A stretch of DNA of 64,000 nucleotides from IMG/VR virus record IMGVR_UViG_3300035698_035310, positions 248,001 to 312,000 of that record; one strand, written 5' to 3'. Both the position numbers and the translations under genes were made by a program. The notes beneath the pieces were generated by a model. That model did not search any database and was not told the origin of the DNA. It worked only from the letters and a program-made list of their open reading frames with translations. Below, in pieces: positions 1 through 64,000 of the stretch. Position 1 is the first letter of the stretch, and the number at the start of each line of letters is the position of its first letter.

Positions 1-141
1 AGGCACCTTACCAAACTTCGAGCAAACATGAATAGTAAATTGAGGTGCGGCAACAAATTAACCGCCGAAGGTGCTAGAGCACTTGTAACTGCATTAAGCA
101 TTGAAAGCGAATGGGTCGATACACCAATAGTATTCGATTAG
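1..141 (+). CDS. 3' end of hypothetical protein (starts before window)
   Basis: Frame 1 is open from base 1 to TAG at 139-141, directly followed by the next promoter. Confidence 0.6.
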   Translation, partial: RHLTKLRANMNSKLRCGNKLTAEGARALVTALSIESEWVDTPIVFD

Positions 142-144
142 TGC

Positions 145-173
145 TTGACAGTGGTTCAGTTAGTTGCTATAAC
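145..173 (+). promoter_or_regulatory. sigma70-type early promoter (representative of ~30 similar promoters between 145 and 16470)
   Basis: TTGACA-gtggttcagttagttgc-TATAAC; near-identical -35/spacer/-10 blocks precede most genes of the left 16.5 kb. Confidence 0.85.
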
Positions 174-198
174 AAGGCAACAGATAAAGGACAATCAA

Positions 199-807
199 AT
201 GAAAACGCTTCGTAAAAAACTTCTTGAACTTGAACAGATAAATGTTGATCTGCACAAACTCAAAGCACCCATCGATAAGAAACTTAAAAAGAATTGGGAA
301 GCGATCAAAGTCGTCAGAAAATCTATTGATGAAGAAGACATTGCGACAATGCTCAAGTTAGGCGTTGATTGGAAATTTCTTTTGAAACCGGCTAATGATT
401 TTGGCAGTACCGAGATGTATAATTATTTCGACACCCAAGTGCATGAATTGGGAATGCATTCCGGCGGACGCTGGAGAGACACGCGACAGCCAGTGGTGTC
501 AATCATGCTAACACATGGCGACGAGAAAAGCCTTATGAATAACATCGCAGGAGTTAAACTTCTTTCACCGTTTTATGAACAGGTTGACGGTGCGGTTCCG
601 TTTGCAATATTTGATCATGGTTTGTCAGAATATGCAGTATATTCAATGACTTATAACCCAACAACCAATGAAGTTATTCTAAAGACATTGCGTCATGGCA
701 GAACCGAAGAGAATTTCCTTGGGGCGTTGCCGGATGCTATGAAGCACATACAAGATCATCATTGGTATGATGGGAAAGAAGAAGATCATGACGACGATGA
801 TTATTAA
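199..807 (+). CDS. hypothetical early protein
   Basis: ORF; start moved to the ATG after AAGGA because the track start lies inside the promoter. Confidence 0.75.
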   Translation: MKTLRKKLLELEQINVDLHKLKAPIDKKLKKNWEAIKVVRKSIDEEDIATMLKLGVDWKFLLKPANDFGSTEMYNYFDTQVHELGMHSGGRWRDTRQPVVSIMLTHGDEKSLMNNIAGVKLLSPFYEQVDGAVPFAIFDHGLSEYAVYSMTYNPTTNEVILKTLRHGRTEENFLGALPDAMKHIQDHHWYDGKEEDHDDDDY

Positions 808-872
808 TTAGTGCTTGACAGCGATTTGGATAACTGCTATACAATGATCATCTTAAACAAAAGGTGGACAAC

Positions 873-1079
873 ATGACCGACAAACCAAAATTCTTATTCG
901 AATATACAGTTGTGTATTCAAAAGGTGCAACGTCAGCACGGTCTGATCTTAAAGACCGAGTCGAAGAACTTCTTAATGATGGATGGGAGTTGGCTGGCGG
1001 TGTTGCTATGAATGAAACCGATAAATTGTTCAGTATATGTCAGGCATTAACCAAAAAGGTGGAACTTCACTATGATTAA
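873..1079 (+). CDS. DUF1737-like small protein
   Basis: V..LL.DGWELAGGVA...QAL.K pattern. Confidence 0.6.
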   Translation: MTDKPKFLFEYTVVYSKGATSARSDLKDRVEELLNDGWELAGGVAMNETDKLFSICQALTKKVELHYD

Positions 1080-1314
1080 TACATTTGCAAAAGGCGACAG
1101 CGTTCGCGTGCATCATCAGTATACGCATTTCACCACCATTGGTGTTGATATGACTGTCACCGACGTTGTCATTGAAGACGTTGACGGCGAACTGGTAACG
1201 TTTTATGAAACCAATAAGCCATGTTCAGTTAATGGCCCATATTACAACGACTTTGAGTTGGTCAAACTGGACGATACATCGAAACCATTTATCTTTAAGA
1301 TGGCAATCGCATAG
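1072..1314 (+). CDS. hypothetical protein
   Basis: ORF overlapping the previous stop. Confidence 0.65.
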   Translation: MINTFAKGDSVRVHHQYTHFTTIGVDMTVTDVVIEDVDGELVTFYETNKPCSVNGPYYNDFELVKLDDTSKPFIFKMAIA

Positions 1315-1331
1315 CTTCCATAGCAAAATAG

Positions 1332-1369
1332 CCATAGCACCTATAGGAAATAACCTATAGAAGCTATGG
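1332..1369. promoter_or_regulatory. 38-bp palindromic operator-like site, copy 1
   Basis: CCATAGCACCTATAGGAAATAACCTATAGAAGCTATGG, 9 bp upstream of a -35 box. Confidence 0.6.
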
Positions 1370-1432
1370 TTTTTTCACTCGACAATGGTATAGTTAATTG
1401 GTATAACTGTATCAACTTGAAAAGGAACCGTT

Positions 1433-1717
1433 ATGAAATTCACATACAGAACACGCCACATTCCTTCTGGATCAATATCAGATACCGATGTTGAATGCTA
1501 TACCGAAGTTGATTTTTTACGGTACTTGAACAAATGGAATGTTGAAGGTAGGGGTTGGTATATATACACCGCTGTTAGCATAACGAATCATTTCCCAATG
1601 GCAGGCGCTGCACACGCCCTGAGTAATACAGTTATCGTCCGTAAACCATTGCGCGATATGGATGGAGTCAACGCGGACGGTGGATACTGGCAGTCAATTA
1701 CCGAAACAACCCATTAA
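1433..1717 (+). CDS. hypothetical early protein
   Basis: ORF with AAGGA SD and its own promoter. Confidence 0.7.
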   Translation: MKFTYRTRHIPSGSISDTDVECYTEVDFLRYLNKWNVEGRGWYIYTAVSITNHFPMAGAAHALSNTVIVRKPLRDMDGVNADGGYWQSITETTH

Positions 1718-1738
1718 CATTAACAAAAGGGAACGATC

Positions 1739-1954
1739 ATGACCGACAATAAACGAAAGACTGAACTCGATGCCGCTGACATAGCCAAGATCATCGGAAC
1801 TATTTGTGGTCTTATTGCAATCGCTTTTGCAATGTGGCATCTTGGCAGTTGGATTCATTGGGAATACTTAACCAAGCCGCATGTTCTCGATGCGATGTGT
1901 GAAGTTATCGACCCGGCGACGTTCAATGACCCGACAATTTGTCATCGGGAATAA
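1739..1954 (+). CDS. small membrane protein
   Basis: One hydrophobic segment; SD present. Confidence 0.65.
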   Translation: MTDNKRKTELDAADIAKIIGTICGLIAIAFAMWHLGSWIHWEYLTKPHVLDAMCEVIDPATFNDPTICHRE

Positions 1955-2063
1955 GTGTGTCATAAATGACACAGGTGTGATATAATTATCACACATTGAA
2001 AACTGCCTCGATTGGTGGTGTATTCATACCGATAAAAAAAGATAAGTCAACCTAAAATAATGG

Positions 2064-2116
2064 TTGACTTATCTATTGACTCTGTTATTATACTGGTAGG
2101 GAGGGATGACCTTTTT
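2064..2116 (+). ncRNA. promoter + AGGGAGGGATG tiny-RNA unit, copy 1
   Basis: TTGACT(2064)..TATTAT(2086), AGGGAGGGATGA at 2098-2109, then T-run; no real ORF. Confidence 0.6.
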
Positions 2117-2201
2117 ATAAATAAAATGATTAAAATAAGGTGTTGACTATGATTCACTTATCCTTTATAACTGAACCAACGCTTTAACAAGGAGATTTTT
2201 T

Positions 2202-2432
2202 ATGAGTGTATTCAAAGACGTTCCAAAGATTGTTTGGACTAATTTTTATTTGGTCGTTGATACGGCGGAGTTGGAATATGTCGATAATGGACGCGCTTAT
2301 CGTGTTAAAGATGATTTTTTGAAAGAAGAATATCTTACCGCCAAGTCAGAAGGATGTTGTGGATTTTTCGACACTGTTATCTTTGACGATATTGGTGACG
2401 AATGGATGGTTGGTTGCAATCACGGGCATTGA
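2202..2432 (+). CDS. hypothetical protein
   Basis: ORF with AAGGAG SD. Confidence 0.7.
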   Translation: MSVFKDVPKIVWTNFYLVVDTAELEYVDNGRAYRVKDDFLKEEYLTAKSEGCCGFFDTVIFDDIGDEWMVGCNHGH

Positions 2433-2445
2433 AAGGAATTAAATC

Positions 2446-2652
2446 ATGATACATTGTAGATTCAGGGATATTCGAGGTATGGGCATTGAAGTCGTTAGAG
2501 TCGATCAAGTGCCACCCGTTGATGATATAATTACAATCAATTATGTTATGTATGAAATATTTTCACGCGAATGGTCGGTGATCGATGCTGAAAAAGATAC
2601 GCGAATGCTTGCTTGTGATGTATGGTTAACGGAATATAAAAAATCAAGATAA
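2446..2652 (+). CDS. hypothetical protein
   Basis: ORF with AAGGA SD. Confidence 0.65.
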   Translation: MIHCRFRDIRGMGIEVVRVDQVPPVDDIITINYVMYEIFSREWSVIDAEKDTRMLACDVWLTEYKKSR

Positions 2653-2712
2653 TGTGTTGACTCTGGTTTGATTGTTCTTTATAACTTAATAATCAAACCA
2701 AGGAGAGATACA

Positions 2713-2913
2713 ATGTTAGTTCAATTATCCGGTAAAACAAACCACGGCAAAAACCGTATTCGTGAACATGGTTCGAGTTGGATGGTTCAAGACCTTCCGA
2801 CTGGTGTAATATCAGCAAACCCAATGCCTACCCGCAAAACCCTAGTGTCTGTTTTAACAGGCGCGGAACGTTGGGTGAGTATGACAAACGATAAAGATTT
2901 TATTATCGCTTGA
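2713..2913 (+). CDS. hypothetical phage protein
   Basis: AGGAG SD; GKNRIREHG..W motif. Confidence 0.7.
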   Translation: MLVQLSGKTNHGKNRIREHGSSWMVQDLPTGVISANPMPTRKTLVSVLTGAERWVSMTNDKDFIIA

Positions 2914-2972
2914 CTCTGATTCGATTGTTCTTTATAACTGAATAATCAAAACAACCCCGAAGGATTAAGCAA

Positions 2973-3311
2973 ATGACAGGCATGAATTTTTCAGTATATC
3001 GTAACGGACGCGGCGACACTACTAACGGCGGCGTTTCCAGTTATCACGAGTCGCTGAACGTATGCGCCGAAGGCATTGCGGAAATCTTTGACGCGACGTA
3101 TGACACTCCAGCGGTTGCGCTTGTTATTCGTAATGTTTGCAACACCGCTTTTCCGATCATCGTTCCCATTGACAGCACTGAGGCAGGTGGGACAGAGCGT
3201 TACATGTTCGGCGGTAACTTTGCATGGACTTCCGATTCCCGTGTTTCGGAATGGTTGGAAGAACGCGGATTTACAAACGCCCCAATCAAAATATTTGACC
3301 GACAGGAGTAG
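2973..3311 (+). CDS. hypothetical phage protein
   Basis: DTTNGGVSS, MFGGNF..TSDSR and PIKIFDR.E motifs. Confidence 0.75.
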   Translation: MTGMNFSVYRNGRGDTTNGGVSSYHESLNVCAEGIAEIFDATYDTPAVALVIRNVCNTAFPIIVPIDSTEAGGTERYMFGGNFAWTSDSRVSEWLEERGFTNAPIKIFDRQE

Positions 3312-3314
3312 GCA

Positions 3315-3419
3315 ATGAGAAACGAAGGCACACTCGAAGAACGATATGAAATTTATAAAACCAACGCGGAACTTTTGGGTTGGTACATTAAAACTTTTGA
3401 TGAATGGATGAACAGCTAA
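3315..3419 (+). CDS. 34-aa small protein MRNEGTLEERYEIY...KTFDEWMNS
   Basis: Below track cutoff; AGGAG SD 6 nt upstream; followed by a terminator hairpin (3426-3450). Confidence 0.65.
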   Translation: MRNEGTLEERYEIYKTNAELLGWYIKTFDEWMNS

Positions 3420-3465
3420 AAAGGAGACGGGGTTCGCCCCGTTTTCTTTTAGGTATATATTCCAG

Positions 3466-3518
3466 AAAAAACTCATCCCTCCCTACCGTAATAATACCAC
3501 AATCAACCAAAGAGTCAA
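3466..3518 (-). ncRNA. promoter + AGGGAGGGATG tiny-RNA unit, copy 2
   Basis: Minus strand TTGACT-N16-TATTAT-tacggt-AGGGAGGGATGAGTTTTT (motif 3473-3484). Confidence 0.6.
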
Positions 3519-3529
3519 GCGTTAAAGAC

Positions 3530-3652
3530 AAAAAAAGACCCGCCAATTATTAGCGAGTCTTTTTTCTTTCTCAGGGTACGCCCTCCGATAGCCGAAGGGC
3601 AAAATGAATTCGCTACTTAACCGATCCCTCAATTATTTTCGCTGCATCAGAA
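3530..3652 (-). ncRNA. candidate ~120-nt sRNA A
   Basis: TTGACT(3686-3681)-N17-TATATT promoter, internal hairpin 3580-3600, terminator 3530-3560, no ORF. Confidence 0.55.
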
Positions 3653-3762
3653 GTTATAATATACCACCTACATTAAAAAGAGTCAACATCTATTATTCGC
3701 TTGACTATGGTTCAGTTATGTTCTATGTTTAATCATCAATAACAAATAGAAAGGTTTCAACC

Positions 3763-4308
3763 ATGAAAATCAAACACGCAAAATTCGGACTGGCAGCAAA
3801 GAACATCAAGGTATCTGATACGGATGATGGATATATGTGGAGTGCATCTTTTTATCTTGATGGTGCAAAAATTGGAACTGCACACGATCAAGGGCATGGC
3901 GGCGAAATGAATACACGCGGCATAGATAAAACGGCAATGGCGAAAATCGAAACATATGCGGCAAGTTTGCCACATGATACCACTTACGGACTCGATATGG
4001 CACAAAGTGCCGAAATTGTTCTTGAAGAAAACGCAATGAGTACCGATTCATTCAACAGCGTTCTAAAGAAAACAAAAGCCGCATTGCGAAAGAAAGTTAT
4101 GGCAAAAGGTAATAAAGAAGGAATTTTTCGCACTTGGAAAATTCCCACTGGTATGACTGCTGAAACGAAAATGACTAAACTCCGCGAACAAAAAATCGGT
4201 GAAACGTTTGAATTTTTGAACGAACTACCACCAGAAGATGCAATGGATTTTCTTTATGTGGTTGAACCAGAACCCGATTTTAGCAAGCCGTTTGAACTGG
4301 TAACATAA
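3763..4308 (+). CDS. hypothetical early protein
   Basis: F/W.A..YLDG.KIG.A.D.G.GG motif; own promoter and terminator (4317-4345). Confidence 0.75.
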   Translation: MKIKHAKFGLAAKNIKVSDTDDGYMWSASFYLDGAKIGTAHDQGHGGEMNTRGIDKTAMAKIETYAASLPHDTTYGLDMAQSAEIVLEENAMSTDSFNSVLKKTKAALRKKVMAKGNKEGIFRTWKIPTGMTAETKMTKLREQKIGETFEFLNELPPEDAMDFLYVVEPEPDFSKPFELVT

Positions 4309-4315
4309 GTAAAAC

Positions 4316-4417
4316 AAAGGGTGGGGATATTCCCCATCCTTTTTTACATCCATTAACATCCATAAAATGCTCATCCCTCCCTATCATCACAATACGACCT
4401 AACTGTATCAAAGTCAA
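4316..4417 (-). ncRNA. promoter + AGGGAGGGATG unit, copy 3 (extended, GGA-rich)
   Basis: Motif 4371-4382, followed by AUGGAUGU x2, AAGGAUG and a bidirectional terminator. Confidence 0.6.
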
Positions 4418-4481
4418 CACTTATTTTTCACTTGACATATAATATTTTAATGGTATTATACTTACAGAAAGGACAAAAATT

Positions 4482-4787
4482 ATGAAACGATTATTAGTAA
4501 TAGCCGCAGCATTATTAATTATTTCTTCTAATGTTGCAAAAGCAGAACCAGAAATCACTTATGAGAAATGCACTTCATCGTTGGTGAATGGATTTACATC
4601 TGGTATAACTGCATTCAAATGCAATGACAAATACTCCCTTCCGAGTGCATTCATGTATAAGTGTTCGTATATTGAAAAATATCCTAACAATAAAACACTT
4701 GTGGAAGAATGTGAAATATTTTTGAAATCATTGAAGGCTAAACGCCTCAGTCGATTAATGCGCCAAGGTAAAAAAATATCAATATAA
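4482..4787 (+). CDS. exported Cys-containing protein
   Basis: Signal peptide MKRLLVIAAALL...AKA. Confidence 0.65.
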   Translation: MKRLLVIAAALLIISSNVAKAEPEITYEKCTSSLVNGFTSGITAFKCNDKYSLPSAFMYKCSYIEKYPNNKTLVEECEIFLKSLKAKRLSRLMRQGKKISI

Positions 4788-4797
4788 GGAGTCGACC

Positions 4798-5049
4798 ATG
4801 CGATCCAATGAAGTAATATTTTACAGAACCATAAATATATTTTTTGGTATATATCAATGGTTTACCGAACATGATTTTCTACGTTGTTTCGCGATAGGAT
4901 TGTCATCTTTATATCTTCTTATCGCGTTTATATCGTGGGACTTAATGTGGGTTTCGTTTGTTACAACGGATGCCAGATTAGAATTCGTGTTTTATACGTT
5001 TATTTCCATCGTTATTTCTTGGGCAGTTTGGGGAATTAAATACAAATAA
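4798..5049 (+). CDS. small membrane protein
   Basis: Two hydrophobic segments; AAGGAG SD. Confidence 0.65.
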   Translation: MRSNEVIFYRTINIFFGIYQWFTEHDFLRCFAIGLSSLYLLIAFISWDLMWVSFVTTDARLEFVFYTFISIVISWAVWGIKYK

Positions 5050-5113
5050 TCATTGACACCGCCTATCTTTCTTGCTAAGTTCTAATCATCAATCAAACAA
5101 AAGGAACTGAACC

Positions 5114-5374
5114 ATGAAATTCATATATAAAGATTTAACAGTTTGCGATTTCGATGCGATGTGTGATATGTTCGCGTCAAACTGCGAAGTGGTCGATTAC
5201 GTTTATTATGACGGCGAATACGTTGTCGGTGATATCACCGGTATAACAAGTGACCGCCGTTTCGTGTTAAGTGTGGATGGCGTTGGAACTGAATTGTATT
5301 CTAATGCTGGCACGATGTTCGCCGTTGAAGATTATGGTTCTGAAATGCAGGTTCGTATTATTTCTATAAAATAA
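5114..5374 (+). CDS. hypothetical protein
   Basis: Own promoter and SD. Confidence 0.7.
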   Translation: MKFIYKDLTVCDFDAMCDMFASNCEVVDYVYYDGEYVVGDITGITSDRRFVLSVDGVGTELYSNAGTMFAVEDYGSEMQVRIISIK

Positions 5375-5377
5375 CTG

Positions 5378-5428
5378 TTGACTCTGGTGTAGTTAGTTCG
5401 TATATTAACTACACCAGAACAAAGGAAC
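5378..5428 (+). repeat. promoter stem-loop cassette, exact 51-bp repeat of 13154-13204
   Basis: TTGACTCTGGTGTAGTTAgttcgtatatTAACTACACCAGAACAAAGGAAC. Confidence 0.85.
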
Positions 5429-5433
5429 TGAAT

Positions 5434-5649
5434 ATGCAAAACGCAATCGAACAAGCGACGCACCTCGGAATTCAATCATTTAACTCGGGCGAGTCGCTTG
5501 TGCCATTCCGCAATAATTCATTGATGGATTTGCTGGAAACACAACGAAATCGCTCATGGGATTGCACCCCGATTTTAACTGCATATCAAAACGGATTCAT
5601 AACCGCGCAACAATCTGCGCCCGTACCGGAGGAATTGTTAGTTGCGTAA
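5434..5649 (+). CDS. hypothetical protein
   Basis: Own promoter and SD. Confidence 0.7.
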   Translation: MQNAIEQATHLGIQSFNSGESLVPFRNNSLMDLLETQRNRSWDCTPILTAYQNGFITAQQSAPVPEELLVA

Positions 5650-5715
5650 AAACCCCTTGACTCTGGTTCAGTTAGTTGCTATAACTGTATCAACTTAACC
5701 CGAAAGGAACACACA

Positions 5716-6141
5716 ATGTCTGATGAACTTCCAGTAACACAAACGAAAATCTTGCGCGAAGGTTTTGTCGCATGTTATGAACACAGAATATGGGGAACTG
5801 GATATTTGGACTCCAGCGGCGGAGGTAATTCATTTGTTCAAAAATTGCCCGATAACAAAATTCGTGACGATATTGAAAAGGCTAATAACGACGCCAAAAG
5901 CATCAAATCGATGACAAATTATTATGGCAAAGAACAGGTATCATTCGATACAGTTAAGGTCGTTTATTATATGGAACGTGCCACACACACAGACGTCACG
6001 AATGAAACCGTGTTGAAAAATTTCATCGCTGAACGCGCCTTGAAAAAACTATCCGAGGCCGAAGTCGAAGCACTTCAAGAATATTATCGATCAGCGGCGA
6101 TCAGCGAAGATGATGGTCGCCACGGAATGCAAACCCGATAA
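5716..6141 (+). CDS. hypothetical protein
   Basis: Own promoter and SD; C-terminal AL.KLS..E.EAL motif. Confidence 0.7.
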   Translation: MSDELPVTQTKILREGFVACYEHRIWGTGYLDSSGGGNSFVQKLPDNKIRDDIEKANNDAKSIKSMTNYYGKEQVSFDTVKVVYYMERATHTDVTNETVLKNFIAERALKKLSEAEVEALQEYYRSAAISEDDGRHGMQTR

Positions 6142-6211
6142 TAACTGTTGACAATGGTGTAGTTATATCGTATAACTACATCAACGTTTAACCACTTAAA
6201 GGATTTCAATC

Positions 6212-6748
6212 ATGGGAACTTGGGCTGTACCATTTACCGAAAAACAAGCAAACGAACTTCGTGTTATCATGTCAAAGCATGTTGACGTAAAAGACGCCGC
6301 CGAGGTATTTTATAATTATGTTGGCGATGATGGGTTGTTTGATTTGTTCATTGATACCGAACGCAAAAATGGTTCCGAACAAGATTCTCGTGCGTATGTT
6401 ATGGATCATTTACAAACTTGGTTTGGTGCAACTGGTGATAGCGAACAGGTTCGCAAAGATTGGAATTTTAGCCAAAAATTCGAACCGGGCGCACTTGATA
6501 TCATTCGCCTAATGCTTACCGATTGGCATTTGGATACTACATTTCCAAAATGCACAGAACTAAGCGCGACAAGTATGTTAAACGGTCTTGCGCAAATGTT
6601 GGAGACCGATGGTTGGGATTCATTGAGAGAAACCGGCGTCGAAATTGAACAAATAAGTGTTGCGCTGAATGGCATCATGTATTTAACCCTTGGCGATGGT
6701 AGCGGAAATAGAAAGGCGTTTCGTGTTTCTGTTGTTGACGACGAATAA
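6212..6748 (+). CDS. hypothetical protein
   Basis: Own promoter and SD. Confidence 0.7.
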   Translation: MGTWAVPFTEKQANELRVIMSKHVDVKDAAEVFYNYVGDDGLFDLFIDTERKNGSEQDSRAYVMDHLQTWFGATGDSEQVRKDWNFSQKFEPGALDIIRLMLTDWHLDTTFPKCTELSATSMLNGLAQMLETDGWDSLRETGVEIEQISVALNGIMYLTLGDGSGNRKAFRVSVVDDE

Positions 6749-6814
6749 CCCTTGACACTGGTTCAGTTAATCGCTATAACTTAATCAACGAAACACCAAC
6801 AGAAAGACAATCAA

Positions 6815-7111
6815 ATGTCAATCGGACAAACAATCATTAGCCAGATCAACGAAATCGATTTTTGGGCACGCGCCCGTTGGGGTGTAACCGGTGGAACTGG
6901 ACGAAGACCCATCAAAATCGAGAACGGCGTTAAGTTCAAAACGTGCGGAATAGTTAAGTGGAAAGGTTGGGTTTCAATTACCCTGAACGGTATGGACACT
7001 TATGATATCTCATTCTTTCGTATTCGTGCCGGTGAAATTAGGGTTGACAAGGTGGTTAATAATGTTTACAATGACCAACTTGTAACAATCATTGACGAAC
7101 AGGTTGGTTAA
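6815..7111 (+). CDS. hypothetical phage protein
   Basis: TI..QI...V.ITL...DTYDI.F...VYNDQL pattern. Confidence 0.7.
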   Translation: MSIGQTIISQINEIDFWARARWGVTGGTGRRPIKIENGVKFKTCGIVKWKGWVSITLNGMDTYDISFFRIRAGEIRVDKVVNNVYNDQLVTIIDEQVG

Positions 7112-7112
7112 A

Positions 7113-7283
7113 ATGGATATACTTTTAAGTTTTTTCTTCGGATACATATATTTAATATGTTTTATGGTTAGAATATCATGGATTGATACATTTCCAATTA
7201 GGAATTGGAAAGATTTGATCTTGCTTCAAACTTCCACTTATCGCCATTACGACGGCACGGAATCTAAATCTAGGAAATACTAA
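7113..7283 (+). CDS. small membrane protein
   Basis: Hydrophobic N-terminus; stop overlaps the next start. Confidence 0.5.
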   Translation: MDILLSFFFGYIYLICFMVRISWIDTFPIRNWKDLILLQTSTYRHYDGTESKSRKY

Positions 7284-7546
7284 TGACTGAATATCGCATT
7301 GTAACAACACATGATGAAACCAAAGTGACGATTGACGAGCAAACTGCGAGTCAGCTTGCATTGGCTTCAAATGGTGAATGGACACACGAAACCTTTACGA
7401 AGGCTGGTAAATGCAGAGTCCTTGTATTTACTGAAAACCATTCATTGGCTGAACGCGACTATTGGGGCAACGCCAAAATGGTTGTATATATCAATCCTAA
7501 CGATAAAATGGTTGTTATCGAAAAAGACTTGACACTGTATCGCTAA
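7283..7546 (+). CDS. hypothetical protein
   Basis: ORF with AGGA SD. Confidence 0.65.
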   Translation: MTEYRIVTTHDETKVTIDEQTASQLALASNGEWTHETFTKAGKCRVLVFTENHSLAERDYWGNAKMVVYINPNDKMVVIEKDLTLYR

Positions 7547-7591
7547 GACGCTAAGTTCTAATCATCGAAACACAAACAGAAAGCAAAACCA

Positions 7592-7873
7592 ATGACCGAC
7601 GAAACCGAAACCCCCGAATTGATTTCAGTTACAGAATTTTACAAACGGACGGTTAGTTTCCGTGAAAAATTCGGAACCAAACTCGAGCCGGAAATGTATG
7701 CAAATCTCAGCAAGATGTATACGATATCCTACTTTCGAATGGATAACAAAGACCCAATGTGGGACGTCGCCGTTGAGATCTATCAATCAACTATCGATGA
7801 ATTTCATCGCCGTATGGAAATGATGGGATACCCCGACATCACTGAATATGAAATGGTCGAAGACAATGGCTGA
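7592..7873 (+). CDS. hypothetical protein
   Basis: Own promoter. Confidence 0.65.
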   Translation: MTDETETPELISVTEFYKRTVSFREKFGTKLEPEMYANLSKMYTISYFRMDNKDPMWDVAVEIYQSTIDEFHRRMEMMGYPDITEYEMVEDNG

Positions 7874-8072
7874 TTCAGAACGCGACTGTTTGCTGGTGTT
7901 CGCTGGTGAAACTCATTATCCCCTTGGTGGTTACGAGGACTGTAAAGGTATGTTCACCAGCGAAGCGCAAGCAATGGAACACATCGCAAAAATACATTGT
8001 GAATGGTGGCAAGTGTGTCGCATGGATGAACTAATTGGTATGGTTCTTATTAATAGCGGCAAACGAAAATAA
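7866..8072 (+). CDS. hypothetical phage protein
   Basis: LLVFAG..HYP.GG..D.KG.F motif. Confidence 0.65.
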   Translation: MADSERDCLLVFAGETHYPLGGYEDCKGMFTSEAQAMEHIAKIHCEWWQVCRMDELIGMVLINSGKRK

Positions 8073-8136
8073 GTGCTTGACAGTGGTTCAGTTAATTGCT
8101 ATGTTAAATCATCGAAACGAACAAAGGATGACCCAG

Positions 8137-8382
8137 ATGAGAAAAACAATTTTTGCTAACGTTGATCGCAAGCCTCACCAAGCACCCGGCGGCGAGTTTG
8201 AAGTTTTCGACACCGCCACTTCGATGACTATGACGACGGGTATGGGTTGGAAGGCAGCATGGGAAGAATTCGATAAACTCCACGTTGACGGCGATAACTT
8301 AGACGTTCGCCCAAGCACCCCAATTCCTGTTGTTGGTTTCGTTGGTAATATCAATCCGTTATTGTTGACCGAATTTCGTTAA
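8137..8382 (+). CDS. hypothetical protein
   Basis: Start reassigned downstream of the promoter at 8076. Confidence 0.65.
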   Translation: MRKTIFANVDRKPHQAPGGEFEVFDTATSMTMTTGMGWKAAWEEFDKLHVDGDNLDVRPSTPIPVVGFVGNINPLLLTEFR

Positions 8383-8491
8383 AAGTTTCATGGTAAACTA
8401 AGGGTTTTCCCCTACCCGGTGAATTGAGCGCAAGTTCTTCATCGGGATTTTTTTGTCTTGACATTATTAAAACGTCGTGGTATAGTTAAAT

Positions 8492-8605
8492 CTAAATAGG
8501 GTGAAAGTTCAGTTAGACCTAGTTCAAGTAGCCCGAACATTATAAAGATGAATAATTCTTAAACAAACATAAAGGGAAACACCGGAATGATTCCGGTGTT
8601 TTTTT
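8492..8605 (+). ncRNA. candidate ~115-nt sRNA B
   Basis: TTGACA(8458)-N17-TATAGT(8481) promoter, terminator AAACACCGGAatgaTTCCGGTGTTTTTTT, no ORF. Confidence 0.6.
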
Positions 8606-8614
8606 GTCTGGAAC

Positions 8615-8652
8615 CCATAGCATCAACAGGTTTTTTCCTATAGCATCTATGG
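8615..8652. promoter_or_regulatory. 38-bp palindromic operator-like site, copy 2
   Basis: CCATAGCATCAACAGGTTTTTTCCTATAGCATCTATGG, 10 bp upstream of a -35 box. Confidence 0.6.
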
Positions 8653-8720
8653 AATTTTCCCCTTGACTCCTATGGCTTTACTTGCTATGGTTCTATCAAT
8701 TCAAACGAAAGGACAATATT

Positions 8721-9167
8721 ATGATTACCGGAAGTCGCGCACGAATATTGGCAGAAACCACTTGGGGAACTGGTGGGACTCACTCTGCAAGAACCAATCG
8801 CAAAGGTGCATTCTATTATTCGTGTTCAGGACATGGTGGATACATCGTCGACGGTAATGCCCTAACCGTTGCGGAGCGTGATCACATAGACCGATTTAAA
8901 AAACCTGAATATGTATGGGCAATTATCAACGATGAAACCAGTGCGGTTCGTAAAACATCGAACCCGTTTTCAACTAAACGTTTCTTTGCCCATATGCGCG
9001 TAGGTGAAAGACTGGACAAAAACTATCCGATTTATTATTTTGAAGAAGATTGCGACTGGTCAATCCTTGAAAAGTTCACTGACATTCGCGCAGGTGGTAA
9101 GGATACCGACGCAGATACAATTCTCAATATATTCTATCGCTGGTGCCATGATCGCGAGGCGGCATAA
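8721..9167 (+). CDS. DUF7007-like protein
   Basis: SCSGHGG and FEEDCDW motifs. Confidence 0.55.
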   Translation: MITGSRARILAETTWGTGGTHSARTNRKGAFYYSCSGHGGYIVDGNALTVAERDHIDRFKKPEYVWAIINDETSAVRKTSNPFSTKRFFAHMRVGERLDKNYPIYYFEEDCDWSILEKFTDIRAGGKDTDADTILNIFYRWCHDREAA

Positions 9168-9221
9168 AGTGATCAAAGAGGTTACATTTATGTAACCTCT
9201 TTGACTAACTTAAAATAGTTC

Positions 9222-9276
9222 TTGCATTATCGATTGACTCGTGTATGATCATATCAGGGAGGGATCAGCGTTTTTT
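9222..9276 (+). ncRNA. promoter + AGGGAGGGATC unit, copy 4
   Basis: TTGCAT-N16-TATGAT, motif 9256-9267, T-run. Confidence 0.55.
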
Positions 9277-9417
9277 ATGGCGCAAGATTATTACAAAATT
9301 AAGTGAAACAAAGTAATAAAATAATGCATTATTCGGTTGACCATGTTACAGTTATTTGCTATATTTAAATTGTTCCAAGGCACTAACGCCTAACACAGAT
9401 TGAAAGGGAACCACAAA

Positions 9418-9894
9418 ATGTTAAACCGCAACCAAGTAAATGAGATTTTAGCCCCGCTTAACGGAAACACGTTTATCGGCTTAACCGCCACAACGATTCC
9501 AAAATTAACTGGCGGCAAGAAAAACGATATGCAGGGTGAAATCACCAAACGCACCGTTTCTGTTGTTCAGGTTTTCCAGAACAAATCCACGAACGGATAT
9601 GAAAACAAGCGCTTGAAAGCGAATCCAGACTTCAAATTGGGTGATCGCCCTTGGGGAACACGCGTTAAAGGAACACCGTTCATTGAACATAAAGGCGCGG
9701 ATTACATGGAAGTAATTTTCGTAAGCACCGATTCAGTTGATTATTTTCGCAATGGCGAACCAATCGAAAAAGATCAAATCGTTGGTTTGCCTGCCAGCCG
9801 CCCCGCTGGTGATACGGATAATGTAATTATTCGAACATATAAACTGGAAAGCATCGATTCACTTCGGGCGTTTGGGGCGGAATACACCGCCTAA
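9418..9894 (+). CDS. hypothetical phage protein
   Basis: GGKKN.MQG, R.WG.R..GTPFIEHKG..Y motifs; terminator 9910-9943. Confidence 0.75.
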   Translation: MLNRNQVNEILAPLNGNTFIGLTATTIPKLTGGKKNDMQGEITKRTVSVVQVFQNKSTNGYENKRLKANPDFKLGDRPWGTRVKGTPFIEHKGADYMEVIFVSTDSVDYFRNGEPIEKDQIVGLPASRPAGDTDNVIIRTYKLESIDSLRAFGAEYTA

Positions 9895-9953
9895 CCGATT
9901 CATACAAGGAAAAGAAAGTCAAGAGAAATCTTGACTTTCTTTTCGATTCATTT

Positions 9954-9968
9954 GTTCACGTTTTGTTC
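9954..9968. promoter_or_regulatory. alphaproteobacterial-type LexA box
   Basis: GTTC-acgtttt-GTTC (GTTC-N7-GTTC) at the -10 position of TTGACT 9931-9936. Confidence 0.45.
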
Positions 9969-9984
9969 TTATAAGATGATACCC

Positions 9985-10041
9985 AAAAAAAACTCATCCC
10001 TCCCTGATACAAAATTACCACGTTTACCCCATACGAGTCAA
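9985..10041 (-). ncRNA. promoter + AGGGAGGGATG unit, copy 5
   Basis: Motif 9994-10005, -35 at 10036-10041. Confidence 0.6.
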
Positions 10042-10057
10042 CACTTAATTTATTTTT

Positions 10058-10117
10058 ATTTAGGGGGTTGACTCATCTGATGCCTACCTTTATAACTACA
10101 AATAGAAACCAACCACA
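10058..10117 (+). repeat. 60-bp exact direct repeat (promoter cassette), second copy 10553-10612
   Basis: ATTTAGGGGGTTGACTCATCTGATGCCTACCTTTATAACTACAAATAGAAACCAACCACA occurs twice. Confidence 0.9.
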
Positions 10118-10132
10118 TAAGGAATTGCCCAC

Positions 10133-10435
10133 ATGAAAAACACTTACATAAACGCAGTATTCTTTAATGTATCTAACGAAAACGGTTTGGATACGTTTGC
10201 CGATAAGGTCCAGAAAGCATTGGATTGCGAATTGTTTTATTATGAAAATGGTAGGGAAATAGGCGTGGTTACGTGTGGCGGTTCCCCATCTGGCAAGGAT
10301 TACCAGTTTGGCATGGGTGGTGGCAACTTTGATTTGGATCATAACGTGGTGCTATATTCCGAACCCGCTACCGTGTTCGTTATGTTCGATGACGCTAGTG
10401 GTAGCAGGTGCGTTCAGCCAGTAAGCCACCGATAA
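10133..10435 (+). CDS. hypothetical protein
   Basis: Own promoter and SD. Confidence 0.7.
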   Translation: MKNTYINAVFFNVSNENGLDTFADKVQKALDCELFYYENGREIGVVTCGGSPSGKDYQFGMGGGNFDLDHNVVLYSEPATVFVMFDDASGSRCVQPVSHR

Positions 10436-10467
10436 GAAAAGAAATCGGCGCGGGGGCAAATTAGCCC

Positions 10468-10523
10468 TTGCGCCTTTTTTTGTTTCGTGGTATAAAATCC
10501 GTAGGGGGGGATGAGCCGATTTT
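10468..10523 (+). ncRNA. promoter + AGGGGGGGATG unit, copy 6 (variant)
   Basis: TTGCGC-N17-TATAAA, motif 10503-10514. Confidence 0.5.
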
Positions 10524-10630
10524 ATCATCAAAATTTATTTTAATAATAGTGCATTTAGGGGGTTGACTCATCTGATGCCTACCTTTATAACTACAAATAG
10601 AAACCAACCACAACCCCGAAGGAACTTATC

Positions 10631-11008
10631 ATGCAAAAAGTAATCGCCCACATCGAAGCAATCAACGCAGCAACCGGCAGCACTTGGGTTTTGAACGCGG
10701 ATCATTGGGCTGGCTACGAAATAACCACACCCGAAGCGTTTGATCGTTATGTGCTTACCACAAGCATTTGGGATGCATACAAATATGGCTTGGGCTTTAA
10801 GCCACACGGCATGATGATGGAAGCAATGAGCATGGAACAGTTGGAACGCGAACTGGAAAGCGTTCGCGCTTCAATCGATGCGAACGCCGAACACGAAGCC
10901 GAACGGGAACGGGTGAACAATTTCACTTGGCAAGAACATCTTGCTTGCGCCAACATGCCAGCAATGGCAAACGACTCCCCCTTCGCAGTGTTGCAGGGGG
11001 TGCGATAA
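10631..11008 (+). CDS. hypothetical phage protein
   Basis: HW..Y.ITT...F.RY....I.D.YK...G.KP motif. Confidence 0.7.
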   Translation: MQKVIAHIEAINAATGSTWVLNADHWAGYEITTPEAFDRYVLTTSIWDAYKYGLGFKPHGMMMEAMSMEQLERELESVRASIDANAEHEAERERVNNFTWQEHLACANMPAMANDSPFAVLQGVR

Positions 11009-11060
11009 CCAACCGAAAGGGGCGGGGGATTTTCCCCCGTTTTTTCGCGCCAGCAATTCC

Positions 11061-11117
11061 AAAAAAAAGACATCCCTCCCTATGGTGATATTAGCACTAT
11101 TGCCCAAACAGAGTCAA
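11061..11117 (-). ncRNA. promoter + AGGGAGGGATG unit, copy 7
   Basis: Motif 11070-11081, -35 at 11112-11117. Confidence 0.6.
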
Positions 11118-11271
11118 CACTTATTTTCGCCCCCAAATTTCAGGCATCACCCAATCTTACCACGTTTTCGAATTACAAGTCAACCCCCTATTTTAATTCA
11201 TTTAAGGGGTTGACTCTGTTTGGGTTGGGTAGTAATATCCCTTTATCAACTTAACAAAAGGAAACAAACAC

Positions 11272-11661
11272 ATGGATTCATTAAACGTTTTTGCGGATTC
11301 GAAAGTTGGCGATGGTGCAACGATCAATATGTATAGCGATTCAAAGGCTTGCACGATTGTGGCGATTAGTGATAAGCGTATCACGGTTCAATATGACGAT
11401 GTTAAATTGTTGAACGGTGCGAAATCTGGCGAACCCGATGCACTGGTTTTTGATGTAGGCGGATTTTCCGCACACTGTTCAGGTCGCCAGCGTTGGGAAA
11501 CAACACCAAACCCCGAAGGCGGCAAGGTGACTTATTCCCTGCGCAAGTGGAACGACTACAAAAATGAACCAGTTATGCGGTGGGCACCAGTTGGCAGCAA
11601 ACGCCACGAAGGTTCAGGCTTAACCGAAGGAAGGCATCACCACTACGATTTCAATTTCTAG
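11272..11661 (+). CDS. hypothetical phage protein
   Basis: VGDGAT...YSD..A.TI start and GR..HYDFNF end. Confidence 0.75.
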   Translation: MDSLNVFADSKVGDGATINMYSDSKACTIVAISDKRITVQYDDVKLLNGAKSGEPDALVFDVGGFSAHCSGRQRWETTPNPEGGKVTYSLRKWNDYKNEPVMRWAPVGSKRHEGSGLTEGRHHHYDFNF

Positions 11662-11724
11662 GCACAAGGAAAAAGGAGAGTCAAGAGAAATCTTGACTTT
11701 TCTTTTTTTATTTTTTCCGCCGCC

Positions 11725-11779
11725 AAAAAAAGGTCATCCCTCCCTACCACCATAATACACTATTCGAACAACGAGTCAA
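11725..11779 (-). ncRNA. promoter + AGGGAGGGATG unit, copy 8
   Basis: Motif 11734-11745, -35 at 11774-11779. Confidence 0.6.
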
Positions 11780-11785
11780 GACTAT

Positions 11786-11918
11786 AAACGGGGAACCACG
11801 AATGATTCCCCGTTTTCTTTTCTATAATGGCTTGGCTTGCCGTGTCGCCAGACGATTAGATCATGATGTCAAATCCTTCCGTTAATTTTTATCCGGTGTT
11901 TGAACTTACTCTCTACAC
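11786..11918 (-). ncRNA. candidate ~130-nt sRNA C
   Basis: TTGACA(11947-11942)-N16-TATTAT promoter, terminator 11786-11816, no ORF. Confidence 0.55.
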
Positions 11919-12020
11919 CATAATACATTAAACAAAATAGATGTCAACACTTATTTTAGGGGTTGACACTAACAATCGAAACCGCTATAACTGTATCAAC
12001 TTAACCAAAAGGAACACCCA

Positions 12021-12230
12021 ATGTCAAACCAAGCATTTGTAGTTTATAACGGCAAAATCACAGTCAAGACTGAGATTTACGACGGCGGTTTATATTTCGC
12101 CGACACCGTGAAAGAAGTGACACAACGCTTGCGCGATTGCGAGACGTTGGTTGTTAAATCTGGCAGTGAACGCGACCTTAAGAAAATCGTCACCGTCGCC
12201 GACCTTTTCACAAACAATCCCCAAGGATAA
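12021..12230 (+). CDS. hypothetical protein
   Basis: Own promoter and SD. Confidence 0.65.
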   Translation: MSNQAFVVYNGKITVKTEIYDGGLYFADTVKEVTQRLRDCETLVVKSGSERDLKKIVTVADLFTNNPQG

Positions 12231-12234
12231 GACA

Positions 12235-12729
12235 ATGTCAAATCCCAAACACATAAACGATTTTTGCAAAGAACTTCGCGCACTTATGGAAAAGCACGGA
12301 ATTGATTCATTAGGTGTCGAAATTGAGGGCGACACACACGGCATAAGTGAACAATTCGTTATCGATGATAATCAAAATAAAACACACGTGATCGACGGAT
12401 TTTCAAGTTATTTGGATAAATCAGATTTGCGTGATTATATCGAAGTAACCAGCGAATTATTGAAACGCGACGACGTTCAATTTGTTATCAACGATTTGCA
12501 AGATGATGGAGAAGAAAGTTCCGCTAAACTTTTTGAAGACTATATCATCAAAGCGGAAAACAACGGCTTAAACATCGACCAAGCATTCCAAGGCACTATC
12601 GCACTAAGGGAAGCAATGAATATTATGGGAAGTTATTTCGACGCCCTGAATACTAATAATCTTGTTTTTGTTAATCAAATCAATGCGATTGATTCAGCAA
12701 TGCTACATTATAAAGATAGTTTAAAATAA
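12235..12729 (+). CDS. hypothetical protein
   Basis: Start reassigned to the ATG after AAGGA. Confidence 0.7.
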   Translation: MSNPKHINDFCKELRALMEKHGIDSLGVEIEGDTHGISEQFVIDDNQNKTHVIDGFSSYLDKSDLRDYIEVTSELLKRDDVQFVINDLQDDGEESSAKLFEDYIIKAENNGLNIDQAFQGTIALREAMNIMGSYFDALNTNNLVFVNQINAIDSAMLHYKDSLK

Positions 12730-12790
12730 CCGTTGACACTGGTACATGAAACCGATATAACTGTATCAACTTAACCAAAAGGATCATATC

Positions 12791-13150
12791 ATGGAAACAA
12801 TATCGCGGTTTTATGCGCACGCTGGCAAAATTGCCATAACGATTGGCGCGGGTGATACTACATATATCACCACAGACCAAGCCGAAATGATCGGCGCTAA
12901 ATTATCTGAACTTGCCAGTCAAGTGAAAAACGGCAATCATTCGACTACGGTTGAAGTTCCCGCAACTGAAGAACAAATGAAACGGATGCGTGAGGATGCG
13001 CCCGAAATTTATAAAATCATTCGTTGTTATCGCAATGGCAATAGCCCCCGCACAATTGCACGTAGTGTAACGATTTTCGAAGCGCAAGAACATTGTAGCG
13101 ATCCATCAACCTCAAACACCAAATATTTTGATGGATATGAGTTGAAATAG
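12791..13150 (+). CDS. hypothetical phage protein
   Basis: C-terminal YKIIR.Y...EAQ.HC.DP.T...FDGY motif. Confidence 0.7.
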   Translation: METISRFYAHAGKIAITIGAGDTTYITTDQAEMIGAKLSELASQVKNGNHSTTVEVPATEEQMKRMREDAPEIYKIIRCYRNGNSPRTIARSVTIFEAQEHCSDPSTSNTKYFDGYELK

Positions 13151-13210
13151 GTCTTGACTCTGGTGTAGTTAGTTCGTATATTAACTACACCAGAACAAAG
13201 GAACAAACAA

Positions 13211-13351
13211 ATGTCAAACGCTGAAATGTATCTCGATTGGGTTAACAATTTTTTAACTGTTGCACGGTTCGCCGAATATTACAATATCTCCGAGACCGAA
13301 GCTCTTGCCGTGATCGAAAAAGGTCGCATCGACCACCACGCAAATCTGTAA
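13211..13351 (+). CDS. 46-aa small phage protein
   Basis: Below track cutoff; MYLDWVNNFLTVARFAEYY; own promoter and SD. Confidence 0.7.
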   Translation: MSNAEMYLDWVNNFLTVARFAEYYNISETEALAVIEKGRIDHHANL

Positions 13352-13369
13352 ACAACGAAAGACAAACCC

Positions 13370-13669
13370 ATGCAAGTCACAACCGAACAACTCGAAACTT
13401 TCCTAACTAAAGCGCAAGCACATGTAAACGCTGATTACAGCACTAACTTTGAAGGCGATGCGCCAACACTTTCGATTGACCCAATGACCGAACGATCTAA
13501 GTACGCCAAAATCGTGAAAGATACCGGTCAACGTTCATTGTGGGGTTTCGTTGAACTATCAACCGGCAATCTGTTGACAGGCAGTTGGAAAGCACCACGC
13601 AAATCAAAATCAACATGCGGTCATATTGACGAGCCATTCTTACCACGGACTCGCTGGATGAGTGTATAA
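13370..13669 (+). CDS. hypothetical phage protein
   Basis: Y.KIV....S.WGFV....G.L....WKAP motif. Confidence 0.7.
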   Translation: MQVTTEQLETFLTKAQAHVNADYSTNFEGDAPTLSIDPMTERSKYAKIVKDTGQRSLWGFVELSTGNLLTGSWKAPRKSKSTCGHIDEPFLPRTRWMSV

Positions 13670-13735
13670 TAAACCCTTGACTCTGATTCAGTTATTCTTT
13701 ATAACTGAATAATCAGAACAACGAAAGAAAATCCA

Positions 13736-13912
13736 ATGGTAGGCAAACTTAATTTTCGTGTATTCCAAGATGGCAAACAACACATTGTTTCCGCACGTAG
13801 CATCGTGGTTCGTTTTGAACAAGGTGCATTCATATCAGCTAACATAAGACAAGATAGTGCCGAATATCTTGAAGCATGTGAAGCAATGGTTAAACATGAT
13901 ATGGGCGAATGA
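13736..13912 (+). CDS. 58-aa hypothetical protein
   Basis: Below track cutoff; follows promoter at 13677. Confidence 0.55.
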   Translation: MVGKLNFRVFQDGKQHIVSARSIVVRFEQGAFISANIRQDSAEYLEACEAMVKHDMGE

Positions 13913-13913
13913 T

Positions 13914-14093
13914 ATGACTGAAATTGCACAAGGCACTGAAGTCAAATTAAAATTCATTAACGGCGAAAATCGTTATGGCGCACTTATGGATAATCGAAAA
14001 AAACATTTGATTTATCGCCCCGTTGATGGTATCAATACCATTGTTTTTCATAAAGACTTGAAAAGTGTTGCACCCGTATATATTCCATCTTAA
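13914..14093 (+). CDS. small hypothetical protein
   Basis: ORF following the previous stop. Confidence 0.55.
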   Translation: MTEIAQGTEVKLKFINGENRYGALMDNRKKHLIYRPVDGINTIVFHKDLKSVAPVYIPS

Positions 14094-14122
14094 TAAAAAC
14101 AACAGCCGGAGTCACTTAGGTG

Positions 14123-14176
14123 TTGACTCCGGCATTTTTCCTGCTAATATACTATCAGGGAGGGATGAGTAAAATT
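14123..14176 (+). ncRNA. promoter + AGGGAGGGATG unit, copy 9
   Basis: -35 embedded in terminator hairpin GCCGGAGTCA..TGACTCCGGC; motif 14157-14168. Confidence 0.55.
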
Positions 14177-14284
14177 CGCCCCGAAAAAAACTTTCATTTT
14201 ATTTCATTTAAGGGGTTGACTCTGATCGGGTTGGGTAGTAATATCACTACATCAAAACAAACCAACAACCCAAGGAACAAAACC

Positions 14285-14869
14285 ATGGCAACCGATAAAA
14301 ATGGCTTAACACTTTCAAACGCTTCTGATTCTGGTTATAAATTTGTAACTACTTTGTTTGAAGGACCGCTGGCTGGAAAGTTCGTCGCCTTCGCGGATGT
14401 TAAAACCGCCGAATTGCAACGCCTGAACAAATCTCACGCGCACGGAATAAACGGTTTCTTTGGATTCAAAAACGTTGTTCCGTTGGGCGTTTTCGATGAT
14501 GTGCGCGACGCCGCATACGTTGGACAAACATTCCACGCAGGGAACGCAGATGACCGCGACGACAACCTTGCCGAATTATACGCTGGCAATGAGTCAGTTA
14601 TCCCTAAATCATTGACCGATTGGGATAATCCCGCCGATGTTACTTCAATGAAAAAAGCCGCAACCCGCGCAAAAACCCGACGCATGGGTAAAACATTCGA
14701 TGCAAAAAAAGCCGAGACCGCAATCGATAAGTTTGCCAACAATTTCAAATCATACAAAATCGGTAACATGGATGTCCGCGTAATCTTGGAACGCATGAAA
14801 GAACTGTTTGATAACGGAACAAGCTTAACCCTTTCCGCCGAAACCGTTTGCTCCGATTACCAGCGATAA
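14285..14869 (+). CDS. hypothetical early protein
   Basis: Start reassigned to the ATG after AAGGA; LG.FDD.RDAAY motif loosely AP2-like. Confidence 0.7.
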   Translation: MATDKNGLTLSNASDSGYKFVTTLFEGPLAGKFVAFADVKTAELQRLNKSHAHGINGFFGFKNVVPLGVFDDVRDAAYVGQTFHAGNADDRDDNLAELYAGNESVIPKSLTDWDNPADVTSMKKAATRAKTRRMGKTFDAKKAETAIDKFANNFKSYKIGNMDVRVILERMKELFDNGTSLTLSAETVCSDYQR

Positions 14870-14930
14870 CCCTTGACTCTGGTGTAATTGATAAGTATAA
14901 TTGATTACACCAGAACAAAAGGAATTTAAC

Positions 14931-15203
14931 ATGGATAAACGCGATGTGATTGTAATTTGCGTTGGCAGTGCCGCCGATGATATACGCGCACTTAATCACG
15001 CAACAAACTCCGCAGTTCTAGTCGTTGAAGATAAACCCGCAATTCACGAAATGGCATTGATGGATGATATATTTTTAACCGATGAAGCAAAAGATATGTT
15101 TGTGCTTGAATTAATCGAAGACGCGTTGCCAAAGAATTTTCTAAGTGAACCAAAACCCCGAAAGGCTTGGAAAAACGAATTCGAAAATCTAGGTCGTAAA
15201 TAA
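14931..15203 (+). CDS. hypothetical protein
   Basis: Own promoter and SD. Confidence 0.65.
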   Translation: MDKRDVIVICVGSAADDIRALNHATNSAVLVVEDKPAIHEMALMDDIFLTDEAKDMFVLELIEDALPKNFLSEPKPRKAWKNEFENLGRK

Positions 15204-15227
15204 ATCAAAACCAGAGTCACTTAGGTG

Positions 15228-15282
15228 TTGACTCTGGATTTCTTTCTGCTATTATACTGTCAGGGAGGGATGACTTTATTTT
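15228..15282 (+). ncRNA. promoter + AGGGAGGGATG unit, copy 10
   Basis: -35 embedded in hairpin CCAGAGTCA..TGACTCTGG; motif 15262-15273. Confidence 0.6.
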
Positions 15283-15297
15283 ATTCCCGCACTTATA

Positions 15298-15398
15298 ATA
15301 AAAGCCAGACTCGCGTCTGACCTTTATCCTTTCTTTCTATCCGGTTTATGTCCGCCACGTCGGGTCGGAACTATGTATCGCCGAACGCGTCGGCTAGA
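15298..15398 (-). ncRNA. candidate ~100-nt sRNA D
   Basis: TTGACA(15431-15426)-N16-TATTAT promoter, GC-rich hairpins, terminator GGTCAGACgcgaGTCTGGCTTTT. Confidence 0.55.
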
Positions 15399-15512
15399 TT
15401 TATATAATACCACAACAACCAAACATGTCAACAAAAAAGATTCAATAATAACACTTGACTCCGTTTGGGTTGGGTGTATACTATCCATAGATTGAAACAA
15501 AGGATTAATCAA

Positions 15513-16433
15513 ATGGCAAAAGCAACCCGCACCAAAATCGATCATGAGCAACAAATCACTAACGCTATTGTCGCCCACGTTGAAGGGTATATCGCCGCCG
15601 AGGCTACAGGCGAAGAGATCGCACGTTGGGAAAGCCCCTTCGGAAAATTCTTCCGTGAAGGCCATTTTTGCGCCGCAACCGATAACCAGTATAAAGGCTG
15701 GACTAACAATTTTTTCCTTACACTTATGGCGCACGCAAGCGGATTCAATTCCGATGCATGGGGAACATTCAAGCAATGGAAAAGCATGGGAACGGATGAA
15801 ACACCCGTATCTGTTAAGCATGGTCAAAAAGGTTCCGCTTGGATTGCTTTTCCATATATCAACAAAGATAAAGTAACCGGCGACGACACCGTAACCGGAT
15901 TCGGATATCGCGCCGTATTCAATGCCGATCAAATCGAAGGATATACGCCCGAGGTTGTTGAACTACCAGAGTCGCAGGTTGTGCAACATGCCAAAGCTGA
16001 AACATTCTTGAAAAATCTGGACGTAACATTCCAGCATATCGGAAACCGCGCTTTCTATAGCCCTGCTAGTGATGCAATCAGCATGCCCCCAGAAGGCGCG
16101 TTTAAGGCGACTGAATACAGTACCGCAACCGAAGGCTACTATGGCACCAAGTTTCATGAATACGCCCACGCAACCCTGCACGCTAGCCGGTGCAATCGCG
16201 AACAAGGCGCGGATAAAGCTTCATACGCTTTCGAAGAGTTGGTCGCCGAATTGACCTCGACTATCCTATGTTCGCGCTTTGGTATATCCGCACAACCACG
16301 CGAAGACCACGCTAAGTATATACATTCATGGTTGAAAGCACTGAAAAGCGACAAGACCATGATTATGAAGGCAATGAAGAAAGCAAGCCAAGCAATCGCT
16401 TGGATGGATAAAAAGCAACCAACATCAAAATAA
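15513..16433 (+). CDS. ardC: ArdC-like antirestriction protein (ssDNA-binding domain + zincin-like metallopeptidase)
   Basis: Y.G.N, W.TFKQW....V..G.KG, VFN.DQ.EG, AFYSP..D.I.MP, HEYAH.T, YAFEELVAEL, YI.SWLK.L. Confidence 0.85.
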   Translation: MAKATRTKIDHEQQITNAIVAHVEGYIAAEATGEEIARWESPFGKFFREGHFCAATDNQYKGWTNNFFLTLMAHASGFNSDAWGTFKQWKSMGTDETPVSVKHGQKGSAWIAFPYINKDKVTGDDTVTGFGYRAVFNADQIEGYTPEVVELPESQVVQHAKAETFLKNLDVTFQHIGNRAFYSPASDAISMPPEGAFKATEYSTATEGYYGTKFHEYAHATLHASRCNREQGADKASYAFEELVAELTSTILCSRFGISAQPREDHAKYIHSWLKALKSDKTMIMKAMKKASQAIAWMDKKQPTSK

Positions 16434-16494
16434 AAGGTTGACAGTAAGGATATGATATCGTATTATATCCTTACTGAAACGAAAGGAACACACA

Positions 16495-16596
16495 ATGACA
16501 CACGGTAACGGCAAGATCAGGCGATTCGCAGGCAATCTAGGGGCGCTAATGCTGGCAGCGCTGGCAGGCTACGCGACGCTGGTGGTCCTAGCATAA
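16495..16596 (+). CDS. 33-aa hydrophobic peptide
   Basis: Own stem-loop promoter and AAGGA SD; last gene of the early block. Confidence 0.55.
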   Translation: MTHGNGKIRRFAGNLGALMLAALAGYATLVVLA

Positions 16597-16799
16597 CGCC
16601 AGAACCGAGTCAAGCACTTATTTCACGGTGTTGCACTTATGACACAGTCAAGTCTTTTATTATAAAATAAAAATAAAAAAAGACTTGACATTCGAAAAAA
16701 AGAGTGCTCGTGCAGTGTTTTGAAGTTTTTTATTTAATGGATACCTTACCCTTAGCTCGAAATACGCCAAAATTTTTCAGGCTAAATCGGAACTCTGGC

Positions 16800-16894
16800 T
16801 ATCGTGACACTTATCGTGACAAAATGTCGCGATACCATTATAATGGGTCATTTATTCATCCTATCGTGACATTTGACCCATTATAATGGGTCAA
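16800..16894. repeat. iteron/palindrome cluster
   Basis: TATCGTGACA x3 plus inverted TGTCGCGATA; perfect 22-bp palindrome TTGACCCATTATAATGGGTCAA plus a partial second copy. Confidence 0.8.
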
Positions 16895-17004
16895 TACACC
16901 CCCCACCCCCTTTTCTATGAAACACTTATTCATTCAATATAAAAAAAATTCTGCGCCAAAATTTTAATAAATAATATTAGGTTTTTAACATAGGAACATT
17001 TAAC

Positions 17005-17160
17005 ATGAAAACATTATCCGATAAACAACATGCTACCATTAAAGAGAACATGCGTGCTATTCCAAAAGCATCATATACAGACATTGATCGCACCGCAGTT
17101 CTTAAAGAAGAATATGCTGAATTTATAAAAAATATCAACGAAAGCGACAAACCAGAATAA
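17005..17160 (+). CDS. 51-aa hypothetical protein
   Basis: AGGA SD; downstream of an ATAAATA late-promoter-like motif. Confidence 0.6.
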   Translation: MKTLSDKQHATIKENMRAIPKASYTDIDRTAVLKEEYAEFIKNINESDKPE

Positions 17161-17163
17161 ACA

Positions 17164-17595
17164 ATGAGAGCATCCGACTTCATCGCTGAAACACTTATAT
17201 CTGTTTCGCACGGAACCAATACCGATTTTGATCAATTAGATGTGGCAAAAACATCCGATGGTGGAATTCACTTTGGTTCCAATCAACAAGCAGCGTTACG
17301 ATCAACTGGAAAAAATTCGCGCATCATCGATACACAAATTGATGTTAGAAAACCAAAACGTTGCAAAGACGATGGATCAGGATGGAAAAACAAAATAAAA
17401 TCCGCCAAACGTTCTGGATATGACAGTATTGTATATTTGAACCGTTATGAAAATATGACCACTGAACGAGTAGAACAGTTATCACAATCCGGCAAACTAG
17501 ATACTTTGGATTCATTATCCGATGCCGCATTCAAAAAATTAGTTCCTGAAGCACAAGACAGTTATATTGTGTTCGACAACGATCAAATAAAATAG
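17164..17595 (+). CDS. ART-PolyVal-like (ADP-ribosyltransferase fold) protein
   Basis: HGT...F, GIHFG...A, GYDSIVY.N..E, SYIVFD..QIK. Confidence 0.6.
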   Translation: MRASDFIAETLISVSHGTNTDFDQLDVAKTSDGGIHFGSNQQAALRSTGKNSRIIDTQIDVRKPKRCKDDGSGWKNKIKSAKRSGYDSIVYLNRYENMTTERVEQLSQSGKLDTLDSLSDAAFKKLVPEAQDSYIVFDNDQIK

Positions 17596-17605
17596 GACAC
17601 TTATC

Positions 17606-17992
17606 ATGAGAGCATCCGAAATCACAGAAACAACAACGTCTTTAAAATGGGCAACCCGCAACCCATCACCAAAAGATTATGAAATAGTTATGATCGACAT
17701 TAAAGCACTTATGGATAATACCAATCGCATACAAAAAATTTCATTATCTGCTGTAACCAAAGCAGACGATGAAAACATTATAGGTGATCGCGTTTCAAGA
17801 GCAAAACAATTTTGGCTAGATGGTGGCGAAATGCGACTATCAATGGTTGGATACAGTGATTATTCCAAGATGGTAGACTTCACCGACGGTAGACACCGCC
17901 TAATAGCCGCGTATCAACTTGGTGAACGCCATGCACCCGTATTGGCAGACAAGGACGGCATAGAAGAATTTAAAGCGCTGGTAGGGGCTTAA
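17606..17992 (+). CDS. ParB/Srx-like N-terminal domain protein
   Basis: DGRHRL.AA..LG....PV. Confidence 0.6.
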   Translation: MRASEITETTTSLKWATRNPSPKDYEIVMIDIKALMDNTNRIQKISLSAVTKADDENIIGDRVSRAKQFWLDGGEMRLSMVGYSDYSKMVDFTDGRHRLIAAYQLGERHAPVLADKDGIEEFKALVGA

Positions 17993-18067
17993 AACCCATC
18001 ACCCCCAAACTATATTGACACCGTAAAACCACAATGATATACTTATTCTTTAATAAAAGGAAATAAT

Positions 18068-18178
18068 ATGATAAAAGGCAATGACGACAATTTCAGTAGC
18101 GATACAGGCAATACCATCGAATGGGGTTTGATCGTTATTTTACTATTAGGATTTCTTATAATTCCCCTGTTCGGGTAA
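18068..18178 (+). CDS. 36-aa membrane peptide
   Basis: Promoter, AAGGA SD, hydrophobic C-terminus. Confidence 0.55.
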   Translation: MIKGNDDNFSSDTGNTIEWGLIVILLLGFLIIPLFG

Positions 18179-18274
18179 TTAATCATTTGTTAGATTATAC
18201 CAGTAACGACATATTTGGAATACTTATTGTTATTGTGTGTATAGTCCTTATTATATTTGGCCCCATATATATTT

Positions 18275-18505
18275 TTATGTAGTACCCACAATATTTACAT
18301 TATGCTGCGTGCTAGGAAAATTCAATAGATCATATTGTGTTATATTATGATTAGCAAATGACATATCATGTGGAAATTTTATTGTTGTATACATTATTGA
18401 TCCATTAATATTTGCTGTTATATCATGATACCGTTCACGCGATGGTGATTTATCAATGTTTATTACTGTAAACATCAAAATATTGTTAGTATCGCAGCAG
18501 TGCAT
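18275..18505 (-). CDS. small paralog family A member
   Basis: C-terminal ITQYDLL...ST..NVNI motif; start uncertain. Confidence 0.5.
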   Translation of the reverse strand: MHCCDTNNILMFTVINIDKSPSRERYHDITANINGSIMYTTIKFPHDMSFANHNITQYDLLNFPSTQHNVNIVGTT

Positions 18506-18539
18506 ATTAACAATACGGCTAATATATCATCATTAAACC

Positions 18540-18764
18540 TCACGATATAGTTACATTATTAACTGTGCCATAATACATCAATAATGATTGTTGTGTTATG
18601 CTATTATCATTGATAAATTCATTTAACGGATAAGCCAACGCTACTCGCATAGCCCTCATTTTACCGTCAACAAATGCTTTTTCCACAAAGTCATATTTAA
18701 TTTCATATTTATGATGTAGTTTAGGTTTAGTTTTTGTTTTCGTAATATCTATTATGTTTATCAT
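18540..18764 (-). CDS. small paralog family A member
   Basis: C-terminal ITQQSLL...GT.NNVTI. Confidence 0.55.
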   Translation of the reverse strand: MINIIDITKTKTKPKLHHKYEIKYDFVEKAFVDGKMRAMRVALAYPLNEFINDNSITQQSLLMYYGTVNNVTIS

Positions 18765-18949
18765 TTTAATTCACTTATTTCCACACGTTTTTTTGTACTG
18801 ATTATTGACAGTAAATCACGTTGTGATAATGTCATATTATGAACAATGGATACTACGCTATATTTCATAGTCACATCCATAATTATACCATCCTTCCAAT
18901 ATACAATATAATGCATACGATTGAAAACAATATCTGTTCCATTTCTCAT
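18761..18949 (-). CDS. small paralog family A member
   Basis: C-terminal LSQRDLL...ST.KRVEI. Confidence 0.55.
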   Translation of the reverse strand: MRNGTDIVFNRMHYIVYWKDGIIMDVTMKYSVVSIVHNMTLSQRDLLSIISTKKRVEISELK

Positions 18950-19139
18950 TTATTGGTTGCCCCCAAACAGTATTGCATTATGGTTACATTATTTTTAGTA
19001 TCGTATAACGGTAGGAGATCACATTCATAATATCATAATGCAAAAAGCAAAGAATACGTTGACTACCACCAATGATTCAGTATCCATTATACGACAGCCA
19101 ATATTATAAAAATCATAAAAATCCAATCATCATCATCCA

Positions 19140-19349
19140 TTATTCAAATCCTTTTATTACGGTACAAGTCATTTTGTTACCTGGGTATCGTTCAGTATCC
19201 CACGATTCTTCTGGTTGGGAGAATGTATATTCACCGTGATTAACGCAGTCATCATAAATGGATGACGTTGTCATTGTATAAGTGAGCGAAAATGTAAGTA
19301 CTGCTACGCAAGCAAGCAAACATCATAGTAACTTTGTATCATTATTCAT
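19140..19349 (-). pseudogene. paralog family B member with in-frame TGA at codon 9
   Basis: MNNDTKLL*CLLACVAV...IYDDCVNHGEYTF...MTCTVI; TGA at 19325-19323. Confidence 0.55.
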
Positions 19350-19548
19350 TTTCAATTACCTTACATCTAATTGTTTTACCGAAATATTGGTGTGATGAGT
19401 ATGCTGTATCAAATGTTGAGAATTTGTATGTCCCGTTGGTATTGCAATGGTTATATATGGTACCAATTGTGCTATAATAAGTGATACTCACCGTGGTAAG
19501 TCCTAATATTAATATTATCACACTTATAGCAATTGTATTAAAGATCAT
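19342..19548 (-). CDS. small membrane protein, paralog family B
   Basis: TM + IY..C...G.Y.F...I.C.VI. Confidence 0.65.
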   Translation of the reverse strand: MIFNTIAISVIILILGLTTVSITYYSTIGTIYNHCNTNGTYKFSTFDTAYSSHQYFGKTIRCKVIENE

Positions 19549-19739
19549 TTATCGATACTCCTTATTTGGCAATCCATTATTCTATCATCGAAAGGACGTG
19601 TGTCAATAGCATTACGTGAAATGAATTCATGATTGCCATATGTTGCACAATTTTCAAACACAGCGGTCAATGCGACTGAATAGGAAACATATGATGTAAT
19701 CAAAATTGTAACGATTGCTGGTAGCACCATATCTCTCAT
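19545..19739 (-). CDS. small membrane protein, paralog family B
   Basis: TM + VF..C...G.H.F...M.C.I. Confidence 0.65.
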   Translation of the reverse strand: MRDMVLPAIVTILITSYVSYSVALTAVFENCATYGNHEFISRNAIDTRPFDDRIMDCQIRSIDK

Positions 19740-20308
19740 TGTTTTTTCTCCTTTTCGAATTGTTTGACTTCATCAAGAAATTTTCTAATATCTTTATTTC
19801 CACCACCGAATATACCAAGCTCTATCATTTCTTGTCGTTTTCTAAGGTAATCAAAATCACAATTACCATCATATAATCCAGAACCGGTTTGCATAGACCA
19901 AAACCGATACATCATGGCTCTTGATGTGTAATGTGGTCCATGGTGGTATGATTGTTTTTCAACATCCCAACTACAATCATCTATTAGTTTAAATGCTAAC
20001 TGCACGTATGCGATAGCAGGGTCTGATAGCCAATCTCTTACATTGGTATCGAAGTAACCGGGATCACGGTTCCATTCACGGTCAGCCATTTCGGTAGCCC
20101 TACGTATTTCTTTTAGGTAGTCGGGTGGTATGGCATATTTAAGTTGTGTTATCATATCGAGGTATGGTTTAGGGAGCGCTGTTTTACCATTTTGCAATTT
20201 GTCATTATTCGACCAAGCTAAGTGATATATGACTACATCATCGGTTTTTTGGGCACCATCGATCAAAGTAGGAAAGACGAGATTAATATCTTTGGTATTA
20301 AACAGCAT
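19736..20308 (-). CDS. hypothetical protein
   Basis: Start reassigned to the ATG overlapping the upstream gene end. Confidence 0.65.
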   Translation of the reverse strand: MLFNTKDINLVFPTLIDGAQKTDDVVIYHLAWSNNDKLQNGKTALPKPYLDMITQLKYAIPPDYLKEIRRATEMADREWNRDPGYFDTNVRDWLSDPAIAYVQLAFKLIDDCSWDVEKQSYHHGPHYTSRAMMYRFWSMQTGSGLYDGNCDFDYLRKRQEMIELGIFGGGNKDIRKFLDEVKQFEKEKKQ

Positions 20309-20483
20309 CTTTGATATCGATATCATTTTCAAAATATTTAACTGAGGACATAACGACAACTTGATTATATGATTCACGTTTCATTATTAATTCGTCGCGA
20401 TTATGGCTGATATAAGTGCCACTTAGGTATGATCTGCTATTTGTTTCTCTAAAGTACACTTTTATTTTATCACCGTTTTTCAT
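20298..20483 (-). CDS. putative Sm/Hfq-like fold protein
   Basis: IKVYF......LSG...S.....LIMK.....QVV....V pattern. Confidence 0.4.
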   Translation of the reverse strand: MKNGDKIKVYFRETNSRSYLSGTYISHNRDELIMKRESYNQVVVMSSVKYFENDIDIKDAV

Positions 20484-20710
20484 TATATTTCCTCTATGAG
20501 TAATATTTTATCTAGTGGGATGAATGCTCGAAGGGGTTGATCATTTACACCAACGATATTGTTTATATCACGATGTATGATAAGACTATCTTCAGAATAT
20601 GAATAAAATTCACCTATTGTAGTTGATTTATCGGTACTGTAACGGACATCGATAAACACTTTTATTCTAGTGCCTACCATTAATTGTCTTAATGTATGAG
20701 TGTCGATCAT
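20483..20710 (-). CDS. putative Sm/LSm-like fold protein
   Basis: L.VG.RIKV...IGEFYSY....LII...FIP...I..IE pattern; AGGAG SD. Confidence 0.4.
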   Translation of the reverse strand: MIDTHTLRQLMVGTRIKVFIDVRYSTDKSTTIGEFYSYSEDSLIIHRDINNIVGVNDQPLRAFIPLDKILLIEEI

Positions 20711-21167
20711 TTATATCTCCTATGTTTTTTATAGTATATAGGATAATTGATCATTGTCAAGGGAATAGTGGATTACGGTTTTGGGCGGACTGATTTTACA
20801 TTGTGGGGAAATTATGGTTCACTTATCGGGTTTATAAGTGAAAAGGTTTCCACAGTAGAAGCATGCGGTTACGTTTCTTTTATGAAGGGGGATTGTATAG
20901 TATACGATGGGGTGATTATGCGGGGGATTTGGTCCTGCGCACTTAACATTTGGTGTATTTGTGTAGATTATTTTGGGATTATGTGTCATAAGTGTATTTA
21001 TTATGGGGTATTATGGGGTATAAGCGCTCAAAAAATTTGCTTAAAGCCTACGGCTTTTTATGATTTCGTTGTTTAATTGTTGAAGGGCGGCGGCGTAAAA
21101 CACCGATTGTTACTGTTGATCTATTGTGTCATTACTAAATAACATCGTATTTAACAGGAGAAGTAGT

Positions 21168-21383
21168 ATGAATAACAAATTAGGATTGATGGTATTTTAT
21201 ATACATGTTGGAACGTTACCAATGCATAGATCGATGTCATATATAGAGTCGATAAAAAAACAAATAATGGATGGTAAGAAAGAAACGCAGTTAACAAGGA
21301 ATTATGATACCATGTTTATTCCGTCGTCTGATCCAGATAATCGAGATACTGTAATAGAGATGTTTCCATACGAGAATGTATAA
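21168..21383 (+). CDS. hypothetical phage protein
   Basis: VFYI.VG.LP.....YI..IK motif; AGGAG SD; CTAAATA upstream. Confidence 0.65.
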   Translation: MNNKLGLMVFYIHVGTLPMHRSMSYIESIKKQIMDGKKETQLTRNYDTMFIPSSDPDNRDTVIEMFPYENV

Positions 21384-21435
21384 ATATATATATAATAATA
21401 AATAACATTAGACTTTACTTATCGGAGATATAACA

Positions 21436-22197
21436 ATGTCACAGAATGCAACAAACATGCGAAAATTAATGGAAAGCGTTAATCCAGTGCAACATATGGA
21501 AATGAGCGATATTCCTGTTGATAACATGGGCGCAATTGATAACAATGGCGACATGGACGCACAAGTAGGCGGCGACATGGCTCCTGATATGGGAATGGAC
21601 GCTGCTCCTGAAGCACCAGCACCAGATATGGGCATGGAAATGCCTGATATGGGAATGGATATGGCAGCACCTGAAGGCGCAAGCAGTGACATCATTGATG
21701 CACTTGACGGCGAATTCAAGCGTTTGACAACTGAATTCTTGCAAACCGGTGGTGAACTGGATGAAGCGGGACTTGGTGATGTTCGTGAAAAACTAGGTAA
21801 GCATATGACAAGTATTCTTGATGTATTGCATTCTGGTTGGATGGATAACATGATGGATCAAGGCGCTAACGAAGAAGCACCATCTTTTGGTGGTGATTCT
21901 GACGGCGACGCACCTGATTTCAGTGGTGGCGATAGTGATGATTCCGATGATTCTTCTTCAGATGACGACTCTGGTGATTCCGATGATAAAGCACCTAACT
22001 TTGGTGGTGATGATTCTGATGATTCCGGCGACGATGAAGAAAAAGATTCTGATGACTCTGATGATGATAAATCTGATGACGACGATGGTGACAAAGAAGA
22101 TAAAGAAGTTGACGAAAGCGAAAATCCTCTTAAGAATGCACACATCAATGAATCAACAAAAATGCGCAATTTACAAAATATCATACTAAACGGTTAA
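21436..22197 (+). CDS. very acidic low-complexity protein (scaffold/internal-head-like)
   Basis: PDMGM repeats, D/S-rich tract, MRKLMES motif; TATAAATA late promoter at ~21379; terminator 22224-22253. Confidence 0.75.
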   Translation: MSQNATNMRKLMESVNPVQHMEMSDIPVDNMGAIDNNGDMDAQVGGDMAPDMGMDAAPEAPAPDMGMEMPDMGMDMAAPEGASSDIIDALDGEFKRLTTEFLQTGGELDEAGLGDVREKLGKHMTSILDVLHSGWMDNMMDQGANEEAPSFGGDSDGDAPDFSGGDSDDSDDSSSDDDSGDSDDKAPNFGGDDSDDSGDDEEKDSDDSDDDKSDDDDGDKEDKEVDESENPLKNAHINESTKMRNLQNIILNG

Positions 22198-22271
22198 TAC
22201 ACTATGATTAAAGAATTATAGAAACCCTACCATTAATTTGGTGGGGTTTTTTTTAATTACTAAATAAATCC

Positions 22272-22580
22272 ATGCTTTCAAAGAATGATATCAAACATCA
22301 CATAGCGTTAAATGAAATGGGAATGTATTCTACATTAGAACATGTAGCTCCTGGAGCACTTAGTTTTATTGATTCTGTGATAATGATGATGAACTCACAG
22401 GGTTGGTATGACTTAGCGTGGTGTCTATCAGAAGATGTTAAGCGTGGGGTTTATCCACCGCGCAAAGATTCGATACATCGCACCCTAACTTATAAGTATC
22501 TCAAAATCAATAAACCTTTATCTAATATGGATAAAATGATATTGACTTTAAAGAATCTATATAATACAATATCACGATAA
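22272..22580 (+). CDS. hypothetical protein
   Basis: ORF after CTAAATA. Confidence 0.55.
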   Translation: MLSKNDIKHHIALNEMGMYSTLEHVAPGALSFIDSVIMMMNSQGWYDLAWCLSEDVKRGVYPPRKDSIHRTLTYKYLKINKPLSNMDKMILTLKNLYNTISR

Positions 22581-22593
22581 TAAAGGAGTTAAT

Positions 22594-22974
22594 ATGTTTG
22601 AAGAAGATAAACCAACTGCATGTATAATTGGTAGATTTAGTCCATGGAATGATGGTCATACTAAACTTATCCAAACCACAATAAAATATTGTGATCCTAC
22701 ATATAAGAATAAAAAATCAGAAGCAGAACAATTGCTTGTTTTGGTTCGTGATACTGGACAGGATATAAGTGGCATAGAAAACAAAATATCCAGTTTAATT
22801 GATAATGATTTTAAAGTAGTTAAGATACCCAATATAACAGATATGTTTTTTGGTAAACAATTAACTGTTGATATGCATAGAATAGACATTGGTGATGAAG
22901 AACCGGTGAATTTACAGAAAACGTCTGCTGAAGAGGGTGCCTTTCAAAAGGATTTTTTTAAAAACAGAGGTTAA
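22594..22974 (+). CDS. cytidyltransferase-like (HIGH superfamily) short protein
   Basis: IGRFSPWNDGH..L and VRDT motifs. Confidence 0.6.
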   Translation: MFEEDKPTACIIGRFSPWNDGHTKLIQTTIKYCDPTYKNKKSEAEQLLVLVRDTGQDISGIENKISSLIDNDFKVVKIPNITDMFFGKQLTVDMHRIDIGDEEPVNLQKTSAEEGAFQKDFFKNRG

Positions 22975-22992
22975 CAACAAAAGAGATATATT

Positions 22993-23376
22993 ATGAAAAA
23001 ATTATTATTAGCGGCAACACTTATGGTATTGCCATTTACTGCGATGGCAGAAGAACAAACAGTTGGAATGTCTGCTACATTTATGTGTAGAGTGGCATCA
23101 ACAGTAGACGCGCATTTAACTAGATTGGGTTATACCAAAGGTGTTGAACTTGATGGATTAAATATGGGAACCATTATTATATGGTACGGAACAGAAAACG
23201 GCATCAAATCTTGGATGCTTACTGCGAATACACCCAATGGTTTAACTTGCAAATTAGATAATGGTTATGTTGATCTCAAAAACCCAACCGAAACTACTCC
23301 TGAATCGTCAAAACCAAAACTGGATGAAGAATCATTAAAGAAAATGATGGACAACGCGAAAAAAGACTCACTTTAA
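22993..23376 (+). CDS. exported hypothetical protein
   Basis: Signal peptide MKKLLLAA...AMA. Confidence 0.65.
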   Translation: MKKLLLAATLMVLPFTAMAEEQTVGMSATFMCRVASTVDAHLTRLGYTKGVELDGLNMGTIIIWYGTENGIKSWMLTANTPNGLTCKLDNGYVDLKNPTETTPESSKPKLDEESLKKMMDNAKKDSL

Positions 23377-24047
23377 CATTTGATTATATAAATATAATTT
23401 GGAAAATTGACCGACTTCAATCTCCTTCTTACAGTTTCTTCGCCGAGTTTTAATATTTTTGCCGACTCGATGACTGATGAATATATAACGTCGTCTATTT
23501 TAACAGATTTTTTGCGATGATTATTTTCTGGATGTTTTCCATATAACGGATGTTTATCACCGATTTTTCCATACATGCCATTTTTTTCACCAGAATTTTT
23601 TTCACTTATTTTTTGTTTAGTTTCATCTGTTCTTGGCACACCGAATAATGGATTATTTTTTCCAGTTCTGCCCCACATTGGATTATTTTTTCCTTTCATT
23701 TTCTCTGCAAATTTAGGTCTTTTAACACCTGTTCTGTTGGGTGGTCTTCTATCAACGCAAATATTAGTAAGTATGCCATTTTTGTCATAACCATTTCGAC
23801 CAAGTTTTTTAATCCACGTTTTTTCTAAATCATATGCATCCTTTTCTGGCATATTTTTTTCTATGAATTTAACACCAGGTTCTAATCCTTCTTTTCGTAT
23901 CGCATTTATTTTATTCCATTTTTGTATATTTTCTGTTGTGTGTATAGTTTCCGTCAGATGTCTCTTCCATCGGTCTTTTGATCCTTTTCCTATATAAAAT
24001 TCTATATTATCATGTCTTGGGTCTAGCAATGCGTATACGTAATACAT
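23373..24047 (-). CDS. GIY-YIG (LEM-3-like) homing endonuclease with NUMOD3 repeats
   Basis: YYVYAL.DPR...FYIGKG...R..H, LTN, G.NNPMWG / ETKQKISE repeats. Confidence 0.85.
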   Translation of the reverse strand: MYYVYALLDPRHDNIEFYIGKGSKDRWKRHLTETIHTTENIQKWNKINAIRKEGLEPGVKFIEKNMPEKDAYDLEKTWIKKLGRNGYDKNGILTNICVDRRPPNRTGVKRPKFAEKMKGKNNPMWGRTGKNNPLFGVPRTDETKQKISEKNSGEKNGMYGKIGDKHPLYGKHPENNHRKKSVKIDDVIYSSVIESAKILKLGEETVRRRLKSVNFPNYIYIIKC

Positions 24048-24128
24048 GTATATCCTTATTCGTTATATGTTTTATCCCATCATATATTTATAATAAATAT
24101 TAATAATGTATAAAATAAGGAATATATC

Positions 24129-24482
24129 ATGACTGAAAAAATTATAAACGAGCATCCATTTAAAAAATATTGGCGTCCAGCAGCGGCTACGGTATATTTA
24201 ATAATATGCATATTCGATTTTATAATAATGCCATCAATAATAGAAATTTCTAACACTAAAATAACAAATCAGCAAGCAATAACGCTGGCGTTAAAATTTA
24301 ATGATTCAGCATCACAAATGCAATCATTGAGTGTGTTTATGGAAAAGCGAACATGGAACCCATTAACCCTTCTGGGTAGTGGGTTTTTTCACCTTAGTTT
24401 TGGTGCGTTGTTAACAGGTTCGGCTATCACACGTGGCTTAGAGAAGAAGCAGCACGCTAGCAATGGCAAAGTTATGAAATAA
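24129..24482 (+). CDS. holin-like (3TM holin family) protein
   Basis: WRPA...Y..IC.FDFI..P and W.PLTL.G.G.FHL.FGA.L. Confidence 0.6.
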   Translation: MTEKIINEHPFKKYWRPAAATVYLIICIFDFIIMPSIIEISNTKITNQQAITLALKFNDSASQMQSLSVFMEKRTWNPLTLLGSGFFHLSFGALLTGSAITRGLEKKQHASNGKVMK

Positions 24483-24960
24483 TAAGTTCTACGCTTACAA
24501 AACCTTCTGATTTTGTAGGTCGTTCGTATGTTTCTATCATTTGGTTAACTATCTTGTCGCTAACACTTTTACCAGTTTCGTTCTGGCGCTTTTCAAGGCG
24601 GCGGAACAATTCGTCATAATCCAATTCGAATGCAACTGCCTTATGAACATACTTAGGGGTTTGCAACATCTTCTTACGACGAATTTTAATCGAAAGGTTA
24701 GTTTGATCCCAAATGATGTGTTTTTTTTTGTTGACAGCCTCGCGCAGAGCGATGTTGAACTTAGTCTTAGTTTTGAACGGCAACTTGTAGAATGCTTCAG
24801 AGTAGGTGATACCTTGCTCCGCAGCATACTTTTCAATGAAGACGTCGGTGCTAATAACGGTCCAATCGTTTGAATCGTTTTCCATGAACTGCTTAATCCA
24901 AGTTGATTTACCGGAACCTGGTGGTCCGATTAACATCATAATTGTTGGTTTGTGTAACAT
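24472..24960 (-). CDS. P-loop polynucleotide-kinase-like protein (AAA_33)
   Basis: GPPGSGKST, ISTD, WDQTNL...R, P...EGF. Confidence 0.85.
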   Translation of the reverse strand: MLHKPTIMMLIGPPGSGKSTWIKQFMENDSNDWTVISTDVFIEKYAAEQGITYSEAFYKLPFKTKTKFNIALREAVNKKKHIIWDQTNLSIKIRRKKMLQTPKYVHKAVAFELDYDELFRRLEKRQNETGKSVSDKIVNQMIETYERPTKSEGFVSVELIIS

Positions 24961-24971
24961 AATATTATTCC

Positions 24972-25376
24972 TTAGTGTTTATTTCTTTTCTTTCCAAGAT
25001 TAATAACGTCAATACCTTCGTTATGTAAATCATATTGTTCGTGTGCTGTTGCGGTTCCATGTATGCCGCGCTCTTCTTTGTCGCCATAATGGATAGCACG
25101 CACTTCGTCAGCAAATCTTTCTCCTACATCTTCGCAGTTTTTTTCAACCCACTCTAATGCTTGTTGTTCATTATCTGATGACTTAGCATAATCTGATTTA
25201 GGGCGCGAACCTTTTTTCGAAATATTAGGAGCCATCAATGCTTTGCTGGTGTGTGTATCACCGCATACAGGGCATTCAATCGCCTTGGTTCCAAGCAGTT
25301 CATCGCATTTTGCGGAACTTACGAACCAAGACTCGAACACGTGTTCATTTTTGCACTTAATATTATATTTTATCAT
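24972..25376 (-). CDS. DUF1178 family protein
   Basis: MIKY...C...H.FESWF, CPVCG, KALMAPN, VG.RFA.E.R.IHYG. Confidence 0.85.
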   Translation of the reverse strand: MIKYNIKCKNEHVFESWFVSSAKCDELLGTKAIECPVCGDTHTSKALMAPNISKKGSRPKSDYAKSSDNEQQALEWVEKNCEDVGERFADEVRAIHYGDKEERGIHGTATAHEQYDLHNEGIDVINLGKKRNKH

Positions 25377-25456
25377 GTTGTTATTATATATGGTTTGTGC
25401 AATATGTCAAGATGTTTATTATTGACTTATGGACGGTGTTTTTATATAATGATATT

Positions 25457-25684
25457 ATGAGATATTTACATGTAGAAGCACATAGTGGTCGTCCATATTG
25501 GATTGTGATTGAAGAAAAAAACAAAGATAATCATTGGGGTCAAATGTTGAATATAGGAATGAGTGTTTGGTTGTGTGAAAATATATCAACATCGGGCGAT
25601 GATTGGTGTTTTTTAGACACTAACAATGCAGTTAGTTTTTTAAATCTTGATGATGCGATGGCATTCATTTTGCGATGGGCATAA
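25457..25684 (+). CDS. hypothetical protein, F...DA..F.L.W family; possibly leaderless
   Basis: ATG starts 7 nt after TATAAT of TTGACT-N17-TATAAT. Confidence 0.6.
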   Translation: MRYLHVEAHSGRPYWIVIEEKNKDNHWGQMLNIGMSVWLCENISTSGDDWCFLDTNNAVSFLNLDDAMAFILRWA

Positions 25685-25938
25685 ATATAGATATGATAAC
25701 TGTTAAATTATGCGATCACGGAATAAATGTTACCATGCATCAAGATGCCGAATTTATTGAAACTGAAAAGGGTATATGGTTAGAGGATAATAACATCGAT
25801 TATCGCATTTGTTCTATTGTTAATATCTTGGCTATGAATATAGACGGTAAGACAATTGATGCGATATCTATTGAAAATATGTCATTTTTTAGCGAAGAAG
25901 ACTTTATGGCATTTAAATTGCGATGGAGCAATCAATAA
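25675..25938 (+). CDS. hypothetical protein, F...D...FKLRW family
   Basis: C-terminal FSEEDFMAFKLRW. Confidence 0.6.
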   Translation: MGINIDMITVKLCDHGINVTMHQDAEFIETEKGIWLEDNNIDYRICSIVNILAMNIDGKTIDAISIENMSFFSEEDFMAFKLRWSNQ

Positions 25939-26420
25939 GAAGCAAGTTTGGGTGCAAGGAAATCCATATGTGACATAGGGGTATTAATGACAACTGAAAA
26001 AGGTAACATCGAAAAATCACCAGCCCAATCTGTACCATTATATAACACTTGGTTTAAGAATCTATCATATTTCAATCTAATACTTGAGACTGTTATTACG
26101 CATTGTATGCCATCGTCGTTGATATAATATCGCAATCGATTGTTATGCAAATCGACAAATCCACCATAATGCATAGTGCCATCTATTAAAATGGTCGCAT
26201 TACGATAATCATAGCAGTCAGTTCCACCACGTCTTGCTTTATACACTTTTTCTTGTTTCCAATTCAATGAATAAGTATTATCTTGATATGTATGTATGCC
26301 ATCTATTTTTAAGGCGTTACCGTGGAGAACTTTTTGTTTAAATGAGTTTTCTGTTTGAACGGTTAATGCTTCACCATGAAGTAAATAGCATCCAGTTTCT
26401 GATTGTTTTATTGTATTCAT
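25932..26420 (-). CDS. hypothetical protein
   Basis: ORF with AGGA SD. Confidence 0.65.
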   Translation of the reverse strand: MNTIKQSETGCYLLHGEALTVQTENSFKQKVLHGNALKIDGIHTYQDNTYSLNWKQEKVYKARRGGTDCYDYRNATILIDGTMHYGGFVDLHNNRLRYYINDDGIQCVITVSSIRLKYDRFLNQVLYNGTDWAGDFSMLPFSVVINTPMSHMDFLAPKLASY

Positions 26421-26495
26421 AAGTATTCCTATACTAAATATTAAAACAGGATATAATAAATCACAGTAAAAGTCAATAAAACAGGAAAGTATATT

Positions 26496-26885
26496 ATGAG
26501 TTTTAATAAAATCATCGACGATATTAAGATTAAGTATTTAACGATGGACCCAAGCGTTGATCCAAAGAATAAAGAATCGCGCCGGAACTGGATATTATTC
26601 ATGGCGAACAAGACACAACGGTTTCCTGTACGTCAGGTATATGATAGATTGATACCGTCTGTAACAAAGATGACAGTCAATACAGATATGAAATACCTTG
26701 AAGATCAAGGACTTATCAGGCGCGAGAAAGAAAGTGATGGAACATCGCATATCGTTCCATTGTTTGATGATTCAGGTGAAGCACCTGAACCAAAGCACGT
26801 CATATATAAAAGATGGGCGAAAAATGTAATATTACCACTTATTGCCTTGACATTACTTGTCGTATTTGTTATTATCAGTGGTTGA
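26496..26885 (+). CDS. winged-helix protein with C-terminal TM anchor
   Basis: VTKMTVNTDMKYLEDQGLIRR; hydrophobic tail. Confidence 0.6.
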   Translation: MSFNKIIDDIKIKYLTMDPSVDPKNKESRRNWILFMANKTQRFPVRQVYDRLIPSVTKMTVNTDMKYLEDQGLIRREKESDGTSHIVPLFDDSGEAPEPKHVIYKRWAKNVILPLIALTLLVVFVIISG

Positions 26886-26905
26886 TATTAACGAGGAAAA
26901 AGAAT

Positions 26906-27643
26906 ATGTTATACAGTATAGGCGACGTTCATGGAAGATATGATTTACTTAGATATCTTCATGAAAAAATAATGGAACATTCTAAACAATTTGATGAAGT
27001 GCATACAATAGTTATGTTGGGCGATTATATTGATCGTGGTCCAGATAGTAAACAAGTCATTGATTTTTTGATAACTGAACCATTTACAGATTTTAAGCAT
27101 GTATATTTAAAAGGCAATCATGAAGATATGATGATAAAGTCATTATATAGTGATGAAGAAACCGTTATATATGATGTATACAAACAAGATATGTATAATG
27201 CTAGGAATATATTCTTAGGCAATGGTGGAACAACGACGTTAGAATCATTCGGGGTTGAATATATCAGACTAATGAATGATAAAGAATCCTTGGATCATGT
27301 ATTTTTGCCATATTTGCCATTTTTCATGGGTTTAGAATATTATTATGATGTTAATGGATATTATTTTGTTCATGCTGGCATTGTTCCTGGTGTTCCATTG
27401 GATCAGCAAGACCCTAACGCTGTGCTTTGGATACGTGATAGGTTTTTAAATAATACTGATGATCATGGCAGATTGATAATACACGGACACACGCCCACGA
27501 CAACGCGTGGTATGGGTGCTCATCCAGAAGTTAAACCCAACCGTATTAATATAGATACGTGTGCATATCGTACTGGAATTTTAACAGCGGTATGTCTCGA
27601 CGAAGCGCATCTCCGAGTGCCAGAGTTTATTAGCACAGAATAA
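26906..27643 (+). CDS. Ser/Thr protein phosphatase (metallophosphoesterase, PrpA/NinI-like)
   Basis: GDVHG, GDYIDRG, GNHE, HAG, HGHTP, IDT. Confidence 0.92.
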   Translation: MLYSIGDVHGRYDLLRYLHEKIMEHSKQFDEVHTIVMLGDYIDRGPDSKQVIDFLITEPFTDFKHVYLKGNHEDMMIKSLYSDEETVIYDVYKQDMYNARNIFLGNGGTTTLESFGVEYIRLMNDKESLDHVFLPYLPFFMGLEYYYDVNGYYFVHAGIVPGVPLDQQDPNAVLWIRDRFLNNTDDHGRLIIHGHTPTTTRGMGAHPEVKPNRINIDTCAYRTGILTAVCLDEAHLRVPEFISTE

Positions 27644-27726
27644 ATTGTTTTTTATTTGACATATGTGATATATATATGTTACTATCATGTTATAAAATAA
27701 CAATAATCTTTAATATGGAGTAACAA

Positions 27727-28128
27727 ATGAATAAAAATCTGCTTACAACTTTGATAAATATTAATATAGTAAAGCCCGGAACCGAAATAGCAATGTTGCG
27801 TATCGGAAACTCGATGGTTGGATCAGGAGCAACCTCTTTGAAAATGAGGGTGTTTAGCACAGAAGATAAGGACGGTAATCAACAACAAATAGAAGTGAAT
27901 GCAAATCATCTCGTAGAAATATATAAGTGTGAAATAATCGATGAAGAAATATCTATATATGCACATAGCGTTGTAGATGGCGAAAAATTCATATTAAATG
28001 ACGAAGATATTGTATTGATTGACAGCATGTTACCAGAAAAATTAGCTGCGGTTTACGGATACACACCAGACGGAATCAAAAAGATACAAGGCAAAAAGCG
28101 GGGGCGTAAACCAAAAATAAGAGAGTAA
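27727..28128 (+). CDS. hypothetical protein
   Basis: C-terminal GKKRGRKPK. Confidence 0.7.
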   Translation: MNKNLLTTLININIVKPGTEIAMLRIGNSMVGSGATSLKMRVFSTEDKDGNQQQIEVNANHLVEIYKCEIIDEEISIYAHSVVDGEKFILNDEDIVLIDSMLPEKLAAVYGYTPDGIKKIQGKKRGRKPKIRE

Positions 28129-28136
28129 CATAACAT

Positions 28137-28430
28137 ATGGGCAAATTAATAAGTTTTCATGATAATCCAGTAACAAGTTTAAAAAAAGAATTGATCGAAA
28201 CAGAAGAAAAATTAAAAATTGCCCAACATGAGTTATCGTTTTTTAAAAGTATATATTCTACAACGCATTCAATTGGTGATTTAATAAAATTGCAGTTGGC
28301 GGATTTATCACAAAATGTAATGACGCATCAAGGACATCTTAAAATGGTTCAAGAAAATATAAATGCAATCAGAGTTAAGTTGGAAAACCTTGAAGAAATG
28401 AAGAATAGAGTAAAAATGATTGATGAATAA
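28137..28430 (+). CDS. coiled-coil hypothetical protein
   Basis: ORF followed by terminator 28432-28462. Confidence 0.6.
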   Translation: MGKLISFHDNPVTSLKKELIETEEKLKIAQHELSFFKSIYSTTHSIGDLIKLQLADLSQNVMTHQGHLKMVQENINAIRVKLENLEEMKNRVKMIDE

Positions 28431-28509
28431 CAAAAAATCCACCCTGCGAGGGTGGATTTTTTGTCTCTAATAATAAATAATAGTAGGTTTTTATTTAGAG
28501 GAATAAAAA

Positions 28510-28698
28510 ATGGCAAAATTAGCAACACAAACATTTACCATAACATTATCTAGAGCCGTTCCATCCGATGCGTCGGGTGGTATCACTGCTTTAAATGAAG
28601 AAGCAATAGATCAATTAAAAGAAGCAATAGTTGCTTTAGCAAATGATGATAGCATAGTGGTTGATTTTGTAGAAGCATTATATGTAGGAGATGAATAA
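28510..28698 (+). CDS. small late protein
   Basis: ATAAATA upstream, GAGGA SD. Confidence 0.65.
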   Translation: MAKLATQTFTITLSRAVPSDASGGITALNEEAIDQLKEAIVALANDDSIVVDFVEALYVGDE

Positions 28699-29170
28699 AA
28701 TGAATGATATACAATTGAGTGGAAATTTTAAATTATCAGAGTTGGTTAAGTCAGATACGGCGGAAAGGTTAGATATTGATAACTGGCCCACAGACAATGA
28801 TACTATTGAAGCGTTAAGGGTGACAGCAAACAGAATATTGCAGCCCGTCAGAATGAATTACGGTATTTCTTTTTCGCCTACTAGCGGGTTTCGTTGCTTA
28901 ACCTTGAATAGAGCATTAAAATCGAAAGATACATCTGATCATGTTTTAGGTAGAGCAGTAGATTTTGAAGTACCAGGAATACCAAATAAAGATTTGGCTG
29001 TGTGGATACGAGATAACCTATCTTTTGATCAGGTTATATTAGAATTTTGGGATGGGATAAATCCAAACTCTGGGTGGGTGCATTGTTCTTTTAGATCAGA
29101 AACTGAAAATAGAAATCAGTGTTTAACTATTAATAAAAATGGCGTATTTAATGGATTTAGAGCAAATTAA
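28691..29170 (+). CDS. peptidase M15A (endolysin candidate)
   Basis: LS.NF.L.E..KS, SGFR...LN, S.H..G.A.D, FDQ.ILEF, WVH.S. Confidence 0.9.
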   Translation: MNKMNDIQLSGNFKLSELVKSDTAERLDIDNWPTDNDTIEALRVTANRILQPVRMNYGISFSPTSGFRCLTLNRALKSKDTSDHVLGRAVDFEVPGIPNKDLAVWIRDNLSFDQVILEFWDGINPNSGWVHCSFRSETENRNQCLTINKNGVFNGFRAN

Positions 29171-29864
29171 ACAAGAAATTTATTATTTATATGAAATTGA
29201 AAATATTATCAATGGAAAGAAATATATCGGATATACTAATAATCCAAGACTTCGCCAAAAAGCACATTTTGTTTGGAAAAATAGTGGGTCTATATTGGTT
29301 GAACATGCTATTAAAAAATATGGATTAGATTCATTGCGGTTTAAAATACTTGTTAAATCAGACAATGAAGTATATATTAAAGATTTAGAAATTGCAGCCA
29401 TTAGCTCTCTTAATACCAAAGCACCACAAGGGTATAATTTAACTGATGGCGGCGAAGGAACTCGTGGTTTGACATTATCTGATAATCAAAAAGCAGATAG
29501 AAGTAAAAACATGAAAGGTAAAATGATTGGTGAGAAAAATCCCTTTTATGGAAAGAAACATGATCCAGAAACTCTAAAAAGAATGGTAGAAACTAGAAGA
29601 AAAAATGGATCATATGTTGCGTGGAATAAAGGCGGCGGACATAAATTAAGTGCTAAAAGTCGCAAAAGTCTCCGTGAAAACAGACCTGTTGGCGGGACAA
29701 AAAATCCAAACGCCAAGTTGACGGAAGAAAAAGTACGAGAAATATATAATCTAAAAGGACAAATGACTGGTGAAAAGGTCGTCATGTTCTTAGGTTTGAA
29801 TGTATCTGGTGAGACCGTTAGACGTATATGGAATAGAACTACATGGTCGAGTTTAGTATATTAA
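29139..29864 (+). CDS. GIY-YIG homing endonuclease with NUMOD3
   Basis: Y.I.N.INGK.YIG.T....R...H, GYNLT.GGEG, NPFYGKKH. Confidence 0.88.
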   Translation: MAYLMDLEQIKQEIYYLYEIENIINGKKYIGYTNNPRLRQKAHFVWKNSGSILVEHAIKKYGLDSLRFKILVKSDNEVYIKDLEIAAISSLNTKAPQGYNLTDGGEGTRGLTLSDNQKADRSKNMKGKMIGEKNPFYGKKHDPETLKRMVETRRKNGSYVAWNKGGGHKLSAKSRKSLRENRPVGGTKNPNAKLTEEKVREIYNLKGQMTGEKVVMFLGLNVSGETVRRIWNRTTWSSLVY

Positions 29865-29909
29865 TATACTATAATAAATAATACTATATTAACGTGAAGG
29901 ATCAATACT

Positions 29910-30326
29910 ATGAGTAAACAAAGCATCGTAATGTTAGACGACACCGGCATTATTCAAAGTGTCTCTGGTGAGGCAATCCGTGCTGATGCATGGTTTGGAC
30001 TTAAAGATGGATTACATACCGTTACATTTCATATGGAAGACTTTACTGGTAGAATATACATTGAAGCCTCATTAGAAACTGAACCAGCGGAAATCGATTG
30101 GTTTCCGGTTCACTTGAATGGTGGAAATGCGTATATGCAATATCCATTAGACCCGTTGGTTCCTACTGGCACAGCCGGTGATACATTTGTTGATGCGTTT
30201 ACGTTTCAAGGTAATTTTCTTTATCTTAGAGCAAGAATTGATCGCAGTTATTATGTCCCTGTTCCAACTACAGATGACGAAAAATCACTACTTGGGTCAG
30301 TAAAGAAGATATTATTAAATCATTAA
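29910..30326 (+). CDS. putative virion protein
   Basis: DGLHTV...FTG.I.IEASL...P...DWF, F.GNF...RA; late motif upstream. Confidence 0.6.
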   Translation: MSKQSIVMLDDTGIIQSVSGEAIRADAWFGLKDGLHTVTFHMEDFTGRIYIEASLETEPAEIDWFPVHLNGGNAYMQYPLDPLVPTGTAGDTFVDAFTFQGNFLYLRARIDRSYYVPVPTTDDEKSLLGSVKKILLNH

Positions 30327-30391
30327 TACTTGACAGTGGCGGATTGTTTTGTTATAATTCATAATATAAAACAAGTAAAAAGAGTTCATAT

Positions 30392-31231
30392 ATGAAATCA
30401 CCATTACGATATCCGGGTGGCAAAACGCGTGCAACCAAAACATTATACTCGTTAATACAATACCATATACAACAAAATAATATAACTGATATATGTTCGC
30501 CATTTTTGGGTGGAGGATCATTTGAATTATTTTTATGTACAACTGGCATTAATGTTACCGGATATGACATTTTTGATCCGTTGGTAGATTTTTGGCAGTG
30601 CATGTTAACTGATCCAGATAAATTAGTTGCGGTTATAGAAACTTATAAAAAATCATATGACAGTGGAATACCAACAGCAAAAGAACAATTTTATATATTA
30701 CAAAAAACACAACACGAATATTCCGACGTATGGCACAGGGCGGCAATATTTTTCACATTGAATAGATCGTCTTTTTCTGGATCGACGATGTCTGGTGGAT
30801 GGTCGCCCGATTATCCACGTTTTAATGATTCTTCTATCGAAAGAGTTAAATCATTTAACGAACCATTGCTGCAAGTTAATAAATTATCGTTTGATCAATC
30901 TATAACAAAACATAAAAACAGTTTTCTATATCTCGATCCGCCATACATGATTGAACACAATCTTTATGGAAAAAAAGGAAACACCCATAAAGATTTTGAT
31001 CATTTAGGATTATATGACATATTAACAACTAGAGATAATTGGATTATGTCATACAACGATGATGCTGATATTCGAAATTTATATCAGAATTATAAAATAG
31101 AAACGGTAAATTGGGCATATGGCATGACTTCTAATCGCAAATCAAATGAAATCGTTATATTCAGTGATGATATAATATCCGACCCTTACTCTATAGATGC
31201 TATATCAAAAGGCGCGAATATAATTTGGTAG
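30392..31231 (+). CDS. Dam-type N6-adenine DNA methyltransferase
   Basis: SPLRYPGGK, PFLGGGS, YLDPPY, SYND. Confidence 0.92.
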   Translation: MKSPLRYPGGKTRATKTLYSLIQYHIQQNNITDICSPFLGGGSFELFLCTTGINVTGYDIFDPLVDFWQCMLTDPDKLVAVIETYKKSYDSGIPTAKEQFYILQKTQHEYSDVWHRAAIFFTLNRSSFSGSTMSGGWSPDYPRFNDSSIERVKSFNEPLLQVNKLSFDQSITKHKNSFLYLDPPYMIEHNLYGKKGNTHKDFDHLGLYDILTTRDNWIMSYNDDADIRNLYQNYKIETVNWAYGMTSNRKSNEIVIFSDDIISDPYSIDAISKGANIIW

Positions 31232-31241
31232 AAATAATGCA

Positions 31242-32375
31242 ATGTCAAGTTTGAAATATAGGAAAATACGAAAACATATGCTTGAAAATGTTATTAATTG
31301 GGGCAATTTTAAATATGTCCCAACGAAAAAAATAAAGAAAAAAACGAATATCGTTGACCGCGATGCATATAAAAATGCGTTCGGGATAGATTTAGTTTTA
31401 TCCAATAATAAATCTAACAAATCCGGCGACGTTCTAGAATGCGCAACTGCTATTGTCTTATCCAAAAAATTACATGGATCGACTATATATAAAAACAACA
31501 GAAAATCTGATAGGGTACATAATGCATTTAATGAATTATCAGAAATTGAACAATTAAAATGGTTGACGTTAGTAGAAAAAAGCGTAGATGAAATTATAGC
31601 AGCAGAAAAATTAGACGAATACACTGATATAATAATATACTTTTGCGATCAATCACTCGAAGATGATCAACGTGATATTGTAGTAAAGTCTAATAATGAT
31701 GACATTTGTGGTATATCTTGCAAGAGAAACAACACCTCTAATAAATCTATATCGTGGTATGCCCTGACGACATTTGATAATTTTATAGTTAAGTATACCA
31801 ATGGATCGATAATCGCCGATGTCATAGATCAAAATATTATTGCGGGTTTTTACCACAGGGGTATAAAATTTATTAATCACACCACCAATATCATCGATAA
31901 TATCAGAAGATGGCCTTCAACAAAAAAAGGTTATTTGCAAACACCGCGTGAAAAAGTTATATTAAGAAATAGAATAAACATGTTACAATTAATGACTGAT
32001 TATATACATAAAATGTTTGTTAGATATATAGAAATGTCATCAAATGAAGAATATGATATACGATTATTATATAACATATTGAATGGCATAGGAAAATATG
32101 ATTATTATAAAGTATCGACGACTAACGATAAACCTAACGACGTCGAATCCATCAATACTCATAACACATTGAATAATTATACAGCAATTAAAACCCCCCT
32201 TATAATACCAAAATCATTAAATATTACGATGGGTTATGATAAACAAAATCGTGTTATAATTATATATGATTTTGGTGGTACCAATATAATGCACATGAGA
32301 TTACACACCAAGTCTGGTCGTATGTTAAATTCACATATGGGCATAGAATGCGTGAACGAAACTGCTAAAAAATGA
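31242..32375 (+). CDS. putative HaeIII-like restriction endonuclease
   Basis: SNKSGDVLE.A, D.RDIVV, GISCK.N....K resemble the HaeIII-family PD-(D/E)xK core; adjacent to MTase. Confidence 0.45.
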   Translation: MSSLKYRKIRKHMLENVINWGNFKYVPTKKIKKKTNIVDRDAYKNAFGIDLVLSNNKSNKSGDVLECATAIVLSKKLHGSTIYKNNRKSDRVHNAFNELSEIEQLKWLTLVEKSVDEIIAAEKLDEYTDIIIYFCDQSLEDDQRDIVVKSNNDDICGISCKRNNTSNKSISWYALTTFDNFIVKYTNGSIIADVIDQNIIAGFYHRGIKFINHTTNIIDNIRRWPSTKKGYLQTPREKVILRNRINMLQLMTDYIHKMFVRYIEMSSNEEYDIRLLYNILNGIGKYDYYKVSTTNDKPNDVESINTHNTLNNYTAIKTPLIIPKSLNITMGYDKQNRVIIIYDFGGTNIMHMRLHTKSGRMLNSHMGIECVNETAKK

Positions 32376-32464
32376 CATACACAACCCCCTAATTCTATTA
32401 TATAACAAACCTAAGCCATTCTAATAAATATAAAGAGAACATATTTAATAGGACTATTGTATCT

Positions 32465-34831
32465 ATGGCTATACATGCACAAAAAACAACATTCAGATCG
32501 TCTGCACAATTTCCTGATTTTCTTGTAACGGGTCCGTTAACCAATGGTCATATATTAGTTTATAGTGATGAAGTCAATGCATTTATTAATACCACAGGAA
32601 CTATTGGCGGTGGCGGTGATGGCACATTAGATGGCGCAGTCAATATTGGAACTGGTTCAGAAATATTTAAAGCCATTAATGTTACAGACGAATTAGAATT
32701 AAGAACGCTACTTGGCGGTCAAGGTATATCATTACTTGAAGGCGCTAATGAAATAGAAATATCCAATGATATTATAACTGATTCTGCTATTAGTGTTGCA
32801 GATTCTTTTGTTGTAACGATAGATAATGATAACACCACAACAGACACTGCGGTATTTGGTGTTAGCACTAATAGTTCTCCTGCAACGATAGTTGTTGCAC
32901 CAGTTGCCACATATGTTGCCCCAAATTTAGATATATCGGTTGTGTTACCGAGTTCATTTGTCACTGCATCTGGTGATTTCGTAGCGGACGGTTTTGTTAC
33001 CGGTATGTGCTTGAAATCAACCGGAACCACTGAACAAGATGGTATTTGGATAATAGATACGGTAACAACCAATACAATAACAATAACTGTTCCATTTACA
33101 AATCAAACCGACGCGGGTGATCAACCAGACACAACATTGGAAGGAATGTTTGTTGTATTTACTGCTACAACTTTAACGATGACAGGGCGTGATTTCTACG
33201 AAGATGGATTTAGAGTAGGATATACAGTTGACGTAACTGGAACTACTGATAATGATGGAACATATACAATTGCAGTAATATCTGGCGCAGATATGCTTAT
33301 CAATGAAACATTTCCGGTAGCGGGATGTGATGTAGGAACTATAACTGTAGCGGTTCCTGTTCAGGATCATTCAACTGGATGGTCTGTTAATGAACTTGGT
33401 GTCACAATTTCTAACGGTGGAACATTTAACGGTGATATAACTGTCACATCTGCCAATAATATAAACATAGACCAAGGAACATTGTTAATCGATAGTGTAG
33501 ATATTATTGATACTATAAACGCTGCGATATTTACAGTTCCAACTAATGGTCTTATAACACAAACAACATCGGGCAATTTCACATCCAGAGTGGTTGCAGT
33601 TAGTGGTGGATTATCCATCGTTGACGGAGATGGAATAGCAGGCGATCCTACTATAAGCGTTGATGCATTTGACATTACGTTAGATGGAGATATAACAGGA
33701 ACGGCAACTGTCACGGATTTAGGTAATACAACCATAACTACTACATTAGGAGACAATGGCGTAGTTAATGGGACATTTAACCATGTAACCGTTGATAGCA
33801 CAGGACGAGTAACAAATGGAACAAATGATGCAATCGTAGGGGCGAATGGAATAACTGTTACCAATGGTGATGGTGTTGCAGGAACTCCAACTATTACGGC
33901 GGCGGATTTTGACATAACAATAGCAGGTGATGTTATTGGAACGGCAACAGTTACTGGATTAGCTGATGTCGTTATAACTGTAGCACTAGATGCTATAGCT
34001 GCACCAGGAACTTATAACTCAGTTACGATTGATGCAACTGGTCGAGTTACTTCTGGTTCAGTGATACCGGGCGGCAGTTATCAAGCTGCTGATCCAGAGT
34101 TAGATGATTTATCTGGCGGTTTAACCGATCCCGGTTTTACAGTATGGGATGGCACGCAATACATCGATAGAACTATAAATGGTTCTACTAATGAGATTGT
34201 GGTAACGAATGGAGACGGTGTTGCAAGCGACGCAGTAATTGGATTGGCTGATGACCCAATCATTCCGGGAACTGGTTCTATGACAATACCAAGAGGCCCA
34301 GCGGTTGATAGACCAGGGTCGGGTGTTGAAGGTATGATTAGATATCACGCTGATGCACAAGATTTCTTTGAAGGATACACCGATACAGGGTGGCTACCAT
34401 TTATGATGGATGAGGGTGTTTCATTCTTACCATTGGCTGGTGGCACAATGACTGGTGATATCACTATGGATAGCAACGATATCATCGATATTGGATTAGT
34501 TGATGGTCGTGACGTTGCAGTAGATGGTGCAATATTAGATGATTTGAATACTGGAACCGGTATCAAAGCACAAGTAGCGGCTGGCGACTTTGAAAGTAGA
34601 ACAATCGTTGGTACCGCACCAATCGTAGTCACTGATGGTGATGGCGTAGCAGGCAATCCTACGGCATCAATGGATATTACAACTGTTACTGCCCTTGAAG
34701 TTGGGCAAGTGGTTGATGAAATAAATGATGAATTAATTATTTACGATGATTCACAATCAGCAATGAGACGTATATCGCCAAGACAATTAAATAATAGATT
34801 TGCCCGTAGATATTTTATGGCGCAATTCTAA
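32465..34831 (+). CDS. tail fibre / virion structural protein
   Basis: G/T/V/D-rich; repeated ITVT.GDGVAG.PTI and VT.D.TGRVT; G....RP....GMIRY; LPLAGGTMTG.I.M. Confidence 0.8.
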   Translation: MAIHAQKTTFRSSAQFPDFLVTGPLTNGHILVYSDEVNAFINTTGTIGGGGDGTLDGAVNIGTGSEIFKAINVTDELELRTLLGGQGISLLEGANEIEISNDIITDSAISVADSFVVTIDNDNTTTDTAVFGVSTNSSPATIVVAPVATYVAPNLDISVVLPSSFVTASGDFVADGFVTGMCLKSTGTTEQDGIWIIDTVTTNTITITVPFTNQTDAGDQPDTTLEGMFVVFTATTLTMTGRDFYEDGFRVGYTVDVTGTTDNDGTYTIAVISGADMLINETFPVAGCDVGTITVAVPVQDHSTGWSVNELGVTISNGGTFNGDITVTSANNINIDQGTLLIDSVDIIDTINAAIFTVPTNGLITQTTSGNFTSRVVAVSGGLSIVDGDGIAGDPTISVDAFDITLDGDITGTATVTDLGNTTITTTLGDNGVVNGTFNHVTVDSTGRVTNGTNDAIVGANGITVTNGDGVAGTPTITAADFDITIAGDVIGTATVTGLADVVITVALDAIAAPGTYNSVTIDATGRVTSGSVIPGGSYQAADPELDDLSGGLTDPGFTVWDGTQYIDRTINGSTNEIVVTNGDGVASDAVIGLADDPIIPGTGSMTIPRGPAVDRPGSGVEGMIRYHADAQDFFEGYTDTGWLPFMMDEGVSFLPLAGGTMTGDITMDSNDIIDIGLVDGRDVAVDGAILDDLNTGTGIKAQVAAGDFESRTIVGTAPIVVTDGDGVAGNPTASMDITTVTALEVGQVVDEINDELIIYDDSQSAMRRISPRQLNNRFARRYFMAQF

Positions 34832-34860
34832 TAAATATAAGATAAAAAGGGAAATTAAAA

Positions 34861-35199
34861 ATGGCAGCAAGAAGATTCGGCGCATTAGACTTAGCAGCAA
34901 CTACTGATACAGTATTGATGAGTGGCGCTTCTGGTTTTGATTCAACCGTTAATGTTAGATTTACAAATAGAAACAGTTCAGCCGTTACGGTTAGAATGGC
35001 GCTTGTTGATGATGTATCAGGTAGCGCATTGGGAAGTTTATCTGATGAAGATTATTTAGAATACGATACAACAATAGAAGCAAATGATGTATTAGAAAAT
35101 ACTGGATTAGTGATACCCGAAGATCATACAATAGTGGTTAGGTCGGACACAACATTGGTTACGGTTTTATCTTACGGTTTTGAGGAGCAAATAGTTTAA
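34861..35199 (+). CDS. putative virion protein
   Basis: NR......VR.AL....DYLEYD..I.AN.VLE.TG.V motif inside the fibre operon. Confidence 0.65.
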   Translation: MAARRFGALDLAATTDTVLMSGASGFDSTVNVRFTNRNSSAVTVRMALVDDVSGSALGSLSDEDYLEYDTTIEANDVLENTGLVIPEDHTIVVRSDTTLVTVLSYGFEEQIV

Positions 35200-36992
35200 T
35201 GGCGAGATATTCAACAAATAATCCGGTAGCGGTATTACCCGATTCTGGCGTGACTGCTGGTTCATATACAAATGTTGACCTTACAGTCAATAGTAAAGGT
35301 ATAGTAACAGTAGCGGCTAACGGTGCTTCAGTTGCATCGGTGCTTAATGATTTAACCGATGTTACACTAACTGGACCAATAACCGATCAAGTGTTACAAT
35401 ATGATGGTGCAGATTGGCTTAATACAACATTAACTGTTGCATCATTGAGTGATATTAATTTATCTGGAGTAACATCTGGGGACTTTTTAACTTTTGATGG
35501 CGCAGATTGGATTAACAGCACAATAGATGTGGTGGTAACAGGCGATATAGGCACCACAGTTCAAGCGTGGGATGCCGAACTTGACGCAATGGCAGGATTA
35601 AGTGGGACAGGATATGTCATCCACACAGGCGCAGGTACAGCCGTAGAACGCACAATCACAGGCAGTGATGGAATAATTGTAACAGACGGCGACGGAGTTG
35701 CTGGAAATACTGAAATAACTGTTACCATAGACACATTGCCATTCACAGGACCAATAGACCCAGTTAACGATTTATTGATATTTTATAATTTAGATACTAC
35801 ACAAAATGAGCAAGTATCAGTTGAAGACGCAGTATTATCAGCGACACCTATTACCGATGCAATCAGCGTTGGTGGCGGATTTGAGGTGTTTAAGCAAATT
35901 AATAGCAAAGTATTAGAATTTAGAGACATATCTAGCGGCAGTGCTAGCATAGTTGTTGACATACTTTCAGATAATATTAGAATTAGTGGAACTGCCGCGT
36001 TGGATAATTTGTCTGGATTGACACCAACCGATAATAATTTTATTGTTGGTAATGGTGGATCGTGGGCGGTTGAAGATGCAACTGCATCAAGAACTTCGTT
36101 AGGATTAGGAACGATGGCGGTAGAAACCGCAGCCGATTATTTGGCATTGGCTGGTGGAGCGATGACTGGCGATATTGATATGGCAACTAATACAATATCC
36201 GATTTGAGTGATCCGGTATTAGCACAAGATGCAGCAACAATGAATTTCGTCGAGTTGAATTTAGCCGTTGCTGGTGATGGTATGGTTAAAATCGGCAACG
36301 AAATTGATGTTGTTGGTGGCGATGGTATTACAGCAAACGCAGATGATATTGAACTTGATTTAGTATTTCTTGATGCTCACACAGATGCATTATATTATAC
36401 ACAAACACAATTGGCAGACACAACCGATTCAACAGAGGGTGCATCATTAATAGGTACAGAAACCAAAGTTGGATTAAGTAATGCGACAACAGTTGAAGCC
36501 GCATTGGATTATATTGATACCACATTACCTTTTGTGTTAACTAAATTTAGTCAAGGATTGAGTTGGAATATTAATATAACTGCTCCTTCGCCAGTGTATG
36601 TCATTGTTGATACTATCCAAGTAACACAATTTGCTGAAAACGAAGACGGATCGGCGTATAGTGATTTCTTATTACCGATAGATTTTGATACTACCAAAGA
36701 AATGACAGTATATTTATCGATGGCAAAATCTTCCGTTGTTGCTGGCAATGTTAGTGTTGCATTAGCATGGCAACATCAACGCGTACCTGGTTTCACCTCC
36801 AATTCGTTAATTGTATTTGCCCCAGGTACAACCACCGTTCCAGATGCTAGTACATTAATATGGACTATCCCTGCTTCTACTTTTTTACCTCTTGATGTAG
36901 TAACATTGCGCGTTCAACGATTGGGTACTGATAATGGAAATGATACATACACGGACACTGTAAATTTATTTGCGGGACATATAACACAATAA
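35199..36992 (+). CDS. tail fibre / virion structural protein
   Basis: GVTAGSYT, L.DL.DV.....QVL.YDG..W.N, IG.TVQAWDA.L, RT.LGLG.MA, P...QDAAT.. Confidence 0.8.
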   Translation: MARYSTNNPVAVLPDSGVTAGSYTNVDLTVNSKGIVTVAANGASVASVLNDLTDVTLTGPITDQVLQYDGADWLNTTLTVASLSDINLSGVTSGDFLTFDGADWINSTIDVVVTGDIGTTVQAWDAELDAMAGLSGTGYVIHTGAGTAVERTITGSDGIIVTDGDGVAGNTEITVTIDTLPFTGPIDPVNDLLIFYNLDTTQNEQVSVEDAVLSATPITDAISVGGGFEVFKQINSKVLEFRDISSGSASIVVDILSDNIRISGTAALDNLSGLTPTDNNFIVGNGGSWAVEDATASRTSLGLGTMAVETAADYLALAGGAMTGDIDMATNTISDLSDPVLAQDAATMNFVELNLAVAGDGMVKIGNEIDVVGGDGITANADDIELDLVFLDAHTDALYYTQTQLADTTDSTEGASLIGTETKVGLSNATTVEAALDYIDTTLPFVLTKFSQGLSWNINITAPSPVYVIVDTIQVTQFAENEDGSAYSDFLLPIDFDTTKEMTVYLSMAKSSVVAGNVSVALAWQHQRVPGFTSNSLIVFAPGTTTVPDASTLIWTIPASTFLPLDVVTLRVQRLGTDNGNDTYTDTVNLFAGHITQ

Positions 36993-37008
36993 TAAGGCAG
37001 AATTACAC

Positions 37009-38730
37009 ATGGCTAATGAATTTATAGTACAAAACGGATTGATAGTTGGACGGGCGAGTGGGGCGAATATAACAGTCGTGCCAGACGTGGATGGCAGTGG
37101 GTCAGTTATATTCGATGATCGTTCTGGTGGTGTAATAGGCGATGTTAATTATAATCATACAACAGACATTTTAAGTTTGGATGTTAATGGAATATCACAA
37201 ATAGCCATTTCTGCAACTGGTGTTACAGTTAGTGGTGATTTAAGTGTTACAGGAACAACCACAACAACCGACGTATTAAATTTGGTCGTAACTGATAATA
37301 TCATCACCATAAATGATGGCGAAGTTGGTGCTGGTGTTGCTAACGGTGTTGGTTATGCAGGGATAGATGTTGATCGCGGAACATTAGATAATTCAGGTTG
37401 GTATTATAGCGAACCGAATAATTGGTGGGGGCCAGCGGGGCCAGAAGGAACATATGGCGCTGGTATAGGAGCAACACAAACCCTTGGTAATATAGCAGCA
37501 ATCGATGCAACCGATTCAACTGATCAAATTCTAACAATCGTTTCAAATGCGGCGGTTATTCTCCCTCTTGGTAGTACCGCACAGCGACCTACTGGTGCGG
37601 AGGGTATGTTACGACAAAATTCAGATACAAACACACCAGAAATATATGATGGAACTAATTGGTCGCAAATGATAGCAACTACATCGGGAACAGCAATAGC
37701 TATAACCGGTGATATAGACATGATTAATACGCATAGCTTATTAAATCCTATTGATCCAACAACTGATTCTGAAGTTGGTGATCGCGGTTATACCGATGGA
37801 AGATATTTGCAAATAGATAATAATTTAAGTGATTTAACTAATGTAACACGAGCAAGACTTAATTTAGGTCTTACCGCTAGTGTATTAGATGCTGTTGGAC
37901 GTGATGGTGATACTATGTATGGGTCGTTAACGGTGGGTGATACCAGCGACGTAGAAGTAGTAGCCACAACTATAGCAGTTGCAGGAACTGGTTATGTATC
38001 AGAAGAATTAGTTACAATCGTAGGCGGAACATTTTCGAATGCATTAGTAGTAAAAGTGTTAACGGTTGGCGGTAGTGGTGAAATATTAACATATTCACGA
38101 TTTTTGAAAGGTATATATACCGTAGGGCCGGGTTCTCCAGCAGCAACAACCTCGAGTGGTTCTGGTGTAAATGCTACATTTAACCTTACTGTAACAGCAT
38201 CCGATGTAAGTATATTACCAGACGAAGATTATGCAACTGCGGTTGAGCCACGTGATATAGGTAAAACTAACGGCGAAGATGGATATGCTGGCGCTAATTT
38301 AAGATTTAGAACAGTTAATGCAGAAACATTTAGAGGTGTTGCAACATCAGCGTTGTATGCCGATTTGGCTGAAAGATATGAAGCTGATGATTTATATGAC
38401 GAAGGAACGGTAGTTGTATTTGGCGGTGACAAAGAAATAACAGTAACAGGATTGAGATTTGATACCAGAGTGGCAGGTGTTATATCTATCAAGCCTGCAT
38501 ATAGAATGAATGAAGGTGCAGGCACAGACGAAACACACCCATTCGTTGCACTTAAAGGAAAAGTGCCATGTAAAATTATTGGTGTGGTTAAAAAAGGTGA
38601 TTTATTGACAACATCACATAAACAAGGGTATGCTATAAGTAACTCCAATGCTTTACCCTATACTGCATTCGCAAGGGCGCTGGAAGATTCAGATGGTTCA
38701 AACGATATAATCTACGTAAGTATAATATAA
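37009..38730 (+). CDS. tail fibre protein with C-terminal chaperone-like domain
   Basis: ADLAERY.AD..Y..GTVV.FGG.KEIT...VAGVIS..PAY.MN...VAL.G.VPCK..G...KGDLL. Confidence 0.8.
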   Translation: MANEFIVQNGLIVGRASGANITVVPDVDGSGSVIFDDRSGGVIGDVNYNHTTDILSLDVNGISQIAISATGVTVSGDLSVTGTTTTTDVLNLVVTDNIITINDGEVGAGVANGVGYAGIDVDRGTLDNSGWYYSEPNNWWGPAGPEGTYGAGIGATQTLGNIAAIDATDSTDQILTIVSNAAVILPLGSTAQRPTGAEGMLRQNSDTNTPEIYDGTNWSQMIATTSGTAIAITGDIDMINTHSLLNPIDPTTDSEVGDRGYTDGRYLQIDNNLSDLTNVTRARLNLGLTASVLDAVGRDGDTMYGSLTVGDTSDVEVVATTIAVAGTGYVSEELVTIVGGTFSNALVVKVLTVGGSGEILTYSRFLKGIYTVGPGSPAATTSSGSGVNATFNLTVTASDVSILPDEDYATAVEPRDIGKTNGEDGYAGANLRFRTVNAETFRGVATSALYADLAERYEADDLYDEGTVVVFGGDKEITVTGLRFDTRVAGVISIKPAYRMNEGAGTDETHPFVALKGKVPCKIIGVVKKGDLLTTSHKQGYAISNSNALPYTAFARALEDSDGSNDIIYVSII

Positions 38731-38742
38731 GGAAATAATGTA

Positions 38743-39405
38743 ATGAGTTTTAATAATAGACCAGATAGACCTATAGAATCATCCATTTACCTACGATTGG
38801 TAACTGAAGGCGAAATGAGAAAAAACACAATAAAATCATTTTACTCTACTGTTAAAGAAAACGCACCGGAAAATGTATTAAGTCATTACGATGTTCAAGA
38901 CCCTGATGGAAATCCTGCTACAACGTTGTTATTACATCGCGTTAATGAAGACAATAAGCATGAATACGAAATACCATTGGTTAGAAACCTTACACCAGAT
39001 GAAATATACGAAGTAGCATTAAATCTTAACACTAAATTAAATGAAGGTGATTTTTTATTAGAATCGAGTTCATTTGACGATGATTGCTGCCTTACGGAAG
39101 ATGATGATCCATCTGAATATATGGAAGCAGACGTTTTTGAACGATTTGCAGAGAAATTATCTGAGCGCATGCATAATGTATGGTATAAAGAACGCGAAGA
39201 TGCTGGCTGGAGATTTGGTACACAGCGCCTCGAAGAAGAAAAAACACACCCATTAATGAAACCATGGAATCAATTAACCGAAGAAGATAAACAAATAGAC
39301 TATTCATTGCCTGAATTTTTTATTGATTTGTTAGAAGAATTTGGGTATGCAGTTGTAAGTCATGATGAATTAGATGGATTTTCAGAAGAAATATCTAAAA
39401 AATAA
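38743..39405 (+). CDS. RyR-domain protein
   Basis: E..H..W...R...GW.FG......KTHP.M.PW..L.E.DK..D. Confidence 0.8.
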   Translation: MSFNNRPDRPIESSIYLRLVTEGEMRKNTIKSFYSTVKENAPENVLSHYDVQDPDGNPATTLLLHRVNEDNKHEYEIPLVRNLTPDEIYEVALNLNTKLNEGDFLLESSSFDDDCCLTEDDDPSEYMEADVFERFAEKLSERMHNVWYKEREDAGWRFGTQRLEEEKTHPLMKPWNQLTEEDKQIDYSLPEFFIDLLEEFGYAVVSHDELDGFSEEISKK

Positions 39406-39467
39406 CTTTGCATTAAATGTAATATCATGTTATAATGTTTGCTTAATAATATTATAAGGATTCCATT

Positions 39468-39722
39468 ATGGTAACTGAAAACTATCCCACTGTCCCATTA
39501 GCAAAGTTTGATGGTCGACCAATTGGGAAGGCTGGATATAAAGAACCGGTATTCAAAAGAAATATATTTCAAAATAGATTTATTGATGTGATTGTCACAG
39601 TCTATTCAGGCGAGATACAGCACCCAACATCGGGTCATGTATTGGTTCCAGTTATGTTTGGCGAAATGAATGTCATACGATATTTAGATAAAACACAACT
39701 GGATTATACTATTGCTAATTGA
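39468..39722 (+). CDS. hypothetical protein
   Basis: Promoter and AAGGA SD. Confidence 0.6.
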   Translation: MVTENYPTVPLAKFDGRPIGKAGYKEPVFKRNIFQNRFIDVIVTVYSGEIQHPTSGHVLVPVMFGEMNVIRYLDKTQLDYTIAN

Positions 39723-40497
39723 TCCACTTACCAAATATTCCAACGACGAACAAGATAAAATAATTGAGGTGGCAAAACGGCATCACGCTCATACGTATCA
39801 TCGTGGAACTAACTTTGATTTATATAAAGAATATGATGCACCATATTGGGGTGACGGCGAATGTGAACACGGGAGTTGTAAACATTGTAAATATAATACC
39901 ATTGATGAAATACGTTCTAAAATGGTGTATGAAAATCATTATGACGACAACGAAGAACGATGTTATGAATATTCAGATGGAGCATTTTATGAATGGTTTA
40001 ACTCTATTATAACCAATGATGAAAAAATATGGATTGAAAATATAGATAAACCATTTGAAAAAGCAATTGTTTTTTATGACAATGAGGAATATTGGGAGAA
40101 GATTTACGACGATTATGTCGATTTAACATTGCTGAAATGGTTAAATGATAAAAATATAACGTATCATATCATAAAAGGATTGCTTGACTTTTCTGTAAAT
40201 CTGTATTATAAAAAAGAATCCATTTGGGATGATCATATAAGAGAATATAGACTTAGATTTGGTGACGCGACAACTATCGACTATATGTACGCAATATCAC
40301 ATTTAGGTTGGTATAGAATATCAATATATGATATGGCAATAAATGATGATGATATCAATGATGCTATAGAATGGATAGATGAAAATCACACCGGTATTGT
40401 TCTTAAATATTCCAACGTTGATGGTTATAGTAGCAATGATTATTTGTTTGAAAATGATGAAGATATAATGGGTTTAAAATTAAGATGGATGGAGTAA
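39712..40497 (+). CDS. hypothetical protein, F....D....KLRW family
   Basis: C-terminal FENDEDIMGLKLRW. Confidence 0.65.
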   Translation: MLIDPLTKYSNDEQDKIIEVAKRHHAHTYHRGTNFDLYKEYDAPYWGDGECEHGSCKHCKYNTIDEIRSKMVYENHYDDNEERCYEYSDGAFYEWFNSIITNDEKIWIENIDKPFEKAIVFYDNEEYWEKIYDDYVDLTLLKWLNDKNITYHIIKGLLDFSVNLYYKKESIWDDHIREYRLRFGDATTIDYMYAISHLGWYRISIYDMAINDDDINDAIEWIDENHTGIVLKYSNVDGYSSNDYLFENDEDIMGLKLRWME

Positions 40498-40501
40498 TAA
40501 A

Positions 40502-41353
40502 ATGTATAACACAAGAATAGCGCCATCACCAACGGGTGATATGCACCTTGGTACTGCTAGAACCGCTTATCATAATTTTTTGATGGCAAGGGCGTCCGGT
40601 GGAAAATTTATATTGCGCATCGACGATACTGATGCTGCACGCAGTAAACAGTCGCACGTCGACGTCATCCTTGAAACTATGGATTGGTTGGGTTTAGACT
40701 ACGACGAAATCGTTTATCAAAGTGATAGAAATGATCGTTATATGGAAGTAATCAAACAGATGGATGCAGATGATCTTGTTTGCGAGTTAGACAATGGTGC
40801 ATTTGGCACATTCATCGAAAGGGTTCCTGATGAATGGACAGATGAAATTGCTGGTGATATTATAGTGTCAGAGACCGATAGTGATATTAGTTCTAGTCTT
40901 ATATTAATGAAAAGTGATGGAACTCCTACTTATCATTTTGCATCAGTAATAGATGATATGGATTTCAATATTAATTATATTATCAGAGGACACGATCATA
41001 TATCTAATACACCAAAGCAACTCAATATTATGAACAACCTTGGTATGGTCATACCTAAGTTCGCACACGTGGGTCTTATTCACAAAGACGGTAAGAAATT
41101 ATCTAAACGTGACGGCGCAGCAAGTATGTTGCACTATCGCGATCAAGGATATGACCCTGATGCAATGCTCAATTTTTTATTGAATCTTGGGTGGGCACCA
41201 ACAAATCAAGGCAAGCAACATAAAATAATAGATCGTGATTTTGCTCTAGAGATTTTTATCAATGGTGGAAAATTGCGCAATCAATCAGCAAATATGGATT
41301 TAGCATTACTAGATTCATACAATAAAAAGTATAAGTATATCAAGAGGAAATAA
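40502..41353 (+). CDS. glutamyl-tRNA synthetase catalytic domain only (GluRS/GluQ-RS-like)
   Basis: RIAPSPTG.MHLG, RIDDTD, YQS.R, PTYHFA..IDD, RG.DH..NT, KLSKR; no anticodon-binding domain. Confidence 0.88.
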   Translation: MYNTRIAPSPTGDMHLGTARTAYHNFLMARASGGKFILRIDDTDAARSKQSHVDVILETMDWLGLDYDEIVYQSDRNDRYMEVIKQMDADDLVCELDNGAFGTFIERVPDEWTDEIAGDIIVSETDSDISSSLILMKSDGTPTYHFASVIDDMDFNINYIIRGHDHISNTPKQLNIMNNLGMVIPKFAHVGLIHKDGKKLSKRDGAASMLHYRDQGYDPDAMLNFLLNLGWAPTNQGKQHKIIDRDFALEIFINGGKLRNQSANMDLALLDSYNKKYKYIKRK

Positions 41354-41354
41354 A

Positions 41355-42191
41355 ATGAAGTACGATTTAGGTTCAGATTTACACGTAGATATTAATGCGG
41401 GTCGCATTGGTATGGTTAGATTTAAAGAAATGAAAAACGCAGGTAGTGATACTATAGTATTGGCAGGTGATATATCAAATGATCCAGAACTCACTGTTAA
41501 AGTATTAGCGATGGCGGCATCGGCATATGAAAATGTAATATTTGTGGATGGAAATCACGAACATTATAGTAACGGAAAATATGGGTTAGACGTTTCTGGT
41601 GCTATGGGATTCTTCAAAGAAGCAATAGATTTAATACCAAATGTCACATATTTATCTGGCGACAATAACGTTATTATTGACGACACGATGTTCGTTGGGG
41701 CTAATGCTTGGTATGATTTTAGAATGGCACCACCACAATACACGCCTGAAAAATGCAAAGAAGCATGGGAAACAAGCCTAAATGATTTTAGATTATCTAA
41801 TTTTGACGTAGAGCCAGAAGTATTGGCGGGTATTCAGTCTGCATTGATTGCGGATCAAGTATCCAAAGCGCAAGATAATGACGATGTTAAAAAAATAGTA
41901 GTTGTTACCCACACCGTGCCGAACACTAAAGGATTATTAGTTAAAAATAATCCATCGTGGGATATATTAAATGGCTGTTTTGGAAATTCAACGATGTCAA
42001 ACGTATGGCAAGTTGATACAAATCGCAAAATTATTCACGCAGTTTGTGGACATACACATTATCCAAATGATTTTGTCGACAACGATGGTATAAGATTTGT
42101 AATAAATCCAAGAGGTTATCATGGTGCTGAAAACGAACTTGGTGATAGATGGTTTTTAGTTCAAATGGATACATCAGACGAACGTATATAA
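41355..42191 (+). CDS. metallophosphoesterase
   Basis: SDLH, AGD, GNHEHY, THTVP, GHTH, NPRGY. Confidence 0.88.
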   Translation: MKYDLGSDLHVDINAGRIGMVRFKEMKNAGSDTIVLAGDISNDPELTVKVLAMAASAYENVIFVDGNHEHYSNGKYGLDVSGAMGFFKEAIDLIPNVTYLSGDNNVIIDDTMFVGANAWYDFRMAPPQYTPEKCKEAWETSLNDFRLSNFDVEPEVLAGIQSALIADQVSKAQDNDDVKKIVVVTHTVPNTKGLLVKNNPSWDILNGCFGNSTMSNVWQVDTNRKIIHAVCGHTHYPNDFVDNDGIRFVINPRGYHGAENELGDRWFLVQMDTSDERI

Positions 42192-42266
42192 AATAAAATA
42201 AACCGGTTGGATACAGTTCTAACCGGTTTTATTTTGATAAATACCTTTACATAAAGAGGTTTCATA

Positions 42267-43916
42267 ATGACAAAATATTACATGGGTGTATCCGCTTATC
42301 ATCACGATAGTGCTGCCGCGCTAATAGATGAACACGGAAACATTATTTGCGTTAGCCAAGAAGAACGTAGAACACTTATAAAGAATGACAAATCGTGGCC
42401 TGAAGAAAGTATTAATTTTTGTTTACGTCATGCAAAATCGCAACAGTTAGATACATCCGATATCACTTATGGATTTTATGAAAAACCATGGATTAAATTT
42501 ACACGTAGATTTTGTCAAAATCCTAAAGACACCGTTCGATATTTCAAAGAAGCATATAATACTACGAAAAAAATAAAAGGTTATAAAACCATAATGCATC
42601 ACGATGCTCATGCATTGGCTGGATGTGCAACATCGCCATTTGATAATTGTGTATATTTAATAGTTGATGCAGTGGGTGAATGGGAGACGACAACTTGGGG
42701 AACATTTAATAAAATCGATGGTATAAAAAAAGAAGGGTCTATTAGATATCCGCACAGTATAGGATTAATGTATTCATCATTTACGAGATGGTTGGGATTA
42801 AAACCAAACGAAGATGAATATATTGTAATGGGTGCGGCGGCTTTCGGTAAACCACGATTTGCTAATAAAATAAGAAAAGATTTTTTATCAGAAGTAACAG
42901 CATCGCCACATGGAATAGAATTTAAAAAAGGAGTTCATAACGGTATAGAGCAATACTACGGCGACGAAGTTCCCGTAAAAGATTGGTATGATTGGTGTGC
43001 GAGCATCCAGTATGTATGCGAACAAATGATGATAGATTTGGTTAGAATGTTAGAGCAACAATACGGCAAAGGTCATAATTTGGTATTAGGCGGCGGTGTA
43101 GCACTTAATTGTGTGGCAAATTCTAAAATAATGAAATCAACGCATGTGAAAGAATTATGGATATTACCAAGCCCCGGTGATAGTGGAAACGCGCTAGGGG
43201 CTGCTGCGCACGCCGCTGGCATCAATGATTTAGTTTGGGATAGTCCTTACCTTGGAATGGACATGGATAACGACAGTAACCCAACACAGGAACTAATACG
43301 CAACGTTGTAGCAAGATTGGATAATGGTGAAATTATAGGTTGGATACAAGGCAAAGAAGAATTTGGTCCGCGCTCTTTGGGTCATCGTTCATTGCTTGCC
43401 GATCCAAGATCATCGAAAATTAAAAATAAAATAAATTTAATAAAAAATCGACAAACATTTAGACCTTTCGCACCGTCTGTGTTAGAAGAAGAAACATATA
43501 TGTATTTTGACTTACCAAATGGCACAACAAGTAGATACATGCAATTTACAGCAAGAGTAAAAAATCCAAATATGTTACCTGCAATATGTCATATTGATGG
43601 AACCACCAGAGTTCAAACCGTACCTAAATCAACCGATCCATTTAGACGATTGCTTGAGCATTGGAAAGAAACCACTGGTTGTGCAGCATTGTTGAACACC
43701 AGTCTTAATATCAAAGGTCAACCATTAATGAGTAATCGAAAAGATGCTATTCAAATGTTATTAGATACACCAATGGATGCATTGGTTATAGGCAATAGAT
43801 TGTACTATAAAATAACAAAAGATGGATTAAGCGATGAACCCGGCGAAACGGTTCAAATAGCAGAATGTATAGATTACAGCCAAGGCGTTGATGACATGAT
43901 TAAAGGTCGTTTCTAA
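42267..43916 (+). CDS. carbamoyltransferase (NodU/CmcH family)
   Basis: HDSAAAL, QEER, HH.AHA, D.VGE, GGVALNC.AN, EFGPR.LG.RS.LA, FRPFAP, H.DG..R.QT, LLNTS.N. Confidence 0.93.
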   Translation: MTKYYMGVSAYHHDSAAALIDEHGNIICVSQEERRTLIKNDKSWPEESINFCLRHAKSQQLDTSDITYGFYEKPWIKFTRRFCQNPKDTVRYFKEAYNTTKKIKGYKTIMHHDAHALAGCATSPFDNCVYLIVDAVGEWETTTWGTFNKIDGIKKEGSIRYPHSIGLMYSSFTRWLGLKPNEDEYIVMGAAAFGKPRFANKIRKDFLSEVTASPHGIEFKKGVHNGIEQYYGDEVPVKDWYDWCASIQYVCEQMMIDLVRMLEQQYGKGHNLVLGGGVALNCVANSKIMKSTHVKELWILPSPGDSGNALGAAAHAAGINDLVWDSPYLGMDMDNDSNPTQELIRNVVARLDNGEIIGWIQGKEEFGPRSLGHRSLLADPRSSKIKNKINLIKNRQTFRPFAPSVLEEETYMYFDLPNGTTSRYMQFTARVKNPNMLPAICHIDGTTRVQTVPKSTDPFRRLLEHWKETTGCAALLNTSLNIKGQPLMSNRKDAIQMLLDTPMDALVIGNRLYYKITKDGLSDEPGETVQIAECIDYSQGVDDMIKGRF

Positions 43917-44938
43917 TGCACCCATATATGTTTGTTTTAAAACTTGCGACACTTAAAAAAATGGCTGATAAAAAAACGGTGTTGCGCGGTGCAGCGGTAG
44001 ATGGATGCATCAATTTATTTGAAGGTTTTCAATTAGCGTTTGATAAAAAACGAGTATTTCATGTTAAAAGTGTGCCATTGATTGAAATAGATGAAACAAT
44101 GTCACAAGATGAAATAACCGAAAATGGAACATACACTTGGGATATGTTTAAGGCGTTGGTTGGTTTATTAGAAAAAAATGATATTGATGAAGAAACGAAA
44201 AAAACGCTATTATATGAAGCGTGTGAACAATCGGGAATATTAGAATGGAATGGATTCTATCGTCCCATACTCATGAAAAATATTAAATGTGGGGTAATGC
44301 CAAAAACAATAAACGCGATATTGGATGAATTCGGCGGAACGGCATTGAAATATAAAATACCAATATGGAAAATACAACGAATACATCAAAATGGATTACA
44401 TGTAGGTGAAAAATATGTAGAACCATTATTAGATGGCAAACGAGCAATCACGATTGTAAATAAAGAATTAAAAATTGCTCAAATGTTTTCTGAAACTGGT
44501 GTATTAATAAAAACCCACAAAATAGATTTGGAACCATTGGCAGAATTGTCATATCAATTTCCAGCAAGTATGGTATTCGATGGTAATATAATCGATAGAA
44601 GTTATGGTGAACTTATGGATAAATCTGGAACCGATTCATATTATGCGATATATGACATTATTCCGTTATCTGATTTTGAAAAAAGTTATTGCCCAATGGC
44701 GCTAACAGATCGAAAAAATACATTAAATGACCTTAACCTCATTCTACGCGAAGAAACGAATGGGCAGATATATGTCCTACCGTCTTTACTGATGGATTTT
44801 TCTGCTGAAAATAAAGAAAAGAAACTAAAAGAAATTTCCGATGAAATAAAAAATGCCGGATTTAAAGCATCAGTTGTCAAAGATAGCAAATCATTCTACA
44901 CTTGTGCACGCGATTTATCATGGTTCAAAACACAATAA
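43916..44938 (+). CDS. ATP-dependent DNA ligase-like protein, apparently degenerate
   Basis: EPLLDGKR (motif I without the catalytic Lys), VFDG, YDI.PL..F, VVKD....Y...R...W.K; no OB domain. Confidence 0.65.
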   Translation: MHPYMFVLKLATLKKMADKKTVLRGAAVDGCINLFEGFQLAFDKKRVFHVKSVPLIEIDETMSQDEITENGTYTWDMFKALVGLLEKNDIDEETKKTLLYEACEQSGILEWNGFYRPILMKNIKCGVMPKTINAILDEFGGTALKYKIPIWKIQRIHQNGLHVGEKYVEPLLDGKRAITIVNKELKIAQMFSETGVLIKTHKIDLEPLAELSYQFPASMVFDGNIIDRSYGELMDKSGTDSYYAIYDIIPLSDFEKSYCPMALTDRKNTLNDLNLILREETNGQIYVLPSLLMDFSAENKEKKLKEISDEIKNAGFKASVVKDSKSFYTCARDLSWFKTQ

Positions 44939-45031
44939 TAAAAAATCTATACTTGGTTATTATTTAAGTTGACTTATAGTTGGCGATTCATTATTATGTA
45001 TCTACATTAATTAACTAGGAGATACAAAATA

Positions 45032-45301
45032 ATGGCTTTAGATTCATTAACACCAGATAACACAACCGCAATTAAACAAACTATTGAAGCAGGCGTTCAA
45101 GTATTGCGCGAAGTGGATACACTAAAAGAAGATATGAAAGTCTATGTAACAAATCTTTCCGAAGAATTGGACATCAAACCGGCAACCGTATCAAAGGCAA
45201 TTCGTCTAGCGCATAAAAACGAGAAAGATGATGCCATCAAACAAGCACAAGAAGAAATGACTGATGTAGAATTGATTCTACACGCTGCTGGAAAAATATA
45301 A
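45032..45301 (+). CDS. small dsDNA-binding protein (T4 DsbA-like)
   Basis: 89-aa helical protein, L.IKP....KAIR.AHK; replication cluster. Confidence 0.55.
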   Translation: MALDSLTPDNTTAIKQTIEAGVQVLREVDTLKEDMKVYVTNLSEELDIKPATVSKAIRLAHKNEKDDAIKQAQEEMTDVELILHAAGKI

Positions 45302-45306
45302 TAATC

Positions 45307-45368
45307 AGTGTTGGTTAGACACTTTAACTGTAACCAAAACTTTAAAGTCACTCGGGACATAAACCGAG
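45307..45368 (+). promoter_or_regulatory. putative translational operator of the DNA polymerase gene
   Basis: Potential pseudoknot 45307-45335 and a 5-bp/8-nt-loop hairpin CTCGG-GACATAAA-CCGAG abutting the SD. Confidence 0.5.
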
Positions 45369-45378
45369 AAGGATAAGA

Positions 45379-48117
45379 ATGACATACGTAGACGCAATAA
45401 AAGTTAAAGATACCATTTATATCGCAGAACGCGATGCTAATGGAAAAAGGATAACACAACAATATCCAGCAACATATACACTATATAAGAAACAGCCACA
45501 TGGCGAACATACTTCTATCTATGGTGATTCGTTAACGAAATACACATTCGGAACATATCAAGACCATAGAAATGCGGTGAATGGTGCGCAACCTAGCACA
45601 TTATTCGAACATGATATTAATCCAGTTTTCAGTTTTCTTGAAGAACACTATTCTAATGCTCCATTGCCTATGTTGCATGTTGCATTTTTTGATATTGAGG
45701 TCGACTTTGATCCTAATATTGGTTTCTCAAGTCCTGAAGACCCATATTGTGCTGTGAATGCTATATCGGTGCATCAATCTTGGACGGGGCAAAACCATAC
45801 GGTTGTTTTGAAACCAAAAACCATAAGAAAAACACTTATGATTAATGGCAAAGAAGTGACTAAACTAGTTCCGTTAACAGAAGAAGAAGCAGTAGAAATA
45901 TGCAATAAATTCGAAAATACCATATTATGTAGAGATGAAATCGAATTATATAATAAATTTTTCGAATTGATATATGATGCGGATATTTTAAGTGGATGGA
46001 ACAGCACCGGATTTGATATACCATATTTGGTTAGACGATTAGAAAAAATCAAACATACCGAAAAAAATAAGAAGTTTTGTTTATGGGATCAAAAACCCAG
46101 AAAAAGAAATTTTGAAAAATTCGGTAAAGAGCAATTCACATATGATTTGTTTGGTCGTGTTCATTTGGACTATCTTGATTTGTATCAAAAACATACGTAT
46201 CACGAAATGCACAGTTATAGTCTAGATGCTGTTGGCGAGTATGAAGTTAAAGAACGCAAAGTAGCATATGCTGGAAGTTTGGATATGCTATATAAGGCGG
46301 ATTTTGAAAAATTTATCGAATATAACCGTCAAGACGTTATGGTGTTAGTTAAAATCGATAAGAAAAACAAATTCATCGAGTTATCCAATAACCTTGCGCA
46401 CGAAATGACTGTAACATTGCAGACTACACTTGGTTCTGTTGCGTTGATAGAATCAGCCATATGTAAGGAAATACATTCTCAGGGGCTGATAGCACCAAGT
46501 AAGAAAAAACCTTCTGGTGAGTCAACGTCGGTGGCTGGTGCCTATGTTGCTACCCCTATTAAGGGTTTGCATAATTGGGTTGGTAGCGTAGATATCAATT
46601 CGTTATATCCTTCGGTTATTCGAGCACTCAATATAAGCCCTGAAACAATAGTTGGTCAGATCAGATTAACAGAGACAATGACACACATTTCAGATTATTT
46701 GAATGAAAAATCAACCAATACGTTAGCAGAAGCGTGGGGGGATTTCTTTGGTGTTCATGAATACAATAAATTGATGAGAAAATCTCCTGATGAGAAAATC
46801 ATTGTAGATTTAGAAGATGGGTCGGCATTAGAACAATCTGTCGAAGATTGGTTTAATTCTATACACGATGAAGATTCAAGTATGTGCGTAAGTAGTAATG
46901 GGACATTATTCAGAATAGACAAAAAAGGCATTATTCCAGGTTTGCTTGAACGTTGGTATAATGAACGCGTTATTATTCGCAAAGAAGCATCGGATATGTA
47001 TAAGCAAGTAGAAAATATGGAAGATGGTCCCGAAAAGGATGAACTTAATAAACAAATAGCATTCCGTGATCAACGACAATTGATTAAAAAGATTTTGCTT
47101 AACAGTTTGTATGGTGCGTTACTTAATCCATATTGTAGATTTTTTGATCAACGTATGGGACAGTCAGTTACATTAACTGGGCGTTGTATTACCAAACACA
47201 TGATGTCAAAAATGAATGAAATATTTACCGGTGAATATGATCATGAAGGTGAATCGATAATTTATGGCGATACTGATTCTGCATATTTCTCCGCGTATCC
47301 AATTTTCAAAGATATAAAAGATTTTGACTGGTCTGCGGATAATATAATTGAATTATATGATACCGTATCAAGTCAAATGAATGAATCGTTTCCGGGTTAT
47401 ATGGTAGATGCGTTTCATACATCATTAGAAAACGGAAAGATAATTGAAGCAGGGCGCGAAGTTATTGCACAGAAAGGTGTATTCATTAAAAAGAAACGTT
47501 ATGCTTTATTATGTAATGATATTGAAGGTAGACGTTTTGATCAAGGTGATGAACCAGGAAAAATGAAAGCGATGGGCGTTGAACTTAAACGTTCTGATAC
47601 ACCCGCAAGCATTCAAGTGTTTCTAAAAGACACATTAATGATGGCACTATCTGGTTCCAGCGAAGAAGAAATTAGATTATACATTAAAGATTTCCGTGAA
47701 GATTTTAGATCATGGGATGGATGGAATAAAGGCGCACCAAAACGCGTCAACAATCTTACAGAAAAAGTCGATAAAGAAAAAACGTTGGGAATGAGAACCA
47801 GCATGGCAGGACATCAACGTGCATCAATGGCATGGAATGATTTAAGAAAGAAATTCAATGACCATTATAGCATGGAAATACAAGATGGATTCAAAGTGGT
47901 TGTATGTAAACTGAAAAAAAATCCATTAGGAATAACAAGTGTCGCATATCCAGTTGATCAGGAACACTTACCAGAGTGGTTTAAAGAGTTGCCGTTTGAT
48001 CACGATTTGATGGAAGAAGGCATGATAGATAAAAAAATAGAAAATATTCTTGGTGTACTTAAGTGGAAACTTAAACGCGCTGAAGATGATACAACATGGG
48101 ATAATATTTTTTCATAA
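45379..48117 (+). CDS. family B DNA polymerase (T4 gp43-like)
   Basis: FDIE, GWN..GFD.PY, YN..D, SVDINSLYPS, K..LNSLYG, YGDTDS, KKRY. Confidence 0.97.
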   Translation: MTYVDAIKVKDTIYIAERDANGKRITQQYPATYTLYKKQPHGEHTSIYGDSLTKYTFGTYQDHRNAVNGAQPSTLFEHDINPVFSFLEEHYSNAPLPMLHVAFFDIEVDFDPNIGFSSPEDPYCAVNAISVHQSWTGQNHTVVLKPKTIRKTLMINGKEVTKLVPLTEEEAVEICNKFENTILCRDEIELYNKFFELIYDADILSGWNSTGFDIPYLVRRLEKIKHTEKNKKFCLWDQKPRKRNFEKFGKEQFTYDLFGRVHLDYLDLYQKHTYHEMHSYSLDAVGEYEVKERKVAYAGSLDMLYKADFEKFIEYNRQDVMVLVKIDKKNKFIELSNNLAHEMTVTLQTTLGSVALIESAICKEIHSQGLIAPSKKKPSGESTSVAGAYVATPIKGLHNWVGSVDINSLYPSVIRALNISPETIVGQIRLTETMTHISDYLNEKSTNTLAEAWGDFFGVHEYNKLMRKSPDEKIIVDLEDGSALEQSVEDWFNSIHDEDSSMCVSSNGTLFRIDKKGIIPGLLERWYNERVIIRKEASDMYKQVENMEDGPEKDELNKQIAFRDQRQLIKKILLNSLYGALLNPYCRFFDQRMGQSVTLTGRCITKHMMSKMNEIFTGEYDHEGESIIYGDTDSAYFSAYPIFKDIKDFDWSADNIIELYDTVSSQMNESFPGYMVDAFHTSLENGKIIEAGREVIAQKGVFIKKKRYALLCNDIEGRRFDQGDEPGKMKAMGVELKRSDTPASIQVFLKDTLMMALSGSSEEEIRLYIKDFREDFRSWDGWNKGAPKRVNNLTEKVDKEKTLGMRTSMAGHQRASMAWNDLRKKFNDHYSMEIQDGFKVVVCKLKKNPLGITSVAYPVDQEHLPEWFKELPFDHDLMEEGMIDKKIENILGVLKWKLKRAEDDTTWDNIFS

Positions 48118-48185
48118 TAAAAGAATAATATTGCAATAATAACAACAATGATTTATATTATATAAACACTTAGAGGAATAGAATA

Positions 48186-48977
48186 ATGATACTTAACTAC
48201 TTACGTGATATTGTAAAATACACAACTAAACTTGGTGCGAACTCAGTTAAAATATCCGGCGACAACGGCGTTGTAACAGTTGAAGCATGCGACGAGACTA
48301 ACAAAACGGTTGTAATCAAAGGCACCCTAATAAAACCATCACCGGATTTAGAAGGCATTTGCGGATTGAGCGATTTGGAATGGCTCACGAGTTATGTAAA
48401 TGCTTATAAACACAAAGACGATGTTGCGACAGTTATTCGCAAAGAAAAGACATTCAATCAACAAATGAATGATAGCGATGGAAATGCATTGGTCGACGAG
48501 AACGGCGAAGTGAAAACAGAATCAATAACAAAAAACATGATTGAAGAAATTCATTTTGCACGTGGCACACAAATGAAGAATCAATATCGGGTTATGGATA
48601 CCAGATTGTTACCGGAACAACCGAAGTTTGGCGGTTTGCCGTGGGCTATTGAAATTGAGCCAACCAAACAAGCCATTGATTTACTATCTACGCAATCAGG
48701 ATTTGGCGTTGAAACAGAGTTCGGTGTTGTCACCGACGAGAATACATTATATTTGACATTTGGCAGTTCTGCTGTTATCGAATTTGCATATGATGTTGAA
48801 GGCACACTTGATAAGCCATGGAGATGGGAAACTAAACGAGTATTGGATATATTAAAACTATCTAATGATGCTGAATGCAAAATGGGATTTTCAGACAAAG
48901 GTGCCATGCAAATAACATTAAATTCTGGATTGGCGGAATATAATTATATAGTTCCCGCAAAAGCAAAAAGTAATTAA
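48186..48977 (+). CDS. sliding clamp-like protein
   Basis: Follows the polymerase; size and C-terminal GA..I...SGLA.Y.Y..PA. Confidence 0.6.
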   Translation: MILNYLRDIVKYTTKLGANSVKISGDNGVVTVEACDETNKTVVIKGTLIKPSPDLEGICGLSDLEWLTSYVNAYKHKDDVATVIRKEKTFNQQMNDSDGNALVDENGEVKTESITKNMIEEIHFARGTQMKNQYRVMDTRLLPEQPKFGGLPWAIEIEPTKQAIDLLSTQSGFGVETEFGVVTDENTLYLTFGSSAVIEFAYDVEGTLDKPWRWETKRVLDILKLSNDAECKMGFSDKGAMQITLNSGLAEYNYIVPAKAKSN

Positions 48978-48982
48978 ATCAC

Positions 48983-49627
48983 ATGAAAAGAACACATCAA
49001 GCAGAAAAAATAAAAGATACCGAGGTTTTGGGTATGCCAGAATCGGCAAAAGAAATGGTAGCAGTAGGTTCAGAAAAACATCAAGGGTTGATGAATAACG
49101 GCGTCTATATATTAACTGGTGAAATAAACTCAGTATGTGCAGAAGATGTTCTCGGATATATATTAGAAGCAAATTTAAACCCACAATGTGATTGGGAATA
49201 TATTACGATGATAATCAATAGCCCTGGTGGTTTTGTTTCTGATGGATTTGCGATAATTGACGCAATGTTTGGAAGTCACATACCAATAAAAACAGTTGGT
49301 ATAGGCATGATTGCCAGTATGGGTTTACAGATATTTCTAGCTGGTCAAGAAGGATCAAGAATGTTAACGCCCAACTGTATGATATTAAGCCATCAATTTA
49401 CTGGTGGTGCCTATGGTAAAGAGCATGAATTGGTTGCGGCACAAACCGAACAACATATATTGTCTGATAATATCATGAGACATTATAAACGCACCACGGG
49501 TATGTCTAAAGACGATATTAGAAAATATTTATTGCCCCCCGAGGACGTATGGCTTACCGCGAAAGACGCTAAGAAATATGGCATATGTGATGTTATAAAA
49601 GACTTAAAACCAAAAATATTACTATAG
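48983..49627 (+). CDS. clpP: ClpP-like protease
   Basis: INSPGG.V..G.AI.D.M, G..ASMG, R...PN...LSHQ, D.WL.A..A..YG..D. Confidence 0.9.
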   Translation: MKRTHQAEKIKDTEVLGMPESAKEMVAVGSEKHQGLMNNGVYILTGEINSVCAEDVLGYILEANLNPQCDWEYITMIINSPGGFVSDGFAIIDAMFGSHIPIKTVGIGMIASMGLQIFLAGQEGSRMLTPNCMILSHQFTGGAYGKEHELVAAQTEQHILSDNIMRHYKRTTGMSKDDIRKYLLPPEDVWLTAKDAKKYGICDVIKDLKPKILL

Positions 49628-49636
49628 GAAACAATT

Positions 49637-50119
49637 ATGTCTTACAATGTACCATCAGCATCAGCGGCAAAAACTAGTTCAATGGATGGACCAGGGATAG
49701 ATTTTCAATCACTTATTGATAAATCAAGAAAAATGGGATTAACACCAGATATTCGCGATATGATTATTTCATTTGAAGATTGTAAAAATATTTTAAAAGC
49801 TAAAGAAGTTGAATTAGATACGCTACAAGCTATAGTAATGGAAAGCGATGATGAAAATATATCTACATTGCGAGAGGAATTATTTATTGTCGCAAAATTA
49901 TTATATTCAGATGTAATCGAAGATGTAATAAAACGAGAAGTAAATGATACAGAAGTGAAAATGGATAATCACTTTGACATTAACGAGAAGTCAGTAGCGG
50001 CGGATGTTACATCTTGGAATATCATAAATCGTATTTCTGAGTATAGACGGAAACGCCGCATATATAGCGAAAATCTTACTAAAATAAAAAAGAGATTGAA
50101 AGAAAACGTAGGATTATGA
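49637..50119 (+). CDS. hypothetical protein
   Basis: ORF. Confidence 0.65.
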   Translation: MSYNVPSASAAKTSSMDGPGIDFQSLIDKSRKMGLTPDIRDMIISFEDCKNILKAKEVELDTLQAIVMESDDENISTLREELFIVAKLLYSDVIEDVIKREVNDTEVKMDNHFDINEKSVAADVTSWNIINRISEYRRKRRIYSENLTKIKKRLKENVGL

Positions 50120-50160
50120 TAAATATATTATAAATCCCTTACATTTTGGAGGCTAACGCC

Positions 50161-51111
50161 ATGAAGTTAATACCATTTGGTACAACTCTAGCTGGTCTCA
50201 CCCTTAAAGGAAATCAGCGTGATGTAGCAGAAGCACATTACAACCTTGATGGTGAATCACTAGAACGTCGATTAATTGAGTTGAATGAAATATTCACCAC
50301 TGAAGTCAGAAAATTAAAGTTATTAGAGTTAGATTATGAGTATGATCACATAAATGAATATGTTTATCATACTCAAATGTTAAAATTGAAGACAACCACT
50401 GGCACTGAATTAGATTTAGCATTATGTGATCTCGATTTTGAATATGATAAAATTGACGCTTATAGTCATGCTATACTTAGAGCAAATATATTATATTCAG
50501 AAGCAGAATTAACACAAGAAAAACTCAAAATTGATTTGAAATATGAAAAAATATCACAAGAAGAATATGATATTGAAGATGTCAAATTAACTTTATCAGA
50601 TGATGAACTAGAAATAGAACTTTTAAACATTGAAAGAAAATATAAACATATTACAAAAGAAGAATATGATTATAAAATGGTTGAAGTTAAATATAGAAAT
50701 TCTGCTCATGATACAGATTTGCCATTTGCTAGATACGAACTTGATAAAAAATATGGTAAATTAACTGAAAAAGAATTTGATAAAGCTGTATATTCACTTG
50801 GTAATAGACCATGGGTTGATATAGTTCGCAGTGAATATAAAGATGATGAAAAATCCGATGGGTTTACGTTTGAATTGGATTGGAATGATGCATTTGTAAA
50901 AATGTTGCGTTCAGAAGGTTATAACGGCGGCACAGACGAAGCAATTGTTGAGCAGTGGTTTGAAGATAAATCGCTTGATACATACTTGGGGGTTCTTTCA
51001 GAACAATTAGATGAAATTGGTGATGACCCTGAAGATGCACACAAAGTTAGACCGGGTAGTAATAAAACGTTTCGAGAACAACTCGAAGATAAAAAATCTA
51101 GACATTCATAA
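50161..51111 (+). CDS. hypothetical protein with internal helical repeats
   Basis: Repeated L.LD..Y.KI...EY units; PWV, FELDWN..FV..L...GY.G..DE.IV..WF. Confidence 0.7.
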   Translation: MKLIPFGTTLAGLTLKGNQRDVAEAHYNLDGESLERRLIELNEIFTTEVRKLKLLELDYEYDHINEYVYHTQMLKLKTTTGTELDLALCDLDFEYDKIDAYSHAILRANILYSEAELTQEKLKIDLKYEKISQEEYDIEDVKLTLSDDELEIELLNIERKYKHITKEEYDYKMVEVKYRNSAHDTDLPFARYELDKKYGKLTEKEFDKAVYSLGNRPWVDIVRSEYKDDEKSDGFTFELDWNDAFVKMLRSEGYNGGTDEAIVEQWFEDKSLDTYLGVLSEQLDEIGDDPEDAHKVRPGSNKTFREQLEDKKSRHS

Positions 51112-51125
51112 CATAAAGAAAATAA

Positions 51126-52148
51126 ATGACCGATAAAAAAACATTTTTAATAATAGATACCAGCAACATGATGTATCGCGCCAGACATGCGTCTAATAGC
51201 GGTGATATATGGGATACGATTGGTGTTACCATTCATATCATGTTGAATAGCATACGCAAAAGTTGGATTAAATCACAGGCGACACACGTGGTATTTTGTC
51301 TTGAAGGTAAAAGTTGGCGTCGGGCTATATATGAGCCATACAAAGCCAACCGTGATGCCCTAAAGGCGGCTAAAACACCAGATGAACTAGAAGAAGATAA
51401 ACTATTTTATGAAGGCGTTAATGGGTTCATTGATTTTATAACAAATCAAACTAATTGCACGGTATTACAAAACGAATTATGTGAAGCAGATGATTTAATT
51501 GCACGATTTGTGCAAAAACATCCTACTGACGATCATGTAATAATATCGGGCGATACTGATTTTATACAGTTGTTAGCAAGCAATGTTACTATATATGACG
51601 GCGTTAAAGAAATAATTCTTAAACAAGATGGTATATATAACGAACGAGATAAACGTTTGCATTTTAACGTTAAATCCAATACAAAAATAAAAGTCGGTTT
51701 CCCTGTTAAGAAAAACGAAGAAGAAATATACGACAACGAGTGGATTGAGTGGGCATTATTTTTAAAGTTTGTTCGAGGCGATCCTGGTGATAATGTGTTT
51801 AGTGCATATCCACGCGCCAATATCAAAAAAATAAGAGCAGCATTTGATGATAGACATGATAAAGGTTATAATTGGAATAATTTCATGTTACACCGATGGA
51901 CTGATCATAAAAATAAAGATCATCGGGTTAAGGCTTGTTATGAACGCAATAAAGAACTTATCGATCTGACCATGCAACCAATAGAAATAAAAATGATCAT
52001 GGATGAAGTAATTGATGAAGCAACATTGCCACGTGGCAAAACCAAAATTGGATTACGTCTATTAAAATATGCTGGTATTAATGAACTCGTTAGAATATCC
52101 GACAATCCAGATAATTATGTCAAATTTCTTTCGGCAAAATATTATTGA
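51126..52148 (+). CDS. 5'-3' exonuclease / RNase H (T4 Rnh, FEN-like)
   Basis: IID..N...R, SWR...Y..YK.NR, EADD.IA, S.D.DF.QL, GD..DNV. Confidence 0.9.
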   Translation: MTDKKTFLIIDTSNMMYRARHASNSGDIWDTIGVTIHIMLNSIRKSWIKSQATHVVFCLEGKSWRRAIYEPYKANRDALKAAKTPDELEEDKLFYEGVNGFIDFITNQTNCTVLQNELCEADDLIARFVQKHPTDDHVIISGDTDFIQLLASNVTIYDGVKEIILKQDGIYNERDKRLHFNVKSNTKIKVGFPVKKNEEEIYDNEWIEWALFLKFVRGDPGDNVFSAYPRANIKKIRAAFDDRHDKGYNWNNFMLHRWTDHKNKDHRVKACYERNKELIDLTMQPIEIKMIMDEVIDEATLPRGKTKIGLRLLKYAGINELVRISDNPDNYVKFLSAKYY

Positions 52149-52202
52149 CATCTGAACAGAGAATCTATATTCTATACATACACACAATACATGGAGAATA
52201 CG

Positions 52203-52844
52203 ATGGCAATAGAAAACGAACGAAAATATATTATCGATATGGAATTGATTGATATAGATTCAATTACATTTGATTACGATGGCGAACATTACATGGTGAC
52301 ACAATCTTATGTTGACGATGGGAGAATTCGAAAAACCGAAAACATAGATGGTTCTATTGATTATATATTTACATGGAAAAAAAGAAAAGATAATGGTTCG
52401 TGTATTGAAATAGAAACCATAATAACAATAGATGATTACATTGGTTTGTTGGCTGTGTCGACAAATACTATAACAAAATATCGAATTAAAATGATTCACG
52501 ATGGCTTAGATTGGGATATAGATTTTTTATTCAAAGACAATGGTAAGTATGATCATTATCTTACGATAGCCGAAGTAGAAATGCCAGAAGATCAAGAAAT
52601 ACCAGAAAATTTGCCCTATTTTGTAAGTCGAAATTTAATATATTTAATTCCGCGCAATCTAGATGATTTATGGACGAATAAAAAATTAAGTGACATCGAC
52701 TATACCAAACAATTGATTATAGATACATCATATAAAATACCAAACACCCCAGTTGAAATATCGCCCGAAGCGAAAAAGAGAAGCGAGAAAATACTCGACG
52801 AGATTAGAACCAGAACAGCGGCAAAACAAGAAATTTATGGCTAG
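52203..52844 (+). CDS. CYTH-domain protein
   Basis: IENERKY, Q.Y, RIR, EIE..I, K.R, W.ID, AEVE. Confidence 0.8.
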   Translation: MAIENERKYIIDMELIDIDSITFDYDGEHYMVTQSYVDDGRIRKTENIDGSIDYIFTWKKRKDNGSCIEIETIITIDDYIGLLAVSTNTITKYRIKMIHDGLDWDIDFLFKDNGKYDHYLTIAEVEMPEDQEIPENLPYFVSRNLIYLIPRNLDDLWTNKKLSDIDYTKQLIIDTSYKIPNTPVEISPEAKKRSEKILDEIRTRTAAKQEIYG

Positions 52845-53244
52845 ACCTAAACCACAATTCAATCGATATCATCATTCTATATGTTTTCCAAACGAGTTAA
52901 ATAAAATGATGATAGAATATATAAATTCATTCACAGACGATATTGATCTTACATCACACGCCGCTGAACAAATGTCTGATCAAAAAGACCCACGTGGATA
53001 TATCCCCTTGCCAACATCTGGCGAATTGCTCGATAACTCCAATAAATTAATAGAAATATATGAACGATTAGATAAACCAGGGAGAATACAAAAAGCAGTT
53101 ATACGTGTTGGTCATTTAAGTGAAAAGTATGATTACACTTATGTTGTTGCACGTGATGGTGTTATAGTTACATCATGGATCAACGACAAAGGCGACAATC
53201 ATCGATTAACAAACACTGCTAATAATTATATACAACGATCATAA
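52837..53244 (+). CDS. hypothetical protein (possible RelE/DUF4258-like fold)
   Basis: T.HA.EQ and VVA.DG.IVT.W.N...D.H. Confidence 0.5.
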   Translation: MARPKPQFNRYHHSICFPNELNKMMIEYINSFTDDIDLTSHAAEQMSDQKDPRGYIPLPTSGELLDNSNKLIEIYERLDKPGRIQKAVIRVGHLSEKYDYTYVVARDGVIVTSWINDKGDNHRLTNTANNYIQRS

Positions 53245-53313
53245 AAATATACGATCATTTCATATCACCACCAACTGACTAAATACTTGCATAATATAAT
53301 AGGAGTTTTTATT

Positions 53314-54414
53314 ATGCAAGTAGATATGCATTTTTATGGAGTTTTTTGTATGGCTCGTGCAGCGGGAATGAACCGCGAAGCAGCTAAAACAATAGCATAT
53401 GCCTCACAATACGTTGACGATTCTAACCTTACTGAAACCAATACTCACGATAATGGTGGTAAAATAATATCTGAAGCAACTGCCCATCACACCACCGATA
53501 TTAAAAATATAAATCATAACGATCAACGTTATATATGGGTTCCATTTCATTTTTATCCAAGCGGGGTTGGTGTGAAATTCACTGACAAATTAGTTTGTCA
53601 AAAAGATTCAACATCTGTTAACGAAATGGTTGATAACCATATCAACCAAGACAAATCCTACATATTGGAATTAATGGGAATTGCGGCACACGTATATGCT
53701 GACACGTTTTCACATTATGGTTTCTCTGGCGTTAGTTCCAGAAGTAATAGAGTGGTAGGTGAAACCATAAAATTGTATGGATTGCCACCAACACTTGAAG
53801 CCCTTTTAGGTAAAAAAGTAGCAAGATGGTTTGGTCGTTACGGTAAACAGGGTGGATTGATGTCTAATATTAGAACATTGATTAGTGATGGAGCAGAACT
53901 TGCAACTGGCGCATTAGGTCATGGCGGGGTATCTATATATCCAGACCAGCCATATTTAAAATGGGAATTTGAATACGAATTCAAAAATCCAAATCGTAAC
54001 GATTATTCAGAACGTGATAATCAAGTGACATTTTTAGAAGCATGTGTTAAACTATATGAAATGTTTACCAAATTTTTAAATGCGCACCCCGAATATAAAG
54101 AAGATGGAGTTCGAATAGAAATAGAAAAAATAATACCACATCTAAAGGAAATACTAAAAACTGAAGGTGGTAAAGATGAACGAATGGAAAAATGGAAAAA
54201 ATACGCCGCAGATAATTTATTATATAATGGTGATGGAGAAATAGACACTTATGATTCAGAAGATTGGCATAATCAATATGAAGATTTTTCTAAGTTGACA
54301 AACCATGACGAATTTGCTAATATGAACATATACAAATTCTTCCAAGCCGCAAGTTATCATAAACATACGGTGTTGAGAGAATTATTACCGAAACATGGGA
54401 TAATTGTTATATGA
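53314..54414 (+). CDS. DUF6765-like metal-dependent protein
   Basis: MQ.D.H.YG....ARAAG......IAYASQYVDD, W.PFHF.P, G...H.YADTFSH.GF, GH. Confidence 0.65.
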   Translation: MQVDMHFYGVFCMARAAGMNREAAKTIAYASQYVDDSNLTETNTHDNGGKIISEATAHHTTDIKNINHNDQRYIWVPFHFYPSGVGVKFTDKLVCQKDSTSVNEMVDNHINQDKSYILELMGIAAHVYADTFSHYGFSGVSSRSNRVVGETIKLYGLPPTLEALLGKKVARWFGRYGKQGGLMSNIRTLISDGAELATGALGHGGVSIYPDQPYLKWEFEYEFKNPNRNDYSERDNQVTFLEACVKLYEMFTKFLNAHPEYKEDGVRIEIEKIIPHLKEILKTEGGKDERMEKWKKYAADNLLYNGDGEIDTYDSEDWHNQYEDFSKLTNHDEFANMNIYKFFQAASYHKHTVLRELLPKHGIIVI

Positions 54415-54872
54415 TTAATGCAGAACCAATGACTGAGAAAAGTTGGATTTTATATGAAAAAACAACTCGTAAAGGATTGATGCGACTAACGAACGATGAA
54501 GAATATACAATATTAGGTGGACCAAATGCTGGCAAATATCCAGATTTAAAATCATTAACTGATAAATTAGGTGAAGTTACATTTGGAAAAATAAAAGCAT
54601 CCGCCGTTCAAGAAAAAGAAATAGTCGGTGAATATCCGATAAAACATGATACATATCATGAAGTAGAATCGATAGATTCACTTAGTTTATATACGAAAAA
54701 AGAAGGCAGTAAAGACGTATATGCTGCTGGATATTTTAGTGTAAACAGTAAAGGCAAATGGCAGACGTCATTCAGCCCCCGTTATAAGTCACTAGAAGAT
54801 AATGAATATCATGGCCCATTCAAATCTAAAATGGAAGCAGATCAAGAAACCAAAATGGAAAATAATAAATGA
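54411..54872 (+). CDS. hypothetical phage protein
   Basis: LYTK...S....AAGY.....W..SF.P....L....Y.GPFK. Confidence 0.7.
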   Translation: MINAEPMTEKSWILYEKTTRKGLMRLTNDEEYTILGGPNAGKYPDLKSLTDKLGEVTFGKIKASAVQEKEIVGEYPIKHDTYHEVESIDSLSLYTKKEGSKDVYAAGYFSVNSKGKWQTSFSPRYKSLEDNEYHGPFKSKMEADQETKMENNK

Positions 54873-55099
54873 GTGCAGTAGAAACATTTATGGCTAAAAC
54901 CACTGCTGCAACCAAAGCACGTAGCAAAGACATTCGCATTTCTTTACAAGAAGCACAATTATTGTCATCTGAACTTGCATCCATGTTGGCAAAAGAAAAT
55001 AAATTACTTAGTAAGATAGTTACGTTACAAGACAATATAACCGTTGTTGCCCCAACGCCAACTGGCGACATGGTGATGGACGGAGGGTCGTTTAAATAA
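54869..55099 (+). CDS. hypothetical phage protein
   Basis: C-terminal MDGGSF. Confidence 0.65.
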   Translation: MSAVETFMAKTTAATKARSKDIRISLQEAQLLSSELASMLAKENKLLSKIVTLQDNITVVAPTPTGDMVMDGGSFK

Positions 55100-55112
55100 T
55101 AGGAGATCACAA

Positions 55113-55310
55113 GTGCCAAAATATCAAGTAAATGTATATGAAACATTTCGCGTTAAACATGCCGCTGTTGTAGAAGCAGATAATGAACAAGATGCAATAA
55201 CCAAATTACATAAAGATGAATACAAAATATTTGAGAAAGGAAACTCTGATCATTATGAACCAGTATTCGAAGTTGATACCTCAAGTATAATTGAGAATGA
55301 CCTCCTATGA
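55113..55310 (+). CDS. small hypothetical protein
   Basis: AGGAG SD, GTG start; V.A..E..A motif. Confidence 0.6.
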   Translation: MPKYQVNVYETFRVKHAAVVEADNEQDAITKLHKDEYKIFEKGNSDHYEPVFEVDTSSIIENDLL

Positions 55311-55391
55311 CCTATAAAATAAATCAACCACATATACCCTTTATCATACCCATGCCGGGGAGAGCCCGGCTCATGATAAAGGAGATTATAT

Positions 55392-55679
55392 ATGTATCAA
55401 GAGAAAAAACTCGAAAGAAGAAGACGTGACTACTTAAGAATGAAAGAACGTGCTAGACACGTTCAAGCCCGTTGGTGGGATACCCATCACACTGATCCTG
55501 ACTTACATGACGCTGCAAGTAAGTTAGCCAACACTTTAAAATTATGTTCATGTTCATTGTGTGGAAACCCACGCCGTGATAATGTTTATGGCGATACATT
55601 AACGATGCAAGAATTAAAAGCACTGGATGATTCAAAAGATCAGTTAAAATGTTTTTTAGAAGAAACGCTTGACATATAA
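55392..55679 (+). CDS. small basic Zn-ribbon-like protein (CSC..CGNPR)
   Basis: Arg-rich N-terminus, CSCSLCGNPRR...T.QE; structured leader 55340-55380. Confidence 0.7.
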   Translation: MYQEKKLERRRRDYLRMKERARHVQARWWDTHHTDPDLHDAASKLANTLKLCSCSLCGNPRRDNVYGDTLTMQELKALDDSKDQLKCFLEETLDI

Positions 55680-55744
55680 ATATCATGTGTTATATTGTAT
55701 AAATAAGTTTAACGAATTAACCACTATTCAAGAAAGGAAATATT

Positions 55745-56170
55745 ATGTTGTAGATTAATACTGCTACCAAAGACGAAACCTTTGATCCCATGATGGATCA
55801 AACATTGCGCATGTATGCGATTGAGCGCGGTGATTTGGATATGACAAGAGGGAAGTGTTCTTCTCAAACAGGTCATGCATACAAACTTCTAACAAAAAAT
55901 GTGGTAGAGAATAACCCAACACTATCGAACGAATACTTCGATGATGGCATGGGAACTAATGTCACACTTAAATCCAAAAATCTAAGTCAACTTGAACGTG
56001 CCTATGACAATGCATTGGACGCGGGGCTTCCTTGTGTTTTAATCACTGACGAAGGGCATATAATGCCGCCACACTTCGATGGTGAACCTATTGTCACGGT
56101 TATAGGCATTGGCCCATGTAGGCGTGCCGAAGTTCATCACATCACCAAAAAATTTAACTGTGTAAAATAA
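55745..56170 (+). CDS. peptidyl-tRNA hydrolase (Pth2 type) with in-frame TAG at codon 3
   Basis: R.DL.M..GK...Q..HA, V.LK, GLP...I.D.G, TV.GIGP; SD AAGGA precedes ATG TTG TAG ATT... in frame with track ORF 55790. Confidence 0.8.
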
Positions 56171-56182
56171 AGGAGATATAAA

Positions 56183-56569
56183 ATGACAAATCAAACAACC
56201 ACCGAGACATATTGGATTTTTAAATACACGAATAAGGAAGGGTTCTATCAAGATCAAAGCAACAGTGGTTCACGTAACTATATCGAACCTAGAACAACGG
56301 ATATCGAATACGCTACAAAATATAGTGAATATACTATTGGTGATCATGCCATTTGGGTACGTAAGAAAAAAGAACCAATGAAACCAATTCAGATCAAGGA
56401 GACACGAACTTATCAACAAGAAGAACTTGGCGAAGAGGCACTAGGATATATTGCTACTGAAGAACTGAAACAAGCAAGCCGTGCAGAGAAAAATGCTATT
56501 CAACGACGCGAACAAGAGAGAAAAGAATATGAGCGTTTACAGAAACTATTTGAAGAAGAAGGAGAATAA
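56183..56569 (+). CDS. hypothetical protein with C-terminal EYERL coil
   Basis: AGGAG SD; KEYERLQKLFE. Confidence 0.7.
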   Translation: MTNQTTTETYWIFKYTNKEGFYQDQSNSGSRNYIEPRTTDIEYATKYSEYTIGDHAIWVRKKKEPMKPIQIKETRTYQQEELGEEALGYIATEELKQASRAEKNAIQRREQERKEYERLQKLFEEEGE

Positions 56570-56571
56570 TT

Positions 56572-57006
56572 ATGAAATGGTTTGATAAAGAAGAATTATT
56601 TGATATCACAAAATCCAACCCAGAAGCAATTCGTGAGATTTGTCAATGGTTTAATGATCGATGTGATGAAATCCATAGCGAAGAGCGAGAAGTATCTATT
56701 GATGATAACAATGTTAATATTTCATATTCATGGGAAGATAATTTCCGAGGGTGCCATATGGGAACTGAAACAGAATATTTTGAAATCCCCAATGAGATTT
56801 TCTTTTCGGATTATTCACTAAGTGCTTGGCAGCGTGAAGAGGCTGATCGTATAAAAGAAATCGCTGCGAAGGAAAAAGAAGCCGAAGATAAAAAAAAGAG
56901 AACGCAAGCTAAACGCGATAAGACTCTTGCAACCAAGAAAAAAGAACAGAAAGACAAAGATGAATATGAACGATTGAAAGAAAAATATGAAGGAGAAAAA
57001 AAATGA
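56572..57006 (+). CDS. hypothetical protein with C-terminal EYERL coil
   Basis: AGGAG SD; DEYERLKEKYE. Confidence 0.7.
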   Translation: MKWFDKEELFDITKSNPEAIREICQWFNDRCDEIHSEEREVSIDDNNVNISYSWEDNFRGCHMGTETEYFEIPNEIFFSDYSLSAWQREEADRIKEIAAKEKEAEDKKKRTQAKRDKTLATKKKEQKDKDEYERLKEKYEGEKK

Positions 57007-57569
57007 CTATGTGTACAATGAGATTAGCGATGATTGCATGTGATCAAATGGAAGGATTATCCATTTTGCAACATGGCGAAAGCGTTGCTTCATATTATAA
57101 AGATTTGAAGTCTCACTTACAACACGGAACGGATTTAAAATATGAGTGGCGCATGCCTTCATGGATTAACAACCCGTTGATATTAAACAATTTGCTATCT
57201 GATGATATTATGGAAACGTATCACATTTATCATGATTGTGGAAAGCCAGTGTGTATTAAATGGGACGAAAATGGGAGACGACACTTTCCTAATCATGCTG
57301 AAGTGTCAAAACAAACTTGGTTAGAAAACGGTGGCGACCCTTAGATTGCTAAATTAATTGGTATGGATATGGATATTCATACTATCAAAGCAGACGGTGT
57401 AGAAGAATTTGCATCAAGGCCCGAAGCGATTAGTTTATTATTGACGGGTTTGTCGGAAGTTCATTCTAATGCATCAATGTTTGGTGGAATAGAATCGACG
57501 AGTTTTAAAATCAAATTTAAGCAGTTAGAAAAGCGTGGTAAGAAAATCTTAGCATTGCTTGAAAAATAA
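57003..57569 (+). CDS. HD-domain protein with in-frame TAG at codon 114
   Basis: QHG, YHDCGKP, HFPNHA..S, then GGDP*IAKLIGMDMDIH...EVHSNA; track ORFs 57003 and 57363 share one frame. Confidence 0.75.
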
Positions 57570-57625
57570 ACGGCACACGTGATACAGCCGGAACCAATGT
57601 ATCACTTTATATAAGGAGAAATATT

Positions 57626-57943
57626 ATGACTACATTTACTTTTAAGACTCGTAACGAATATCTTACACAACGCGCTGAATGGAAAGCAGATTATAAAGCA
57701 TTGAGCCAAACCATTCGTGATTTGAAAGGACAACGCAAACAGTATACATGGAAATATGTTCCAAAGGGCAAGAACATTAAAATGGGCGACAACCCACGAT
57801 ATGATTCTACTGCTGGTTGGAGTGCGGTTGCACTTAAATATAAGGCAACTAAAATGTTAGAAGACCTTGCTGAAGCTAAAATTGAGGCAGGTAAGCAACG
57901 TGAATATCGCATTGCTAACGAACAAGAAGCAGCAGCAGCGTAA
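57626..57943 (+). CDS. basic helical hypothetical protein
   Basis: F.TR.EYL..RAEWKA.YK.LS..IR.LK; AAGGAG SD; terminator 57953-57978. Confidence 0.75.
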   Translation: MTTFTFKTRNEYLTQRAEWKADYKALSQTIRDLKGQRKQYTWKYVPKGKNIKMGDNPRYDSTAGWSAVALKYKATKMLEDLAEAKIEAGKQREYRIANEQEAAAA

Positions 57944-57996
57944 CATATTAATGGGGGCCATAGTGCCCCCGTTTTTTTCAACATTAGGAGAACAAA

Positions 57997-58545
57997 ATGG
58001 CAACACTAAAAGAACACAAAGAGCAATTAGTAAAAATGAAACCATCTAACATTTGGACGGATGATGATTTAAAAAAACGTGCACAAAATAGAAAATCGTT
58101 ACACACGTAGTTTCCATATGTTATAACATATAAAGGCTATTATGGATTGCATGATACAATGGTCGATTGGTGCCGTGAACAATTTAGCGACATGTATGGC
58201 GAATGCGATTGGGATGATTGTGATTTGGGATGGGAAAAATGGCACGACAATATAGGGCTACAAGGTCAACTCGACAATGAATTATATGACGAAATATTAT
58301 TTGATAAAGGCAGCGAACTTCATTATTGGTGGCGCACATTAATTATTGAAACACATTACGACATAATAAAAACTGAATACTTTCCAACACAACCGGGCGA
58401 TCATTGCCATCAGGGAACATGGAGAAGTAATTTCGTAATTAAAACTGGATATGATTATGGATATCAAGATTATTGCTTCAAAAACGGCGAAGACGCGTTC
58501 TATTTCAAGATAATGTGGGACGAAGAAGTTTTTAAAAGAAATTGA
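57997..58545 (+). CDS. hypothetical protein (F....DA..FK..W family) with in-frame TAG at codon 38
   Basis: AGGAG SD + ATG 57997; ...KSLHT*FPYVITY... continues in frame into track ORF 58147. Confidence 0.65.
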
Positions 58546-58644
58546 TATTTTTTTATTGACTTGAATATAGTGTTAGTATATAGTGTATTCAAGTTCGGGC
58601 ACGTGCCCTAACTATTTTTATCATTACACAGGAGTATTATTATC

Positions 58645-58854
58645 ATGGCTAAATTGAAACTATCACAAAACCAACGCGTACTTTCTACGCTTAACAAAGT
58701 CGGCTCTATCACCAATGTCGCTGCACGTTCACGCGGTATTCAAAATCTTCGCGCACGAATTTGCGAGCTTCGCAACACTGGTGTCAAGATTAAAACTGAG
58801 CCATATGTTCGCAAAGACGGCGTCGTCGCTGCAAAATACATTCTTTCTGCATAA
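58645..58854 (+). CDS. winged helix-turn-helix protein
   Basis: SQ..RVL..L.....IT...A....I..L.ARI.ELR..G..I; terminator 58878-58911. Confidence 0.75.
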   Translation: MAKLKLSQNQRVLSTLNKVGSITNVAARSRGIQNLRARICELRNTGVKIKTEPYVRKDGVVAAKYILSA

Positions 58855-58979
58855 AAGCCTTTCGTTAAAGCATAAATTAAAAATAGGTAGCAGTTTGCTA
58901 CCTATTTTTTTGTCTTGACATATAACACTTATTACGTTAATATTAAACCCACAAATGATATTAATGAAAGGATGCTATT

Positions 58980-59453
58980 ATGGCTGAACAACCTGACGAT
59001 CAACCAAAAAAGAAGAAAAAACAAAAAAAACAAAAGATGAGCAAAAGCAGTTCTAATACTGTTGCACAGGTATATTTCAATGAGTCTGAACCAGAGTATC
59101 CGTTGACATTGCCACTGGAGATGCTTGTCCGTGCAAAAGCCATCTTAGATATGCATAACATCATAATGAAGCCATGGGTCACGCTTATAAGCCTTGGTAA
59201 GCACGCTATTGAAGCATGGACAATTGGCGGCGACCCAATCGATAAAAAATATTGGTGGATGGATCAATATATCGAATCTGTATGCAACATGATATGGTGT
59301 GACATTAATAGTAAATACTATAAAGAATGGTGTGATACAGGCATTCTATTGGATGTTCCATCATTGAATAAACGATCAAGAGGAAGTCCAGAAAGTGTTG
59401 CAGAACATTTTGCCGATGTCGCAGTTAAAGCGTTTATAGAGCCATACAAATAA
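58980..59453 (+). CDS. hypothetical protein
   Basis: Promoter and AAGGA SD. Confidence 0.65.
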   Translation: MAEQPDDQPKKKKKQKKQKMSKSSSNTVAQVYFNESEPEYPLTLPLEMLVRAKAILDMHNIIMKPWVTLISLGKHAIEAWTIGGDPIDKKYWWMDQYIESVCNMIWCDINSKYYKEWCDTGILLDVPSLNKRSRGSPESVAEHFADVAVKAFIEPYK

Positions 59454-59464
59454 TAAGGTAATAC

Positions 59465-60556
59465 ATGACAGATAAAACAAAAATAATGATTATTGGTGCT
59501 GGTAATATTGGTATTGCTATTGCATCAATGTTACTACACATCGACGCATATGAAATATCAATATCCGATAAACTTGACGCACTTTCTTCTGTGACGGCAT
59601 TGAAGCATCTTGGTGTGGCTAAAGTATTACTAGATGCATCAAGCGATGCACAATTAAGAGAAGTGTTGAAATCATATGATTATGTCATAAATGCGGGACC
59701 GTATCATTTGGCTTCCACAATAGCAATGGCTGCGATTAAAACAGAGACGCATTATTTCGATTTAACTGAAGATGTATTTCAAACTGATCGTATTAGATCA
59801 TTTGCTAGCATTGATTTAAAAACTGTATTAGTTCCTCAATGTGGATTGGCACCTGGGTATATTTCTATATTGGCTAACCATGTTGCACAACAATTCGATC
59901 AAGTGTGCGACGTTAAAATGAGAGTTGGTGCACTTCCAATAAATCCAACCAATGCATTGAAATATAATACATCGTGGTCTATTGATGGACTAATTAATGA
60001 ATATTTACATCCATGTAACGCAATAAAAAATGGAAAAATGACAGTAACAGAACCACTTGAAGGATATGAAACATTCGTATTAGACGGCGTTCAGTATGAA
60101 GCATTTAATACTAGTGGTGGATTGGGAACTATGTGTGAAACATGGAAAGGCAAAGTCGATTCTATGAGTTATAAAACAGTTCGATATCCAGGTCATAATT
60201 ATTTGATGAAATTTCTTATTGATGATATGAACATCGAGGAACAACAACTGAAAGATATGATGACCTCCGCAGTTCCATCCACTAGTCAGGATGTTGTGGT
60301 GATATTAGTTGAAGTAACTGGTATGAAAAATGGCAAACTTGTAACAAAAAATGAAACCAGAAAAATATATGGAAATCACGGATGGAGTGGTATACAACTA
60401 GCAACAGCATCTGGTGTATGCACAGTGGTAGAAATACATCGTCAGAATCTTATCCAAACAAGCGAGGGCGGATTTATTAAACAAGAAGATATAAATTATG
60501 ACGATTTCGTAACAATAAATCGAGCATATTTCAATAATGTCTACAACACTATTTGA
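59465..60556 (+). CDS. saccharopine dehydrogenase / lysine 6-dehydrogenase family protein
   Basis: GAG.IG Rossmann motif, HYFDLTED, PQCGLAPG, RVGALP, WS.DGLINEY, EAFNTSGG, YKT.RYPGH. Confidence 0.88.
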   Translation: MTDKTKIMIIGAGNIGIAIASMLLHIDAYEISISDKLDALSSVTALKHLGVAKVLLDASSDAQLREVLKSYDYVINAGPYHLASTIAMAAIKTETHYFDLTEDVFQTDRIRSFASIDLKTVLVPQCGLAPGYISILANHVAQQFDQVCDVKMRVGALPINPTNALKYNTSWSIDGLINEYLHPCNAIKNGKMTVTEPLEGYETFVLDGVQYEAFNTSGGLGTMCETWKGKVDSMSYKTVRYPGHNYLMKFLIDDMNIEEQQLKDMMTSAVPSTSQDVVVILVEVTGMKNGKLVTKNETRKIYGNHGWSGIQLATASGVCTVVEIHRQNLIQTSEGGFIKQEDINYDDFVTINRAYFNNVYNTI

Positions 60557-60634
60557 AAATATATAATTTTTTTATAAAAACCGGTCTAAATGAATAAATA
60601 CTATTAATAAACATCTTTTAATAGGATTAGATCG

Positions 60635-60949
60635 ATGAGTCGCCCAAAACCAATTATATTATTCGAATTTACCGATAAAGATTATAAAACAGAAGAAATA
60701 CTAAAAGGCGAATCAGTCTTTGCGGTATGTTTTGACAATCAGCCGATAAATTTAAGATCGCGAAATAAAATGAAATACGATCCAATCCTTGGGCGTGAAT
60801 ATCCTGGACCAAAGTATAAGAAAACTTCTTTTACTAATCCTGGGCATGCCTTCAATTTGGCTGAACGATTGAATACTCTATTTAAAACAGATAAATTTAA
60901 AGTTCATAAAATGGAAATGGGTCCAACTGTAAGTGAAAATGATATATGA
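60635..60949 (+). CDS. conserved phage protein
   Basis: MSRPKP, GPKYKKTSF.NPGHA.NLA.RLN; ATAAATA upstream. Confidence 0.7.
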   Translation: MSRPKPIILFEFTDKDYKTEEILKGESVFAVCFDNQPINLRSRNKMKYDPILGREYPGPKYKKTSFTNPGHAFNLAERLNTLFKTDKFKVHKMEMGPTVSENDI

Positions 60950-61527
60950 TTCCATTCCCCGATAAAAAATATAAAGCAATATTAGCCGATCCACCATGGT
61001 CGTTTAAAAACTTCTCCAAAAAAGGCGAAAGCAGAAACGTCAACAAACACTATGATGTTATGAAATTGGCGGATATTAAAGCATTGCCAGTTGGAGAACT
61101 TGCCGATAAAAACAGCGTTCTTTTTATGTGGGCTACTGGCCCACTATTAGATAAAGCGTTTGATGTTATTAATGCATGGGGATTTACATATAAAACATTA
61201 GCGTTCACATGGATCAAACAGAATAAAAAATCAGCCGGATTATTTATGGGTGGCGGTTATTGGACTAGAAGCAATGCAGAAATTTGTTTACTAGCCACAA
61301 AGGGAAAACCATCCCGTGTGAATGCCGATGTCATGCAGCCAATCATATCACCACGAAGAGAACATAGTCGCAAGCCTGATGAAATACACGAACGTATAGA
61401 ACGTTTGGTAAGTGGGCCATACATAGAGTTGTTTGCACGAACAGAATCAAGAACGTGGGACACTTGGGGTAATGATACTGAACATTTTGGCACAGAAAGC
61501 ACATATAACGAAATATTCACCAAATAA
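60946..61527 (+). CDS. MT-A70 family adenine methyltransferase
   Basis: ADPPW, LF.W.T, WGF.YK...F.W.K, R.N.E.CL, HSRKP, ELFAR, WGN. Confidence 0.92.
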   Translation: MIPFPDKKYKAILADPPWSFKNFSKKGESRNVNKHYDVMKLADIKALPVGELADKNSVLFMWATGPLLDKAFDVINAWGFTYKTLAFTWIKQNKKSAGLFMGGGYWTRSNAEICLLATKGKPSRVNADVMQPIISPRREHSRKPDEIHERIERLVSGPYIELFARTESRTWDTWGNDTEHFGTESTYNEIFTK

Positions 61528-61626
61528 TGATATTATACAAAAATATAATAAAAATTTAATTGTAATATAATTTTAGTATACTTAAATAAATACTGTAGTT
61601 GTTTTATTTACTATATGGAGATTTTA

Positions 61627-62544
61627 ATGAACACAGTTGTTATATATCATGCAAGATGCACTGATGGCGCAGGAGCAATGTGGTCTGCGTGGAAACATTT
61701 TCAAGATGATGCCATTTATATTCCAGTAGGAAAAAATAATGATCGCCGAAAATATGCATTGACCAAATGTCTCCAAGCAAAGCGAGTATATATGCTTGAT
61801 GTTATGTTGGATATGGATGATATAGAATCATTATTAATTAATAATATTGATGTATTTTTGTTAGATCATCACATTAGCAATATAGTTGCATTAAAAAAAG
61901 CAAAACTTAAAAGAAAATATCCAGTTTTTCTACATGAACATAATGACATAGAACGCAGCGGTGCTGGTATAGCATGGGATCACTTCAATGATGGTCCACG
62001 ACCAATCATTATTAATTATGTTGAAGATTTTGATTTATGTCATTGGTCTATGCCCAATAGTGAAAATATTGATGTATATTTGAGTCAATTTAATTGGTCT
62101 GATAATGAAACAATAATAAAAATATTTAATGAGTTGGAAAGCATCAATCCTGGAAAAATGGCAGCATTAGGAAAACCGTTAGTAGATTACAAAAACCAGT
62201 TGATGGTAAAAAATATAGCACATATTGCTAGAGCCAAGATACGCATTGACATGCCAACTGAAACTAGTCACGTTGCCACGACATATGATATTCCTATATT
62301 AAATGCTAATCAATTTATAAATGAGACGGGCGAGTTCATGGCACAGGGTGAATCATTTTCAATAATATGGCAAATGACTAATGATAGCAAAATAATTCTT
62401 AATTTAAGAAGTGATGAAAATGGTGAAGATGTTAGCATTATTGCAGCACAGTTGGGAGTAAAAGGTGGCGGTGGGCATAAGAATGCATCTGGGGTACGAT
62501 TTGAAACCATACAAGACATGTTAGAAATTATCACAATATATTAA
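61627..62544 (+). CDS. DHH/DHHA1 phosphoesterase, copy 1
   Basis: YH..C.DG, LDHH, SGA...W, D.DL, LRS, GGGH..ASG. Confidence 0.88.
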   Translation: MNTVVIYHARCTDGAGAMWSAWKHFQDDAIYIPVGKNNDRRKYALTKCLQAKRVYMLDVMLDMDDIESLLINNIDVFLLDHHISNIVALKKAKLKRKYPVFLHEHNDIERSGAGIAWDHFNDGPRPIIINYVEDFDLCHWSMPNSENIDVYLSQFNWSDNETIIKIFNELESINPGKMAALGKPLVDYKNQLMVKNIAHIARAKIRIDMPTETSHVATTYDIPILNANQFINETGEFMAQGESFSIIWQMTNDSKIILNLRSDENGEDVSIIAAQLGVKGGGGHKNASGVRFETIQDMLEIITIY

Positions 62545-62649
62545 AAATAATAATCGATGACATGGAAAAAATGTTAAGTGTTATAAAATTGACTTTATGA
62601 ACACATTTTAGTATACTTAAATTAATAAATTTAATATATGGAGAAATTA

Positions 62650-63570
62650 ATGGATATAGTTGTTATATATCATGCAAGATGCACAGATGGCGCGGGGGCA
62701 ATGTGGTCCGCATGGAAACATTTTCAAGATGATGCCATTTATATTCCAATAGGAAAAAATAGTAAAAAACAAAAATCCGTATTAAATAAATGTCACAAAG
62801 CAAAGCGAGTATATATGCTTGATGGTATGTTGGATATGGTCGACGTAGAATCATTGTTAATGAATGATATTGAGGTGTTTCTATTAGATCACCACATCAG
62901 CAATATCACCGCGTTAAGTGATGCAAAACTTCAAGAAAAATATCCAGATTTATTACACGATCACAATGATATTGAACGTAGTGGTGCTGGTATCGCGTGG
63001 GATTACTTCAACGAAGGTCCACGACCAAGCATTATTAATTATGTAGAAGATTTTGATTTGTGGCATTGGGCCATGCCCGAGGGTGAAAGCATCCATGTTT
63101 ATCTGAGCCAATTCAATTGGTCAAGCAATGAAGAAATTATTGGATTGTTTAACACTTGGGAAAACGTTAGTCCAGGTCATTTGGCTGCAATGGGAAAACC
63201 ACTTGTTGATTATAAAAATCAATTGATGGGGAGAAATTTATCACATATCGCAAGGGCCAAAGTATATGTTGTATTGCCAACAGAATTTAGTCGCATAGCG
63301 ATGACATATGATGTTCCTATTCTAAATGCCAATCAATTTATAAGTGAAACAGGTAATGTCATGGCACAAGGCGAACCATTTGCGGTAATTTGGCAAGTAA
63401 TGAACGACTGCAAAATTAGGCTTAGTTTGAGAAGTGATGATAACGGTGAAGATGTTAGCATCATAGCAACACACTTGGGCATAAAAGGCGGTGGACACAA
63501 GCACGCCGCTGGATTGCGTTTTGATTCTATGCAAGATATGTTAGAAGTTATCACGATGTATGAAAAATAA
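62650..63570 (+). CDS. DHH/DHHA1 phosphoesterase, copy 2
   Basis: Same motifs; SLRS, GGGHKHAAG. Confidence 0.9.
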   Translation: MDIVVIYHARCTDGAGAMWSAWKHFQDDAIYIPIGKNSKKQKSVLNKCHKAKRVYMLDGMLDMVDVESLLMNDIEVFLLDHHISNITALSDAKLQEKYPDLLHDHNDIERSGAGIAWDYFNEGPRPSIINYVEDFDLWHWAMPEGESIHVYLSQFNWSSNEEIIGLFNTWENVSPGHLAAMGKPLVDYKNQLMGRNLSHIARAKVYVVLPTEFSRIAMTYDVPILNANQFISETGNVMAQGEPFAVIWQVMNDCKIRLSLRSDDNGEDVSIIATHLGIKGGGHKHAAGLRFDSMQDMLEVITMYEK

Positions 63571-63573
63571 TAT

Positions 63574-63927
63574 ATGAATGTACGACAAGACGTATTTGAC
63601 GCGGTTCAATCACAAATAGACCTCGATATAGATTTTAAAAAACTATGCGCGGAAATATATTTCCATCCTGGTGGAGATACATTACGTCTTAGTTTTAAAG
63701 GATTGGTTTTTTTATCTGATTATTTACCATCCAATAAAGTTGATGTATTGATAGAAAATCAAAATAGAAAAACTATGCCATCAAAGCATTATGTGTTTTT
63801 AACACGATATAATAAAATGCCATATTACATAGGCGGAAAATATATTACATTTTTTGATGAAGACGCGGCGTTTTTATTTAAAATGTGCGATGGCGACATA
63901 GAAAACGTAAAAGAAGTAACTAAATGA
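63574..63927 (+). CDS. hypothetical phage protein
   Basis: LRL...G, L.R....PYY.......F.E..A. Confidence 0.65.
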   Translation: MNVRQDVFDAVQSQIDLDIDFKKLCAEIYFHPGGDTLRLSFKGLVFLSDYLPSNKVDVLIENQNRKTMPSKHYVFLTRYNKMPYYIGGKYITFFDEDAAFLFKMCDGDIENVKEVTK

Positions 63928-64000
63928 AACTAAATGAAATATAAATTTGACAGCAACAATTCTCCTAGTGTATGCTACATAGATAAAGAGTATACAAAAA

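Follow-up and report, generated by a model that had tools for sequence, protein, structure and literature searches.

Results

The HD gene and its neighbourhood

The 64,000-nucleotide stretch analysed here (the window) belongs to the genome of a giant phage from a salt lake, and the window features described are on the plus strand. The pth2 region opens with a leader at 55733-55753, in which AAAGGAA is followed by ATG TTG TAG (55745-55753), in frame with the PTH2 domain, and the coding region for Pth2 (peptidyl-tRNA hydrolase 2) after this TAG occupies 55754-56170. The Pfam PTH2 domain (PF01981, E 3e-18, 66.6 bits against a cut-off of 23) is complete from the internal ATG at 55790. Two ORFs of unknown function on the same strand (56183-56569 and 56572-57006, together 56183-57006), without a Pfam family, lie between Pth2 and the gene for an HD-superfamily protein.

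The HD gene starts with the ATG at 57003, which overlaps the TGA stop of the upstream ORF (ATGA) and is preceded by a Shine-Dalgarno-like AAGGAG (56990-56995) 7 nt before it. ORF 57003-57344 comprises 113 codons (57003-57341) and ends in TAG (57342-57344, codon 114), followed in the same frame by ATT GCT AAA TTA ATT GGT ATG and codons 115-188 (57345-57566) up to the TAA at 57567-57569, so that the read-through product is 188 aa. The first ATG after the TAG, at 57363-57365, is the start of a 68-aa second ORF, has no Shine-Dalgarno sequence and lies inside a predicted 11-bp hairpin (not significant against shuffles, z -1.6), and is thus unlikely to be an independent start.

The TAG is not an error of a single assembly. 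An ENA metagenome contig of 570,549 bp is 100% identical over window 54003-60344, TAG included, and a contig at depth 15.5 from a salt-lake run covers 56000-58500 with no differences, although these may all be the same phage population, and low-depth pieces from three other samples do not span the TAG. Megablast of the region against phage records gave no match.

One gene and a predicted HD fold across the stop

The PHROG profile phrog_14850, a phage protein family of unknown function, aligns across the stop in a single stretch (residues 9-186 against profile positions 89-266 of 270, E 1.3e-59). We found 1,438 homologues, nearly all uninterrupted, and over 1,400 of them are single proteins of about 177-210 aa. 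Gln was placed at the TAG only as a reading device for the searches and the fold. Pfam, NCBIfam and PADLOC assigned no family to the window protein itself (no Pfam hit at E <= 1), while a member of the family (P0092) passes the Pfam HD model (PF01966) with 27.4 bits against a cut-off of 22 and another (P0089) is sub-threshold with the HDIG model.

The AF2 model of the read-through protein (pLDDT 96.9) shows an all-helical HD-superfamily fold, with helices 3-12, 21-41, 67-76 and 98-108 before the stop. The best solved match is the HD region of a class-II tRNA CC-adding enzyme (3WFO, Z 13.1, rmsd 3.0 A over 158 residues), followed by other HD proteins (PgpH, PhnZ and GppA/PPX at Z 9-10; with YfbR, the range is Z 7.5-10). 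A profile comparison (E 9e-4) aligned the HDxGKP motif with that of the CC-adding enzyme.

Conserved residues lie on both sides of the stop. Codons 1-113 carry H24-G25, the Y-H77-D78-C-G-K-P motif and H98, and codons 115-188 carry L118, D122, M123, H126, E152, H154, N156 and F160-G161-G162. H24, H77-D78 and D122, the conserved H...HD...D metal-binding pattern, are invariant in 52 sequences, along with H98, H126 and H154. The six codons between the TAG and the next ATG encode family-conserved residues, including L118 at 90% or more. The TAG itself aligns with a variable loop position (Q 18, E 15, T 5, A 4, V 3 and others in 51 homologues) at the N-terminal end of predicted helix 113-120. The part after the TAG is as conserved as in uninterrupted homologues (76% identity to consensus against 76 +/- 5% in the others), the C/N conservation ratio being 1.20 against 1.23 +/- 0.12, and no further stops or frameshifts were detected after it.

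Genetic code and suppressor tRNAs of the phage

The genome encodes two tRNAs with anticodon CUA, both clean canonical cloverleaves with encoded CCA, at genome positions 28369-28446 and 221822-221895, outside the window and 83 kb or more from the HD gene. Similarity to other tRNAs and acceptor-stem features did not settle which amino acid they carry. The genome keeps the standard code: coding density is 88% under table 11, TAG ends 61 of 563 ORFs, and there is no excess of in-frame continuation after TAG. Of 11 candidate sites most are ordinary gene junctions, and only the HD gene shows coding signal on both sides of a TAG without a new SD plus ATG. A scan for more genes with an SD-ATG-short leader-TAG start found only Pth2 convincingly, and the counts for TAG were no higher than for the TAA and TGA controls. 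No phage release factor was found, and an RNA structure stimulating read-through after the TAG is not supported (z -0.6 to -1.7).

In-frame amber codons and tRNA-CUA in related phages

Six GAP32-like phages all keep a TAG at codon 47 of the same gene, with purifying selection on both sides. dS is 0.3-1.25 and dN/dS 0.03-0.17 on both sides (the C-terminal part; three closely related pairs give dS 0.12-0.14 or dN/dS 0 or 0.45 on the 46-codon N-terminal part, from very few changes). In the four of the six records that were inspected, a tRNA-CUA lies 2-3.5 kb downstream.

In IMG/VR loci of the family, a tRNA-CUA lies within 3 kb of the gene in 38 of 80 loci, or 27 of 57 clusters. Of 172 flanking tRNAs 49 are CUA, and the nearest tRNA is CUA in 32 of 47 loci; all are on the same strand as the gene. 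The nearest upstream in-frame stop is TAG in 71 of 80 loci, or 49 of 57 clusters (p about 2e-16 against one third), and it usually follows a 2-8-codon ATG leader, typically ATG NNN TAG. The same holds in the cultured phages RsoM2USA, XacN1 and RAS14. Every in-frame stop seen in the family is TAG, never TAA or TGA. The early TAG of the window Pth2 gene belongs to the same leader type, which occurs in 20 of 21 metagenomic Pth2 loci and in phages RsoM2USA, Arash, ME3 and pT24. The HD family is fused or adjacent to Pth2, suggesting a functional link. One related contig (L029, 97% complete) has an early TAG and an internal TAG in its HD gene, but no tRNA-CUA was found among its 37 tRNAs, only a tRNA-UCA, so a phage-encoded CUA tRNA is not always at hand.

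The HD and Pth2 genes of the window share TAG ATT (ATG TTG TAG ATT at 55745-55756 in Pth2). Within this genome the context alone is unremarkable, since 4 of 61 TAG-ended ORFs are followed by ATT, and it is weak evidence here; across phages, however, ATT is the commonest codon after the TAG.

Discussion

The original prediction that the two ORFs form a complete HD fold which can only be made by read-through, possibly acting on RNA/tRNA ends, is supported by our results. Homologues are one gene and not two, the TAG is present in more than one assembly, and the relationship to Pth2 and to tRNA-CUA genes is in agreement with the proposed tRNA link. The prediction was made without knowledge of the two suppressor tRNAs and of the in-frame TAG that is a near-universal feature of this family and of its Pth2 partner in phages.

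We suggest that 57003-57569 is one functional gene for a 188-aa HD-superfamily metal-dependent phosphohydrolase (PHROG 14850), which most likely works on tRNA 3' ends together with the nearby Pth2, a substrate inferred only from fold and gene context. Codon 114 would be an amber codon acting as a translational gate: ribosomes that terminate there make an incomplete 113-aa fragment, while ribosomes that decode UAG with one of the two phage tRNA-CUA, inserting an amino acid for which Gln is only a guess, make the full enzyme. The enzyme would therefore be produced only when, and in proportion as, the suppressor tRNA is active, and the same gate would sit at codon 3 of Pth2. We give this reading a probability of about 0.7; charging of the tRNA-CUA and decoding of this TAG are inferred, translation through the stop has not been shown experimentally (no RNA run contains the sequence), and the TAG at codon 114 is known only from this phage population, so that selection on it cannot be measured directly.

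A recent nonsense mutation, by which a CAG or GAG codon became TAG in a young pseudogene making only the 113-aa fragment, is unlikely, although a very recent mutation cannot be excluded. The aligned position is Q or E in 33 of 51 homologues, a single base change would suffice, and the L029 contig shows that TAGs can occur without a detectable tRNA-CUA. However, there is no relaxation after the stop, all family-invariant residues are retained, the genome has two suppressor tRNAs, and all stops seen in the family are TAG. The family almost always carries one in-frame TAG, this copy lacks the usual early one, and an internal TAG is stably maintained under purifying selection in the GAP32 clade.

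It is equally doubtful that read-through occurs without the phage tRNA-CUA, by leaky termination, a near-cognate host tRNA or a host suppressor, with the TAG merely setting a low expression level. The L029 contig, the distance of the tRNA-CUA genes in this genome and the purine after the TAG, a context that may favour read-through in E. coli, are consistent with this possibility. Against it, no significant downstream RNA structure was found, and the linkage of the family to tRNA-CUA genes is far above their share of phage tRNA sets (28% of flanking tRNAs against 2 of 32 here, 1 of 44 in RsoM2USA and 2 of 29 in XacN1).

A split enzyme, assembled from two separately translated pieces after re-initiation at ATG 57363, is less likely still. 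An ATG does lie 6 codons after the TAG, and GenBank annotators treat the GAP32-type homologues as two genes, but this ATG has no Shine-Dalgarno sequence and lies in the predicted hairpin stem, and the conserved residues of codons 115-120 would be lost. In GAP32-like phages the HDCGKP motif lies after the TAG and before any annotated or ATG start, yet it is strictly conserved, and in many Pth2 and HD leaders no start codon follows the TAG before the conserved domain. The in-frame relation is kept in 86-89% of loci, which separate initiation would not require. Genome-wide reassignment of TAG (code 15-like or pyrrolysine) is rejected by the coding density, by the TAG-ended ORFs with ordinary SD plus ATG junctions after them, by the canonical tRNA cloverleaves and by the absence of a PylS over the cut-off (the one weak hit is a HisRS-like class-II core), the ARAGORN label 'Pyl' for the CUA tRNAs reflecting only the anticodon.

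The CC-adding enzyme (PDB 3WFO-3WFS; PMC4810234) shares with the phage protein the HD(I/C)GKP...F.H segment at the profile level and probably a tRNA 3'-end context, but identity is only 16%, and the phage protein stands alone at about 180 aa, or is fused to Pth2, and has no nucleotidyltransferase head. TAG-recoded crAss-like, Lak and related phages (PMC10607447, PMC12386605) also combine a phage-encoded tRNA-CUA with in-frame TAG codons, with a proposed role in the control of when genes are translated. In those phages dozens of genes carry many TAGs and table 11 gives broken genes genome-wide (41 ORFs in phAss-1), whereas here the code is standard and only one or two genes of one module carry a single TAG each. 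The Pth2 gene of jumbo phages and its association with tRNA genes are already known (PMC7824862, PMC5966550), but we found no mention in those papers of the early amber codon, the HD partner or the tRNA-CUA linkage.

Suppressor tRNAs are common in large phages that use the standard code, and their targets have been an open question. The authors of the XacN1 study (PMC5852040) read through 18 amber stops and found nothing, and those of the RsoM2USA study (PMC8504454) could only guess. Both phages carry this HD family, and we detected an early TAG in the HD gene of both, ATG AAG TAG in XacN1 and ATG AAA TCG TAG in RsoM2USA, and ATG TTG TAG in a Pth2-like gene of RsoM2USA. It is about as likely as not that many phages, mostly jumbo phages with a standard genetic code, carry a three-part translational switch, in which the key is a dedicated amber-suppressor tRNA and the lock is a single amber codon in a Pth2/HD tRNA-end hydrolase unit, usually at codon 3-9 and sometimes, as here, inside the HD domain. 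This unit would be the natural target of the suppressor tRNAs of jumbo phages, and it may form a feedback or feed-forward loop that couples peptidyl-tRNA and tRNA-end clean-up to the level of stop-codon suppression in the infected cell.

Several of the phages are in culture (GAP32, CBB, BF, RsoM2USA, XacN1, ME3, Arash and pT24). The results also suggest annotation of the widespread family PHROG 14850 as an HD phosphohydrolase probably linked to tRNA ends, and point to mis-annotated genes in many GenBank phage records. Gene callers miss the Pth2/HD unit because a two-codon leader or a split gene is never annotated.

The predicted HD hydrolase gene in its genomic setting

The 359,044-bp viral record is classed by IMG/VR as a provirus with a CheckV completeness of 94%, occurs in salt-lake metagenome runs, has 33-43% G+C and mostly plus-strand genes, and gave no megablast match to deposited phages. 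We detected that ORF 57003-57344, preceded by a good AAGGAG 7 nt upstream of its start and overlapping the stop of the preceding ORF, has 113 codons and ends in TAG at 57342-57344. The next codons are ATT GCT AAA TTA ATT GGT ATG, and the frame stays open to TAA at 57567-57569, giving a read-through product of 188 aa (TAG was read as Q only as a device). A gene encoding a 363-aa saccharopine-dehydrogenase-like protein (59465-60556; PF03435/PF16653 on the identical ENA locus), unusual for a phage, lies 2 kb downstream of the HD gene.

The TAG stands in more than one assembly. The ENA metagenome contig k141_202852 (ERZ27315719), at 570,549 bp much longer than the IMG/VR record, is identical over 6,342 bp (window 54003-60344), TAG included, and a Logan contig at depth 15.5 shows no difference over 56000-58500. 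These are probably one phage population, and pieces from three other samples are identical where they lie but do not cross the TAG.

Family assignment and structural prediction

PHROG 14850 (unknown function) aligned with residues 9-186 in one stretch across the stop (E 1e-59), and each half alone also hit it. The word-based protein search found 1,438 relatives, nearly all of them single proteins of 177-210 aa. In an alignment of 52 sequences the invariant residues include H24, G25, H77, D78, G80, K81, P82 and H98 before the TAG, and D122, M123, H126, E152, H154, N156, F160, G161 and G162 after it. The AF2 model is very confident (pLDDT 96.9, pTM 0.91) and all-helical.

Structural comparison by VIA-align over 48,161 chains placed 3WFO residues 250-448 first (Z 13.1, rmsd 3.0 A, 158 residues); 3WFO is a class-II CC-adding tRNA nucleotidyltransferase (PMC4810234). 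Below it come HD proteins, namely PgpH, PhnZ, GppA/PPX, the HD domain of bacterial GlyRS beta, YfbR, SpoT and small alarmone hydrolases, and the Foldseek results agree. A profile built from the alignment of 52 matched the same PDB chains by sequence (E 9e-4), aligning yHDcGKP...F.H with fHDIGKP...F.H. One family member passes the Pfam HD model, although the window protein itself does not. So it is an HD-superfamily phosphohydrolase whose nearest solved relative is the HD region of a tRNA 3'-end enzyme.

Relationship to Pth2

Several relatives of about 320 aa are Pth2::HD fusions, and the two are also fused in Tenacibaculum phage pT24. In Bosea sp. RAC05 (CP016463.1, a 708,738-bp record) the bacterial copy of the unit reads tRNA with anticodon AAU, then PTH2, then HD, with no TAG; the PTH2 gene lies 14 bp upstream of the HD gene, and an RNA ligase gene (PF09414) lies 5 kb upstream. 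In the window a PTH2 gene (55790-56170) lies 0.8 kb upstream of the HD gene. Together, these fusions and adjacencies suggest that the HD protein acts with Pth2 on tRNA 3' ends, with the substrate being an inference.

Integrity of the gene across the TAG

The part after the TAG is 76% identical to the family consensus, against 76 +/- 5% for the 51 intact homologues, and the ratio of C-part to N-part conservation is 1.20 against 1.23 +/- 0.12 (rank 25 of 52). The TAG aligns with a variable position (Q 18, E 15, T 5, A 4, V 3, R 2, D 2, G 1, K 1), in a loop just before predicted helix 113-120. A very recent mutation cannot be excluded from this genome alone, but nothing suggests decay. Nothing suggests a separate second gene either: the six codons between the TAG and the next ATG encode family-conserved residues, and that ATG has no Shine-Dalgarno sequence and lies in a predicted hairpin, which is itself not significant.

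Genetic code and suppressor tRNAs

ARAGORN found 32 tRNAs in the genome, of which two have anticodon CUA, at genome positions 28369-28446 and 221822-221895, both outside the window. Both are regular cloverleaves with encoded CCA and short variable arms. The two genes are different, with discriminators A73 and G73, and among 50 distinct tRNA-CUA sequences next to HD/Pth2 genes in other phages both classes recur and often sit side by side, which hints at two different amino-acid identities. The gene directly after the second tRNA-CUA (genome 221916-222392) encodes an OGFr_N-family protein (PF04664, E 6e-13). A 199-aa HisRS-like class-II aminoacyl-tRNA synthetase core without an anticodon-binding domain (genome 38372-38971, outside the window; Pfam tRNA-synt_His, E 3e-14) lies inside the tRNA gene region, and a link to charging of the tRNA-CUA would be pure speculation.

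Under table 11 the coding density is 88% and TAG ends 61 of 563 ORFs, while in-frame continuation after TAG (8 of 61) is no more common than after TAA (55 of 357). The codon-usage scan detected 11 TAGs with coding signal on both sides, most of which are ordinary junctions with a Shine-Dalgarno sequence and ATG right after the stop, the HD gene being the clear exception. No PylS or release factor was found in the genome. So TAG is normally a stop here, and suppression can only be partial or gene-specific.

Internal amber codon in GAP32-like phages

The tblastn search against deposited phages gave 29 records, in 18 of which the match lies under two or three annotated genes (GAP32, CBB, BF, fHe-Yen9, XbC2, Kaldavass and the pEa_SNUABM phages). 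Six of these were read, and all six have TAG at codon 47 in the context GGA TAG GGC GA, the same frame and no indels. Pairwise dS on the C-terminal part is 0.3-1.25, with dN/dS 0.03-0.17 on both sides of the TAG in all but three closely related pairs, whose 46-codon N-terminal parts carry too few changes to estimate. The HDCGKP motif lies after the TAG and before any ATG, outside every annotated CDS, yet it is conserved. In the four of the six records inspected for it (GAP32, CBB, Kaldavass, BF), a tRNA-CUA lies 2-3.5 kb downstream. This shows that an internal amber codon in this very gene family can be a stable, selected state.

In-frame TAG and tRNA-CUA across the family

We analyzed eighty IMG/VR loci of the family and, since these are partly redundant, cluster-level counts (57 clusters at 80% identity) are given as well. 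Inside the domain the only in-frame stops are TAG, at codon 35 in locus L029 (IMGVR_UViG_3300026088_000010, 262.5 kb, 97% complete) and at codon 4 in locus L075. A tRNA-CUA lies within 3 kb in 38 loci, or 27 of 57 clusters, always on the strand of the gene; 49 of 172 flanking tRNAs are CUA, and it is the nearest tRNA in 32 of 47 loci. In whole phage tRNA sets it is only 2 of 32 here, 1 of 44 in RsoM2USA and 2 of 29 in XacN1. After CUA, the most frequent flanking tRNAs are tRNA-Thr (GGU 16, UGU 14, CGU 11, AGU 3 of 172), and tRNA-Thr genes also follow the first tRNA-CUA in the genome studied here.

An early TAG was found to precede the domain. The nearest in-frame stop upstream of the domain is TAG in 71 of 80 loci, or 49 of 57 clusters, while TGA accounts for 5 clusters and TAA for 3 (binomial p against one third about 2e-16). 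In 46 of the 49 clusters an ATG lies 2-12 codons before the TAG, most often as ATG NNN TAG. Cultured phages show the same: RsoM2USA has ATG AAA TCG TAG ATC, XacN1 has ATG AAG TAG ACC, and RAS14 has ATG AAG TAG ACC with no Met before the conserved motif. The segment between the TAG and the conserved Met corresponds to the first helix of the model (residues 3-12), which fits translation through the TAG.

Early amber codon in the Pth2 partner

In the window the Pth2 gene (55733-56170) starts with a strong Shine-Dalgarno sequence, AAAGGAA, followed by ATG TTG TAG ATT in frame with the PTH2 domain. In 20 of 21 IMG/VR Pth2 loci the nearest upstream in-frame stop is TAG after a short ATG leader, often with no ATG between it and the domain, and a tRNA-CUA lies within 3 kb in 11. 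The same holds for a Pth2-like gene of RsoM2USA (ATG TTG TAG ATT), Salmonella phage Arash (ATG CTG TAG), Acinetobacter phage ME3 (ATG ACT TAG ATT, with a tRNA-CTA 450 bp upstream) and pT24 (ATG AAA TAG, with Pth2 fused to HD). In GAP32-like phages Pth2 starts normally and the HD gene holds the TAG, while the window phage has a plain start and an internal TAG on its HD gene, plus the early TAG on Pth2. Thus, almost every phage copy of the Pth2/HD unit carries an amber codon, and only its position differs.

Proposed mechanism and relationship to known systems

The best-supported reading, inferred from sequence alone, is that codon 114 is decoded by the phage's tRNA-CUA in competition with RF1, so that the full HD enzyme would appear only when that tRNA is active, and otherwise a 113-aa fragment lacking D122, H126, E152 and H154 would be released. 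Against this reading, the tRNA-CUA genes are far from the HD gene in this genome. The L029 contig also speaks against it, since its HD gene has an early TAG and the second TAG at codon 35, but no tRNA-CUA was found among its 37 tRNA hits, although a tRNA-UCA (opal type) is present. The gating is possibly related to timing, dosage, coupling of peptidyl-tRNA and tRNA-end clean-up to the level of suppression, or enforced co-inheritance of tRNA and enzymes.

Phage suppressor tRNAs and TAG-recoded phages are known, as is PTH2 in jumbo phages and in phage tRNA arrays (PMC7824862, PMC5966550), and the XacN1 and RsoM2USA papers report tRNA-CUA without identified targets. The reading proposed here differs in that suppressor-tRNA read-through would be used as a gene-specific gate in standard-code phages. 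In the literature searched, which is not proof that it is unpublished, we found nothing on an amber-locked Pth2/HD unit or on the tRNA-CUA linkage of PHROG 14850.

Annotation of the unit in deposited phages

The HD and Pth2-like genes are annotated as truncated or split ORFs because of the TAG in the GenBank records JN882285, KU574722, KY630187, LT960552, OP292654, PQ464595, MG752970, AP018399, OP752703, OQ632216, KU935715 and LC168164 (for instance, GAP32_398/399, Arash gp84c (50 aa, 'peptidyl-tRNA hydrolase'), ME3_195, RsoM2USA_91, XacN1 ORF364 and BPT24_235).
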